Origin: a virus
DNA: 64,000 nt
IMG/VR virus record: IMGVR_UViG_3300008448_000033
Location: 1-64,000 of that record
Direction: 5' to 3' (one strand)
Below are positions 1 to 64,000 of this stretch, in pieces. The notes beneath the pieces were generated by a model that saw nothing but the letters and a program-made list of their open reading frames with translations, did no database searches and was not told the DNA's origin. The translations under genes and the position numbers were made by a program. Numbering within the stretch: position 1 is the stretch's first letter; every line of letters begins with the position of its first letter.

Positions 1-30
1 TTGACCATCAACCCCACCATCATTATGCTC

Positions 31-213
31 CTAAGTGTTGTAATTGTCAACAAACAATTTTACTGTTTCGTACCAAAAGAAAGATTGTGTGTCTACATCA
101 TCTGTGAACCATTCAACATGGTAAAGAGCTAAATGATCCTCTCTTTTTGTTACAATACCAAAAAGGTGTCCGCTATTTACCATTTTGCCTATTAGCGGAT
201 CGGTGGGCATCAT
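31..213 (-). CDS. small SH3/KOW-like beta-barrel family protein (paralog array)
   Basis: IGKMV...FGIV...YHVEWF pattern shared with neighbours. Confidence 0.6.
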   Translation of the reverse strand: MMPTDPLIGKMVNSGHLFGIVTKREDHLALYHVEWFTDDVDTQSFFWYETVKLFVDNYNT

Positions 214-397
214 ACTCCCAATCTTTGTAATGGGCGATCAAGTCTTTTATAACAGCGGAGCTAAGTCCATGCTCAACTTCTGCAACAATGTCACCATACT
301 GGAACCAATACACAGTATAGTATTTTTCTTGTTTGTCCACAACAATTCCAATGGAACTATATTTTGAAATGCTGCTTCTAACCATTTCACCGATCAT
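173..397 (-). CDS. small SH3/KOW-like family protein
   Basis: IGEMV...IGIVVD...YTVYWF. Confidence 0.6.
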   Translation of the reverse strand: MIGEMVRSSISKYSSIGIVVDKQEKYYTVYWFQYGDIVAEVEHGLSSAVIKDLIAHYKDWEYDAHRSANRQNGK

Positions 398-614
398 GTA
401 GGGGCATCATAGACCACTTTTCGTAATTGGTCAAGTCTTTGTGTTTGAGCAACTTTCGCTTGACTTCATATTCTGTGAAGTCAAATATTGCATTTGACTT
501 GAAGAATTTGACTTCGTAATGACGATTTTGAAACACGCCTTCAACCATATTTACTACTATACCAAATCCTAGAAATCTGTCAACAACAATTTCACTTATG
601 AGAGGATCAGTCAT
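387..614 (-). CDS. small SH3/KOW-like family protein
   Basis: TDPLI...FGIVV...YEVKFF; N-terminus resembles 31..213. Confidence 0.6.
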   Translation of the reverse strand: MTDPLISEIVVDRFLGFGIVVNMVEGVFQNRHYEVKFFKSNAIFDFTEYEVKRKLLKHKDLTNYEKWSMMPLHDR

Positions 615-779
615 TTACCAATAACCTTTGCGCTTCTGCCAATCCTGCCCCATGATGATCCACTCCTCTGCCTTGTCACCTAGCCAATGGAATGCAATGG
701 CACCGGCAATACCAAGGGGAACGAACACAAACAACATCAAGAGGAATGCTAGCACAACACTAACAACAATGTCAAGCAT
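615..779 (-). CDS. small membrane protein
   Basis: Long hydrophobic stretch; start moved to ATG 779, which follows a GAGGTG SD. Confidence 0.55.
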   Translation of the reverse strand: MLDIVVSVVLAFLLMLFVFVPLGIAGAIAFHWLGDKAEEWIIMGQDWQKRKGYW

Positions 780-781
780 GA

Positions 782-988
782 TCACCTCTTTTGATGGTAT
801 CCCATCAAAAAATTCATTCGCCAAGTGTCAACATAATTCCCAGAATAAAAGCAAGTCACTTCGCTGGTGTTGGTTTCTGGATCGGTGAACGCGATATCGT
901 AGTGAAAACCACTTATGTATGCAGGATATTTGTCGGTGACGATTCCATACTTAACACCGTCAAATACCATATCACCAACTTCAGTCAT
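782..988 (-). CDS. small SH3/KOW-like family protein
   Basis: EVGDMV...YGIV...YDIAF. Confidence 0.6.
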   Translation of the reverse strand: MTEVGDMVFDGVKYGIVTDKYPAYISGFHYDIAFTDPETNTSEVTCFYSGNYVDTWRMNFLMGYHQKR

Positions 989-1214
989 TGTCCACCACTA
1001 AGTTATAGTTATCTTTTAAGTATTTATCGCCAAAGACAACGATATCGCCAGCTTGTGATTTATCATAGCCGAAATTATTTGCCATGACAAGCATTTTCCA
1101 TGACAATTTTGGTTTACCAGTAATCTTATTTGTAGCCATAAAGCTTTCAAGTAAGACGCCCATAATCCCAAACGCTGGATCTTCTACTATATCACCCTGC
1201 TTGAACATTGTCAA
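981..1214 (-). CDS. small SH3/KOW-like family protein
   Basis: FKQGDIV...MGVLLE. Confidence 0.55.
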   Translation of the reverse strand: MTMFKQGDIVEDPAFGIMGVLLESFMATNKITGKPKLSWKMLVMANNFGYDKSQAGDIVVFGDKYLKDNYNLVVDND

Positions 1215-1428
1215 TGCCGTGATAATGCTTGTAATTCTCTACATAAATGTCAATGATATCGCTAGGATAGAACAGGGTGGGCATATTCATAAGCTTGGCA
1301 AGCTCGCTATCGCCCTCCCAACGAATTTCGTAATCATCGCCCTTTACATCGACAATAACGCCACTCATAGAGTTACGGTTAGACGTAACGCGAGTACCAA
1401 TCTTATACATTTTATCTCCTAAAGGCAA
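1192..1428 (-). CDS. small SH3/KOW-like family protein
   Basis: YKIGTRV...SGVIVDV...YEIRW. Confidence 0.6.
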   Translation of the reverse strand: MPLGDKMYKIGTRVTSNRNSMSGVIVDVKGDDYEIRWEGDSELAKLMNMPTLFYPSDIIDIYVENYKHYHGIDNVQAG

Positions 1429-1676
1429 GTAAGAAAGTAATGTTCTTCTTCTCTGTGTTCGCTACCACCATATCTAAACTTGTCCATATCTTCCGCAGAA
1501 AAGATCTCACCTGCTTTTGAACCAGAGGTGACTAGGATTTCTACATCGTTATAGCCATCCTCGTTAACTTTAAGGATTATACTATAATCCCCGTCCTCGT
1601 CAATCCAAATTTGACCAACTTCAAGCTTGTCAGGAATTTTGCCGGTCATGGACAATTCTCCACTCGTCAAGTTCAA
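1419..1676 (-). CDS. small beta-barrel family protein, GQIW subtype
   Basis: LEVGQIW; true start probably ATG 1649. Confidence 0.55.
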   Translation of the reverse strand: MNLTSGELSMTGKIPDKLEVGQIWIDEDGDYSIILKVNEDGYNDVEILVTSGSKAGEIFSAEDMDKFRYGGSEHREEEHYFLTCL

Positions 1677-1878
1677 AATTCATGAATACCATTTCAGTAT
1701 TGCCAGTATTCATATTTAACATACGGAATACAAGTTTGTCAAGAGGATCACCAGTATCCCTATCATCTGGTTCAATCAAGACAAAATATTCCCAATTATC
1801 CTCACCATGCCATTGACGTTTCCAAATCTGCCCAACCTTGGGATCATCGTCAATTACAATTGCTTTCTTTTTCTTCAT
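1630..1878 (-). CDS. small beta-barrel family protein, GQIW subtype
   Basis: PKVGQIW. Confidence 0.55.
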   Translation of the reverse strand: MKKKKAIVIDDDPKVGQIWKRQWHGEDNWEYFVLIEPDDRDTGDPLDKLVFRMLNMNTGNTEMVFMNFELDEWRIVHDRQNS

Positions 1879-2113
1879 CTACTGGCACCGTCCATCTTAG
1901 CAAGTATGTGCTATTCTCAAACGATTGTCCACCGTGCCAATTGCAATAGACGATCATCAACCTATGCTTGCCAAATACTTGTCCTGTCTCGCCAATGATC
2001 ATATAATAACGATCACAATGTTTCAAGGATTTTCTTATCTGTCCTATGTATAGAGAATCACTCAAGCTTTTTCCATACATCGGTTTGCAGCCAATGATTA
2101 AGATCATAGCCAT
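1850..2113 (-). CDS. small beta-barrel family protein, GQIW-like
   Basis: LYIGQIR...YYMII. Confidence 0.5.
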   Translation of the reverse strand: MAMILIIGCKPMYGKSLSDSLYIGQIRKSLKHCDRYYMIIGETGQVFGKHRLMIVYCNWHGGQSFENSTYLLRWTVPVDEEKESNCN

Positions 2114-2258
2114 GATGTATTATTTCGCTATCGTCGCCTATACGCAACAGATCATAGTATCCATGTTTATCTTTGTCAATGATGATATAAAGCTTTGTCT
2201 TATCGTAAACCCAAATCTCGCCTATAGTCGGGGTTATTGTCGTCAATGTTGAACCCAT
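2058..2258 (-). CDS. small beta-barrel family protein, GQIW-like
   Basis: PTIGEIW...LYIIID. Confidence 0.55.
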   Translation of the reverse strand: MGSTLTTITPTIGEIWVYDKTKLYIIIDKDKHGYYDLLRIGDDSEIIHHGYDLNHWLQTDVWKKLE

Positions 2259-2466
2259 CAGCTTCTAAAACGTCAAGATAAAGTTTGTACCGCTCACCAG
2301 TCTCCATAACTAGAGTCTCAACGATTGTATCGCAATTACGATACTTGATTGCAACAGAGAAATCAAGAATAAAAAGGTGACGTTTGATATTTCCAAGACC
2401 TCTCACATACATGGGAGTATACCAAATTTGCCCCACACTAGGAAGGAAATTTACAGTCTCACCCAA
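2200..2466 (-). CDS. small beta-barrel family protein, GQIW subtype
   Basis: PSVGQIW...HLFILD. Confidence 0.55.
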   Translation of the reverse strand: MGETVNFLPSVGQIWYTPMYVRGLGNIKRHLFILDFSVAIKYRNCDTIVETLVMETGERYKLYLDVLEADGFNIDDNNPDYRRDLGLR

Positions 2467-2672
2467 CTGTCACTCCGAAAGTCTGGTTGAATTTGATAGC
2501 TATTACCAACAAAAAATCCTCTGCACTCGTCGGCATCACCACCTAAGAATACCATACTCCATACGCACTCGTCAACGCGATTGAGAATAAGCCAATGGTT
2601 GACGAATAGACAATCTTCCTCGTCACGATATTCAATCTTCCACATTTCGCCGGGATTCATAGTGATCGACAT
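2451..2672 (-). CDS. small beta-barrel family protein, GQIW-like
   Basis: MNPGEMW...HWLIL. Confidence 0.5.
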   Translation of the reverse strand: MSITMNPGEMWKIEYRDEEDCLFVNHWLILNRVDECVWSMVFLGGDADECRGFFVGNSYQIQPDFRSDSWVRL

Positions 2673-2889
2673 TTTTAAGTGATCCCTCCTCTAGCATTCT
2701 ATCAATTTCTTTTTCGTCACGCCAGCGATCAATAACACCGGGAGCTTTTCTCTCATAGACACGCGAACACCAACAAGACCAGCAAGAACCGTCATATTCA
2801 AGCAGTATAAACTGGACAAAATTATTGTCAAGCTGATCTGTGTAAAACATTTGTCCAGCTTTATACTTTGGCTTCTTGGTCTTTTTCAT
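2632..2889 (-). CDS. small beta-barrel family protein
   Basis: YKAGQMF...FILLE. Confidence 0.5.
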   Translation of the reverse strand: MKKTKKPKYKAGQMFYTDQLDNNFVQFILLEYDGSCWSCWCSRVYERKAPGVIDRWRDEKEIDRMLEEGSLKNVDHYESRRNVED

Positions 2890-3112
2890 GCTGCTCGCTC
2901 ATCTTTTGTTCATAATCTGCAAGATATATCTTGACATCATGCCACAAATAGTGGCGTGTGCTTTTTGCGCTTGAGAACCAATATATAGTGTAGTATGGAC
3001 CCATACCACCACTAGCGGTAGTGTATCTGCTTACGATACCATAACCAAACGTATGTGAAAAGACAAATCTTGATACTGCTTTTGCCCCACCATCTTTAGC
3101 TTTTGTTGGCAA
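2861..3112 (-). CDS. small SH3/KOW-like family protein
   Basis: FGYGIV...YYTIYWF. Confidence 0.55.
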   Translation of the reverse strand: MPTKAKDGGAKAVSRFVFSHTFGYGIVSRYTTASGGMGPYYTIYWFSSAKSTRHYLWHDVKIYLADYEQKMSEQHEKDQEAKV

Positions 3113-3281
3113 GGTGTTTCCCCCATGCCCGAATCTCTAACTCGTATGAATGGATTGTATCAAGGGTCTGGGTATCTTGCAACACAAGAATGTTACCCTT
3201 GTTGGATGCTCTTATTATTTTGACAATAACATAGGTCGTCTTGAATCCAACTATTATATCGCCTACACTATATTCAGTCAA
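3096..3281 (-). CDS. small SH3/KOW-like family protein
   Basis: YSVGDII...YVIVKI. Confidence 0.55.
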   Translation of the reverse strand: MTEYSVGDIIVGFKTTYVIVKIIRASNKGNILVLQDTQTLDTIHSYELEIRAWGKHLANKS

Positions 3282-3284
3282 GAC

Positions 3285-3542
3285 CTATTTCCTTGGCTTG
3301 TTGAACAACCCTTCAATCTTGTCGTTGTAAAAGTGTTTACCTTTTACTGCCGCAGCAAGATAGGTGTTATGCAAGTCAAGTATTTCACGATCATTATAGT
3401 CATTTATCTTGCGCTTGCCATAGAAAAATTGGACTTTATTTCTATAGCCACTAAGCTTTTTCTTGCCAACTTCAATGATTATACCAAGACCATACCACTC
3501 GTCAAGAACAAATGTACCTACAGGGAGTGTTGGTATGCTCAT
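3285..3542 (-). CDS. small SH3/KOW-like family protein
   Basis: LPVGTFV...YGLGIIIEV. Confidence 0.55.
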   Translation of the reverse strand: MSIPTLPVGTFVLDEWYGLGIIIEVGKKKLSGYRNKVQFFYGKRKINDYNDREILDLHNTYLAAAVKGKHFYNDKIEGLFNKPRK

Positions 3543-3545
3543 TGA

Positions 3546-3758
3546 TTACTCTACCTTTGTGGCATAATCGTCCAACCACCAATCGTTAATTAGCTTAACC
3601 TCGTCCCTACCGTGGTCGTCCGAAAAGTGGACACGATAATTAACAGAGTTCTTTCCAAATGGCACCACTTCAACTACAGTATAGATTGCACCACCCTTTT
3701 TGTCAAGGAAGATATCACCAGCATTGTGACGCTTAATTGTATTATTCTTTTTAGACAT
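3546..3758 (-). CDS. small SH3/KOW-like family protein
   Basis: NAGDIF...IYTVVEV...YRVHF. Confidence 0.55.
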   Translation of the reverse strand: MSKKNNTIKRHNAGDIFLDKKGGAIYTVVEVVPFGKNSVNYRVHFSDDHGRDEVKLINDWWLDDYATKVE

Positions 3759-3764
3759 GGTGCC

Positions 3765-3941
3765 TCACTTCTTGATGGAAGTCAAGTCACAAACGCAAAC
3801 ACCCTTGGCATCCACATAACGTACCGTATAAGGCGCACAGGTAGGCTCACAAGCCTTCTTAGCTTCCTCGTCCTTAATCTGGAGTGCGGTGCAACCAACG
3901 CAGGAACCAAGGAACAGGAGAAAGAACGCAAGATCACTCAT
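3765..3941 (-). CDS. 58-aa Cys-rich membrane/exported protein (below ORF-track cutoff)
   Basis: Manual translation MSDLAFFLLFLGSCVGCTALQIKDEEAKKACEPTCAPYTVRYVDAKGVCVCDLTSIKK; fills the gap between genes. Confidence 0.55.
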   Translation of the reverse strand: MSDLAFFLLFLGSCVGCTALQIKDEEAKKACEPTCAPYTVRYVDAKGVCVCDLTSIKK

Positions 3942-4185
3942 TTTGTTTGCTCCACCTTAAAAAGTATTCGCGGTATGATTTAGTTTCTTTGATTGACTCT
4001 GTTGACCAAGCGTTACCGTCATGGCTAATATAATTGAACCATCTAACCTTGTAAAGCTTTTTTCCAAGGTGATCAGTCTCGTCTGCGAAACCTAAAATAA
4101 TTCCAAAGTCAAGCACTTCGTTACAATCAGTATCAGTATCCACAAACGCAACCATGTCACCAGTTTTAAGCTTTATCCTTGACAA
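3934..4185 (-). CDS. small SH3/KOW-like family protein
   Basis: LKTGDMV...FGIILG...YKVRWF. Confidence 0.6.
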   Translation of the reverse strand: MSRIKLKTGDMVAFVDTDTDCNEVLDFGIILGFADETDHLGKKLYKVRWFNYISHDGNAWSTESIKETKSYREYFLRWSKQNE

Positions 4186-4192
4186 TCAAAGC

Positions 4193-4435
4193 TCACTTCC
4201 TCTTATTTATTGCATCAACTAATGTCAAGCCAATGTCTCTAACCATCTTAACAGTATCGTCTGCCTTGTCAAGCTTTTCCTTGAGCAGGGTCTTAATCTC
4301 GTCGTAGGAGGGAGTATCGAACGGATCTATCTTAGCCTGTTCGTTATACTTTGTCAAGTCCTGTCCACAATTAGGGCAGTAATTCATTTTCACTCCTGCA
4401 CATTCTTGACGATAATGCTGGCATTGCACTCGCAA
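4193..4435 (-). CDS. zinc-ribbon hypothetical protein
   Basis: MNYCPNCG; start probably the second Met. Confidence 0.5.
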   Translation of the reverse strand: MRVQCQHYRQECAGVKMNYCPNCGQDLTKYNEQAKIDPFDTPSYDEIKTLLKEKLDKADDTVKMVRDIGLTLVDAINKRK

Positions 4436-4668
4436 CGCTTATACTTTGTGCTGTAAACGCTGTTAGGATAGCACGCAGTAGCGCATTTGTCAAAGAAATT
4501 TTGATCGTTCATCTCTTGCTTCTTGTTATCGCTCACCCACATTGAAAACAGGGCAGCAATCATAACAGAAAATGAAATAACCGCTGCAATAACTGCATTC
4601 TCAAATGAAATGCTATCATAGATCCGCTTAAGTGTATTCATTGTATGTCCTTTATCCCCCGAAGTCAA
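4390..4668 (-). CDS. Cys-rich single-pass membrane protein
   Basis: TM helix followed by CxxxCxP...CxC, like 3765..3941. Confidence 0.55.
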   Translation of the reverse strand: MTSGDKGHTMNTLKRIYDSISFENAVIAAVISFSVMIAALFSMWVSDNKKQEMNDQNFFDKCATACYPNSVYSTKYKRCECNASIIVKNVQE

Positions 4669-4915
4669 GTAGTGTGTTGTCTAGCAACCCTTGCCTTGTT
4701 GCATTTGCGTACAATTCGCGCATTGTATTTATGTATTCGTATTTACAATTCGGTATAACCGTTCCTGTGTCGAACCAGCGAATAGTATATCTTTTTGTTT
4801 CTGGTATGTCAACTGGATATTTTGAGTCAACATCAATTATAATGCCCATCCTATACTTATCTTGGACTGGTACATGGGTACACAGAAAGTCACCTATTTG
4901 CGGTTCGCTTATCAA
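4652..4915 (-). CDS. small SH3/KOW-like family protein
   Basis: PQIGDFL...MGIIIDV...YTIRWF. Confidence 0.6.
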   Translation of the reverse strand: MISEPQIGDFLCTHVPVQDKYRMGIIIDVDSKYPVDIPETKRYTIRWFDTGTVIPNCKYEYINTMRELYANATRQGLLDNTLLDFGG

Positions 4916-5104
4916 TTACCTACTCTTTTCTAGCTTGCATCCAAAACCCATGCGAGTATCCGAATAAAGAGAGGGAATCTTGACAATGTTAGGGGGATCA
5001 CCCTTAACGATCTGGATCATTGGAAGATACTTCGATGCTCTCTTTGCAAGACTAGAAACAAGTCTAGCACGCAAATGCTTTCCTGTAAAGGTATTATTTC
5101 TCAT
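4916..5104 (-). CDS. hypothetical basic protein
   Basis: ORF directly downstream of a sigma70 promoter, with a GGAG SD. Confidence 0.45.
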   Translation of the reverse strand: MRNNTFTGKHLRARLVSSLAKRASKYLPMIQIVKGDPPNIVKIPSLYSDTRMGFGCKLEKSR

Positions 5105-5139
5105 TTAGTCTCCAGAGTGTCGAGGCTTGCGTCCACTCT

Positions 5140-5168
5140 ATTATATACTGCTTGGGGCAGGGAGTCAA
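5140..5168 (-). promoter_or_regulatory. sigma70-type promoter
   Basis: TTGACT-17nt-TATAAT; -35 lies in an 11-bp-arm palindrome (5154-5181). Confidence 0.75.
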
Positions 5169-5189
5169 TGCTCCCTGCCCCGGTATTGC

Positions 5190-5606
5190 TTAGGCACTTG
5201 CCGCATCATCGAACATCGAAGGATTAATCTTGCGGAGCCAATCCTCGTCCATAGGGATCGCACCGCTCATCATGTCGGACATTCGCTGAACATCATCCGT
5301 AGAGAGGCTAGGAACCTCGCTATCGTCCGCAGAAACGGCATCCTCGTTGGACTCCTCGCCGGTATCACTTGCCGGTGCATCAACCGTCACCGGGGTAACG
5401 TCGAGCGTGATACCGTCTGCAAGAACGAAACCACCGTTGCGTCCTCGCTTGCCGGTGATCTTACCGGACTCCTTGAGAGAGTCAAGAACGTCGAGAACAT
5501 CGTTACCAAACTTACCGATAAGGTGAGTCTTGGGGCAGGGACGCTCATTGCTAGTGTGAAACTCGCGGATCGTAGTCAGCACGTTCGTAGTGTTAAGAGT
5601 AGTCAT
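5190..5606 (-). CDS. winged-helix (Rrf2-like wing) DNA-binding protein with acidic tail
   Basis: LKESGKITGKRGRNGGFVLA resembles the Rrf2/wHTH wing; D/E-rich C-terminus. Confidence 0.55.
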   Translation of the reverse strand: MTTLNTTNVLTTIREFHTSNERPCPKTHLIGKFGNDVLDVLDSLKESGKITGKRGRNGGFVLADGITLDVTPVTVDAPASDTGEESNEDAVSADDSEVPSLSTDDVQRMSDMMSGAIPMDEDWLRKINPSMFDDAASA

Positions 5607-5655
5607 TTATTTTCCTCGTTTCCGCCCATTGGGCTTGTTAGGTCTTGCGTTTGCC

Positions 5656-5892
5656 TTACTCACTCAGTATATCAAAATCGTTTTCGTTGTCAACCGTTTC
5701 TCTATCTTCCTCTACCGATTCCTGTAACTCACCACATTCAGCGCATTGCCAAGTCTCCAATCTGCAAGGGATTGCGATATCGTCCTCTCCCCAACCAACT
5801 ACAGAGATAACATCCAAAATCTCATATCTGTGATCGTCATCTGCACATTTAGATCTTATCATGTTTCTCCCTTTTGTCAAGCGGCACTCCAC
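5656..5892 (-). CDS. hypothetical protein (CxxC)
   Basis: ORF in gene-dense operon. Confidence 0.45.
   Translation of the reverse strand: MECRLTKGRNMIRSKCADDDHRYEILDVISVVGWGEDDIAIPCRLETWQCAECGELQESVEEDRETVDNENDFDILSE
5666..5693 (-). promoter_or_regulatory. sigma70-type promoter
   Basis: TTGACA-16nt-TATACT. Confidence 0.65.
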
Positions 5893-6134
5893 TTCTGCAC
5901 CAACATACGGTGATTATCGGTAGCAATCATCTTATCCGATCCATGCATAAAGTCAAGAACCTTGTTTGTATCTGGATCGTTTGTTACCTTGTCAATCGGA
6001 TGCACCATGCTCTCAAAACCAATCGCATTGACAGCATTATAGCCAGCATCTTGAGTAATGACAACAAAATTCCCCTTACGGTTCTGGATTGGAGTCCTCA
6101 ACGTCATATGTCCTCTCCACAAGTTTACCTGCAA
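5877..6134 (-). CDS. hypothetical protein
   Basis: ORF in operon. Confidence 0.45.
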   Translation of the reverse strand: MQVNLWRGHMTLRTPIQNRKGNFVVITQDAGYNAVNAIGFESMVHPIDKVTNDPDTNKVLDFMHGSDKMIATDNHRMLVQKWSAA

Positions 6135-6939
6135 ACTTGTCTTTGCGGTTGACTAGCTTTAACGAGTTAATGCTATGCTCTCCACTTTCGCCTGTTGCGC
6201 TCCAAAGCACGGTGACAAGTCTAGTACCCTTGCCACTATACGAATCGGGATGAGTCTTGTCAAGAACATCAAGCACTATACCAATTCTAGGCTCATTCTT
6301 AAATTCTGCTCCCTTGTGGTAAAAGGGATCATGCAACCGCTTGTCATGGAACGGTGAACGCAACATGACAAGATTACCGGCAACAAATGGGACAGGACGC
6401 TGCATTTCGTTATATACTGCCAGCTTTCTACGATCATGGCAATAGAGAAAATTCTTCAAAGAGAGGTCGATAAGAAAATTGTTGATTGCGGTTGTATCAT
6501 CATACTGAACCTGTGTCCAGCTATATCTTGAAGATACAAGCGGATCGTGATAATAAAACCCTCGCCTAACGCAATCCTCATAATAGCTCTTTATCCAAGG
6601 ATTTGCAACAACATATTCTTGAAACTTTTTATTTGTCTCATCATACTTATCGCAAGCATAGCGAGCATACTGCCACAGCTTCCAAGAATCGTGAATATTC
6701 TTAAGATCAAGTTCGCTTATCTTATCAACACCAACACGCTTAGTCAAGTCAATAAGCATGGTAGCACGGTCAATATTCAACCCGTTGTTCCATCTGGGCT
6801 TGTAGCCATGTTCACTATACTGCTCAAATTCCTCTGGAATGTCAAAGAAAACTTGCATAGTCTTGTATCGTCTACTCACCCAACTCATTCTTGATATCCT
6901 CCTTTGCAAGGTCGTTACGATGCATTCTATCAAATACAA
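6076..6939 (-). CDS. hypothetical protein with C-terminal SH3/KOW-like domain
   Basis: FVAGNLV...IGIVLDV...VTVLW; architecture like 12507..13154. Confidence 0.55.
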   Translation of the reverse strand: MYLIECIVTTLQRRISRMSWVSRRYKTMQVFFDIPEEFEQYSEHGYKPRWNNGLNIDRATMLIDLTKRVGVDKISELDLKNIHDSWKLWQYARYACDKYDETNKKFQEYVVANPWIKSYYEDCVRRGFYYHDPLVSSRYSWTQVQYDDTTAINNFLIDLSLKNFLYCHDRRKLAVYNEMQRPVPFVAGNLVMLRSPFHDKRLHDPFYHKGAEFKNEPRIGIVLDVLDKTHPDSYSGKGTRLVTVLWSATGESGEHSINSLKLVNRKDKFAGKLVERTYDVEDSNPEP

Positions 6940-7177
6940 GTTCGACAGTCAAACCATTTTCATTGTTGACAATGGCAGAACGCTTTTTGAAGCCATCATA
7001 CTTGATCTTGTAGTAATCATCAACAGCATATTTGGTCAACAGATCAACAATGAATTGCTCATCGAAAACAACCTTGACAGTCTCATCGTGAACAATCTGC
7101 ATTTTAACGCTCCTCGTCATAATCTTCCTGTTCGGGGCAACAAGAGACACAATACGCCGCATCGTGATTGTCGTCAA
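6872..7177 (-). CDS. hypothetical protein
   Basis: ORF in operon; true start probably downstream. Confidence 0.4.
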   Translation of the reverse strand: MTTITMRRIVSLVAPNRKIMTRSVKMQIVHDETVKVVFDEQFIVDLLTKYAVDDYYKIKYDGFKKRSAIVNNENGLTVELVFDRMHRNDLAKEDIKNELGE

Positions 7178-7324
7178 GCTTAATCCACACTACCTCGTCC
7201 TCATGCAAATAGCAACCACAATCATAGCACTTAAGCACGCCCATTATACCCTCTACTCATAGGAAAGAAAAATGCCGATCATCACAGTAAGAATAGCAGT
7301 AAGAACCATCATTGTCAACCTCTA

Positions 7325-7558
7325 TTAGTTAAGGAAAATCTTGCCCGATTCAACAAGAGGCTTGACAAAAGCTTCATAATCCGATAATGCCTGCGCCTCG
7401 TTGACAAAGTAAGCATAATACTGCTCCTTAGTCCAACCATGCTTATCAAAATTATCTTCAAACAATGCCTTTTCGGCAGCATCCAAAGCCTTTTGGTGAA
7501 ACTCTGCCATGATATCAATATCAATACGATTAGACATTTGCATCCTCCTCGTCCTCAT
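7325..7558 (-). CDS. hypothetical protein
   Basis: ORF in operon. Confidence 0.45.
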   Translation of the reverse strand: MRTRRMQMSNRIDIDIMAEFHQKALDAAEKALFEDNFDKHGWTKEQYYAYFVNEAQALSDYEAFVKPLVESGKIFLN

Positions 7559-7781
7559 TGTTAGGTGAACCTTCCAAATTACTTTCTACATAGGAAAGTA
7601 TATCACTTTCCTCATAATCGTCAAGCACAAAATCAGTAAGACCCCACAAGCAAGACTCAATCTCAACATTGCCATTGTCAATATTAATAGCAAGGTCTAG
7701 CGTAATAGTTTGGTTGTTTCTGGTAATGCCCCACTCAAAATCGTAAACTTGATTGTCCTCAAACTTAAATTCGGTTGGCAT
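7530..7781 (-). CDS. acidic hypothetical protein
   Basis: ORF with SD, very D/E-rich. Confidence 0.5.
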   Translation of the reverse strand: MPTEFKFEDNQVYDFEWGITRNNQTITLDLAINIDNGNVEIESCLWGLTDFVLDDYEESDILSYVESNLEGSPNNEDEEDANV

Positions 7782-7998
7782 TAGCTACCTCCTTTGGACC
7801 CACATTAATTACTATAGCACAACGAGAGCAAAGATCAACACCGTTAACAATTCTAACACCTACAGGATGAACATCATAATCACAAGCATAGTAGCCATAA
7901 TCCATTCTTGGATGCGGTGCCTCTGCAAACTCCGAATACTCTACATCATCCTCACACTTAATGCAAGTAAAAATAGGAGGTTCAATCTCGCTTGACAT
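7765..7998 (-). CDS. zinc-binding hypothetical protein
   Basis: CxxC...CxxC. Confidence 0.5.
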   Translation of the reverse strand: MSSEIEPPIFTCIKCEDDVEYSEFAEAPHPRMDYGYYACDYDVHPVGVRIVNGVDLCSRCAIVINVGPKEVANANRI

Positions 7999-8077
7999 TT
8001 TTGCATTCCTCGCAAGAGCAAAAGGTGGGAAGTTTCTGTAGAGCGGTACTTGCCTCTCCGATCATATACAGATCCCC

Positions 8078-8106
8078 AGTATATGCGCCTCGCAGAAGCT
8101 TGTCAA
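8078..8106 (-). promoter_or_regulatory. sigma70-type promoter (inside a small ORF)
   Basis: TTGACA-17nt-TATACT. Confidence 0.7.
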
Positions 8107-8142
8107 CATTTTTCTTGTATGCTTTCGACCAGTCTGCAAGAG

Positions 8143-8337
8143 TCATGCACCCCCCTTGTCCTCGTTAGGATCATTACTATTAGGGAACATACCAAACTTT
8201 TCAAGTCTCATTTCTACAATATCTTTGATGATTTGTAAAGCGTCATCCATTGGAAGATCAACATCTGCTGCAATATCGTAGATCCCATTTAGTGTATCAA
8301 TTTCGCTGTTCAAGTCAAGCTTGATCGGATAATCCAC
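8143..8337 (-). CDS. hypothetical protein
   Basis: ORF in operon. Confidence 0.45.
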   Translation of the reverse strand: MDYPIKLDLNSEIDTLNGIYDIAADVDLPMDDALQIIKDIVEMRLEKFGMFPNSNDPNEDKGGA

Positions 8338-8672
8338 TATGCCTTCCCCTTGTGGTTTTCGTTACCCTTGAAGGTTGCCACAGTCTCAAACTTGATACCG
8401 GGAGTCTTGGAGAGCATACCCATTTGGCAGGATTTGCCCTTGTAAAGCCCACTATTATTCTTCCAGAATGCAAGGTAGGCTTCGCGGTCTGCACCGTTCT
8501 TAAACTTAAGAACCTGCACGCTGCCCTGCTTGCCCTCTCCCGCCGAAACACCAGCATAGCGTACCACAGTCTCCTCACTACAGTCAACGCAATTCGTTGC
8601 AAGACCACCAACCCTACGCTTGGCAGGGGAGCGAGGATCAAACTCTACACCGCATTCAACGCAAGTACGCAT
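8337..8672 (-). CDS. zinc-finger hypothetical protein
   Basis: CVECG...CVDC; AAGGTG SD. Confidence 0.55.
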   Translation of the reverse strand: MRTCVECGVEFDPRSPAKRRVGGLATNCVDCSEETVVRYAGVSAGEGKQGSVQVLKFKNGADREAYLAFWKNNSGLYKGKSCQMGMLSKTPGIKFETVATFKGNENHKGKA

Positions 8673-8683
8673 GATAACACCTT

Positions 8684-15687: not shown

Positions 15688-15716
15688 AGATTACCAAACT
15701 ACCTGCTTGCCGTCAA
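15688..15716 (-). promoter_or_regulatory. sigma70-type promoter
   Basis: TTGACG-17nt-TAATCT. Confidence 0.6.
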
Positions 15717-16382
15717 CTACTTTTTCTTGCTACGCACCGAATCAGCAATGTTATCTGGAATGCTGGTCACGGTTTCAACATCGGTCAAGTACCGATCTTC
15801 AAAGATATTACCACTACCATTTGCAGGAGTCAACATATTTGCAATAAAATCCGGGTGGAATGCATAGTTATTTTCGTTGCCAATACTATCTCGCCACTTG
15901 ATCAGCATATAACCAGCAGATCCTAACATATCTCGCGTTGCGATGGAAGCAATAACTTTCTTATTGCGGACTGAAGAATGTGCCTCAAACTGCAATTCCC
16001 CACTATAAGTAAGATCATCTGTCTTGGTGATCACAAGAGTATCAAGAGAATCGGAACTAGTCAAGTCATAATAGCTTGACCGCATCCAGCTAGGAATCTC
16101 ATAAGAAAGCACGGTACCGACACCGAAACCATGCCGCTTATACATATCATTAATTGCCGCTCGACGCAACAGCTCATCACGCTTAAACTTGGCAAGCGCA
16201 TTCTTGCGAGCATCGCAGGATGCACGATTATGACCAGTATTGGCACAATAATTGCAACGCCGATTCTTAGCCATCTGTGCATACCGCTGCTTAACACTTT
16301 CGGGCGCACTAGGACAATTACGCCTAGTGTGACCATAGCTAAGACAATAACGACACAGCGGTTCCCTACGCCAACCCATCAC
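15717..16382 (-). CDS. double CCHC zinc-knuckle protein
   Basis: CRYCLSYGHTRRNC and CNYCANTGHNRASC. Confidence 0.7.
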   Translation of the reverse strand: MMGWRREPLCRYCLSYGHTRRNCPSAPESVKQRYAQMAKNRRCNYCANTGHNRASCDARKNALAKFKRDELLRRAAINDMYKRHGFGVGTVLSYEIPSWMRSSYYDLTSSDSLDTLVITKTDDLTYSGELQFEAHSSVRNKKVIASIATRDMLGSAGYMLIKWRDSIGNENNYAFHPDFIANMLTPANGSGNIFEDRYLTDVETVTSIPDNIADSVRSKKK

Positions 16383-16461
16383 GCACCTCCATGAACAGAC
16401 ATTAACAGATTAAAGAATACCGTGCAACCTTTTCTTTTTCGCTCCCCGAAACAGGAAGGAC

Positions 16462-16490
16462 AATATACACGCACCCTCCCCCCGTGTCAA
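16462..16490 (-). promoter_or_regulatory. sigma70-type promoter
   Basis: TTGACA-17nt-TATATT. Confidence 0.65.
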
Positions 16491-16504
16491 CTTGCGCTTT
16501 TTGC

Positions 16505-16533
16505 TTGACGGGCGGCGGCTGTTGTGGTATACT
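16505..16533 (+). promoter_or_regulatory. divergent sigma70-type promoter
   Basis: TTGACG-17nt-TATACT with TG extension. Confidence 0.6.
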
Positions 16534-16588
16534 ATAAGGTTATTGTCCGGTATATGGCGGCTGCGCCAGACCCTATTCCACCGATTAC

Positions 16589-16616
16589 ACTATATCATAT
16601 CTGGAGTTTCGGTCAA
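16589..16616 (-). promoter_or_regulatory. sigma70-type promoter
   Basis: TTGACC-16nt-TATAGT. Confidence 0.5.
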
Positions 16617-16845
16617 GCGGGAAATTGATAGTTCTATATCTGTAATTAGGATCGCTGTAGTCTGTGTCCTGTGCAGAACACAACGCCGCAAACTCTCAAA
16701 ACTCTTAATGAATTTGGCTACTACGAAAACAGGATATCGACCCGAAAGATTCCTGTTGACACAGAATTTTTTTCATGGTATACTGGAAGATTTCGTTTTT
16801 TTCAAGAGTGTCGGCTACGAAACTCTATGGATGGGAGATATAGTT

Positions 16846-17394
16846 TTAGGGTATTTTTATATTCGCTTTCAGCCAGTTTTTCCAAAAATCTAGAATATCT
16901 TTTGTTTCATAAATTTTTATAATGTTTTTTGCATTTATAAAATTCTTTTTAAACATTGTACAGTTCATATTAAATTTTTTAGGTTCATCTGAACCGCTTG
17001 TAAAAAACATAACACTTACTGTTTTATTCTTATCATTAAGATCTTCCAGCAATAAAGCATAATCAATGCTGGATACCATAACAAATAAATTCTTATCAGA
17101 AGTTTTATCCTTATATTCAATAGCTGAGAATTTTAATCCTTTGCTAACAAATTGATTTTTATTCAAAAGATTATTTATCTTGCTGCTGAATAGTTCCGTT
17201 ACTGAATCGTAGGTTATTTCTTTATCATTGCCTAATGACTTTTTAACATTCTTAAAGAATCTTTTTTCTTCTTCAAAACGACAACCTGTTATAAAATAAT
17301 GAGCTACTTCTCCCAAGTCATCATATGATTGGGGATCGCCATTATAATATATATCACCAGTTTTATACGCGCACACGCGAAGCTCTTTTCTCAA
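16846..17394 (-). CDS. hypothetical protein
   Basis: 182-aa AT-rich ORF. Confidence 0.55.
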   Translation of the reverse strand: MRKELRVCAYKTGDIYYNGDPQSYDDLGEVAHYFITGCRFEEEKRFFKNVKKSLGNDKEITYDSVTELFSSKINNLLNKNQFVSKGLKFSAIEYKDKTSDKNLFVMVSSIDYALLLEDLNDKNKTVSVMFFTSGSDEPKKFNMNCTMFKKNFINAKNIIKIYETKDILDFWKNWLKANIKIP

Positions 17395-17432
17395 ATTTTT
17401 CAGACACCCCCCACCCCCCTACTACCCCGGTA

Positions 17433-17723
17433 CTACTGCATCAATTTTCCTACTTTGTCTATATGATCTATACTTCCTACATCAGTTTCACCAGATTGCC
17501 ATAAGGGTGTATCACACAACCACATTATATTGTAGTCAAAACTATTGAGTACATTAAGTATAACGCATGGGAAGTCTATTCCTTTTGCTATACCAGACCC
17601 CGGTAGTAGTACAAACTCTCCACCTTTAAACTTTGGTTCACCTCTGAACCTCTTTATTCTCTTGAGTTTCTTGGCTTTCGGGCTTTTCATATCTTTCCTC
17701 CATCTCTTTAGAGAAACTTTCAA
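17433..17723 (-). CDS. SH3/KOW-like family protein
   Basis: PKFKGGEFV...CVILNV...YNIMW. Confidence 0.5.
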   Translation of the reverse strand: MKVSLKRWRKDMKSPKAKKLKRIKRFRGEPKFKGGEFVLLPGSGIAKGIDFPCVILNVLNSFDYNIMWLCDTPLWQSGETDVGSIDHIDKVGKLMQ

Positions 17724-18192
17724 AGTCTAGTTTGTGATGTTTTACCATCTGCTCCAAGACTTCCATCTTTTTCTTTATATAGAAAAGCTCTCTTAAAGTG
17801 TTTATATCTATGTCATCTATTTCAGATAAGAGTATAGAATAGAACTGCTCCTCTGTCAACTTTTTTTTCTTCTTTGATTCTTTTGTATCCATATACCTTG
17901 GCTCATTATTATTTTGGTAATGATCAAAGTGATTCCATAAATCTTTCTTAAATCTCTCAACGCCTTTTCTTGATAGAGTATTGTACCAAGTTTTTCTTTT
18001 AAGCTTTCTGTAATAATACTTTCTGGTAGACACACTATATTGTGCTAGCTCATCATCAGCAATCTCTATTGCTTCGTCACCAGCGATACCCTCTCTATAA
18101 ATACCAATATGAGGAAGCTTGGCATAACCAAGCTTTGCCATACCAAATAAGTCTTTACTTGAGTACAGCATTGTTTTTCTCACAATTATCAC
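17638..18192 (-). CDS. hypothetical protein
   Basis: 184-aa ORF. Confidence 0.55.
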   Translation of the reverse strand: MIIVRKTMLYSSKDLFGMAKLGYAKLPHIGIYREGIAGDEAIEIADDELAQYSVSTRKYYYRKLKRKTWYNTLSRKGVERFKKDLWNHFDHYQNNNEPRYMDTKESKKKKKLTEEQFYSILLSEIDDIDINTLRELFYIKKKMEVLEQMVKHHKLDFESFSKEMEERYEKPESQETQENKEVQR

Positions 18193-18619
18193 ACATGCAC
18201 TTTAACCAATAACCATTTTTTCTTCTAACTGAAGAATTGGGCGAACCACAAGTTTCACAAGTTACTTTAGATATAGATTCATACTTTGCAATAATCTTAT
18301 CAAGCTCCTCATACTTTTCTGGTTCTTCCATAAAAAAAGTATTTGATTCAAGATAAAATCTAAGTCCACCAAACTTTTCTTTCATTTGCGCCACATAAGG
18401 TAGATCTGGTAGACTAGACCACTTATCATATTTCTCATAAATTTCTGAGCTTAGGTTGGCTACAAGTTCGTACCAACCCTCATCAAACTCAGGCCAAATA
18501 TTTTTCTTATAAAGCTTAGGATATTTAGATCTAAGATCATCCACGAATTTAACTTGTTTGTCCATAGTAAACCTCCAAAACAAAAAGGCACCCCCGAAGG
18601 GATGCCTAGATGTTAACAT
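18155..18619 (-). CDS. conserved phage protein (QxKEKFGGLRFY, C-terminal zinc ribbon)
   Basis: QMKEKFGGLRFY, CETCG...CDNC; start probably MDKQV. Confidence 0.65.
   Translation of the reverse strand: MLTSRHPFGGAFLFWRFTMDKQVKFVDDLRSKYPKLYKKNIWPEFDEGWYELVANLSSEIYEKYDKWSSLPDLPYVAQMKEKFGGLRFYLESNTFFMEEPEKYEELDKIIAKYESISKVTCETCGSPNSSVRRKNGYWLKCMCDNCEKNNAVLK
18582..18607 (-). terminator. rho-independent terminator
   Basis: GC hairpin followed by U-run on minus strand. Confidence 0.65.
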
Positions 18620-18640
18620 ATCAACTTATGTTTGTAAAGC

Positions 18641-18934
18641 CTAGCGGGCGCGAACCTCTAGCTCTCTCTCAAGAAATGAGAGTAGTGAGCGAGCTTCAGA
18701 TAGTGTTAGCTCCATAGCGTTCCTTGAACCGCCACGACCACGGTAAACAGTTACATTGCTTGTACCACCATGACGGGTATCTTCGCGGCGGATGCTAAAT
18801 CCAACACGTTGTAGCTTGCGATTTGATTCGTAGCTTCCATCATGGTCTGCTGGGCGAAAAATAGTACGGTTTGGATCACGACCAGTAGCCTTACGAGTTG
18901 TCTTAGTGTTACGCTTTGAGTTACGAGTTGACAT
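18641..18934 (-). CDS. basic, Arg-rich putative nucleic-acid-binding protein
   Basis: AAGGAG SD, own terminator. Confidence 0.55.
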   Translation of the reverse strand: MSTRNSKRNTKTTRKATGRDPNRTIFRPADHDGSYESNRKLQRVGFSIRREDTRHGGTSNVTVYRGRGGSRNAMELTLSEARSLLSFLERELEVRAR

Positions 18935-19008
18935 TTGATCTCCTTGCCTTTCGGCTTGTTAGTGGCTCATCGCCAGTTTTATACATCTTACCACACTTGA
19001 ATAACTTG

Positions 19009-19206
19009 TTAAGTACTTTCTTTTACCACTTTATACTCACCAGACTGCATATAATTTTGTATTTTATCAAGCAAATAAATATAATCTTCTAAGCTATCTC
19101 TATTATTATCGTCTTTAATAAAGGTATAGCTAATGATACATTTATCGCTAGTTGTTTCAACCGTTATAGTAGCGATATTGTCTCTTGTTAAGATTATTTT
19201 ACTCAT
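19009..19206 (-). CDS. hypothetical protein
   Basis: Translationally coupled to purA. Confidence 0.45.
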   Translation of the reverse strand: MSKIILTRDNIATITVETTSDKCIISYTFIKDDNNRDSLEDYIYLLDKIQNYMQSGEYKVVKEST

Positions 19207-20204
19207 TAGATTCTTTCTGGGGAATCAGACCAATAAACTTTTACATAATATGGGATTCTTGAAGTAACCCATCCTTGCATTTCTTTTTCATTTGGGAATT
19301 CTACAAGGAAATCTTTTTCGTCGTAGACTCTCCAAACTCCAACATCTCTCAAAATATCAGTCTTGTTAAATACAACTTTATTTACACCATTAATATTAAT
19401 GGCTTTGATAAGATCATTCATTTTGATCCAATTACATTGACGGGGACGACCAGTAGTGGCACCATATTCCATGCCTTTTTCACGAATCTCTTTAAATACT
19501 TCTTCATCTGGTTCAAACTTCTTTAGTCCAACATATGTTTCATAAGCCTTTGCAACGCCCCAAATATTTCTGATCTTCTGTGGTGGAACACCATTGCCGA
19601 TTGCAGCAGCAACAGTGCATCCACTACTAGTAACATAAGGATAGTCTCCCCAGTCAATATCAAGTCCAAAGCCCTGCGCCCCTTCAAAAAGAATTCTACA
19701 ATTTTCTCTAGAAGAGTGCAATTCCTCATACATATCAATTAGATATGGCTCTAAGGCTTTTACTTGTTCCGCTCGTAAGCCCTTACGCCAGTGCTTGTCA
19801 CGATAGGCTTGACCGACTCCACGTTTTGTTGTCCCGATAGTGTTATCTTGTCGATCCTCCATAATGTGTTCATCGGTGATGATATGAGCATTTCGTGCAA
19901 TAAATACCAAGCCCTGACACCTGATACCACCATTTTCTAACTCCTCCATTTCCTGAAAGAAATGGTCCACGTTTAAAACACAACCGGGACCGATAATACT
20001 TTTAATCCCGTAGAACACGCCACTAGGGATAGAGTGGGTAATAAACTTCTTCCCCTCATGGTAAATAGTATGACCGGCATTATTGCCGCCGTTGTATCTA
20101 ACTACATGAGTATAGTTTTCTTTCTTGCATAATTGATGTGTAACTTTGCCCTTACCAGAATCACCATAAGCTAAATCTACGACTACATCAGCATACTCAA
20201 TCAT
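19206..20204 (-). CDS. purA: adenylosuccinate synthetase (short form)
   Basis: GDSGKGK, RYNGGNNAGHT, FEGAQG..LDIDWGDYPYVTSS, EYGATTGRPR. Confidence 0.93.
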   Translation of the reverse strand: MIEYADVVVDLAYGDSGKGKVTHQLCKKENYTHVVRYNGGNNAGHTIYHEGKKFITHSIPSGVFYGIKSIIGPGCVLNVDHFFQEMEELENGGIRCQGLVFIARNAHIITDEHIMEDRQDNTIGTTKRGVGQAYRDKHWRKGLRAEQVKALEPYLIDMYEELHSSRENCRILFEGAQGFGLDIDWGDYPYVTSSGCTVAAAIGNGVPPQKIRNIWGVAKAYETYVGLKKFEPDEEVFKEIREKGMEYGATTGRPRQCNWIKMNDLIKAININGVNKVVFNKTDILRDVGVWRVYDEKDFLVEFPNEKEMQGWVTSRIPYYVKVYWSDSPERI

Positions 20205-20212
20205 ATTATCCT

Positions 20213-20488
20213 CTATTCATCATCCTCTGGGATGTCATCATCGTTATATTCTTCTAGTTGATCTTCGATTGGATAATCTTCATCGTCCTCTTCATAATAG
20301 TTTTCATTTAAAAGCTTTTTTGAATCACTCCAATACATAAGCTCTTCTTCAGCTTCAGCAATAATGCTTTCAATCTCCTCTTGATGGTCTTCATCAATAA
20401 GATCTAGCATTTCTTCATACTTCTCTCTTGCTTCTTCAACTGAAATCTTATTTCTTTGTAGAGAACGGCAAATCGTACACATTAACAA
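20213..20488 (-). CDS. acidic hypothetical protein (CxxC)
   Basis: ORF with D/E-rich tail. Confidence 0.5.
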   Translation of the reverse strand: MLMCTICRSLQRNKISVEEAREKYEEMLDLIDEDHQEEIESIIAEAEEELMYWSDSKKLLNENYYEEDDEDYPIEDQLEEYNDDDIPEDDE

Positions 20489-20538
20489 ACCTCCATTGAG
20501 TAAGTGTATACCAGATAGTTTTTAAGTTGTAAAGTGTT

Positions 20539-20997
20539 TTATCTTCTAAAATAGACTTTTATTTTAGATTCTTTGAGAGATTCCTTTTGCTTCAGTTCTG
20601 ATTTAGGAAGATGCTCTAGTCTATGTAGAAATGCATAGTACCATTTTTCAGGTAGCGTTACAACTCCATCTTCTTTTCGCTCAACATTATCTAGAGTTCT
20701 TGAAGTTAATCTATCATAATCAAATAAAAAATTTTTTCCATCTAAATCAACATAAAATTTATATAATTTTTTATTAACTTCATCTTTATACTTTGCTAAA
20801 TCTTTAATCTCTTCATATCTTTCAAAAGCAAAATCTATTACACCATATTCTTTTACTAGATCATAGACCATAGAACCCGGAATAACATCATCATCTTGAT
20901 TCTTTGTGTCCTTTATGGACCTTAAAGATTCTAGGAACTCTGGCGGGAAGCTTCTATCGTCCGTATCAAAATGTGGTAATTCGTTTAAAGGCTTCAT
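20539..20997 (-). CDS. hypothetical protein
   Basis: 152-aa ORF in operon. Confidence 0.55.
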   Translation of the reverse strand: MKPLNELPHFDTDDRSFPPEFLESLRSIKDTKNQDDDVIPGSMVYDLVKEYGVIDFAFERYEEIKDLAKYKDEVNKKLYKFYVDLDGKNFLFDYDRLTSRTLDNVERKEDGVVTLPEKWYYAFLHRLEHLPKSELKQKESLKESKIKVYFRR

Positions 20998-20998
20998 T

Positions 20999-21361
20999 TT
21001 ATTCCAAAGTTAATAGATATTTTAGCTTGTTGAGTGTTTGTAACATTTCATCTCTAATGTTCAAAAGGTCAGTATCTTTATCGCCAGATAATTGAGCACC
21101 CAAACCAATTAGATAATCAATTGAAGAATTAATAAACTCTTTAACGCTTGTATCGCTTAGATTTGTTAATTCAATTGATTCTTTAACCAATTCAAATCTG
21201 CCATATTTGCCCATATGGACCTCTACAAATGAATCAATTAGATCTGATAAATCATCATAGGCTTCACCATAAGCCTTATGTCTAGCATATGATTTTGTTT
21301 GCCAATGAAAGATTCTTAATTGTTGTTGAATTCTTAGTAGATCATTAATATAAGTTTCCAT
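20999..21361 (-). CDS. ferritin/Dps-like phage protein
   Basis: FHWQTKSYARHKAYGEAYDDLSDLIDSFVE...LNIRDEM...KYLLTL. Confidence 0.75.
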   Translation of the reverse strand: METYINDLLRIQQQLRIFHWQTKSYARHKAYGEAYDDLSDLIDSFVEVHMGKYGRFELVKESIELTNLSDTSVKEFINSSIDYLIGLGAQLSGDKDTDLLNIRDEMLQTLNKLKYLLTLE

Positions 21362-21370
21362 GTAAAACTC

Positions 21371-22822
21371 CTAAATGTCTATAACTGTAAATACTGGATT
21401 TGCATCACGGCTTGTGGTTTTAAAAATTGCAAAATTTCCAATATGTAAATCACCTGTCCTATCGCCAGCCTCTTCAAAATCTAACAACATTTTTATAATT
21501 TCATTTGCTTCATTCCGCGTTATTACTTTTGGTATTCCGATTGATTTTAATGATTCCATAGTTCTAGTTAAGGTAGCTTTTCTGTCGCCTCTATAAGTAT
21601 GATAATTCGCTTGAAAGGCGTTAAGAATCTCATAAAATTCGTTGGATGCTTTATTTGAATCTCTACTGGTATCTTCTATGTGGGTAGTAAACGGAACCAC
21701 TTCAGGAGTAACTACCCAATATAATTTATCATTCCAGCTACTAATTTCGTTAGCGGCTATCAAACTAGATAAATCTACCTCACCATAATCCATAGCCGGG
21801 AAAGTATTTTCAGATGCTTTTCCGCTATGAAGCCGATCTATTAATTTTTTATACCAATCAAAATCGTTATTGTACGTACCAGTAAAAAATTTAATATAAT
21901 AATCGTTGCTTAATTTGTATAGCTCGCCTTGAGTTCCATAAGTTATTTCTTTGGTGATGGTTGTATTCTTTAGGATAGGAATTTCTGAAATTATTTTTTT
22001 AATTGAATCTTCTCTCGTAGCTGATCGGAATCTAATCCCAGCATTCTCAAAGGCATCTTTTATCACACTACTTCTGCCCATACCGGCAACAATATCAAAA
22101 CCTTTTAATTTTGCTTTAGAAAGCAAATCAGCATTTTTTTCTAAAGCTTTTGGATCAGAAATATCATCACCAACTTCTTTTGTATATTGTATTGGTTTTT
22201 TTGGTATAGCAAAATAATTTGCTTCATCTAAAACTTTTTCTACATGATGTGTTACGACTTTTGTTTGATCCTGTGTTAGAGCAGATTCAAATTCTTGTAG
22301 ATGTTCTGCTTTATCATCCCAAATTTCTATCAATGAAATCTTAGGATATTCCTGTAATACTTTTTTAATTTGTTTAATTTTAAAGTCTACAGTATCATTA
22401 CCAGAATCATTTAATTTGACAAGATTAAATTCTAATCCCTGTTGTTCAAGAAGATCTGCCACTCTATCACCAAAGTTTTTTTCTAGTCTACCAGATAGCA
22501 TCATTGAAAATGTTTTTTTATTATCAATCGCTTCTCTTGCAGCTGTTATTGTATCTTTGAACCAGTAACTTAAATCTGGGTTTTCTTCAACATTTGGTTC
22601 GGCTAATGATTCTTTGCTAGCCCACCAATTTCCTTTGTACCCTTTGGGTTTTTCTGGGCTTCTAAAAAGAGTACCATCAAAATCAAAAACAGTCAAACGT
22701 ATAACCATGTTTTCGTTGGGATTTTGTGCTTCTCCTAAAACATATCTACTCCAAAACTTTTTATAGTTTGGTTGTTCTTTTTGATCTGTTTTTGACTTTA
22801 AAAATTTTCTAAATGAATTCAT
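21371..22822 (-). CDS. HAD phosphatase (RNA-repair-type) fused to kinase-like domain
   Basis: VFDFDGTLF...LSGR...K...IWDD; C-terminal GTQG..Y, IKF, GDLHIGNF, VID. Confidence 0.65.
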   Translation of the reverse strand: MNSFRKFLKSKTDQKEQPNYKKFWSRYVLGEAQNPNENMVIRLTVFDFDGTLFRSPEKPKGYKGNWWASKESLAEPNVEENPDLSYWFKDTITAAREAIDNKKTFSMMLSGRLEKNFGDRVADLLEQQGLEFNLVKLNDSGNDTVDFKIKQIKKVLQEYPKISLIEIWDDKAEHLQEFESALTQDQTKVVTHHVEKVLDEANYFAIPKKPIQYTKEVGDDISDPKALEKNADLLSKAKLKGFDIVAGMGRSSVIKDAFENAGIRFRSATREDSIKKIISEIPILKNTTITKEITYGTQGELYKLSNDYYIKFFTGTYNNDFDWYKKLIDRLHSGKASENTFPAMDYGEVDLSSLIAANEISSWNDKLYWVVTPEVVPFTTHIEDTSRDSNKASNEFYEILNAFQANYHTYRGDRKATLTRTMESLKSIGIPKVITRNEANEIIKMLLDFEEAGDRTGDLHIGNFAIFKTTSRDANPVFTVIDI

Positions 22823-22823
22823 T

Positions 22824-23225
22824 TTATTTCTTTTTAAGCGTTTGATATTCCATATAGTCTGTAACTGATTTAATCATTGAATTAGCAATTGCAATCTTTT
22901 CTTGTACCCAAGGTTCTAGGTTAGTATCATCTTCAAGAATATTGTGCAACATTGTAGCATTTTTAGCTAAATGATATAAATTGCTTTTTGACATTTCACC
23001 TTCATAATCAAGCTCTACGTCTTGAAGACCACCAGATTCCATTTCTTCTGGTTGCATTTCTGAGTCAAAGTCTGCGTCAATAACTTCCATTTCACCATGA
23101 CTTGGATGCCCACAACCACCTTCACACATATCGCCTTCGTGAACGGTGTAAGGATTATCACCCATTGTATGATGCATTTCTTGCAGGATCATTTTTTTTA
23201 AAAGTTTATCGTTTAGGTTTTTCAT
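22824..23225 (-). CDS. putative virion/internal head protein
   Basis: N-terminal LLKKMILQE motif; LEPWVQEKI. Confidence 0.5.
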   Translation of the reverse strand: MKNLNDKLLKKMILQEMHHTMGDNPYTVHEGDMCEGGCGHPSHGEMEVIDADFDSEMQPEEMESGGLQDVELDYEGEMSKSNLYHLAKNATMLHNILEDDTNLEPWVQEKIAIANSMIKSVTDYMEYQTLKKK

Positions 23226-23235
23226 ATTTAGCTCC

Positions 23236-23466
23236 CTACTTTAGCATTTGTTTTATGGTTTTTAAAGTATCTTGAACAGTTTTTAAATCTGTGCTTTTTA
23301 AAGCAGTATCGACTAAAGTATTTATTGTTTTTATTTTTTCAGGCGTTAATTGAGTAACGACAGTAGTTGTCATAGTTGGAGAAAGACTAGTAGGAGGAGC
23401 TAATTCCTCTTTAAGTTTAATCTGTTCTAAGATTAATTTTTCTAATTGTTTATTATTAATTTTCAT
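23236..23466 (-). CDS. putative virion/internal head protein
   Basis: MKINNKQLEKLILEQI motif. Confidence 0.5.
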   Translation of the reverse strand: MKINNKQLEKLILEQIKLKEELAPPTSLSPTMTTTVVTQLTPEKIKTINTLVDTALKSTDLKTVQDTLKTIKQMLK

Positions 23467-24760
23467 TTGTTTCCTCTAAAGCACTTGGTCCAAATGGCCC
23501 GAATCTTTCACCCCTTGCTACTGCACCTTGACCTTTATGTTTCTTAGCATTCTTTTTAAAACCACTCGCTCTTCCAAATGATTTATTTAAAAAAGCATCT
23601 TGTTTTTTAGCTGCTGCAACGCTAAGAACCTCTTCTATCTCTTTCATCTTTTCTTCTGTTTCTTTTATTTCTTTTTCGTACTTCTTATTTAGTATAGTTG
23701 TAATATCTTTTGACTTATTTTGTTGCTCTTTTGCCCATTCTTTATCTATGCTATTGTTAGGTCTACGTTTAGCTCGCCTTGCTCTTTTTTTTGCACGTTC
23801 TTGCCAATATTTTGATAATTTTATTTTAGATTCTTGTAAATAGTCTTCTTCTTCAGAAAAATCTGATCCTTGTTCAAGCGCAACATATAAACCTTTTTCT
23901 TGAAGATCGCTTCCAAGTTCTTTTAATTTTGCAGATATCTTAGGATCTTTTTTTAGCGAATGATAAATTCTTGTACCATGATCTAGATACTTATATTTTA
24001 TCATATTTATGAGATCGGTAATTTTTTCTGCTTTTTCTTCATTTCCTTCTTCTTCAGCATCCGCTTTGCTTTGAAAAAATGTTTGAAAATCAGATGCACC
24101 ATTTATTATCGAATCGAGAACTTTAATAAAACTTATTTTATTCCCACGGCTATGAGCTAATCTTTTTACTATTTTCATGGCTTGGCCTACATAAGCCTCA
24201 GTTTCATCTCTGTCCATTAAGTAATTAAAATCTTCTTTTTGTTTGTCGGTTAAAAAACGATAAGGAGATTTATCTTCTATATTTGCAAGACCTCTTGTAA
24301 AGTCCTGAGTTAAATGAAATGATTCATGATAAAATAAATCAGCTACCGCACCATGAAAATATTTATAATATTTTTCTAAATCATTAAAGCTTTGTACCTG
24401 TGAATCAATTTCAATTTCTAAATTAATATCGCCTTTATTAAAGGTATAAGAAACACCACCGTATTCTCTTGAACTATTATTACTGGGGAAATATCTAGCG
24501 CCTATTAATCTTATTAGGACTCCTTCATTGTCGGACAATCCATCAATTTTTTCAATAGTGACGGAAACTTCATTTATCTTTTGTATAAATTCATTATCAA
24601 TTTTATTAGCAAATCTATCGCTACGAAATACTAAACTATCTCTTAAGATTTGTTCTGGATTTCTTTTAAAGAAATTTAATAAAAATTCAGCAAATTGATT
24701 GGAGATTTTATTTCTCCAAGCGTTTTTACTTCTTGCTTCATTTATTAATATTTTAATCAT
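23456..24760 (-). CDS. putative zincin metalloprotease-domain protein
   Basis: HESFHLTQ with downstream ETEAY. Confidence 0.5.
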   Translation of the reverse strand: MIKILINEARSKNAWRNKISNQFAEFLLNFFKRNPEQILRDSLVFRSDRFANKIDNEFIQKINEVSVTIEKIDGLSDNEGVLIRLIGARYFPSNNSSREYGGVSYTFNKGDINLEIEIDSQVQSFNDLEKYYKYFHGAVADLFYHESFHLTQDFTRGLANIEDKSPYRFLTDKQKEDFNYLMDRDETEAYVGQAMKIVKRLAHSRGNKISFIKVLDSIINGASDFQTFFQSKADAEEEGNEEKAEKITDLINMIKYKYLDHGTRIYHSLKKDPKISAKLKELGSDLQEKGLYVALEQGSDFSEEEDYLQESKIKLSKYWQERAKKRARRAKRRPNNSIDKEWAKEQQNKSKDITTILNKKYEKEIKETEEKMKEIEEVLSVAAAKKQDAFLNKSFGRASGFKKNAKKHKGQGAVARGERFGPFGPSALEETNEN

Positions 24761-24764
24761 AGTT

Positions 24765-25484
24765 TTATAATCTTCTTGCGAATAAAGTATTTGCTGCTTT
24801 AACTAATTGTTTGATAAAGTCTTCTTTATTTGTTATTATAGGTTTTCCTTTTGCATCACGTTGGTTTAACTTATCATCTGCTTTTGATATTAAATATTCA
24901 ACTTGTTTAATTAGTTTCGGACTTCTGTAAGCTTTGTTTATGAAATTTTCAGAATCAATTTTATTGATTTCACAGTCATCAATGATTGGTGGCGTTTCTT
25001 CGTAACCATCTAATTTTGTTAATTTATAATTTTTTCCTTTATATTTAACTTGAAATCCTGTTTGCACTTCTGATTCTGGTTCTCTTTCTAAACTACTCCA
25101 AACTCTTTTTGCAGAATCACTAACGCTTCTTCTATCGGGCATCATAGATGCGCCCCCATCAGTATTATAAACATAAGCCATTGCAAGCTTATACATCATT
25201 TTACCAATTCCTTTACCTTCATATTTTTGCTGAATTGAGCTTCCATTAACGTTATATGCGTCTAAACATGGTCCCATATTAGCAGAAGATCCTTTTTGTA
25301 ATTCTAAAGAACCAATTAGAAAAGGTTTAGAAGATTCAAGAAATTCTTTAGCAGAGTAACTATCTGTTTTCGGAAATTGTGATAAGTCAACTAATATAAA
25401 TTTTATGTCGTTACCTTTATCGATTATGATACCATAGTCGAGATTATTATTTTCTACTTGTTCTTTTATAATAACCCTAATCAT
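24765..25484 (-). CDS. GNAT-like acetyltransferase-fold protein
   Basis: YEGKGIGKMMYKLA acetyl-CoA loop; SDSAKRVW. Confidence 0.55.
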   Translation of the reverse strand: MIRVIIKEQVENNNLDYGIIIDKGNDIKFILVDLSQFPKTDSYSAKEFLESSKPFLIGSLELQKGSSANMGPCLDAYNVNGSSIQQKYEGKGIGKMMYKLAMAYVYNTDGGASMMPDRRSVSDSAKRVWSSLEREPESEVQTGFQVKYKGKNYKLTKLDGYEETPPIIDDCEINKIDSENFINKAYRSPKLIKQVEYLISKADDKLNQRDAKGKPIITNKEDFIKQLVKAANTLFARRL

Positions 25485-25895
25485 TTACCACTTCCTACAA
25501 CTCCAATATCTAGCTTTAGTTCTTGGACCGGGATTGTCACAGTTATGCCTTGCGCGAAATGATTTACGACGTTTTGGATTGCTCTTTTTAATTTTCATAT
25601 TTGGATCACCGAAATTAACTTTTTTAATATTTCCGGTGACAGGATCACGAACATACACTTTGAATTTTTTAACATCACCACGCATTGGCTTGCCCAAAGG
25701 TACTGATCTTCCTTGGTATTTTGCTTCTTCTAGTTTATCTGGGCATCCACAAGTTAGGTCTTCGTATAAACAAGCTTCACAAACTAGTGTACCGTCTTCC
25801 AAAACAGCAGAGTCGTCACCGATCTCTTCAACAATGAGGTGTTCTTGAATGCTCTCTTGGACGATTTTTTTAATTTCTGTATCTGTGAATTTCAT
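25485..25895 (-). CDS. conserved phage basic protein
   Basis: KVNFGDPNM...RRKSFRARHNC...ARYWSCRKW. Confidence 0.65.
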   Translation of the reverse strand: MKFTDTEIKKIVQESIQEHLIVEEIGDDSAVLEDGTLVCEACLYEDLTCGCPDKLEEAKYQGRSVPLGKPMRGDVKKFKVYVRDPVTGNIKKVNFGDPNMKIKKSNPKRRKSFRARHNCDNPGPRTKARYWSCRKW

Positions 25896-25898
25896 TTT

Positions 25899-26759
25899 CT
25901 ATTCCTCTTTTTTCTTTTTTGACTTCCAAGAAACTCTCATGGAGCTTTTCTTTCTTCTCATGCCTGCTCTGGTGCATGCTGATGGTGTTGGTCGGCAAGC
26001 AGGATATTTGCTTCGTTGTTCGCCGCTTTGTCTACCGCATGTTTTACAAGTTTTACGACCAGTTTTAGGATTGGTTCGGCAAGTATTGCAATCGACCCAA
26101 CCTCTACCCTTTTTACCACCAGCACGGGCAAACCAACCATGTAACCCTTGTGATTTTTCTCTGTCAAAAGTTCCTTCTTGTAGAATAATTTCTAAATCTT
26201 CTAAAGAAATGGATTCATTGTTTTTTTCTTTGCCATCGCAATAGGCACGCTCACTAAACCCATTTGGATGATCACAATCAATACTTTCCTTACGCTTGTC
26301 AGACCACCCTTCACCTTCTTCTATATCTTGCCCTTCTTTCATCTTGACTCTTGATTTTTTTCTACCGACTTTACCCCTTCGGCATCGAACGATGAAACCG
26401 GAAGCGTATGCGCTTGGAAATACATCATATTTTTGTTTAGCTAGATGGTAACAGCGATCTTTCTTTTCGTATATTAATTCTTCAAAAAGTAAATCCTCAT
26501 CTAATTCTAATTCTTCTTCTGCGTTAGACTGGGCTGGATAAGCTCTGTTAGGGGTTTTATCATAAATATCATCACCAGATACGATATTACCTAGAGGATT
26601 ATTCATCTTATAAGTTGGCATCTGTGTACCGATTTCGCCTTGTTTTCTTCTATCCTCGCCATCTGGTTTATAGAATGAAGAAATATCGTCACCATCTTTA
26701 GCTTCTTCTATGTTTTTAAATTTTATTTTCATTAAGATTTTACCAAAATTATATAACAT
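25899..26759 (-). CDS. conserved phage multi-module basic/Cys-rich protein
   Basis: FPSAYASG, SIDCDHPNGFSERAYC, GWVDC, KYPACRP modules. Confidence 0.6.
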   Translation of the reverse strand: MLYNFGKILMKIKFKNIEEAKDGDDISSFYKPDGEDRRKQGEIGTQMPTYKMNNPLGNIVSGDDIYDKTPNRAYPAQSNAEEELELDEDLLFEELIYEKKDRCYHLAKQKYDVFPSAYASGFIVRCRRGKVGRKKSRVKMKEGQDIEEGEGWSDKRKESIDCDHPNGFSERAYCDGKEKNNESISLEDLEIILQEGTFDREKSQGLHGWFARAGGKKGRGWVDCNTCRTNPKTGRKTCKTCGRQSGEQRSKYPACRPTPSACTRAGMRRKKSSMRVSWKSKKKKEE

Positions 26760-26786
26760 AATTAGGTGAAACTTTAATATAAAGAC

Positions 26787-26814
26787 AAAAAAAGGGAGCG
26801 GTTTCCCGCTCCCT
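26787..26814 (-). terminator. rho-independent terminator after Hsp20
   Basis: AGGGAGCGG/CCGCTCCCT hairpin plus U-run. Confidence 0.75.
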
Positions 26815-26836
26815 CTTAAAAAGACATTATGTTATT

Positions 26837-27208
26837 TTATTGTATGGTGATGTTTTGAACAGTATCTTTCTTTTGCTTATATGGAATATTAATATTTAAT
26901 AGACCATTATTGTATTTAGAAGTTATGTTTAGCGTGTCTAAATCATTATCTAATTCAAAAGATCTTGATAGATTGCTAACAGGTTGTCCGTCAAAGCGCC
27001 TAGTGGCTTTAATATTCAAGATGTTATTCTTGACCGTAACTTCAATGTCTTCCTTGGCAACGCCGGGAGTACAGACAAAATACTGAATGCCGTCTTTCGT
27101 CTTATACATTTCATCTTCCATGAAGCGTTGTCTAAAGGTTTTCCCATGCGTTACATCAACATGTGGGAACATAGCTTCAAAAAAATCTTTGTTAATTAAT
27201 AGTGACAT
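26837..27208 (-). CDS. small heat shock protein (Hsp20)
   Basis: PGVAKEDIEVTVKNNILNI...RSFEL...YNNGLLNINIP; ATG 27208 has an AGGAG SD. Confidence 0.88.
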   Translation of the reverse strand: MSLLINKDFFEAMFPHVDVTHGKTFRQRFMEDEMYKTKDGIQYFVCTPGVAKEDIEVTVKNNILNIKATRRFDGQPVSNLSRSFELDNDLDTLNITSKYNNGLLNINIPYKQKKDTVQNITIQ

Positions 27209-27251
27209 ACATTTTCTCCTTTTTGGTAATGCGGTTTTCCCGCTATGATCC

Positions 27252-27280
27252 ATAATATAAGCACTATAAAAAATTGTCAA
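27252..27280 (-). promoter_or_regulatory. sigma70-type promoter
   Basis: TTGACA-17nt-TATTAT. Confidence 0.6.
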
Positions 27281-27282
27281 GT

Positions 27283-27660
27283 CTAGTGAAGAGTAAAATC
27301 TAAATTATGTTTAGAAAATAATATATTCTTTTGTTCCTGTACCGTCATAACATAACCTTGGATCTTCATCAAATCTTCTTCAGTCAGTAAAACATCCTTG
27401 ATGTTATGTTTTACGATGAATTCAGTTTCTTCTTTTGTTGGGTGGTTTATTTTATTTTCTAAGATGTCTCTAAACGCACGAACAACTACAAAAGTTTCCA
27501 TTAGATCGGGTATCTCTGTTTCTTCCCATTTTTCTACTGATTTATCGCCAATTGTCTCTTTTAGAAGCTGCGATATGACATAATAATCCGATGCGTTATT
27601 ACTCATAATCTCCATAAATTTTTCAAATACCATTGTATAATATTGTACTTTTTTTTGCAT
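27283..27660 (-). CDS. hypothetical protein
   Basis: ORF in operon. Confidence 0.5.
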   Translation of the reverse strand: MQKKVQYYTMVFEKFMEIMSNNASDYYVISQLLKETIGDKSVEKWEETEIPDLMETFVVVRAFRDILENKINHPTKEETEFIVKHNIKDVLLTEEDLMKIQGYVMTVQEQKNILFSKHNLDFTLH

Positions 27661-27661
27661 T

Positions 27662-27973
27662 TTAGCCTTTCAAGACCTTTTTATTTTCTTTTTCATTAAA
27701 AGTCTTATACAATGTATTTAGATCACCGGAAATGAAAATATCACTGCCAAAGTTGCCTTTATTGACAGTGGCTCTTAAAAATATTGCATTTTTATTTAGT
27801 TCTGGGAATGCGCCGGATTCTATTACTTTTTCTTTGAATTCCAGATCTTCTGTAACGCACACTACATAATCAAAGTTTAGTAATGCTTCACGCATTTTAT
27901 AATGTTTATTTCTTTCTAAGGCTGAATTGCTTTTCACATTTTCTTCATAAACTTCTATAACTTTGGTTAGCAT
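27662..27973 (-). CDS. hypothetical protein
   Basis: ORF in operon. Confidence 0.5.
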   Translation of the reverse strand: MLTKVIEVYEENVKSNSALERNKHYKMREALLNFDYVVCVTEDLEFKEKVIESGAFPELNKNAIFLRATVNKGNFGSDIFISGDLNTLYKTFNEKENKKVLKG

Positions 27974-28209
27974 TTAAAGAAATCCTCTTCTTTCATAATT
28001 ATTTTAGTGCCATTAGCACTAACAACAAAAAAATTATCTCCTTGGGGCCATTTCTCAATTATTATACCATAAAAAGGTATTTGATTTGTGGTAACATTTT
28101 TTATAGAATCTTGTAAAAAATCATAAATCATAGCGCCTTGAGGTACAAAAACCATATCAGATATTTTGTACCGACTGTCTTCACTAACCATTTTCTCCAG
28201 AGCCTCCAT
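27967..28209 (-). CDS. SH3/KOW-like family protein
   Basis: YKISDMV...FYGIIIEK. Confidence 0.45.
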   Translation of the reverse strand: MEALEKMVSEDSRYKISDMVFVPQGAMIYDFLQDSIKNVTTNQIPFYGIIIEKWPQGDNFFVVSANGTKIIMKEEDFFKC

Positions 28210-28471
28210 TGCTATCTTTCATTCTCTCTAGCTCGCTCTTAGTATAGCTCAAGAGAATTTGGTATGCATCCTCTATGTTTAGATCAACAGTAATTAATCT
28301 TTTTCTTAAGCCATCAAGTACTTTTAGCTTTTCTTGAGGATCTTCTATTCTTTTTGCTGCTTCAAGACTTTTCATTATACCAGATAGCGCATTGATTGGC
28401 CTTTCAAGTATTACGTTAACTTCACTAGGTATATTTTCATAATCCACAGTTATATAAATTTTGGCAGACAT
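28184..28471 (-). CDS. hypothetical protein
   Basis: AGGAG SD. Confidence 0.5.
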   Translation of the reverse strand: MSAKIYITVDYENIPSEVNVILERPINALSGIMKSLEAAKRIEDPQEKLKVLDGLRKRLITVDLNIEDAYQILLSYTKSELERMKDSNGGSGENG

Positions 28472-28541
28472 ATTATCTCCTAAACAAAAAAGACGGTATA
28501 ACCCGTCTTCATTGTAGCATCTTTGAATATTTTGTAAAGTC

Positions 28542-28895
28542 TTACTTAACTAATCTAAACAATGCATTAATTAACGCAATCGCTGTGCCTGATCCTACCA
28601 ACCATAATACTTTTGATTGTGATTCTTGATTAGATTTTAAAACTGCTAAGTCTTGTGCTAATTGGTCTGGAACTCTTTGCTCTAAAACTGTAATTCTTTT
28701 TTCTTGACCGCTAACGGAAACACTAATAGTTTCGGTAACTTTCTCTAGCTTTTCAATACTTGTTTCTAGCCTTTCAACACTAGAATAAAGTTGTTCTACT
28801 TTTAAGGCCATACCATTATTGCTTACTTTTAATTCAGTTATGGCGTTGGTTAATTCTTTTAAATTATCGCTTATTGATTGTAATTGGTCATTCAT
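28542..28895 (-). CDS. coiled-coil protein with C-terminal TM helix
   Basis: Heptad pattern then hydrophobic tail. Confidence 0.55.
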   Translation of the reverse strand: MNDQLQSISDNLKELTNAITELKVSNNGMALKVEQLYSSVERLETSIEKLEKVTETISVSVSGQEKRITVLEQRVPDQLAQDLAVLKSNQESQSKVLWLVGSGTAIALINALFRLVK

Positions 28896-28926
28896 ATACT
28901 ATTCCTCTGCAATACAATAAATAGTG

Positions 28927-30555
28927 TTACATTTCGATAATAGCGTGTCCGGTTGTTAATAAAGTTGATGCTGCCGATACAGCATTTTGCAATGCACAAC
29001 GAGTGACTTTAGCTGGATCTATGATGCCAGCTTCTTTCATCCCAACATATTCAGATAGAGCAAAATTATAGCCAGTCCATTCGCCCTTGCATTTGCTTTC
29101 GTCTAGCAGGGTGGAAACAATAACATCTGGTTTTTCAGAGCAATTGACGGCAAGGTTACGAATAGGTTCATGGCAAGCTTCAAAAATTACTTTACGTCCA
29201 AAGTCTTCTTCCTGATCACCAGTCTCCAATACGATATTTTGTGCAGCTCTTAATAGGGCAACACCACCACCGGGAAGAATACCTTCTTCCTGTGCGCTTT
29301 TAACCGCAGCTAAGGCATCTTCAACGCGATGTTTTCTTTCGGTCATATCAACTTCGGTGACACCACCAACTCTGATAATAGCAGCACCAGAGGCAAGCTT
29401 ACTAATTCTTTCTTGTATTCTTTGGCATTCTGCTAGATCGCTTGTTTGAATGATTTCTTCTTTGAGTGATTGGATACGCTTTTCAACTTCGTTATAATCT
29501 CCAGAACCTCCTACAAATGTAGACCAATTCTTGAAAGCTTCAACATGCTTAACTGTGCCAAGGTCTGCTCTTGTAACCTCTTTTAGAGTCTTGCCGGATT
29601 CTTTACTAACGAATGTAGCACCAATAGACAAAGAGAGATCCTTCATGATATTCTTTCTATCTTGACCGTAGCTTGGAGCTTTTATGACACCAACTCTCAT
29701 AGTACCACGAACAGCATTAAGAATCAAAGCAGCAAGTGCTTGTCCTTCTACTGACTCTGCCATTATAACAAATGGCTTACCTTCTCTGGCAACTACTTCA
29801 AGAATAGGCAACAGATCATCTAGAGAATCAATAGTCCAATCTGTAACCATAACCAATGCATTTTCATAATGCATTGTGTTCTTTCTTTCTTCCGTGATAA
29901 ATTGTGCGGATGAAAATCCTGCATTAACTTGGAAACCCTCTACAACATCAAGAGTGGTATCTAGCGATTTACCTTCTTCAATAGATACTGCACCGTCACG
30001 ACCAGCTTTATCAATAGCCATAGAAACAAGTTTACCTATTTGTTTTTCACCATTTGCAGATATTGTAGCAATATGTTCAACATCTTCAAGGCTTTTAACT
30101 GGTGTGGCAATCTTTTTAAGATTCTCTACTACTTCTTCTACTGCTTGATCCATACCACGCTTTAAGGCCACAGGGGAAGCACCAGCAGCTAAATATCGCT
30201 GTGCATGGTTCACGATGGCTCTTGACAATACAGTTGCAGTTGTTGTGCCGTCACCAGCTTCATTAGCTGTTGTAGCAGAAACCTGCTTAATGATTTGTGC
30301 CCCTACATTTTCAAATGGATCATCAAGAAAAACATGTGAAGCAACAGTAACACCATCTTTTGTGATAAATGGATTTTTACCTTTTGGATGAATCACAACG
30401 TTTTTACCTTTTGGACCTAGAGTACAACTAACCGCATCTGCTAGTTTATTAACGCCGCTAACTATTTTTGAATTTAAACTCGTACCATTATCGAAAACTC
30501 TTTTACTCAATTTTATAACCAACCTTTCTTTATCTTGTTTTGATTTTGAGATCAC
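28927..30555 (-). CDS. groEL: chaperonin GroEL
   Basis: TLGPKGKNV, ITKDGVTVA, AGDGTTTATVL, GGGVAL, GIIDPAKVTR; true start probably ~30510. Confidence 0.95.
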   Translation of the reverse strand: MISKSKQDKERLVIKLSKRVFDNGTSLNSKIVSGVNKLADAVSCTLGPKGKNVVIHPKGKNPFITKDGVTVASHVFLDDPFENVGAQIIKQVSATTANEAGDGTTTATVLSRAIVNHAQRYLAAGASPVALKRGMDQAVEEVVENLKKIATPVKSLEDVEHIATISANGEKQIGKLVSMAIDKAGRDGAVSIEEGKSLDTTLDVVEGFQVNAGFSSAQFITEERKNTMHYENALVMVTDWTIDSLDDLLPILEVVAREGKPFVIMAESVEGQALAALILNAVRGTMRVGVIKAPSYGQDRKNIMKDLSLSIGATFVSKESGKTLKEVTRADLGTVKHVEAFKNWSTFVGGSGDYNEVEKRIQSLKEEIIQTSDLAECQRIQERISKLASGAAIIRVGGVTEVDMTERKHRVEDALAAVKSAQEEGILPGGGVALLRAAQNIVLETGDQEEDFGRKVIFEACHEPIRNLAVNCSEKPDVIVSTLLDESKCKGEWTGYNFALSEYVGMKEAGIIDPAKVTRCALQNAVSAASTLLTTGHAIIEM

Positions 30556-33367
30556 CGGCTTTAGATGATAACATATCAGATTTAAACTTTACAGAATTAA
30601 TTGTAAGTTTTTCCATTCCCGGTATTTGTATAATAATATCTGATCTATCTTGCACAACAATTTCTTGTGGATTGAAGTTACTGCTACCGTCATTTTCTAG
30701 GCTCACTTCGGAAACAGTAAGACCAGATGGACCATCTTTGACTTTTAAGAAGATATCATAGTTTTTATTTTCTTCGTCTTTACCAACGTCAGCTTCTCTT
30801 ACAAATGCCATAAGATCTTGCGGTTTCATTCGTCTAAGATTCTTGGTCAATACATTTCTTATTATACCATATACTTGTTCCATAGTTTCTTTATAAACGT
30901 CTGGATTCTTTTCTTTTGCAGAAACCATCCAAGCAGGAGCATCTAAAGTTTCATAATCTGGATCATACGTCTTATCTTTAAAATTACCTGTATTTGTTTT
31001 TAACTTCTCTAGAAATGTCTTTCTACCAACAACCCACCAAGGATCTCCTTTTGGATTTCTAACTAGGCTATCATCTTCTGTGCCAAATCCAAGAACCTTG
31101 TTCATTTTGTATTCATTATCTTTCTCGCCAGTTGCATATTTAGCTGAAAGTCCAGCAGTTTTACCATCCACGGTTTTCAAAATAAAATCAGCTTTGTTAT
31201 TTGTGCTACCAACTGATTCTGCACTAGCTATTTTACCAATCTTGTTTATAATAATTGGTTTTGCCTCAAGGGCAGATTGGAATAGATGTTTGTATTTATC
31301 GCTTTTTAATTTTTCTAGAACGTCTTCTCTGCTAGCATCTGGTCCTAAATCAATTCTATTCTTTAGTTGATCGGTTTCTTTTCCGGTCAATACAAAGCCA
31401 ATTATATGCTCATAAGCTAGACCTTCACGTTCTGCTATATCGACTCTATAAAAGACTTTAGCGATTACTTCACCATCTTTCATTACGTTTGTTGTATCTC
31501 TTTTATCATCAAACTTTAAAATACGCTCATCGTGCAATTTATAACCGGCAGATTTTAAAGCTGATTTAATCTTAGATATACCTTTCTCAAGAGATTCATC
31601 ATCCTCAAAGCGAACAGCTAAACTGTTTGGTGTTTTATTAGATGGTAAAACAGAAACAAATCCTTCTGGATTAGCAGAAGATATTTTTGATGTAATTTTG
31701 CTTAATTCTTTTTCGTTGAGAGCTTCAAGGACTAAAGAAGAAATAATATTTTCAGATAAATTGTCTGATGGTTCTGTAAACTTTTCAATATATTTTGAAT
31801 TTTTTAATAAATTTTCAGAGATATCTAATAAATTTAAAAAGCATTTTTCTAAATTTTTAAACTCTTTATTTGATGCTAAATAAAAAAATAATTCATTCAG
31901 TTTGCCAATGGCGAATAAACCACTATAAGCTCCAATTCTTATCTGTTGTTTTTCGCCCTTAACAGATTCAGACTTAATAAAAATTATTTTAGGATCTGAT
32001 TTTATATCGTTAATTGTTTTATTTACAATTTTTTCAAAATTGCTTACTGAGCTTTTATAATCACCAATAAATTTTTTTAAAGAATTAGGTATTTCTTCCT
32101 CGTTTAAAGATTTGATGTCATTCATAAAGTCTTGATAAAACTTTTTTGATTCTTCAGAATTTTTGCTAATTAAGGTTTTTATGGTTTCTAATTGTGTTTG
32201 TTCTATATTAGAAAAATCTATATTTTCAAATTGAAAATTTTTAATATTTTCTGCTATAGAAAATATTCTAGCATCCGTAGATTTTTTATTTGTTATTTTA
32301 CCGATATGGTTTATAAATTTATCTAATAATTGAGGATAAAGAACTTTTTTTGGCTCTAAAATATCTACTAGTAAAAATACTTTTTCATCGTATCTTGTAA
32401 TAAGATTTTTTAATTTATAAAAGTAAGATTTAATTTTTTCTTCATTGTTGTATATGTTATTAGTTTGGTTACAAAAATCTTCAATTAATATTGAAGACCA
32501 TATTTCCCTGTCAGAAAAAGTTTTTTCATTAAAATATTCCTCTACTTTAGTAGAATCAATATCAAATATAGAATATAATTTTTTGTATCCACCGCCAGCA
32601 GATTGATATAATTCTTTTTCTGTTTGATTTTTTAAAAACTCTTGGCTTGGACGAACGCTACCACCTCTATAAAAGTATTCACTTCCTCTTTTAACAGAAA
32701 TTCCTTTTTCAATTCCATTAGATACTATATAAAGATCAGCAGATGTTTTATAAAAATATCTATCTCCTTTTTTTTCTTTTTGGTTAAGACCAACAAGATT
32801 TAAAAAATCTATATTTTTAATATCAATTTGATTTTTCAAAGACCAATCATCTATGTTGGCTTGAACAAATTTGTATGTCTCACCATGAAGTTTAGTTCTT
32901 TCAGACTCATCTGGTAAAAAATATTCTAAGGTGTCATTTATACATTTTTCGCTAGTATTGGAGCCATTAAATTTAATATTTGGTATCTTCAAATAATTTT
33001 TTTGACGTAAAAATTTTATAATAGATAAAGCAAGACTGTACTCAGCGGCAGATCCAATATCTGTTGGTACTATAACATCATCACAAATTTTTACTGCTTT
33101 CTTTTTTTTATCTGATTTAGGCTCTTCTTTAGGAACCTCTTGCGAGGATTCTGGTGGCATTACCTGTGTAGATGCTACTGCTGGCTTGGTCCCTATTTGA
33201 TCGGTAAAAGTAGTTTTTCTTCTAATTATTGGTGGAACCGCTGTGATAGCTGGTTTCTCTGGTTTCTTTTTTGTTTCTACTAATTCTAAAACAGATTCAT
33301 AGATCAATTTATACTGATCGCTTTGTTTAAATAATTGTTCGTCTATAAATTGATCTAAATCTTTCAT
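30530..33367 (-). CDS. large protein with two PD-(D/E)xK nuclease-like motifs
   Basis: SADLYIV...GISVK and KADFIL...GLSAK. Confidence 0.45.
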   Translation of the reverse strand: MKDLDQFIDEQLFKQSDQYKLIYESVLELVETKKKPEKPAITAVPPIIRRKTTFTDQIGTKPAVASTQVMPPESSQEVPKEEPKSDKKKKAVKICDDVIVPTDIGSAAEYSLALSIIKFLRQKNYLKIPNIKFNGSNTSEKCINDTLEYFLPDESERTKLHGETYKFVQANIDDWSLKNQIDIKNIDFLNLVGLNQKEKKGDRYFYKTSADLYIVSNGIEKGISVKRGSEYFYRGGSVRPSQEFLKNQTEKELYQSAGGGYKKLYSIFDIDSTKVEEYFNEKTFSDREIWSSILIEDFCNQTNNIYNNEEKIKSYFYKLKNLITRYDEKVFLLVDILEPKKVLYPQLLDKFINHIGKITNKKSTDARIFSIAENIKNFQFENIDFSNIEQTQLETIKTLISKNSEESKKFYQDFMNDIKSLNEEEIPNSLKKFIGDYKSSVSNFEKIVNKTINDIKSDPKIIFIKSESVKGEKQQIRIGAYSGLFAIGKLNELFFYLASNKEFKNLEKCFLNLLDISENLLKNSKYIEKFTEPSDNLSENIISSLVLEALNEKELSKITSKISSANPEGFVSVLPSNKTPNSLAVRFEDDESLEKGISKIKSALKSAGYKLHDERILKFDDKRDTTNVMKDGEVIAKVFYRVDIAEREGLAYEHIIGFVLTGKETDQLKNRIDLGPDASREDVLEKLKSDKYKHLFQSALEAKPIIINKIGKIASAESVGSTNNKADFILKTVDGKTAGLSAKYATGEKDNEYKMNKVLGFGTEDDSLVRNPKGDPWWVVGRKTFLEKLKTNTGNFKDKTYDPDYETLDAPAWMVSAKEKNPDVYKETMEQVYGIIRNVLTKNLRRMKPQDLMAFVREADVGKDEENKNYDIFLKVKDGPSGLTVSEVSLENDGSSNFNPQEIVVQDRSDIIIQIPGMEKLTINSVKFKSDMLSSKAGDLKIKTR

Positions 33368-33368
33368 T

Positions 33369-34022
33369 CTAGATTACCTCGTCTGCAATACCTAGCTTAA
33401 CTGCTTCTTCGGCAGATAAATAGATGTTGACATGTTTTTCAAACATTTTTTTAATTGTTTGTTCTGACATTTTTGTTTCTTTACGCAAAGCAGAAATATA
33501 GGCTTGTTGTGTAAAGTTAACCTCTTCCATTTCATTTTGTAGATTATGGATCGGTCCTTCATTACCGGCAGCAACTGAATGGATCATAATGCGGCAATGC
33601 TTACCAACCTTACGCTTGCCCTTTGTGCCAGAGGCTAGCAAAAGCACGCCAGCACTCATAACCTTACCTAAGCCAATTGTGTGGATCTCGCAAACGTTCT
33701 TTGTCCAGCGCATTGTATCATAGATAGCAAACATATCATTAGCAGATCCGCCATTTGTGCAGATATAGAAATTGATTGGATCATTTTTGATTACGGTCTT
33801 TCCTCTAACTTTTTCTTCTTTCGCTCCAATGTCTCTAAGAGTTAATAGTGTTTTTACTAACTCACCAGATGTTTCCTCGCCAACGTCACCAAATAATCCA
33901 ACATTTCTTGAAATTGAATCTTCTGGACCTTCAACAATAAATTGTTGGGGTACTACAACTTCTTCTTCTGCTACATCTTCCTGTACTTGTTCTTTTGTTT
34001 TTTTGCTTGTAAAAGTTTTCAT
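33369..34022 (-). CDS. clpP: ClpP-like protease
   Basis: FYICTNGG, GKVMSAGVLLL, RIMIH, YLSAEEAVKLGIADEV. Confidence 0.9.
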   Translation of the reverse strand: MKTFTSKKTKEQVQEDVAEEEVVVPQQFIVEGPEDSISRNVGLFGDVGEETSGELVKTLLTLRDIGAKEEKVRGKTVIKNDPINFYICTNGGSANDMFAIYDTMRWTKNVCEIHTIGLGKVMSAGVLLLASGTKGKRKVGKHCRIMIHSVAAGNEGPIHNLQNEMEEVNFTQQAYISALRKETKMSEQTIKKMFEKHVNIYLSAEEAVKLGIADEVI

Positions 34023-34381
34023 TTTCCCTTCTTTCCGAGTACAACGATCTTATGCTCTCCAGCACGATATTTGTGTTCAATTACGGTAGTTGGAAACTTA
34101 TTTGCCCATTCGATCCATTCTTCTTTTGACTTAAAATTCTTTTTAAAGATAACAATTCTATAGTTTTCTTTAACATTCCATCCAATTGCATTTTCTGACC
34201 AGTCTTTAAACAGATTATCTACTTCTTTCTTGCTTGTGAACCTCTGTACTTGCACTTTATAAACTACACTATTATCGACTTCTTCTGCTGATTCTCTCCA
34301 AGCTGAAACATGCATACTGTTAGCTCCTTCGTTTTTTAACGGGCTTATAGTGTATGGTACCATCTTGCCAATACAAGTCAA
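34019..34381 (-). CDS. hypothetical protein
   Basis: ORF in operon. Confidence 0.5.
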   Translation of the reverse strand: MTCIGKMVPYTISPLKNEGANSMHVSAWRESAEEVDNSVVYKVQVQRFTSKKEVDNLFKDWSENAIGWNVKENYRIVIFKKNFKSKEEWIEWANKFPTTVIEHKYRAGEHKIVVLGKKGK

Positions 34382-34586
34382 TCTCGTTATTTAAGAATTT
34401 ATGCACATAGTTTATGTATTTCTGCAAAGAATCTAACTTTGTCCGTTGCTGAAAAGCCCAGTTTACAACAGTGATAGCCATAAATAAACGTTCGGCTATG
34501 ATAACATTATCTTCTTTCTTTTTATATTGATCGATAATGTTTTTTATGATCTGTTGTCTATCTGGACCAGCAGCGGATGTGTTCAT
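34320..34586 (-). CDS. hypothetical protein
   Basis: ORF in operon. Confidence 0.5.
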   Translation of the reverse strand: MNTSAAGPDRQQIIKNIIDQYKKKEDNVIIAERLFMAITVVNWAFQQRTKLDSLQKYINYVHKFLNNEIDLYWQDGTIHYKPVKKRRS

Positions 34587-34685
34587 TGTAGTTACCTGAT
34601 AATTTTCTTATTTCTCTTGACATGCTCAAAGAGAGTTTTGTTTAGTTTTTGTTCTTTTACTTCCTTAATCAATTCTTTTAAAAGT

Positions 34686-35159
34686 TTAATCAACATTTTT
34701 ATCTTCCTCCGATTTATTATTAATTAGATTACCAAAGTTTTCTTTCACTTCTTTATAAGTATTATATTTTAATTTGTAATGTAAATGTTTTTTTAAAGTA
34801 CTCATGTATGTATCACCAAACTCATTCATTTTACGGTCATACACTTCTGCAATCTTAGCATACTCTTCTTGCTTCTCTGTATCTTCTTCTGCACATTTTT
34901 GAGATACTAATTCAAGTGCTTTTAAGCCATTATCATGCATCCTGCTAAGTTGCCCAAGTATGAAGTACGACATTTCTTCAAATATTTTAAGCGAATCTCT
35001 TACTGCTTCTTCTCTTGAGCTTCTATTCATATACTCTGAATACAAATAACCCATATAAAATACAAAAATATAAATCACAATCTGCATTTTCAACCTCTTT
35101 TCAGCTAGTATAACATAAAAAAGTGCGCTGGTAATCTTTCTACCAGCGCACTTAAACAT
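34686..35159 (-). CDS. membrane-anchored hypothetical protein
   Basis: Start probably MQIVIYIFVF; N-terminal TM. Confidence 0.5.
   Translation of the reverse strand: MFKCAGRKITSALFYVILAEKRLKMQIVIYIFVFYMGYLYSEYMNRSSREEAVRDSLKIFEEMSYFILGQLSRMHDNGLKALELVSQKCAEEDTEKQEEYAKIAEVYDRKMNEFGDTYMSTLKKHLHYKLKYNTYKEVKENFGNLINNKSEEDKNVD
35117..35153 (-). terminator. rho-independent terminator
   Basis: AAGTGCGCTGGTA/TACCAGCGCACTT hairpin plus U-run. Confidence 0.75.
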
Positions 35160-35175
35160 TTTATTAGAGATTAGT

Positions 35176-35445
35176 TTATTCTTCTAGTGCTTCTTTCAGG
35201 ATGCCCTTTACGCTTTCTTGTGGAAGTGCGGTTAGGAATGCATAAAGAGCAGACTTTGGAATTTTTTGTTCATCTAATGCTTCAAGAAAATCAACTACTG
35301 AATCTACGGTTACTGATTCTTCATCATCTGATGAATAGATTTCTAAATATTCATTTAGCAATCCATCTAGCTCATGTTCGCCAGACTCAATCTTTTCTAA
35401 TTCTTCAGCGATTAGTTCTTTAAGTTCGCCCTTTGTTATTTGCAT
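35176..35445 (-). CDS. putative internal head protein (acidic)
   Basis: MQITKGELKELIAEEL motif. Confidence 0.5.
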   Translation of the reverse strand: MQITKGELKELIAEELEKIESGEHELDGLLNEYLEIYSSDDEESVTVDSVVDFLEALDEQKIPKSALYAFLTALPQESVKGILKEALEE

Positions 35446-35457
35446 TTTATATCCTTA

Positions 35458-36444
35458 TTATACACCGTGCTTATTTGAAGATTTTGCAGGAGTTAAGTTA
35501 CCAGTTTTGCCAGAACCCTTAGCCTCATTGCCTACCTTACCGCCAGCACCAAATGGTTTTTTACCTGCACCGTGGCCTTTTGGATTTGCTTTACCGCCAC
35601 CTTTTGATGTTTCATGGAAAGGTGCGCCGCCTTTCTTTTGTGGACCTTGACCAGTTAATTTTGAGTGGGTTTTACCGTGTTTACCGCCAGCTTTTTTAGC
35701 TTCATTTGAAGGTGCGCCTGATTTGGCTTTCTTTTTCATCTTCATTTTTTCTTTGGCTGACATTGCTTTGCCTTTTGCGCGAGCTTCGGCAAGGATACGA
35801 GCCTTAACGCGAGCTAAAACAGCTTCGGTTAAATCAGTTGATTCGTGTACTGGTTTGCCGCTTTGGGCTTTAGAATCTTTCATACCTTTTCTTTCGCCGG
35901 GATCTTGTACTTTTTTCTTTTCCACTTCAGCTTGTTTTTTTTCGGCTTCAGATTGTTCTTCGTTCAAGTCTTCTTCGCCATAAAGACCTTCTTCCATTTC
36001 TGCTTCTTCACCTTCTTCATCTTCCATTTCTGGTTCTTCGCCTTCTTCATCTTCCATTTCTGGTTCTTCTTCTGAAGGTTCTTCCATATCTTCTTCACCA
36101 GCACCTTCTTCGACTTCAATGCCTAATTCTGGGAATTCACTACCAATGGCTTTGATGACTCTTGAAACAACTTCTTTCTCGCTACCGCCACCAGCACCTT
36201 CCATGTCGAGTTCCATATCTTCGCCGCCCATATCGTCTTCGGCTTCTTCCATGTAATCGCCTTCTGGCATTTCTGGTTCCATCATATTTTCTTCTACTTC
36301 TTCACCACCAGCAACTTTCTTCATGCCCATACCTTCTTTGAGAACAGTGTTTTGCTCAACAAAGTTATCAGCAAATTTTTCCATATTTGCCAATTTCATA
36401 AAACGGCGGATAGTTCCCTCATCTAATCTTTTAGTATTGCTCAT
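35458..36444 (-). CDS. acidic/basic bipartite low-complexity protein (scaffold/core-like)
   Basis: LDEGTIRRFMKLA N-terminus, E/M-rich middle, G/K-rich tail. Confidence 0.5.
   Translation of the reverse strand: MSNTKRLDEGTIRRFMKLANMEKFADNFVEQNTVLKEGMGMKKVAGGEEVEENMMEPEMPEGDYMEEAEDDMGGEDMELDMEGAGGGSEKEVVSRVIKAIGSEFPELGIEVEEGAGEEDMEEPSEEEPEMEDEEGEEPEMEDEEGEEAEMEEGLYGEEDLNEEQSEAEKKQAEVEKKKVQDPGERKGMKDSKAQSGKPVHESTDLTEAVLARVKARILAEARAKGKAMSAKEKMKMKKKAKSGAPSNEAKKAGGKHGKTHSKLTGQGPQKKGGAPFHETSKGGGKANPKGHGAGKKPFGAGGKVGNEAKGSGKTGNLTPAKSSNKHGV
35991..36070. repeat. 30-bp coding tandem repeat (EEPEMEDEEG)
   Basis: ccttcttcatcttccatttctggttcttc at 36011 and 36041, plus a partial copy. Confidence 0.85.
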
Positions 36445-36488
36445 ATATTATCTCCTAATAAAATGTTTATAAAGATATACTAATCTTT

Positions 36489-36749
36489 TTATAAATAGTA
36501 TTCTTTATCTAAATGTTCCTTAAATTTTTCTTTTGCCTCATCTTCTAATTGCTTTATACGCACAAAACTGTAATTCATGCGTTTTGCTACCTGCCTTAAA
36601 GTCATCGGTCCACCGTTCTTTTCAAGTGCAATATCAATACAATTTAAATCTTCTTCATAATCTATCCAAGATCTGCAATTTTCATTTGGGCACGCCGTAT
36701 CAAGCTCTTTACAAGTTTCTGTGCATGTTTTAAAACTATATAGTGTCAT
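36489..36749 (-). CDS. stand-alone sigma70 region 4-like HTH protein with Cys-rich N-terminus
   Basis: PMTLRQVAKRMNYSFVRIKQLEDEAKEKF. Confidence 0.7.
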   Translation of the reverse strand: MTLYSFKTCTETCKELDTACPNENCRSWIDYEEDLNCIDIALEKNGGPMTLRQVAKRMNYSFVRIKQLEDEAKEKFKEHLDKEYYL

Positions 36750-37054
36750 AATTCTGAATTCTCCTTTGAAATTATATCAAATATATCTTGTATTTCGCTT
36801 TCTTCTAGAGCAAAATCGTTTTTAACTTCATTAAATTGTTTTTCGTCTTTTTTAATTTTGTCTTGTAAACTAACTCTTTTATTAGTTTCTTGCAAAAGAC
36901 TTATAATTCTTGGATCTCTTTCAAGATAGCCTTTTATGATAATATCAAAAAAAGCTGATTTAGATAATTTATCATAATCAAGTTGAATCTTTAGCTTTGC
37001 TAAAGTTGAATCTTCTTGGTCAATAAATAATCTAGAACCAGCTATTTTAAGCAT
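36746..37054 (-). CDS. hypothetical protein
   Basis: ORF in operon. Confidence 0.5.
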   Translation of the reverse strand: MLKIAGSRLFIDQEDSTLAKLKIQLDYDKLSKSAFFDIIIKGYLERDPRIISLLQETNKRVSLQDKIKKDEKQFNEVKNDFALEESEIQDIFDIISKENSEL

Positions 37055-38105
37055 GTGGAGTTGTTTTCAAAATATGTGTGGAGCTTTCGTTCTGACCGGC
37101 ACTTGTTTGCTTAATAAATTCAGCTTTTAGGTAAAGCTCTTCTATGTTTCTAGCCCCGCTGTAAGAAAGACCGCTGCGAATATTACCAACTAAATCGTTG
37201 AAAATGTTAGTAACAGATCCCTTGCAAGGAATCATTGTCGCAATACCTTCTGGAGCGGATGACTTTCCTCTCCATTCCTGTTGCGCTTCACGGCTTGCCA
37301 TACCACGGTAACTCTTAAATCTAGTGGCATGCAGTACCGATTCAACCACATTACCGGGAGCTTCATCTGTACCGGCTAAAAGGGAGCCAAGCATTACAAA
37401 ATCAGCACCAGCAGCAAGAGCTTTAACAGCATCGCCAGCATTTTTAATGCCGCCATCAGCGATTACTGCTGCACGTATAGCAACAGAAGCACATTCCATA
37501 ATAGCTGTGAGATTTGGCACACCATGACCAGTTTGAATACGGGTAGAACAAATTGATCCACCGCCTATTCCTACCCGAATTGAGTCCGCTCCCCAAGCTT
37601 CTAGTCTTTCAAAAGCATGCCTAGTGGCTACGTTACCTGCCATGATATGGATAGATAAACCATACTTATCTCTAATAGATCTAATGGCATTTTTTACCAT
37701 TATATGATCGCCGTGCGCCACATCAATGCAGATAAAATCTGCACCTGCACTTTGCAAAGCATCAACGCGGTCCATAAAATCGCCAGTAGTACCGATAGCA
37801 GCACCAACTCGTTCACCTTCGCGCTTTACTGCTCTTACAATGTCTGCTTGTTCGCTAACGCTATTATAGCGATGAATTATCGCAACGCCGCCCAATTTAG
37901 ATAGAGCAATAGCCATATCCTGACCTGATACAGTATCCATAGGACTGGCAATAACAGGAGAATCAAAAACTAAGTTTTTTCCCAGCGCGCTAGTGAGTGA
38001 AATTTCTGATCTTGATTCTATATCGCTGTACTTTGGAACTAACAGAACATCATCGTAGCTTAAAGTTTCTTTCATTTTTTCCTCTTTTCTTGACAATCTG
38101 GACAA
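37047..38105 (-). CDS. guaB: IMP dehydrogenase/GMP reductase family (no CBS domains)
   Basis: [41 protein letters not shown]; start probably 38075. Confidence 0.88.
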
Positions 38106-38299
38106 TAAAGATCCACTTTCTTCTGATCGCTAAAGACTTCGACAAACCAAGTCATAGCCATCTGTTTATCTTTTTTATCATATTGTTTCTGGCATGTCAA
38201 GCATTCGTTCGGTAAATTCAACATTAAATCTATTGTCGATGTTGTTTTCTTTCCAGCCATTTTGTTCAGCATCCGTCTTTGTTTTCTGTTCATTGCCAT
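38072..38299 (-). CDS. zinc-binding hypothetical protein
   Basis: MNRKQRR, CLTC...CPDC. Confidence 0.55.
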   Translation of the reverse strand: MAMNRKQRRMLNKMAGKKTTSTIDLMLNLPNECLTCQKQYDKKDKQMAMTWFVEVFSDQKKVDLYCPDCQEKRKK

Positions 38300-38564
38300 T
38301 TAAATATTCCTTATATTCTTCGCAGTCCTTTGGAAGTATTGTAACGATTGATTTAGTCGTTCTAGAATAAATAACAAATAAATCTTCATTTTTATAATTC
38401 ACCATATGTAAACTTTTAGAATTCGTGTAAGTATTTATATGTTTGGTTTTGTTTTGCTTTATTAGCAGAATTATATTTTTTCTGTCATCGTGATTTAAAA
38501 CCAGATTATAACGCTGTTTAGCCCTTTTGGCAGCGTGCTTGTGTCTTTTCTGTCTAACATTCAT
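38178..38564 (-). CDS. hypothetical protein (RelE-like HA..RA..R / IVTIL pattern)
   Basis: HAAKRAKQRY...KSIVTILP. Confidence 0.4.
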   Translation of the reverse strand: MNVRQKRHKHAAKRAKQRYNLVLNHDDRKNIILLIKQNKTKHINTYTNSKSLHMVNYKNEDLFVIYSRTTKSIVTILPKDCEEYKEYLNGNEQKTKTDAEQNGWKENNIDNRFNVEFTERMLDMPETI

Positions 38565-38632
38565 GTTTGCTCCAAATCAAAACCCACAGTATGCATTATA
38601 ACATACTGTGGGCTTAGATAAAGCTCTATGAA

Positions 38633-39145
38633 TTATTTAGTTCCTGAACTGCCAAATCCGCTTGTTCCTCTAGTATTTTCAGAAATATCAAAGTTTTCTA
38701 CCTGTTCAAGTTTGCTTTCCCAAACCTTTTGTACCGTGAACTGTGCAATCTTATCATGGTGATTAATGATCACGGTATTATTAGTACCGTTATACACAAC
38801 GATTCCCCAAGGACCAGTATAAAAACTGTCCACAAGACCAAGAATAACAAACTTGCCTTTGCTATTCATCCCAGACCTTCCACGAATATCACACGCCCAA
38901 CCTTTAGGGGGCATGATAGCCAGACCAGTTGGTACAATAACTGTTGCACCGGGATCAATATAGATGGGAGTTTCTGGTGTATCGCAAAATAAATCCCATG
39001 CCGCATCTTCAGAGTGCGCTTTCTGCGGTCCTTTAGCGGTTTTTGTTAATGGCTTCCATTGTAATACTGGTTTATAAAAATCTTCAAATTTCTTTGTCCA
39101 CTCAGTTTCCTTACCATTTTCTGTATTAACATACCATGTTGTCAT
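38633..39145 (-). CDS. dut: dUTPase (trimeric)
   Basis: DAAWDL, GRSG, GLVDSFYTG, KIAQ, RGTSGFGSSG. Confidence 0.92.
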   Translation of the reverse strand: MTTWYVNTENGKETEWTKKFEDFYKPVLQWKPLTKTAKGPQKAHSEDAAWDLFCDTPETPIYIDPGATVIVPTGLAIMPPKGWACDIRGRSGMNSKGKFVILGLVDSFYTGPWGIVVYNGTNNTVIINHHDKIAQFTVQKVWESKLEQVENFDISENTRGTSGFGSSGTK

Positions 39146-39393
39146 TGTTGCTCCTTAATAGGTTCTTTATACATTTCGTACCAAAAATAAACACATTCAT
39201 TCGCTTTTGGATATTTTTCATAATGCTCAGTTAGTTTTCTTTTGATATCTTCATTAGAAAAACAAGCATATGAGGTATACATTTTACCATAGTTACAGGC
39301 TTGCTCATCAAAAATCATTTCTGGAAATGGTGTTCCTTTTTTGTGAGTTGATACTTTAAGTGTTATCGCTGTTGGGGTTTCTGGGTCTATCAT
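39142..39393 (-). CDS. hypothetical protein
   Basis: ORF in operon. Confidence 0.45.
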   Translation of the reverse strand: MIDPETPTAITLKVSTHKKGTPFPEMIFDEQACNYGKMYTSYACFSNEDIKRKLTEHYEKYPKANECVYFWYEMYKEPIKEQQ

Positions 39394-39680
39394 CTCATAG
39401 CCTCTGCTTTCTTTTTCATTTGTCTTGCAAGATCTTCAAGTTTATAGGCAGCATCCATAAGAACTTTTTTACTGCCTAAATTGTGATCTATAGAAACAAC
39501 AGTATCGGCTAATTTAATTTTAGTACCTTCATGCTCAAAAACGACAGATGACTTAGAAACTACCTCGCTATTTTCTAATACTTCCACATCTTCATGCATT
39601 AATCTCCAAAACATTTTGTCTCCCTTATATTCCGATTGCTCTAATTCATTTCTCATAAACCAATCTTTTGTTCTGCTCAT
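39390..39680 (-). CDS. hypothetical protein
   Basis: ORF coupled to dnaE. Confidence 0.45.
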   Translation of the reverse strand: MSRTKDWFMRNELEQSEYKGDKMFWRLMHEDVEVLENSEVVSKSSVVFEHEGTKIKLADTVVSIDHNLGSKKVLMDAAYKLEDLARQMKKKAEAMR

Positions 39681-42600
39681 GCCAATAACCTCGTCTGATC
39701 TTTAAGTGATTTGATTGAAAACCCATATCCATCTTTATTGATTTGACCCATATAAGGTCTATTCAAGTGAATGATGTCGTTCTCTCTTATAGACCAACAT
39801 TTAATTGTTGTCAATGAGTTTGTATTATCGGTCACTGTTAAAATCCAATACGGTCTACCTTTTTTATTTAATTTAATCTCTTTATTTCTTGGAATAAACC
39901 AAACGATATCTTGGTCTAATTCTTCATCAAAATCACCAATTGGTTGGATATTTTTCTTATTAAGTTTAAGAAGCACTTTCTCGGACATAACAAGATTAAT
40001 CGGATAAATGCCAGTTAAAGCTGTCATATGCTCAATTCTTTCCTCTGTAGTGAAATCTCCTTCTGGCTTATATTTTTCAATATTTTCATCTAGTTTCTTT
40101 TTTGTCTTTGGACGATCAACTACAACTGCACTCCAAAAATGCTTGGCACCAGTAAATCTTTTATCTATCAAATCACTCATAGCACCACCTCTTGTTAGAG
40201 CATCAAGAGCTTTTTTATTAAATTTGCTATAAACAATATCTGGATGAAATAAAACATCTTCAATTGTTTTAAAAGGTCTATGCTTAATAATTTCATTAAT
40301 TGCCGCATCACCAAGACCTTTAATAGAGGATAGTGGTTGAATCAATGTTTTAGAATCATTTGAGTCTACTTCCCAAGTAGTACCAGATGAATTAATATCA
40401 AGTCTTTTAATATTATATCCATATGTCTTAGCAATGGCTATGGCTTGCTCTTTTCGCTTTTCTGGTTCTTTGTCGAGGAATGCAGCGAGCCATTCAGCAG
40501 GGTAGTAGTAAAAAAGATAGGCACACTGATAAGATAGAATGGAATAGCAAACAGCATGAGAGAGGTTGAAACCATAACCGCTGAAGAATTCCATAGTTTT
40601 CCAGAGGTTAATTGCATTTTCTTCGCTAATTCCCTTTTCACTACATCCCTCAATAAATTTACCATACAGCTTCTCCTTTACAGCAGCTTCTTTACCAGTT
40701 CCTTTTTTAGTTAGAACTTTACGAAGCTCATTGCCTTCATCAAGCGAAATATCTTTTCCTAATTTGTGTGCCAGCAAGCTCAATTGCTCTTGGAAAACAA
40801 GAAAACCAAATGTTTCACCGGCAACTTCTTTAACTAATTCATGAACGTATTCAACTTCATCAGGATTATTTTTAGCATTTACATATTTTGTATGAACGTT
40901 AGCGGATAATGGACCGGGACGATAAATAGAAGTAATAGCTGCAATATCTACAATGTTTTTTGGCTTTGCATCCATGCAGAATTTTTGTGCATTTGGATTT
41001 GTAAATTGGAATGTACCACAGAAATTACCATTTTGAAATACGTGTTCATAAACGTTTTGATCGTTAAGATTCATTGTATTCGGATGTAATTTTTCATCAT
41101 AGAATTTTTTAACTTCTTGAAACGTTGGCTCTTTGATACCGTGATGATTTTTAAGAATTTGACGAATGCAAGTATCAACCATTTCAAGAGTTGATAATCC
41201 AAGAATATCAAACTTGATAAAACCAAGTGGTTCTAAATGACGAACTGTTTGTCCTTCTGTCCAAGGTGTCTGCACAACATCGCCACTTTTAATTAATGGC
41301 ATTTTTTGATCAATGTTATCTGCAAATAAAACTCCACCCGCATGTCGAGAAATAGAACGAATTTGCTTTTGTAAAGTTTCGACATGTGTTGCAACATTTG
41401 GATATTTCAAAAGATAAGCAACTAGTGATGGTGAATGTTCCTTTAACTCTTCCCAAGTTGGGTCATAAACACCGGCAGTAATACCATGAATCTTTTTACA
41501 AACTGGTGTTGCCTCGTTAATCATTTTGCTTGTTACTTCATTTACTTCTTGAAATGGAATTTCGTATAGCTTGCTAATATCTTTAACAAGCGAACGAGCC
41601 TTAAGAGTATTATAATTTGAAATTGGTACTACAGTATTTTCACCATATTCTTTAATAAACATTTCCTTAGCTGAAAACGCATCCATGCAATCATAATCAA
41701 TATCTGGATAGTCTTTAGCATTCTTGCGAATAAATCGTGAGAACTGGAGCTTGTATTTGATTGGGTCAATTTGAGTAATACCAAGTAGATAAGATACAAG
41801 CGAACCAGCACCAGATCCACGACCACTGCCAACCAATTGTGTAGACGATACTTTATCGCTAATAGTTCTCATGGTTAGAAAGTATTTAGAGAAACCACGA
41901 TCTTTAATCGTATATAGCTCCTCTTTTAATCTTTCAATATATTCATTATCTTTATGAAGATTAAATTTCTTTAGATTCTCCACAGCAATTTTTGCCAAGC
42001 AAAGATCAGCAGTTGTCCCCTCTGGAACAACAAAACTTGGTAATTTAATAGTTGTATCAGGAGTATAATCTTGAATGCGATTTTGTAGAATGTCCGCAGT
42101 ACGGGCAATGCTTTCTTCTACCAGTTTATCGTCGTAAGAAAATCCAAGGCGATCTGAATACTCACGATACGCCGCGAACAATTCATCCCCGTTTTTAGGA
42201 TAAAGTTGGTACTCCATTTCTGCAAGTGATTGTGGTAACTGATCAATCTTAATCTCATCTTTCCGTTTACCCATCCATCCAAGCATTTTATAAATTTCAC
42301 GGTCCTTCCACTTATCAGGTGAAGGAAAGTGAGCATCGCATGTACTGACCAGTTGAAAACCATATTGCTTACTTAACTCAATAATGTGTTGATTGATTAT
42401 GTGCTGCTCTTTATAATTTGCCCATTGAAGCTCGCCATAAAAACGATCTCCAAAGATCTCCATCATTCTTTGAACAGTTCTTTCCATCGCTCCCATAACA
42501 GCACTGCTACCGAGGTCACGATTACGCCAATAGTCATTCCCAAGAATACCGCCAATACAGGCAGTTGAGGCAATAATTCCGCCATTGTATTTATGGAGAA

Positions 42601-43108
42601 GGTTGTAATCAATACGAGGATAACGATAGAAATTATCTCCACGATAGGATTCACTAACCAATTTAAAAAGATTATTAAGCCCTTCCTGATTAATCGCGTT
42701 AAGGACAAGATGACTCCTTTGGTTCAATGTATTATATGAACCCTTCTTTGTTTCGCTTTCATCTTCAACAACAAGTCCAACATCTTCATCGACCTGTTTT
42801 GCAAGTTTAGCGTCTTCTTTATGTTTTTCTTTTTCTAATTTCCAAGATGGAATATCTGGATGTACATAGGCTTCAATTCCGTAAACAATCTTAAAATCTT
42901 TACCTTCATCCTTCATTTTTTTAGATTTCTGAAAAGCATAAGCAAAGCTATTCATGTTGCCATGCTCAGTAAAAGCCATGCCTTTCAAACCATTTGAAAA
43001 AGCAAAGTCGGCATGCTCTTCTGGATATCCCATGCCATCGAATATTGAAAATGTGGTATGACCGTGCATATTGTAAAACGGAATAGATGGTTTTTTATTT
43101 TCTGTCAT
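39677..43108 (-). CDS. dnaE: DNA polymerase III alpha subunit (family C)
   Basis: PHP HGHTTFS, GRGSGAGSLV, PDIDYD, RHAGGV, KFDILGL, GYGFNLSHA. Confidence 0.95.
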   Translation of the reverse strand: MTENKKPSIPFYNMHGHTTFSIFDGMGYPEEHADFAFSNGLKGMAFTEHGNMNSFAYAFQKSKKMKDEGKDFKIVYGIEAYVHPDIPSWKLEKEKHKEDAKLAKQVDEDVGLVVEDESETKKGSYNTLNQRSHLVLNAINQEGLNNLFKLVSESYRGDNFYRYPRIDYNLLHKYNGGIIASTACIGGILGNDYWRNRDLGSSAVMGAMERTVQRMMEIFGDRFYGELQWANYKEQHIINQHIIELSKQYGFQLVSTCDAHFPSPDKWKDREIYKMLGWMGKRKDEIKIDQLPQSLAEMEYQLYPKNGDELFAAYREYSDRLGFSYDDKLVEESIARTADILQNRIQDYTPDTTIKLPSFVVPEGTTADLCLAKIAVENLKKFNLHKDNEYIERLKEELYTIKDRGFSKYFLTMRTISDKVSSTQLVGSGRGSGAGSLVSYLLGITQIDPIKYKLQFSRFIRKNAKDYPDIDYDCMDAFSAKEMFIKEYGENTVVPISNYNTLKARSLVKDISKLYEIPFQEVNEVTSKMINEATPVCKKIHGITAGVYDPTWEELKEHSPSLVAYLLKYPNVATHVETLQKQIRSISRHAGGVLFADNIDQKMPLIKSGDVVQTPWTEGQTVRHLEPLGFIKFDILGLSTLEMVDTCIRQILKNHHGIKEPTFQEVKKFYDEKLHPNTMNLNDQNVYEHVFQNGNFCGTFQFTNPNAQKFCMDAKPKNIVDIAAITSIYRPGPLSANVHTKYVNAKNNPDEVEYVHELVKEVAGETFGFLVFQEQLSLLAHKLGKDISLDEGNELRKVLTKKGTGKEAAVKEKLYGKFIEGCSEKGISEENAINLWKTMEFFSGYGFNLSHAVCYSILSYQCAYLFYYYPAEWLAAFLDKEPEKRKEQAIAIAKTYGYNIKRLDINSSGTTWEVDSNDSKTLIQPLSSIKGLGDAAINEIIKHRPFKTIEDVLFHPDIVYSKFNKKALDALTRGGAMSDLIDKRFTGAKHFWSAVVVDRPKTKKKLDENIEKYKPEGDFTTEERIEHMTALTGIYPINLVMSEKVLLKLNKKNIQPIGDFDEELDQDIVWFIPRNKEIKLNKKGRPYWILTVTDNTNSLTTIKCWSIRENDIIHLNRPYMGQINKDGYGFSIKSLKDQTRLLA

Positions 43109-43248
43109 TGCATACCTTCTTTAGATTTATATCGTGCTGTAGAGTGTTAGTATACTGCGAAACATAATAGCAGTCACTTTCTTTTTTTAAGAAAATAATT
43201 CCAACAGTTACTAATGCTGCCAATATCAGCAATGGACGACCATATTTT

Positions 43249-44127
43249 TCAGGTATCATTTACGCCCTCAAATAGCTCATATCTTTTTGTTGTTAAAAAG
43301 ATATTATCTCTTTTATACACAAGCTTATTTTCGTCTGATTTTAAAAAGTTTTTATAGTTATCCCAAGAATTGATTTCATGAAACCAAGGTAAATCTCTTA
43401 TTACATATTCTGATAGATCTAATGGATAAAAAATTTCATTCAATTTCATGTTCAAGGTTCTTACCGTGTTCATGGATCTATCAGAATTATGCCAAACATG
43501 CAAGGCATACTCTTTTAAATTGTCTTTACATCTTTTAAATTCAGAAGTTTTAAAAGTAAAACTGATATGTTTATTGTCTTTTACGGATAGACCATCGTGA
43601 CAGAATATTATGTTTGTATTACTTGAGATTATGTCTCTATTTTCATATATAACACTTTCAGGTACAACTCCAAAAGGAAAAGCACAATAGAATTTTTTTG
43701 GAGTGGTCCATCTGCTTATCTCAGAACAAACTTTATAAGCAGTATCTGCACCATAAAGAATAGAATGTCCAAGCGAATCATGTCTATCTCTGTTTTTGGG
43801 ATGAATTGGGATATAATATATTTGTATTTCTTTTCTTCTTTTAATATCATGGCGTGTATTTACCATTTCTGGTCTAGAATAAATAGTTGCAGGATCGTAT
43901 ATCATCTCTCCAACAACTTTTTTGATTAAGGGTTGTGTCCCTAAATGACCAACTATCCAGATTGTATCACAACCAGCAACAGCGCACTCAAAAACTGCTC
44001 TTTCAATAGCGGTATAGTTATCTGCAATTGGCATAAGAGTGTCATGCCAAGGCATATTAAACATATTATCAGGACTTGCTATAGGAACGATACCAGCTAA
44101 ATGATTAACAGTTTTTTCTTGTTGCAT
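43249..44127 (-). CDS. divergent sugar-phosphate nucleotidyltransferase-fold protein
   Basis: LAGIVPIA...LMPI...IERAVFECAVAGCDTIWIV...SLGHSIL. Confidence 0.5.
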   Translation of the reverse strand: MQQEKTVNHLAGIVPIASPDNMFNMPWHDTLMPIADNYTAIERAVFECAVAGCDTIWIVGHLGTQPLIKKVVGEMIYDPATIYSRPEMVNTRHDIKRRKEIQIYYIPIHPKNRDRHDSLGHSILYGADTAYKVCSEISRWTTPKKFYCAFPFGVVPESVIYENRDIISSNTNIIFCHDGLSVKDNKHISFTFKTSEFKRCKDNLKEYALHVWHNSDRSMNTVRTLNMKLNEIFYPLDLSEYVIRDLPWFHEINSWDNYKNFLKSDENKLVYKRDNIFLTTKRYELFEGVNDT

Positions 44128-44926
44128 TTAATAAAATTCTTTCTATATGATTAAAATATTTATGTTCTTTTTTATCGCTTTTTAATATTTCTTGAGGAGT
44201 TTTATCAATTATGTGAAAATTTTCTAACATATCATTATACAATGTTTTACCATATGGATAAATCTCTCTATGCGATATATTAACAATTAATTTTTTACAC
44301 TCTCCGGTTATAGCAGATTTTAAATTCCCTTTTGCATTATATTTTTTTAATTCTCTTAAAACTTTCATTCTAGACAGAGAGATATCAAAATCTTGATTTT
44401 TAATTTCTTCATCTGATAAATATGAAATTGCAGCTATCTTTGCTTCGTCTTGATTTATCTTTATTGTTTTTACAAAATCATCATCTAATTCTAAATTATG
44501 ATTTATTATTTGAATGCCTTTTTGGGCATCAAACCAATCTATTACAAGATTTCTAGAATTAGTTTTATTTATTGATGCCAAGCCATTTATATTTTGCTCA
44601 TCAAATAAAAATAAATTTTTGTATGAAATATTACAAACGAAGTTTTCTTTTGTTGTTATTTTTAATAAATTAGAATCTGCCAATCTAATACTTTGAACAA
44701 TATTAGAAAATGGAGATAAGTGATTAATAGATAATAAAAACATTATTTCTTGCCATTTATCTATACTTTTAATTTTATCGTCAAACATAGAAAATGGATC
44801 TGGTTTATTTATCTTTGTATAAACTATTGGTATTTTATTTATATAAGAATAGCACAGCGCACTCAAGTCTGAGCCTATGATTAGATCATCATAAACTAAG
44901 TCAAGAGTGCGCTGTATATTAGCCAT
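44105..44926 (-). CDS. divergent Rossmann/FAD-oxidoreductase-like protein
   Basis: YDDLIIGSDLSAL degenerate dinucleotide-binding start. Confidence 0.4.
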   Translation of the reverse strand: MANIQRTLDLVYDDLIIGSDLSALCYSYINKIPIVYTKINKPDPFSMFDDKIKSIDKWQEIMFLLSINHLSPFSNIVQSIRLADSNLLKITTKENFVCNISYKNLFLFDEQNINGLASINKTNSRNLVIDWFDAQKGIQIINHNLELDDDFVKTIKINQDEAKIAAISYLSDEEIKNQDFDISLSRMKVLRELKKYNAKGNLKSAITGECKKLIVNISHREIYPYGKTLYNDMLENFHIIDKTPQEILKSDKKEHKYFNHIERILLNATRKNC

Positions 44927-45620
44927 TTTTTACTTCGTTATAAGCCTTAATTGTTTCTGGATATTTCTCTTCCAAAATCTTTAGCATTGCTTCGGCTACA
45001 CGTTGAATTTCCCATTGTGCGCCTTCATGTGAGCGTAATTCAATAAACTTTAAAATATTGTTAAGGTTTGCACTTGCATAATATTCTGTATACATATTCT
45101 GCGGTAAAATACCTCTTGCTTGCTCTCGACAAACTCCCTTACGCATCATTTCTTCATAAAGAAAAACAGCAGCCAAATGATGATCGCGGATAGCTCTTGA
45201 TGCAGATACTTCACCAACTTCGTAAACAACAGGATCAATCATATTACCTTCGTTACTAGCTTGGCGATTTTTTTCATGTTGAGTTCTAAATGTCATTGGT
45301 TCGTAAAATTCTAGATTCTCTGCTGTATAACGGCGAGAGATTTCATTATAGCTCCAAGTACGATGACGATGATGCTGTGAACGAATAAATAACGGAACTT
45401 TTACACGAAACGTAATGAAACAATGCTCTAGTGTGCTTGTATGCTTATGTTTAATAAGGTAGCGAATTAGTTTACGGTCCTTATCATCTAATTCAGACTT
45501 ATGAACCCCAAACGATACGCGAGCAGAGTTAACAACAGTGAGGTCTGAGCCAACTGCATCAACAAGTTCAACTTTTCCAATTCCATCTCCATATAATTCA
45601 ATACTAGTCATTCGGTACAA
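44919..45620 (-). CDS. thyX: flavin-dependent thymidylate synthase
   Basis: HTSTLEH, RHRTWSYNEISRRY, REQARGILP, LRSHEGAQWEI. Confidence 0.95.
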   Translation of the reverse strand: MYRMTSIELYGDGIGKVELVDAVGSDLTVVNSARVSFGVHKSELDDKDRKLIRYLIKHKHTSTLEHCFITFRVKVPLFIRSQHHRHRTWSYNEISRRYTAENLEFYEPMTFRTQHEKNRQASNEGNMIDPVVYEVGEVSASRAIRDHHLAAVFLYEEMMRKGVCREQARGILPQNMYTEYYASANLNNILKFIELRSHEGAQWEIQRVAEAMLKILEEKYPETIKAYNEVKNG

Positions 45621-45885
45621 CTCCTAAGACAACATTCTCTGATACCATAAGAAAAGTCTGACCTTCAACAGATATAGACTCAATTGTATTCGTCGGAACA
45701 ACAAGCAAATCTCCTATATTTTCTGCAAACCGTGACCCTTCTTCGGCATCCAATAGCAGCACAACCGAATGTGGATCAATCTTCATTTTATAACCTTCTG
45801 GTAGGGTTATTGAAGCAGTTTGCTTATCATTTTTGCTACTGTGCTTTTCAACAAGCATGTATTTGTTTTTTGGATATAGCTTCAT
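45604..45885 (-). CDS. groES: co-chaperonin GroES-like
   Basis: LYPKNKYMLVE...ITLPE...GDLLVV...FLMVSENVVLGV. Confidence 0.7.
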   Translation of the reverse strand: MKLYPKNKYMLVEKHSSKNDKQTASITLPEGYKMKIDPHSVVLLLDAEEGSRFAENIGDLLVVPTNTIESISVEGQTFLMVSENVVLGVVPND

Positions 45886-45894
45886 TTTTACCTC

Positions 45895-46149
45895 TTACTT
45901 TGTGATTGTGTCATAAACATGTTCTAGCTGATCAAAATCAGTATCGTCCTTCTTTAGGCGATAAGCCTTCATAACTGCTTTCATTTCTTCTTTTGAAAGC
46001 CAACCATTATCAACATAGTTCTTTCGTAGATCCTTCTTTTGATCCTTGTACGGTTCCATAGCAGCTTCAATTGTAGCAATAGCCTTAATGTAGTCCTTCA
46101 TACGCTCTTCTTTTGTCTTCTTAACTTCGCCGGTCATTACAGTCTGCAT
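45895..46149 (-). CDS. GapR / T4 DsbA-like dsDNA-binding protein
   Basis: YIKAIATIE...KDQKKDLR...MKAVMKAYRL. Confidence 0.55.
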   Translation of the reverse strand: MQTVMTGEVKKTKEERMKDYIKAIATIEAAMEPYKDQKKDLRKNYVDNGWLSKEEMKAVMKAYRLKKDDTDFDQLEHVYDTITK

Positions 46150-46166
46150 GTTTTCTCCTTTGAAAT

Positions 46167-46216
46167 AAAAACCGCTCTATGAGAGACAATCTATCATAGA
46201 GCGGTTAGGTTGTAAA
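46167..46216 (-). promoter_or_regulatory. terminator-like hairpin overlapping a sigma70-type promoter
   Basis: AACCGCTCTATGA/TCATAGAGCGGTT plus U-run; TTTACA-17-TAGATT. Confidence 0.55.
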
Positions 46217-46225
46217 GCTACTTTT

Positions 46226-48085
46226 TTACTTAACCGGACAGACTCCACCTTCGCACTCTAACGAGCTTTGAAGATTTCCGTCACCAATATCACCAACATC
46301 AATTGGTTTGATCTTGGCTGATAGCTTCTCGTATTGCTCCTTTGTGATTGTTTCTTTTGGAGCTTGTTTAAAACCATGCTCGCTGTGGCATAGGAATGAA
46401 ATAGTTTTTAGATATTTCAGGTTATCCGCTAGCCATTCTTTTAGTGCTGGTAGTTCTTCCTTGCGGTAATAAACCGTAACTGAAACAGCTTGATCGGCCC
46501 AATGTTTCTGAGCAAGTTTAACAACATCTAATTGTTTCCACGTTGTCCAATCTTCATCCGCTACTGGTGCATTATCTGGTGCTGCAACATAGAAGTCAAC
46601 AACTTGTGTATTATGATCCAGCGTACCGTCAAACCTCATTACTGGTTCCACATAATGACCGGCTTCACGCAATAATGGTAAAAGAGGATCGCCAGATCCA
46701 AAGCGGACACGCTGAATAATATAGCGGGAAAAAGCAGGGTGGACGCCTTCGTATGAATCAAAGACTTTGGAAATCGTGCCCGATGGTTTGATAACAGTTG
46801 TTCGTAGGCTTTCTGGGATTCCAAGTTCTTTGCTGTATCTTGTGTTTTCATCTTGAATAGCCTTATATGCCCTATCTAGGACTTCTGGTGTAAACAATGG
46901 AGATTGTAGACAACCTGTAATACCTGTACCAATACGACGATTACGTTTTACAACCGCATCGCATTTTGGTTGATGATATTTTTCAGTCGTTACACGTTTA
47001 CCCCAACGATGCATTAATCTAGCAGCTTCGATAAACTCTTCTTCATTTTGGAGGTTTGGAAGAGCAATTTCTTGGAGGTTGCATGGTTCTCCATCCTCAA
47101 GCGTTGCTTCAGCGCATGGATTGACTCCAATTGCTGAATCCGCTTTGAGTTCTCCCATTCTTCCAAACTTTTGTATATTAGTTCTATTAACAATACCAAA
47201 GGGTTCGCCCTCCTCGTATGTTTTCCAGAACAAAGGATGTAAATCATCTACATCATCGACGACAACAGAAAAGTTAGCCATAGCCCGCTGTGTTGGAACA
47301 TTTCCAAGATCCCAACGTTTAGCTTTTAGATATTCCTTATCCCAAGGATCTCCTAATATAATTATGGCACTACGGCGAACATTACCAGCTACAACCATTT
47401 CGCCAATAGAGCATAGAATATCTGCTGCGTCTAGAGGCTTAACCATCTTACCTTCACGAAGCTTTAGGATAGCACATAGCTTATCGACAAAAGCAACAAG
47501 TGGTTTTGGACCACTGCTTGTTCCACCGAAACCGTGAATTGGATCACCAGCGGGACGAATACAGATAGTTGAATAGCTAAACGATTTCCCTGAAACAAAA
47601 TATGATTCAAGGATACGACAAGTTAGTTCATTCCAGCCTTCACGACTATCCGGTACGATGAAATCTGCGTCCTTTGTATCTCTCCAAACAATATTAACGT
47701 CTTTCTTGACTCTTGGCAACTTAGAAACAAAACGATGTTCTACTGACATGCCAACACCACCACCCAACATAAGGAGGTCTTGTGCAAGAACAAAGTTTTC
47801 CCAACTATCACCGGCAACAAACCAGCAGTTATTCAGGGCAACACCACCTAGCTTTTTATGGCTAGGAGCACCAGAATACCACCAACCACGACCGGCAGGA
47901 CCAGCTTTGCGATTAGTCAAATAATATTTAAGACGAGCGATTTCTTCTTCGCTTACATTATGCCCTTGTACGTTGCCTCTGATGACACGATCAACTGTAT
48001 CGGTCCAATTCTCTAGAACACCTGTATCTTTACGCGCATAGGTACGTTTATAAACAACTTTAGCTAAGTTAGACCATTGTGACAT
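46226..48085 (-). CDS. nrdJ: class II (B12-dependent) ribonucleotide reductase, monomeric type
   Basis: KRTYAR, LNNC, GNVRRSA, NPCAE, CNL, KPSGT, C-terminal CEGGVCPVK. Confidence 0.92.
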   Translation of the reverse strand: MSQWSNLAKVVYKRTYARKDTGVLENWTDTVDRVIRGNVQGHNVSEEEIARLKYYLTNRKAGPAGRGWWYSGAPSHKKLGGVALNNCWFVAGDSWENFVLAQDLLMLGGGVGMSVEHRFVSKLPRVKKDVNIVWRDTKDADFIVPDSREGWNELTCRILESYFVSGKSFSYSTICIRPAGDPIHGFGGTSSGPKPLVAFVDKLCAILKLREGKMVKPLDAADILCSIGEMVVAGNVRRSAIIILGDPWDKEYLKAKRWDLGNVPTQRAMANFSVVVDDVDDLHPLFWKTYEEGEPFGIVNRTNIQKFGRMGELKADSAIGVNPCAEATLEDGEPCNLQEIALPNLQNEEEFIEAARLMHRWGKRVTTEKYHQPKCDAVVKRNRRIGTGITGCLQSPLFTPEVLDRAYKAIQDENTRYSKELGIPESLRTTVIKPSGTISKVFDSYEGVHPAFSRYIIQRVRFGSGDPLLPLLREAGHYVEPVMRFDGTLDHNTQVVDFYVAAPDNAPVADEDWTTWKQLDVVKLAQKHWADQAVSVTVYYRKEELPALKEWLADNLKYLKTISFLCHSEHGFKQAPKETITKEQYEKLSAKIKPIDVGDIGDGNLQSSLECEGGVCPVK

Positions 48086-48333
48086 TAGATTATCTCCTTT
48101 AATCTTACAACATTTTGTGCTCCAACAAGTCTTGATACTTCTTCATCATTCTCAATAACCATAAAAGTTGGAACGCCTGTGATAGCAAAATCGTTTGCCA
48201 TATCACGATTTTCATCAATATCCACTACTTCAAATTGAATATCAGAGTGGGATTCTTTTAACATATTAAAAACTGGTTTTGCTTGCTTGCATGGATTACA
48301 CCAGCTAGCACTAAACATGACGACTTTTTTCAT
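48085..48333 (-). CDS. thioredoxin
   Basis: SASWCNPCK, GVPTF. Confidence 0.9.
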   Translation of the reverse strand: MKKVVMFSASWCNPCKQAKPVFNMLKESHSDIQFEVVDIDENRDMANDFAITGVPTFMVIENDEEVSRLVGAQNVVRLKEII

Positions 48334-49736
48334 GAAACTTTCTTCTCCTTTTTTTGTTTCAAATATTTTTCTTTCAATGCCTTCTCTTGGTCTTTCGCGG
48401 ATTTTACCAAAATATCCGTAACACTTTCAGTAGTTTGTTGCAGAACTTTTATGCTTACGTTTGATGTATCCATGAAAATTGGGAATACTAATCCATCAGG
48501 TCCATTTCTGTTCTTAGCAACATAAAAACGTCCTTCGTTTGTATTTTTATCTTTTATTGTTCTTGAAACTGTAAAGATAAAGTCTGCAACGAAACATTTA
48601 TTGAAGGCTTCAGAAATGCTCTCCATTGTAATAACTTCTGCATTAAGACCGCTTCTGTTTGTTTGTGAAGCTGTCCATACAGGGCATCCAAATGTTTGAG
48701 CAATAGCACGAAGCTCTTCATAGATAGTCTCCAATTCGTTACGCTTTTCTTTCTGTGCGCTGATTGGTTTAATTAGATCGCCATAATCCACAATGACCAT
48801 ATCAATTTTAAAATCTTTACGTCTTAATTTTTCAAGATGATTTTTGATCATATTGGTCGTTGCTGATTTAGTTGGATATTCCTTAACAATGAGCTTACCC
48901 TTAATGTCTTTGATACCATTCCAAACTTCTTCTTTGAATGTTGGTACGTCAGATAGAGGAATTCCAGTAATGCAGGAATCGTATCTAAGGGAGACAACCT
49001 TATCTTGTAGCTCTAGAGTATAGTGAACAACATTCAGACCTGCTTCCAAAGCTTTGGAACCAAGATGAACAAGTACCATGCTTTTGCCAGCACCAGTTGG
49101 TGCAATAACTACACCAAGCTCGCCTTTGCCCAAGCCACCCTTTGAAATACCGTCAATAAGCTGCCAACCAGTAGAAACTGGATTTCTAGCCAATAACTCA
49201 AATCGCTTTTCAAAATCTAGGTGATAGTCATAACCATGATTATTGTCTGTGCCAAGCTTAATTGCGTCATTAATAACTTTACTCACCTCATCGAATGATG
49301 AATTCTGTATAAGACCAACGGATTTAATCATAGCCTCTTTAAGCTTTTGCTTTTTACAAAAGTCAAGAGAAACATCCTTAATATGTTCTGCTCCTTCAAC
49401 GCTAAAATCATTGCTTTGGATACGAGCATAATAATCTCGTACCTGTTTCTGTAGCAATTCGTTTTCAAAGCCTATATCGCTTCTAAGAATAACAGTAATT
49501 GTATCTCTTGTTGGGTGAGTTCCATATTTCTTACGGTATTCAAAGACTTTTTGTGTGAATACACGAAGATATTTTAGTTCTAAAAAATTAATGTCTAGGA
49601 CTTCACTGATTTGGTCAGCAAACACCCGATCATCAAGAATCAAATTGACCAAGTTCTCTTGAAACTTGGTTCCAAACTTTGAAAAGTCCTGCTTTTCTTC
49701 GATAAATGACATTTTCTCTCCATCAACAGTTTTCAT
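48330..49736 (-). CDS. replicative DnaB/gp41-like helicase
   Basis: APTGAGKS, IVDYGDL, TASQTNR, AKNRNG. Confidence 0.92.
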   Translation of the reverse strand: MKTVDGEKMSFIEEKQDFSKFGTKFQENLVNLILDDRVFADQISEVLDINFLELKYLRVFTQKVFEYRKKYGTHPTRDTITVILRSDIGFENELLQKQVRDYYARIQSNDFSVEGAEHIKDVSLDFCKKQKLKEAMIKSVGLIQNSSFDEVSKVINDAIKLGTDNNHGYDYHLDFEKRFELLARNPVSTGWQLIDGISKGGLGKGELGVVIAPTGAGKSMVLVHLGSKALEAGLNVVHYTLELQDKVVSLRYDSCITGIPLSDVPTFKEEVWNGIKDIKGKLIVKEYPTKSATTNMIKNHLEKLRRKDFKIDMVIVDYGDLIKPISAQKEKRNELETIYEELRAIAQTFGCPVWTASQTNRSGLNAEVITMESISEAFNKCFVADFIFTVSRTIKDKNTNEGRFYVAKNRNGPDGLVFPIFMDTSNVSIKVLQQTTESVTDILVKSAKDQEKALKEKYLKQKKEKKVS

Positions 49737-50709
49737 TCATTATCCTCTTTAGGTTCATATAAAGCTCTTCAAAGTTACTCTCGCCAAAGCCATCTGTCAA
49801 CATCATTTTTTGTATTTCAATTTTGTTGAAAGTGCATTCACTATTTTCTAGAGCATAATTTATTTTATGTACATCTTGAATAGATAAATTTGAAGAATAC
49901 AGTTGCATTAAACTGTAATTTAATTTGATTTTTTTTTCTTGATCTACAATATTATCAAAGGCTTTTGCTTTTCCTTTATTTTCTCTAGAAAAAGAAATAA
50001 TGTCGTCTATGTAATAAGTTTTTTCCTCTGATAGAAATGGAAACCTTTTTGCAACAGTCGGCAAGCCTACACCGTCAACACCATCAATATTGTCCGATGT
50101 GTCTCCAGACAAAGCTCTAGCTAAACAGAAATTATTTGGGTGTATTTTATACTCTTCTAAAATTCTTTTTGTATTAAGAATCTCTTTCTGCACAGGTCTA
50201 TAAAGAATTGTATTTTTATTACACAACTGTATAAAATCTTTGTCGCTTGAGACAATAACTTTTTGATAATCTTTTAGTTCTTGCTTATAAACAAGTGCAG
50301 AAATAATGTCGTCTGCTTCAACGCCATCAAACATTAATTGTATAATTGGCATCTGATTAAGATATTCAACTAATCTTAGCATTTGCCAGACTTTATTTTT
50401 TAATTCTTCATTTTCGTCTAAATTCCTAATATTTCTGTTTAGACGTAACGGCTTACGACCATCTTTGTATTCTTTATAAGATAGTTTTTTCTTTCGTGAA
50501 CCGCCAGTTCCATCCCAACAAATAATAACTCTATTTGGATTAACTTCTCTTATAAGTTTTTGTAAAATCTTTAAAAATCCTTTAATTCCACCAATTGGTT
50601 CGCCATTATTTGATAAGCTTGGATCTACTATAAATGCTCTAAAGTAGTTATTATTACCATCAATTATTAGAAGCTTCTTCTTTTCTTGACTTGACGAGTT
50701 CTCGCTCAT
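49723..50709 (-). CDS. 5'-3' exonuclease / flap endonuclease
   Basis: IIDGNN, YKDGR, EADDII, SSDKDF, GDTSDNIDGVDGVG. Confidence 0.92.
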   Translation of the reverse strand: MSENSSSQEKKKLLIIDGNNNYFRAFIVDPSLSNNGEPIGGIKGFLKILQKLIREVNPNRVIICWDGTGGSRKKKLSYKEYKDGRKPLRLNRNIRNLDENEELKNKVWQMLRLVEYLNQMPIIQLMFDGVEADDIISALVYKQELKDYQKVIVSSDKDFIQLCNKNTILYRPVQKEILNTKRILEEYKIHPNNFCLARALSGDTSDNIDGVDGVGLPTVAKRFPFLSEEKTYYIDDIISFSRENKGKAKAFDNIVDQEKKIKLNYSLMQLYSSNLSIQDVHKINYALENSECTFNKIEIQKMMLTDGFGESNFEELYMNLKRIMNENC

Positions 50710-51076
50710 GACGCTCTACCTCTGCAACACAGCTAAATAATTCTTTAGTTGCATCGCCAATAAATGGACCGTCATAACCGCTGTTGCGGAGCCTTTTAGC
50801 AACATAGAAAAGACGGTACAAAACGTCATTATACCTGTCTAAGTCTTTAAAGTTCACAAGAAGCTTATTGTATTTTTCACGAAGTTCTTCTAGGTCTTCT
50901 GATAGCCGATCTGCCATATCTGATTCTGATTGGACGATCATGGTCATATAAGTTGCGCGTTCTTTTAGCGTAGTTGGGATTTCATCACCTTTACCATCCA
51001 CAAGACTACCAGCTTTTAAAATTTCTTTAGCCTCTTCTATTTCTGCTTTAAGCTTTTCTAATTCTGTATTAATCAT
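50660..51076 (-). CDS. hypothetical coiled-coil protein
   Basis: ORF in operon. Confidence 0.5.
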   Translation of the reverse strand: MINTELEKLKAEIEEAKEILKAGSLVDGKGDEIPTTLKERATYMTMIVQSESDMADRLSEDLEELREKYNKLLVNFKDLDRYNDVLYRLFYVAKRLRNSGYDGPFIGDATKELFSCVAEVERHERELVKSRKEEASNN

Positions 51077-51511
51077 AATTTATAGGTTCCTATGGTTTCA
51101 CTATCAACAGTATAATAAACTTTTGAAATACCACGCTCCTTAAGGATCTCATGGCACATAACACAAGGCTTGCTCATACGGTCTTCATGCTTTCCCTTGC
51201 TTGCACGGGCAACATAAACTATAGCACCTTTAGTCTGTGCGCGAGGGATATTAAGAATCGCTTTAATTTCTGCATGATAAGTAGAAAGACCCTTCTCTTC
51301 GGGACGATACTTCGCGCCAATAGAAGAATACTTCTCAGAATTAATTCCGAAGTTAATGATAGCACCGCCCCGAACAAGCACAGCGCCATGACGAAAGTTG
51401 CCATAGGTAGAACACTCTGCCATCTTCTTAGCTAACTGAAAGATACCTCCGCACGCTCTTGGAACAATCCTTCTTGCTGATTAAGGTCTGCTGGTTGTCG
51501 TTGGTCTTCAT
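51073..51511 (-). CDS. zinc-dependent cytidine/dCMP deaminase-like protein, split by a +1 frameshift at 51442-51439
   Basis: HGAVLV, HAE, PCVMC in 51073..51423; upstream frame from ATG 51511 (GGAGG SD) supplies the N-terminal helix RRYL|QLAKKMA. Confidence 0.75.
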
Positions 51512-52043
51512 TTATTGCCTCCGTTGATGATTCACTATACTGCTGAACTAATTCTTGTTCAAGTTCTTTCTTAACCGACTTTGCATCGTGATCATAAAAT
51601 TCTTTATACCATTTTTGATCTCTTGCGGTTTTTTTAGAATGACAGTTGGCACAACGGACAACACACTTCTTTATTTCTTTTTCTAAGGTTTTAACTGTGG
51701 TTCTACCAGATACCATTTTAGAAACGTCTTTGTGTTTATCACCAGTTACATGATCTAGCTGTAAAACAAATGGATCTTTTTCTCCGCAATCTATACAGGG
51801 ATGTTGAAGATAATATTTAAACACATATTTTCTTCCAATAAATCGTCTGTAATCGTCTTTTACGCGACTACAAACTTTACAAAAGTTTTTTGATTTAAAC
51901 TTTTCTCGCTCACCGATAGCATTACAATTTTTACAAGTAAACAAGATTTCTTGTTGTACTGGTCCAAACAACTCTAATTGTTCATCCATGTAAACCTCAT
52001 TAATTTTTGATACCAAACTTTTCTCTAATATCAAGTAGAGCAA
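51432..52043 (-). CDS. HNH endonuclease
   Basis: PCIDCGE...LQLDH...CVVRCANCH; start probably 51989. Confidence 0.85.
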   Translation of the reverse strand: MLYLILEKSLVSKINEVYMDEQLELFGPVQQEILFTCKNCNAIGEREKFKSKNFCKVCSRVKDDYRRFIGRKYVFKYYLQHPCIDCGEKDPFVLQLDHVTGDKHKDVSKMVSGRTTVKTLEKEIKKCVVRCANCHSKKTARDQKWYKEFYDHDAKSVKKELEQELVQQYSESSTEAINEDQRQPADLNQQEGLFQERAEVSFS

Positions 52044-52929
52044 TATTTTTCATTTTTGCTTCAATATCGACATCCACAGAATCTTCTAGCATTAGCTTTA
52101 GCTGCTCTTCAGGAATATATCTTATCATTTGCGAATGCGCTCGTTTTTGATTGTATGGAGCATTTTCCATACCAATCTCTGTATTTGAAAGATGTTGCAA
52201 TGGTTTGATATTACCCCAAGTGTTTAAAACATAAGGAAAAACTTCCAAAAAATTTTGATCATCGTTAGAAATGATATGATGATGGCTATCGAAAACAATA
52301 GGAACATTAATTTTTCTACTAATTCTAAGAAGCTGTCCAACATTATAACACCTTTCGTCATTCTCTAAGGTTAAACGATTTTTAATATTATTGGGTAGAG
52401 AAGAAAATACTTCAACAATTCTATCTTCACGATTGGCTTTACCACCGTGAATATTGATAGCATAGTAAGGAGTTTGTTCAAACCCCATAGTATCAAATAC
52501 CCAAGCGTGATATGCAAGTTCTTTAATGCTGTTCTCTACCGTACTGTCTTTATCGCTACTGATAACACAAAACTGACCGGGGTGACAAGTTACTCTGATC
52601 CCTGATTCCTTGAACTGTCTCCCAGCAAGAGCGAGGTCTGTTTTAATTTGTTCATCGTTTTTAGCAATATCTCCACAGAATTCAAATAGTGGGAATAAGC
52701 CACTTGAAAGTCTGAAAGATTTGATGTTGCATTCATTGAGACGAGGAATGATTCGCAGGATTTCCTTGACATTTCCACGATATGTTTCAAGAATTCTCTC
52801 TCTTGTGTATTTCCCATTTTTGTATGCACCTAATTGTAAAAGTTTTTCATCTATGATGTTCTCATAAATAGTAGTCCCATCGCGTTTTGTACGCGGTTCA
52901 ATCCACTGGCAGCAAAGTCCCAAGCTCAT
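52000..52929 (-). CDS. uvsE: UV damage endonuclease UvsE/UVDE
   Basis: LGLCC, FRLSS.LFP, HPGQF, INIHGG, LENDE, FDSHHH, AHS, IEAK. Confidence 0.9.
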   Translation of the reverse strand: MSLGLCCQWIEPRTKRDGTTIYENIIDEKLLQLGAYKNGKYTRERILETYRGNVKEILRIIPRLNECNIKSFRLSSGLFPLFEFCGDIAKNDEQIKTDLALAGRQFKESGIRVTCHPGQFCVISSDKDSTVENSIKELAYHAWVFDTMGFEQTPYYAINIHGGKANREDRIVEVFSSLPNNIKNRLTLENDERCYNVGQLLRISRKINVPIVFDSHHHIISNDDQNFLEVFPYVLNTWGNIKPLQHLSNTEIGMENAPYNQKRAHSQMIRYIPEEQLKLMLEDSVDVDIEAKMKNIALLDIREKFGIKN

Positions 52930-53168
52930 TAAGAATCCTTTGTGTCTAGAAGAGCGTTATCTAGTTCATACTGTACGCTATCAAGTGCTTTCTGTCTAGC
53001 TTCTTCTATTGAATCCGCTTCGCCTTTTTCTTCTACTTTTATGTGCCACCAATATTTTCCATCCTCTTTTGGTCCACCAATTATGATTTTAATTGGACCA
53101 TTATCGCCAATAATCTTTACTCTACCAGCGTGTTTTAAATCTATAGTAGTCCAATCAATTTTTGACAT
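52929..53168 (-). CDS. hypothetical protein
   Basis: ORF coupled to uvsE. Confidence 0.45.
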   Translation of the reverse strand: MSKIDWTTIDLKHAGRVKIIGDNGPIKIIIGGPKEDGKYWWHIKVEEKGEADSIEEARQKALDSVQYELDNALLDTKDS

Positions 53169-53222
53169 AAAAAAGCCCTCTTGGCAAGAATGCCAGAAGG
53201 CTTTTAAAGTGTAAAATTGTTT

Positions 53223-53570
53223 TTAAAGTTTTCCGTGATCGGGCACAGAAAATCCTGTCTTTGGAATAATTAGTTTTCCGTTTTCGTGAACAATGATACC
53301 ATCAAACATCAATTCTGACACTGCAATTTTTAATTGAGTACGGTAATCACCACCTCTTGGTTTTGCAAATGGTTTGCCGGTAGCTTGTTCATAAATATCT
53401 TGTAAATATGGCGATGGAACTGGTTTCAACTCAGCTAGATGTTCTTCACCTGATGTCCCAACAAATTTTTTATAATTCTTTTTGATGTTATCAAAAACAC
53501 CTTCTTTAATAACATGATTCTTTATTTCTTCTCTGATTATGTTTCTCAAATAACTTTCTGTAATTTTCAT
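53223..53570 (-). CDS. putative internal head protein
   Basis: MKITESYLRNIIREEI motif. Confidence 0.5.
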   Translation of the reverse strand: MKITESYLRNIIREEIKNHVIKEGVFDNIKKNYKKFVGTSGEEHLAELKPVPSPYLQDIYEQATGKPFAKPRGGDYRTQLKIAVSELMFDGIIVHENGKLIIPKTGFSVPDHGKL

Positions 53571-53594
53571 TTAATTCTCCCAAATTTTTGTAAT

Positions 53595-54191
53595 TTATTT
53601 TTTATTTTTACTTTTAACATTTTTAATTAACTTCTCAAGCTTTTCTATTCTTTCTTCTAAATCTTTTATTGATGTTTCTTTATTAAAGAGACTTGATTTT
53701 TCATTTTCTTTCCCTTCAAGCGCAGACAATCTCGCAGATAAAGAAGCAAATTTTGCGGATGCTTTAACTTGATGTGTTTTACAGTCAGTAGGTTCTTCTT
53801 TTTCTTCTTCTGGTTTAGAATCACCACTTTTACCTTTGACTTTTAATTTGCCCTTAATGAAGCTTTTAGCTAAATTCATTAGGGCGGGAGTACCAGCAGA
53901 GGATACGGCACCGGCTAAAGCACCGATTGTAGCCGTAATTGCAGTTGCGTGATCCTCTGCTGGTTGTGGCTTAGGAATTACCGGATCTGCTTTTGGTTGC
54001 TCCACAACGGCAACCATTTCTTGCACACCAGCATCCATTTTTTCTTCCTGTTTAACAATTTGTTGTTCATCGCCAAAAAAAGAAATAGAATCTAGATCTT
54101 GACGATCAGAATATTTTGATAATTCTGCAAGATCTTTTATTTCTATCTTTGTGCCATCTTTTAATGTAACTAATGCTTTTTGCTCTGCCAT
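53595..54191 (-). CDS. hypothetical protein with hydrophobic segment and coiled coil
   Basis: AITATIGALAGAV segment. Confidence 0.5.
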   Translation of the reverse strand: MAEQKALVTLKDGTKIEIKDLAELSKYSDRQDLDSISFFGDEQQIVKQEEKMDAGVQEMVAVVEQPKADPVIPKPQPAEDHATAITATIGALAGAVSSAGTPALMNLAKSFIKGKLKVKGKSGDSKPEEEKEEPTDCKTHQVKASAKFASLSARLSALEGKENEKSSLFNKETSIKDLEERIEKLEKLIKNVKSKNKK

Positions 54192-54192
54192 G

Positions 54193-54621
54193 TTATCTTA
54201 TCTCTATGATAAATTGATCTTTTTTGACACCTTTTTCTAATATATATAGTTCAGCTTCTTTTGCAAAGTCTTTTGATAGATTACCTTTATTATAAAATAT
54301 GATTTTAATATTTTTTAATTTACTATTTTTTAATAATGCAACTGCCGATGAATCAAGTATTGGTATGATTTTTTTCTTTTCTTCTGGTTCTTCTTTCTTA
54401 AAGAACTCTTTCTTTTTTGGTTTTTCAATAACTTTCTTTTCTTCTTCTTTCATTTCAAACTTAAAACAGTCAGGCATATTTGAGCATTTAAATTCTTCTG
54501 CTCTGCGATACCAAAAAAAATTAACACATCCATAGCTATCTTTTTCTACTGGTGTCCAATCGCATTCTACTGCATCGCTTTTTAAAGCTAATAAAAATAT
54601 TAATAAAAATAAACGGCGCAT
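54193..54621 (-). CDS. exported protein (signal peptide)
   Basis: MRRLFLLIFLLALK signal-like N-terminus. Confidence 0.5.
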   Translation of the reverse strand: MRRLFLLIFLLALKSDAVECDWTPVEKDSYGCVNFFWYRRAEEFKCSNMPDCFKFEMKEEEKKVIEKPKKKEFFKKEEPEEKKKIIPILDSSAVALLKNSKLKNIKIIFYNKGNLSKDFAKEAELYILEKGVKKDQFIIEIR

Positions 54622-54641
54622 GTTTGTTCTCCGTTTTAATT

Positions 54642-54935
54642 TTATTTTTTCTTTCCTTTTACAGCTTTAGCTTTTTGTTTTAAAGCTTCGGCTTTTGCTT
54701 TCGCTTCGGCTTTAGCAAGTTCAGCTTTTAATTCTAATTCTTTCATTTTTTCTTCGTGCTTTTGTTCGCTTTTCTTTTGCCAGAATTTCCAACCGGCACC
54801 ACTACCTAGCAAAACAACAACAACTAGCACAACTGCCACAACTGGATTGCCGCCAGTTAATTCTTTTAATTGTGCTAATTCGCCAGCCATAGTTTGTGGT
54901 TGAGCAACGCTTGCAACTGTTTCTGTGTTTTCCAT
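54642..54935 (-). CDS. single-TM membrane protein, possible lysis component
   Basis: PVVAVVLVVVVLLG TM followed by charged tail. Confidence 0.45.
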   Translation of the reverse strand: MENTETVASVAQPQTMAGELAQLKELTGGNPVVAVVLVVVVLLGSGAGWKFWQKKSEQKHEEKMKELELKAELAKAEAKAKAEALKQKAKAVKGKKK

Positions 54936-55010
54936 CTCCTTTCTCCCATATTATAAGACAGGACCAGAAGTAAATCTGATCCTGTCAAATAATTAGTTAA
55001 ATTTTATTAA

Positions 55011-64000: not shown

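Follow-up and report, generated by a model that had tools for sequence, protein, structure and literature searches.

In an uncultured freshwater phage, a leader ORF and the body of a zinc deaminase lie on the minus strand as one gene across two reading frames, and a complete dCMP-deaminase-like enzyme is obtained only if the ribosome skips one base. The gene is best explained, in our reading, by a prfB-like +1 ribosomal frameshift that is stimulated by an internal Shine-Dalgarno (SD) sequence and takes place while the A site is occupied by a sense codon, and we give this reading a probability of roughly 85% from comparison of sequences. A preliminary description of the region had proposed a programmed shift of this type at CTT_T, behind the internal SD, and the comparison lends that part strong support. 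Its claim that the shift restores an N-terminal helix is supported as well, whereas the accompanying idea that a hungry UCA codon gates the deaminase through tRNA supply is not.

A zinc deaminase gene in two reading frames

When the minus strand of the window (the whole stretch of DNA analysed, 64 kb in length) was re-read, the SD, the ATG at 51511, CTT-T and the stop all lay where they had been placed before (Table 1). The frame-0 ORF translates as MKTNDNQQTLISKKDCSKSVRRYLSVS*, with a leader whose 3′ end reads ...CGG AGG TAT CTT, and its non-shifted product would be a peptide of 27 aa. Upstream, a TAA at 51483-51481 closes the +1 frame, in which no ATG, GTG or TTG precedes 51423. Skipping of T51439 makes CAG (51438-51436) the first +1-frame codon and gives a joined product of 145 aa, continuing QLAKKMAECS..HAE..PCxxC. 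Relatives carry GGAGG, GGAGGA or AAGGAG at the position of the leader SD, and they keep the leader peptide M(D/K)xDxxQ..SKKxRRYL, which is identical to the N-terminus of uninterrupted homologs. The motif GGAGG-N3-CTY-Y occurs a single time in the window when both strands are scanned.

Table 1. Features of the deaminase gene and its surroundings, in window coordinates
Feature	Position	Strand	Remarks
Leader Shine-Dalgarno GGAGG	51518..51522	-	6-nt spacer to ATG 51511; read directly from the sequence
ORF1, frame 0	51428..51511	-	24 sense codons to CTT, then SVS and stop TAA 51430-51428
Internal SD-like GGAGG, within codons CGG AGG	51446..51450	-	presumed frameshift stimulator
Spacer of 3 nt, E-site codon TAT	51443..51445	-	mostly TAT among relatives, sometimes TTT or TTA
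Shift site CTT_T	51439..51442	-	P-site Leu CTT 51442-51440 and skipped T 51439; CTT_T, CTT_C or CTC_C in relatives
0-frame A-site codon TCA (Ser)	51437..51439	-	UGA in prfB; TCA, CCA or CAA in relatives
ORF2, +1 frame	51073..51438	-	121 codons QLAKKMAECS...HAE...PCVMC...YKL and stop 51075-51073; CDA-fold zinc deaminase body
Internal ATG	51421..51423	-	start of the 116-aa deaminase according to gene callers; probably Met30 of the full protein
HNH endonuclease ORF, third frame	51432..51989	-	phrog_2255, E 1.4e-24, residues 14-149 of 185

The C-terminal tail of the HNH endonuclease ORF covers the whole leader and the shift site. This ORF, which the preliminary description leaves out, is a neighbour that stands outside the cassette, and one relative (L004) has three small ORFs instead of an HNH ORF at the equivalent position. 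The existence of relatives without an HNH gene at that place led us to reject a -1 fusion between the HNH ORF and the deaminase.

The deaminase body scores 47.7 bits against PF00383, and an in-frame relative scores 55.8 bits (gathering cut-off, 25 bits). Its zinc and catalytic motifs, YHAEIKAI (H-A-E) and KPCVMCH (P-C-x-x-C), are invariant in the alignments. The 116-aa ORF aligns to PF00383 only from profile position 17 and thus lacks the N-terminal helix. In-frame homologs begin the Pfam domain at residue 18, and in the AlphaFold model of an in-frame relative (pLDDT 90.5) a helix of residues 18-32 crosses the junction at 24/25, with residues 9-12 forming a strand. The predicted restoration of the helix is thereby supported, and according to the model only the frameshift product would have the complete CDA fold.

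The top Foldseek matches of this model are dCMP deaminases, as are the best PHROG matches of the deaminase. A profile search of the PDB reached the dCMP deaminase of cyanophage S-TIM5 (4p9c, E 9.6e-9), with the alignment starting from RRYL; single-sequence phmmer gave no match in the PDB, where dCMP deaminases were reached only by the profile search. A ThyX gene lies on the same strand at 44955-45569, and the window enzyme most likely acts as a dCMP deaminase that supplies this ThyX. The CDA fold and the HAE and PCxxC zinc motifs are shared with phage dCMP deaminases such as those of S-TIM5 and T4 (Cd, 1vq2). The region has no blastn match among isolated phages, and the best isolated-phage relatives by protein, the dCMP deaminases of Streptomyces and Rhodococcus phages, are 35-37% identical to the window enzyme; no solved structure or isolated phage is nearer than about 37%. 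Unlike the window gene, all these known phage dCMP deaminases are uninterrupted.

Conservation of the frame break and its signal

Contigs from four runs, belonging to four studies, span 51439-51442 with no gap and no difference, and contigs of diverged strains in the same runs are likewise gap-free at the site; no RNA run was listed among those with this stretch. The assembly indel that the preliminary description had named as something to check is excluded by these four bridging runs. Among the nearest viral loci, 6 of 7 show the same break, as do 26 of 27 of the nearest loci in a wider scan and 17 of 20 classifiable metagenome loci, where the in-frame loci were L153 and the more distant L170 and L171. 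Pooling of the three sets gave 38 distinct frame-broken sequences from viral and metagenome contigs, all of which break at the same place and retain GGAGG-N3-CT(T/C)-(T/C) with fixed spacing (38/38). Its retention in dozens of diverged relatives makes it very probable that the break represents deliberate recoding instead of a mistake.

Selection is visible in both frames. Column entropy by codon position is 0.64/0.73/1.19 in the leader frame upstream of the site and 0.57/0.40/1.13 in the +1 frame downstream of it, with the peak at position 3 in each case, and it is precisely at the shift site that the third-position variability passes from the first of these frames to the second. Moreover, CGGAGGTATCTT is almost invariant across relatives, synonymous positions included, and the internal GGAGG is invariant although CGG and AGG make up only 4% and 9% of the arginine codons of the phage.

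Uninterrupted homologs (145-149 aa) read ...RRYL-Q-LAKK..., which is exactly the predicted +1 product. In-frame relatives are rare, and a pattern for the in-frame RRYLQLAKK form had no match in viral contigs. Both in-frame close relatives that were available as DNA, L001 (CGAAGG) and L153 (GGAGA), have lost GGAGG through different synonymous changes. The same behaviour is reported for prfB, whose genes lose their SD when they are without the frameshift (PMC12421855); for the deaminases, it is these two loci that connect SD loss with a restored frame, and 13 further in-frame clusters are known as protein.

A single clade of the tree (SH-aLRT 98) contains all 75 frame-broken rows, and its outgroups are in frame. 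Dispersed inside this clade are 15 in-frame rows, which parsimony explains by 14 changes, and at least five frame changes are forced by well-supported branches. The repeated reversion to an in-frame gene in this reconstruction shows the frameshift to be dispensable.

The signal was also sought outside the deaminases and in RNA structure. The 16-mer CGGAGGTATCTTYCAG occurs exactly in 64 viral contigs, 22 of which carry the same deaminase; in the other 42 it lies in ordinary ORFs that read through, often in families of related contigs, a distribution compatible with chance, and no second gene family using the cassette was found among the 64. RNAalifold on the 38 sequences gave no conserved RNA structure 3′ of the shift site, and the window's own RNA fold there is ordinary (z -0.8 and +1.0).

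Proposed mechanism and competing explanations

The site combines an internal purine-rich SD-like element, a spacing of 3 nt and a slippery CUU_U able to re-pair to UUU, and the published prfB signal consists of an SD, 3-nt spacing and CUU_U (PMC5009743, PMC12421855). The further prfB element, an RF2-sensed UGA at the A site with C as the next base, is absent, and TCA followed by G is found here.

In the route that we propose, ribosomes would initiate at ATG 51511, which has a normal SD, and read 24 codons. Once CUU (Leu24) occupies the P site and UAU the E site, 16S rRNA would pair through its anti-SD with the internal GGAGG 3 nt upstream of CUU, and this short-spaced pairing would destabilise P-site pairing, as in prfB. 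Peptidyl-tRNA-Leu would then slip by +1 from CUU onto UUU, or onto UUC in many relatives; the next codon read would be CAG (Gln), and translation for 121 codons onward would yield the 145-aa CDA-fold zinc deaminase. Non-shifting ribosomes would read UCA, meet a stop three codons on and release the 27-aa peptide. That ribosomes actually shift at this site, and that they do so by slippage of the tRNA, we infer from the sequence. An SD core is present upstream of 31 of the 58 phage ORFs, against a background of 7.7%, and so the host's ribosomes use anti-SD pairing. In the five relatives with a CTC_C shift site, re-pairing of tRNA-Leu in the +1 frame is poor, and a simple P-site slip cannot fully account for the shift there.

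Because the A site carries an ordinary sense codon, the shift probably senses neither a release factor nor a scarce tRNA. From E. coli reporter work, a sense codon in this position is expected to make prfB-type shifting less efficient than UGA does. More likely, the shift works at a fixed efficiency and keeps the deaminase dose low in comparison with neighbouring genes. Rather unlikely, in our judgement, is a cassette serving as a sensor and not as a fixed attenuator, its efficiency being set by anti-SD availability or by the state of elongation during infection. If it did so act, the timing or dose of deaminase output would follow the condition of the host translation apparatus, and +1 gating of potentially mutagenic or pool-distorting deaminases would be a recurrent viral strategy.

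The preliminary description had held that the rate is set by a rare UCA codon together with the supply of phage tRNA-Leu(UAA), which would read TTA after the shift. A slow A site does generally aid +1 shifts, as at Ty1 CUU_AGG_C (PMC5009743), and the phage's cluster of eight tRNAs includes Leu(UAA). TCA is, however, not rare in the phage, at 15.7 per 1000 codons, 24% of serine codons and rank 27 of 61; these frequencies are the phage's own, and codon usage in the host may have an effect. TCA also occurs in frame inside the deaminase gene itself. Relatives have CCA or CAA at the A site, the preferred codons of the phage (54% of proline and 76% of glutamine codons), and the leucine codon two positions on is not kept as TTA, being TTA, CTG, CTA, CTT, CTC or TTG. 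None of the eight phage tRNAs reads CUU, UCA, CCA or CAG. On phage codon usage the A site thus lacks the rare, slow codon of Ty1-type shifts, and a tRNA-gated shift is improbable. As to the host, a scan of genome contigs gave no clue, its only matches being Methylobacterium genes at 23-29% identity. The neighbouring flap endonuclease has its nearest matches among isolates in a Microcystis phage (38.7%) and in Flavobacterium phages (35%), which are too distant to indicate a host.

Alternatively, the locus could consist of two cistrons and involve no frameshift, with the leader as an upstream ORF and the 116-aa deaminase made by termination-reinitiation at ATG 51423. Gene callers annotate 116-aa proteins; the leader stop lies just ahead of that ATG in the window, and in L002 and L003 the 0-frame stop overlaps the ATG region. 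Many relatives (L005-L007 among them), however, have CTC (Leu) in place of the ATG and a +1 frame without a start, and in these the enzyme cannot come from independent initiation. Furthermore, QLAKK upstream of the ATG is conserved as +1-frame protein, the in-frame homologs are continuous, and the 116-aa form lacks most of helix 18-32 as well as Pfam profile positions 1-16. Two cistrons also give no reason for the invariant GGAGG-N3-CTY, and we regard independent synthesis of the two parts as very improbable. Some 116-aa product may be made by reinitiation in addition to the frameshift product, the 0-frame stop lying 4 nt before ATG 51423 in the window and in some relatives.

Recoding of another kind is, if anything, slightly less probable still: quadruplet reading of UCAG or CCAG would give RRYL-S/P-LAKK, and a -2 shift would give RRYLFQLAKK; transcriptional slippage is a third possibility. 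The sequence alone does not fix the junction residue, and in-frame L001 and P0002 read RRYL-S-LAKK, as would quadruplet reading of TCAG. Most in-frame relatives, however, show a junction Q with no residue added, none of the eight tRNAs has an enlarged anticodon loop for UCAG or CCAG, and polymerase slippage would need a longer T-run than the two to three bases present. The prfB route is also favoured by the invariant SD, which has prfB spacing.

A dead gene or a sequencing artefact, suggested by a single-base break in a short pyrimidine run of the kind that assembly errors commonly produce, is already refuted by the agreement of the four runs, the break common to 38 distinct sequences and the purifying selection on both sides.

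Relation to known frameshift systems

The prfB site (SD-like AGGGGG, 3 nt, CUU_UGA_C) directs an autoregulatory +1 shift of release factor 2. The window gene resembles it in having its main body in the +1 frame after a short ORF1, which counts 24 codons here and 25 in E. coli, and in the purine-rich internal SD, placed exactly 3 nt ahead of CUU (Leu) and a following U. In E. coli prfB the E-site codon is UAU, the same as in the window. Unlike prfB, the window family has a sense codon (UCA, CCA or CAA) and then G in the A site where prfB has UGA C, which leaves no release-factor sensing and no evident product feedback. The gene also differs in encoding a phage enzyme of nucleotide metabolism, and its shift codon tolerates CUU_C and CUC_C.

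In RECODE, the +1 cases at CUU-stop are all prfB (PMC10885494). The yeast Ty1, ABP140 and EST3 sites (CUU_AGG_C, CUU_AGU_U) share with the deaminase a +1 slip from CUU and a sense A-site codon (PMC5009743), but these sites use a rare, slow A-site codon and no SD, whereas the deaminases use codons common in the phage and an invariant SD. In Bacillus subtilis, cdd has an SD-associated shift, at A_CGA_AAG, in another CDA-fold deaminase gene (PMC5009743). That shift is -1, lies close to the gene end, merely extends the protein and is described as incidental; the window shift is +1, lies near the gene start and would be obligatory for the complete enzyme.

Among bacterial +1 frameshifts the prfB signal is the textbook case, and we found no published report of a +1 frameshift in such phage deaminases. 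Here the SD-3 nt-CUU_U machinery appears in another gene, borne by phages and having an A-site sense codon. The relatives provide a natural allelic series, with CUU_U, CUU_C and CUC_C shift sites, UCA, CCA and CAA A sites and frame-restored revertants that then lost the SD, in which the share of prfB-type shifting that is due to the SD and the P-site tRNA alone can be tested. The break also affects public annotation: dozens of deaminase protein clusters are misannotated, either as truncated 116-aa calls or with spurious GGIF N-termini, and at least 34 public clusters show GG(I/Y/F)F, the +1-frame read-through of the SD. Annotation pipelines for this deaminase family should merge both frames.

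Architecture of the split deaminase gene

The deaminase gene is divided between two frames on the minus strand (see table), and the coordinates, frames and stops that we read in the window, part of an 85.6-kb IMG/VR record, confirm the preliminary description of the cassette. No ATG, GTG or TTG stands in the +1 frame between the closing TAA and ATG 51423, and in the 116-aa ORF starting at that ATG the match to Pfam PF00383 begins only at profile position 17, so the first helix of the fold is missing from it. Logan contigs that span 51439-51442 are available from four runs, belonging to four studies of freshwater, lake and so-called fungus metagenomes. They show 0 gaps and 0 differences, and diverged strain contigs within the same runs likewise lack an indel at the site; the frame break is not the sequencing or assembly error for which a check had been proposed. 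What the preliminary description did not mention is the HNH endonuclease ORF, whose C-terminal tail covers the entire leader and shift site, leaving each of the three forward frames open between about 51432 and 51480. A relative (L004) carries three small ORFs at this position instead, and the HNH ORF therefore looks like a mobile-endonuclease insertion.

Features of the deaminase locus in window coordinates
Feature	Position	Strand	Remarks
HNH endonuclease ORF	51432-51989	minus	phrog_2255, E 1.4e-24; third frame, between UvdE and deaminase
Leader Shine-Dalgarno (SD) GGAGG	51522-51518	minus	6-nt spacer to ATG 51511
Leader ORF, 27 codons	ATG 51511 to stop TAA 51430-51428	minus	MKTNDNQQTLISKKDCSKSVRRYLSVS
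TAA closing the +1 frame upstream	51483-51481	minus	
Last conserved leader codons	51451-51440	minus	CGG AGG TAT CTT
Skipped base T	51439	minus	followed by CAG 51438-51436, which begins the +1 frame
+1-frame body	CAG 51438-51436 to stop 51075-51073	minus	QLAKKMAECS...YHAE...KPCVMC...YKL
Next ORF, 138 aa	50660-51076	minus	no Pfam or PHROG family found

The break is widely conserved. With the 116-aa protein as query, it recurred at the identical position in six of seven close viral loci. A wider scan with the family alignment (80 loci) found 26 of the closest 27 broken at the same place, while the remaining 53 (identity ≤52%) are all in frame (...RRYM-ELAKR... or ...QRYL-DLA...) and lack GGAGG. 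Among metagenome loci, 17 of the 20 classifiable ones are broken alike, the other three, L153 and the more distant L170 and L171, being in frame. Of 96 public protein homologs, 13 are uninterrupted (145-149 aa); 34 clusters bear a spurious N-terminal stretch ending GG(I/Y/F)F-QLAKK, where gene callers read the internal SD and shift site in the +1 frame, and many more start at the internal Met and are truncated. Dozens of family entries in public clusters P0007-P0088 are mis-called, as 116-126-aa truncations from the internal Met or as 131-146-aa proteins whose spurious N-termini render the SD as GGIF; some sources name them dCMP deaminase, others TadA.

Evidence for a proposed prfB-like +1 frameshift

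For site and entropy analysis we pooled 38 distinct frame-broken nucleotide sequences. All 38 share GGAGG, three bases (TAT, TTT or TTA), CTT or CTC, one extra pyrimidine, and CAG or AAG; CGGAGGTATCTT is near-invariant among them, synonymous positions included, and the internal GGAGG is built from the phage's least-used Arg codons (CGG 4%, AGG 9%). In the leader frame upstream, column entropy peaks at codon position 3 (0.64/0.73/1.19), as it does in the +1 frame downstream (0.57/0.40/1.13), indicating that both frames are translated, with the switch at the shift site. The leader peptide, which in most relatives is MDNDGPQE..SKKxRRYL, equals the N-terminus of uninterrupted homologs, which continue ...RRYL-Q-LAKK..., the exact prediction of a +1 slip at CTT_Y. 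Moreover, the internal ATG is replaced by CTC (Leu) in three relatives (L005-L007) and many others, leaving the +1 frame without any start, so that the enzyme requires the shift there.

Two close relatives with DNA are in frame. L001 has lost the A of TCAG (RRYL-S-LAKK) and has CGAAGG at the SD position, whereas L153 lacks the extra pyrimidine (RRYL-Q-LAKK) and has GGAGA: two different repairs, each paired with a different synonymous change in GGAGG. These two loci, set against 38 broken sequences that all keep GGAGG, suggest that the internal SD goes together with the frameshift; the in-frame pattern had 0 matches in viral contigs. In the phage cassette UAU precedes CUU, as in E. coli prfB. 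The order of elements is also that of the published prfB signal, namely a short ORF1, an SD-like element, 3 nt and CUU_U (PMC5009743; PMC12421855), and prfB genes without the frameshift show the same pattern of SD loss (PMC12421855).

An SD lies upstream of 31 of 58 phage ORFs, compared with a 7.7% background; phage genes thus use SDs, and host ribosomes should pair with the internal GGAGG. tRNA-Leu(GAG) would then re-pair from CTT to UUU or UUC, which fits the invariable pyrimidine after CTT. No conserved RNA structure was found downstream of the site, as would be expected for the prfB-like class. Five relatives (L084, L092, L094, L098 and L099, at about 1480-1500 in each) carry the variant GGAGG TTA CTC C (C/A)AG. 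With CUC in the P site, only two of the three positions in the +1 codon UCC would be available for pairing with tRNA-Leu, which points to the SD as main driver; a mechanism that dispenses with re-pairing, like that at Ty3 or antizyme sites, may apply. Taken together, the comparative evidence strongly supports the proposed prfB-like +1 frameshift (probability about 0.85). A literature search for phage deaminase genes with a frameshift brought up nothing relevant: the deaminase-gene case in the Atkins review is only the B. subtilis cdd shift, which is -1 and incidental (PMC5009743), and the PRFect paper assigns every CUU-stop +1 case in RECODE to prfB (PMC10885494).

Proposed regulation and origin of the shift

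The preliminary description inferred that a UCA codon, probably rare in the host, and tRNA supply gate deaminase synthesis, a proposal that is not supported. The phage commonly uses TCA (15.7 per 1000 codons, 24% of Ser), and the deaminase gene itself contains it in frame; relatives show CCA or CAA as the A-site codon, which the phage prefers for Pro and Gln respectively. Two codons further on, the TTA that was noted as read by the phage tRNA-Leu(UAA) gives way in relatives to five other Leu codons, and the eight phage tRNAs include none that reads CUU, UCA, CCA or CAG. We therefore prefer a shift that would act as a fixed-ratio attenuator of deaminase output, judging from phage codon usage and relatives; host codon usage may differ.

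In a tree of 111 core sequences and 121 columns, an alignment so short that many forks are unresolved, a single clade of 90 (SH-aLRT 98) holds all 75 frame-broken rows, with in-frame lineages outside it. The 15 in-frame rows dispersed within the clade need 14 changes by parsimony, at least five forced by well-supported branches. One origin followed by repeated reversion is the simplest reading. In-frame outgroups (L100 and L122) already code (Q/R)RYL as ...AGG TAT CTT, one step away from the prfB-like signal, and inserting one base after CTT could have been tolerable from the outset. Even after deep divergence the broken form predominates, although reversion takes only a single-base deletion; this is an indication, though no proof, that the shift is favoured.

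Predicted deaminase function and neighbouring genes

In a family-profile search the best match was the cyanophage S-TIM5 dCMP deaminase (4p9c, E 9.6e-9), aligned from RRYL onward, followed by T4 Cd and the S. mutans and human dCMP deaminases; TadA-type enzymes scored about 1e-4. The Pfam domain of in-frame homologs starts at residue 18, and an AlphaFold2 model of L153 (with 19 homologs; pLDDT 90.5) has a strand at residues 9-12 and a helix at 18-32 that spans the junction (24/25). Its best Foldseek matches are dCMP deaminases (TM about 0.6), and PHROGs assigns the family likewise. ThyX (PF02511, 165 bits) is encoded on the same strand at 44955-45569 (minus), no ThyA was found in the 85.6-kb record, and ThyX could use dUMP from the predicted dCMP deaminase. 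A putative dCMP-to-dUMP-to-dTMP role is therefore coherent for this phage of 36% GC. UvdE and a flap endonuclease neighbour the gene.

In the sequence ATGA (51073-51076, minus), the deaminase stop shares bases with the start codon of the next ORF, which implies that the 138-aa protein would be translationally coupled to frameshifted ribosomes only. Elsewhere, in the phage tRNA cluster, ARAGORN predicts a 90-nt tRNA-Ile(UAU) at 11975-12064 (minus) with its anticodon at position 31, an atypical geometry.
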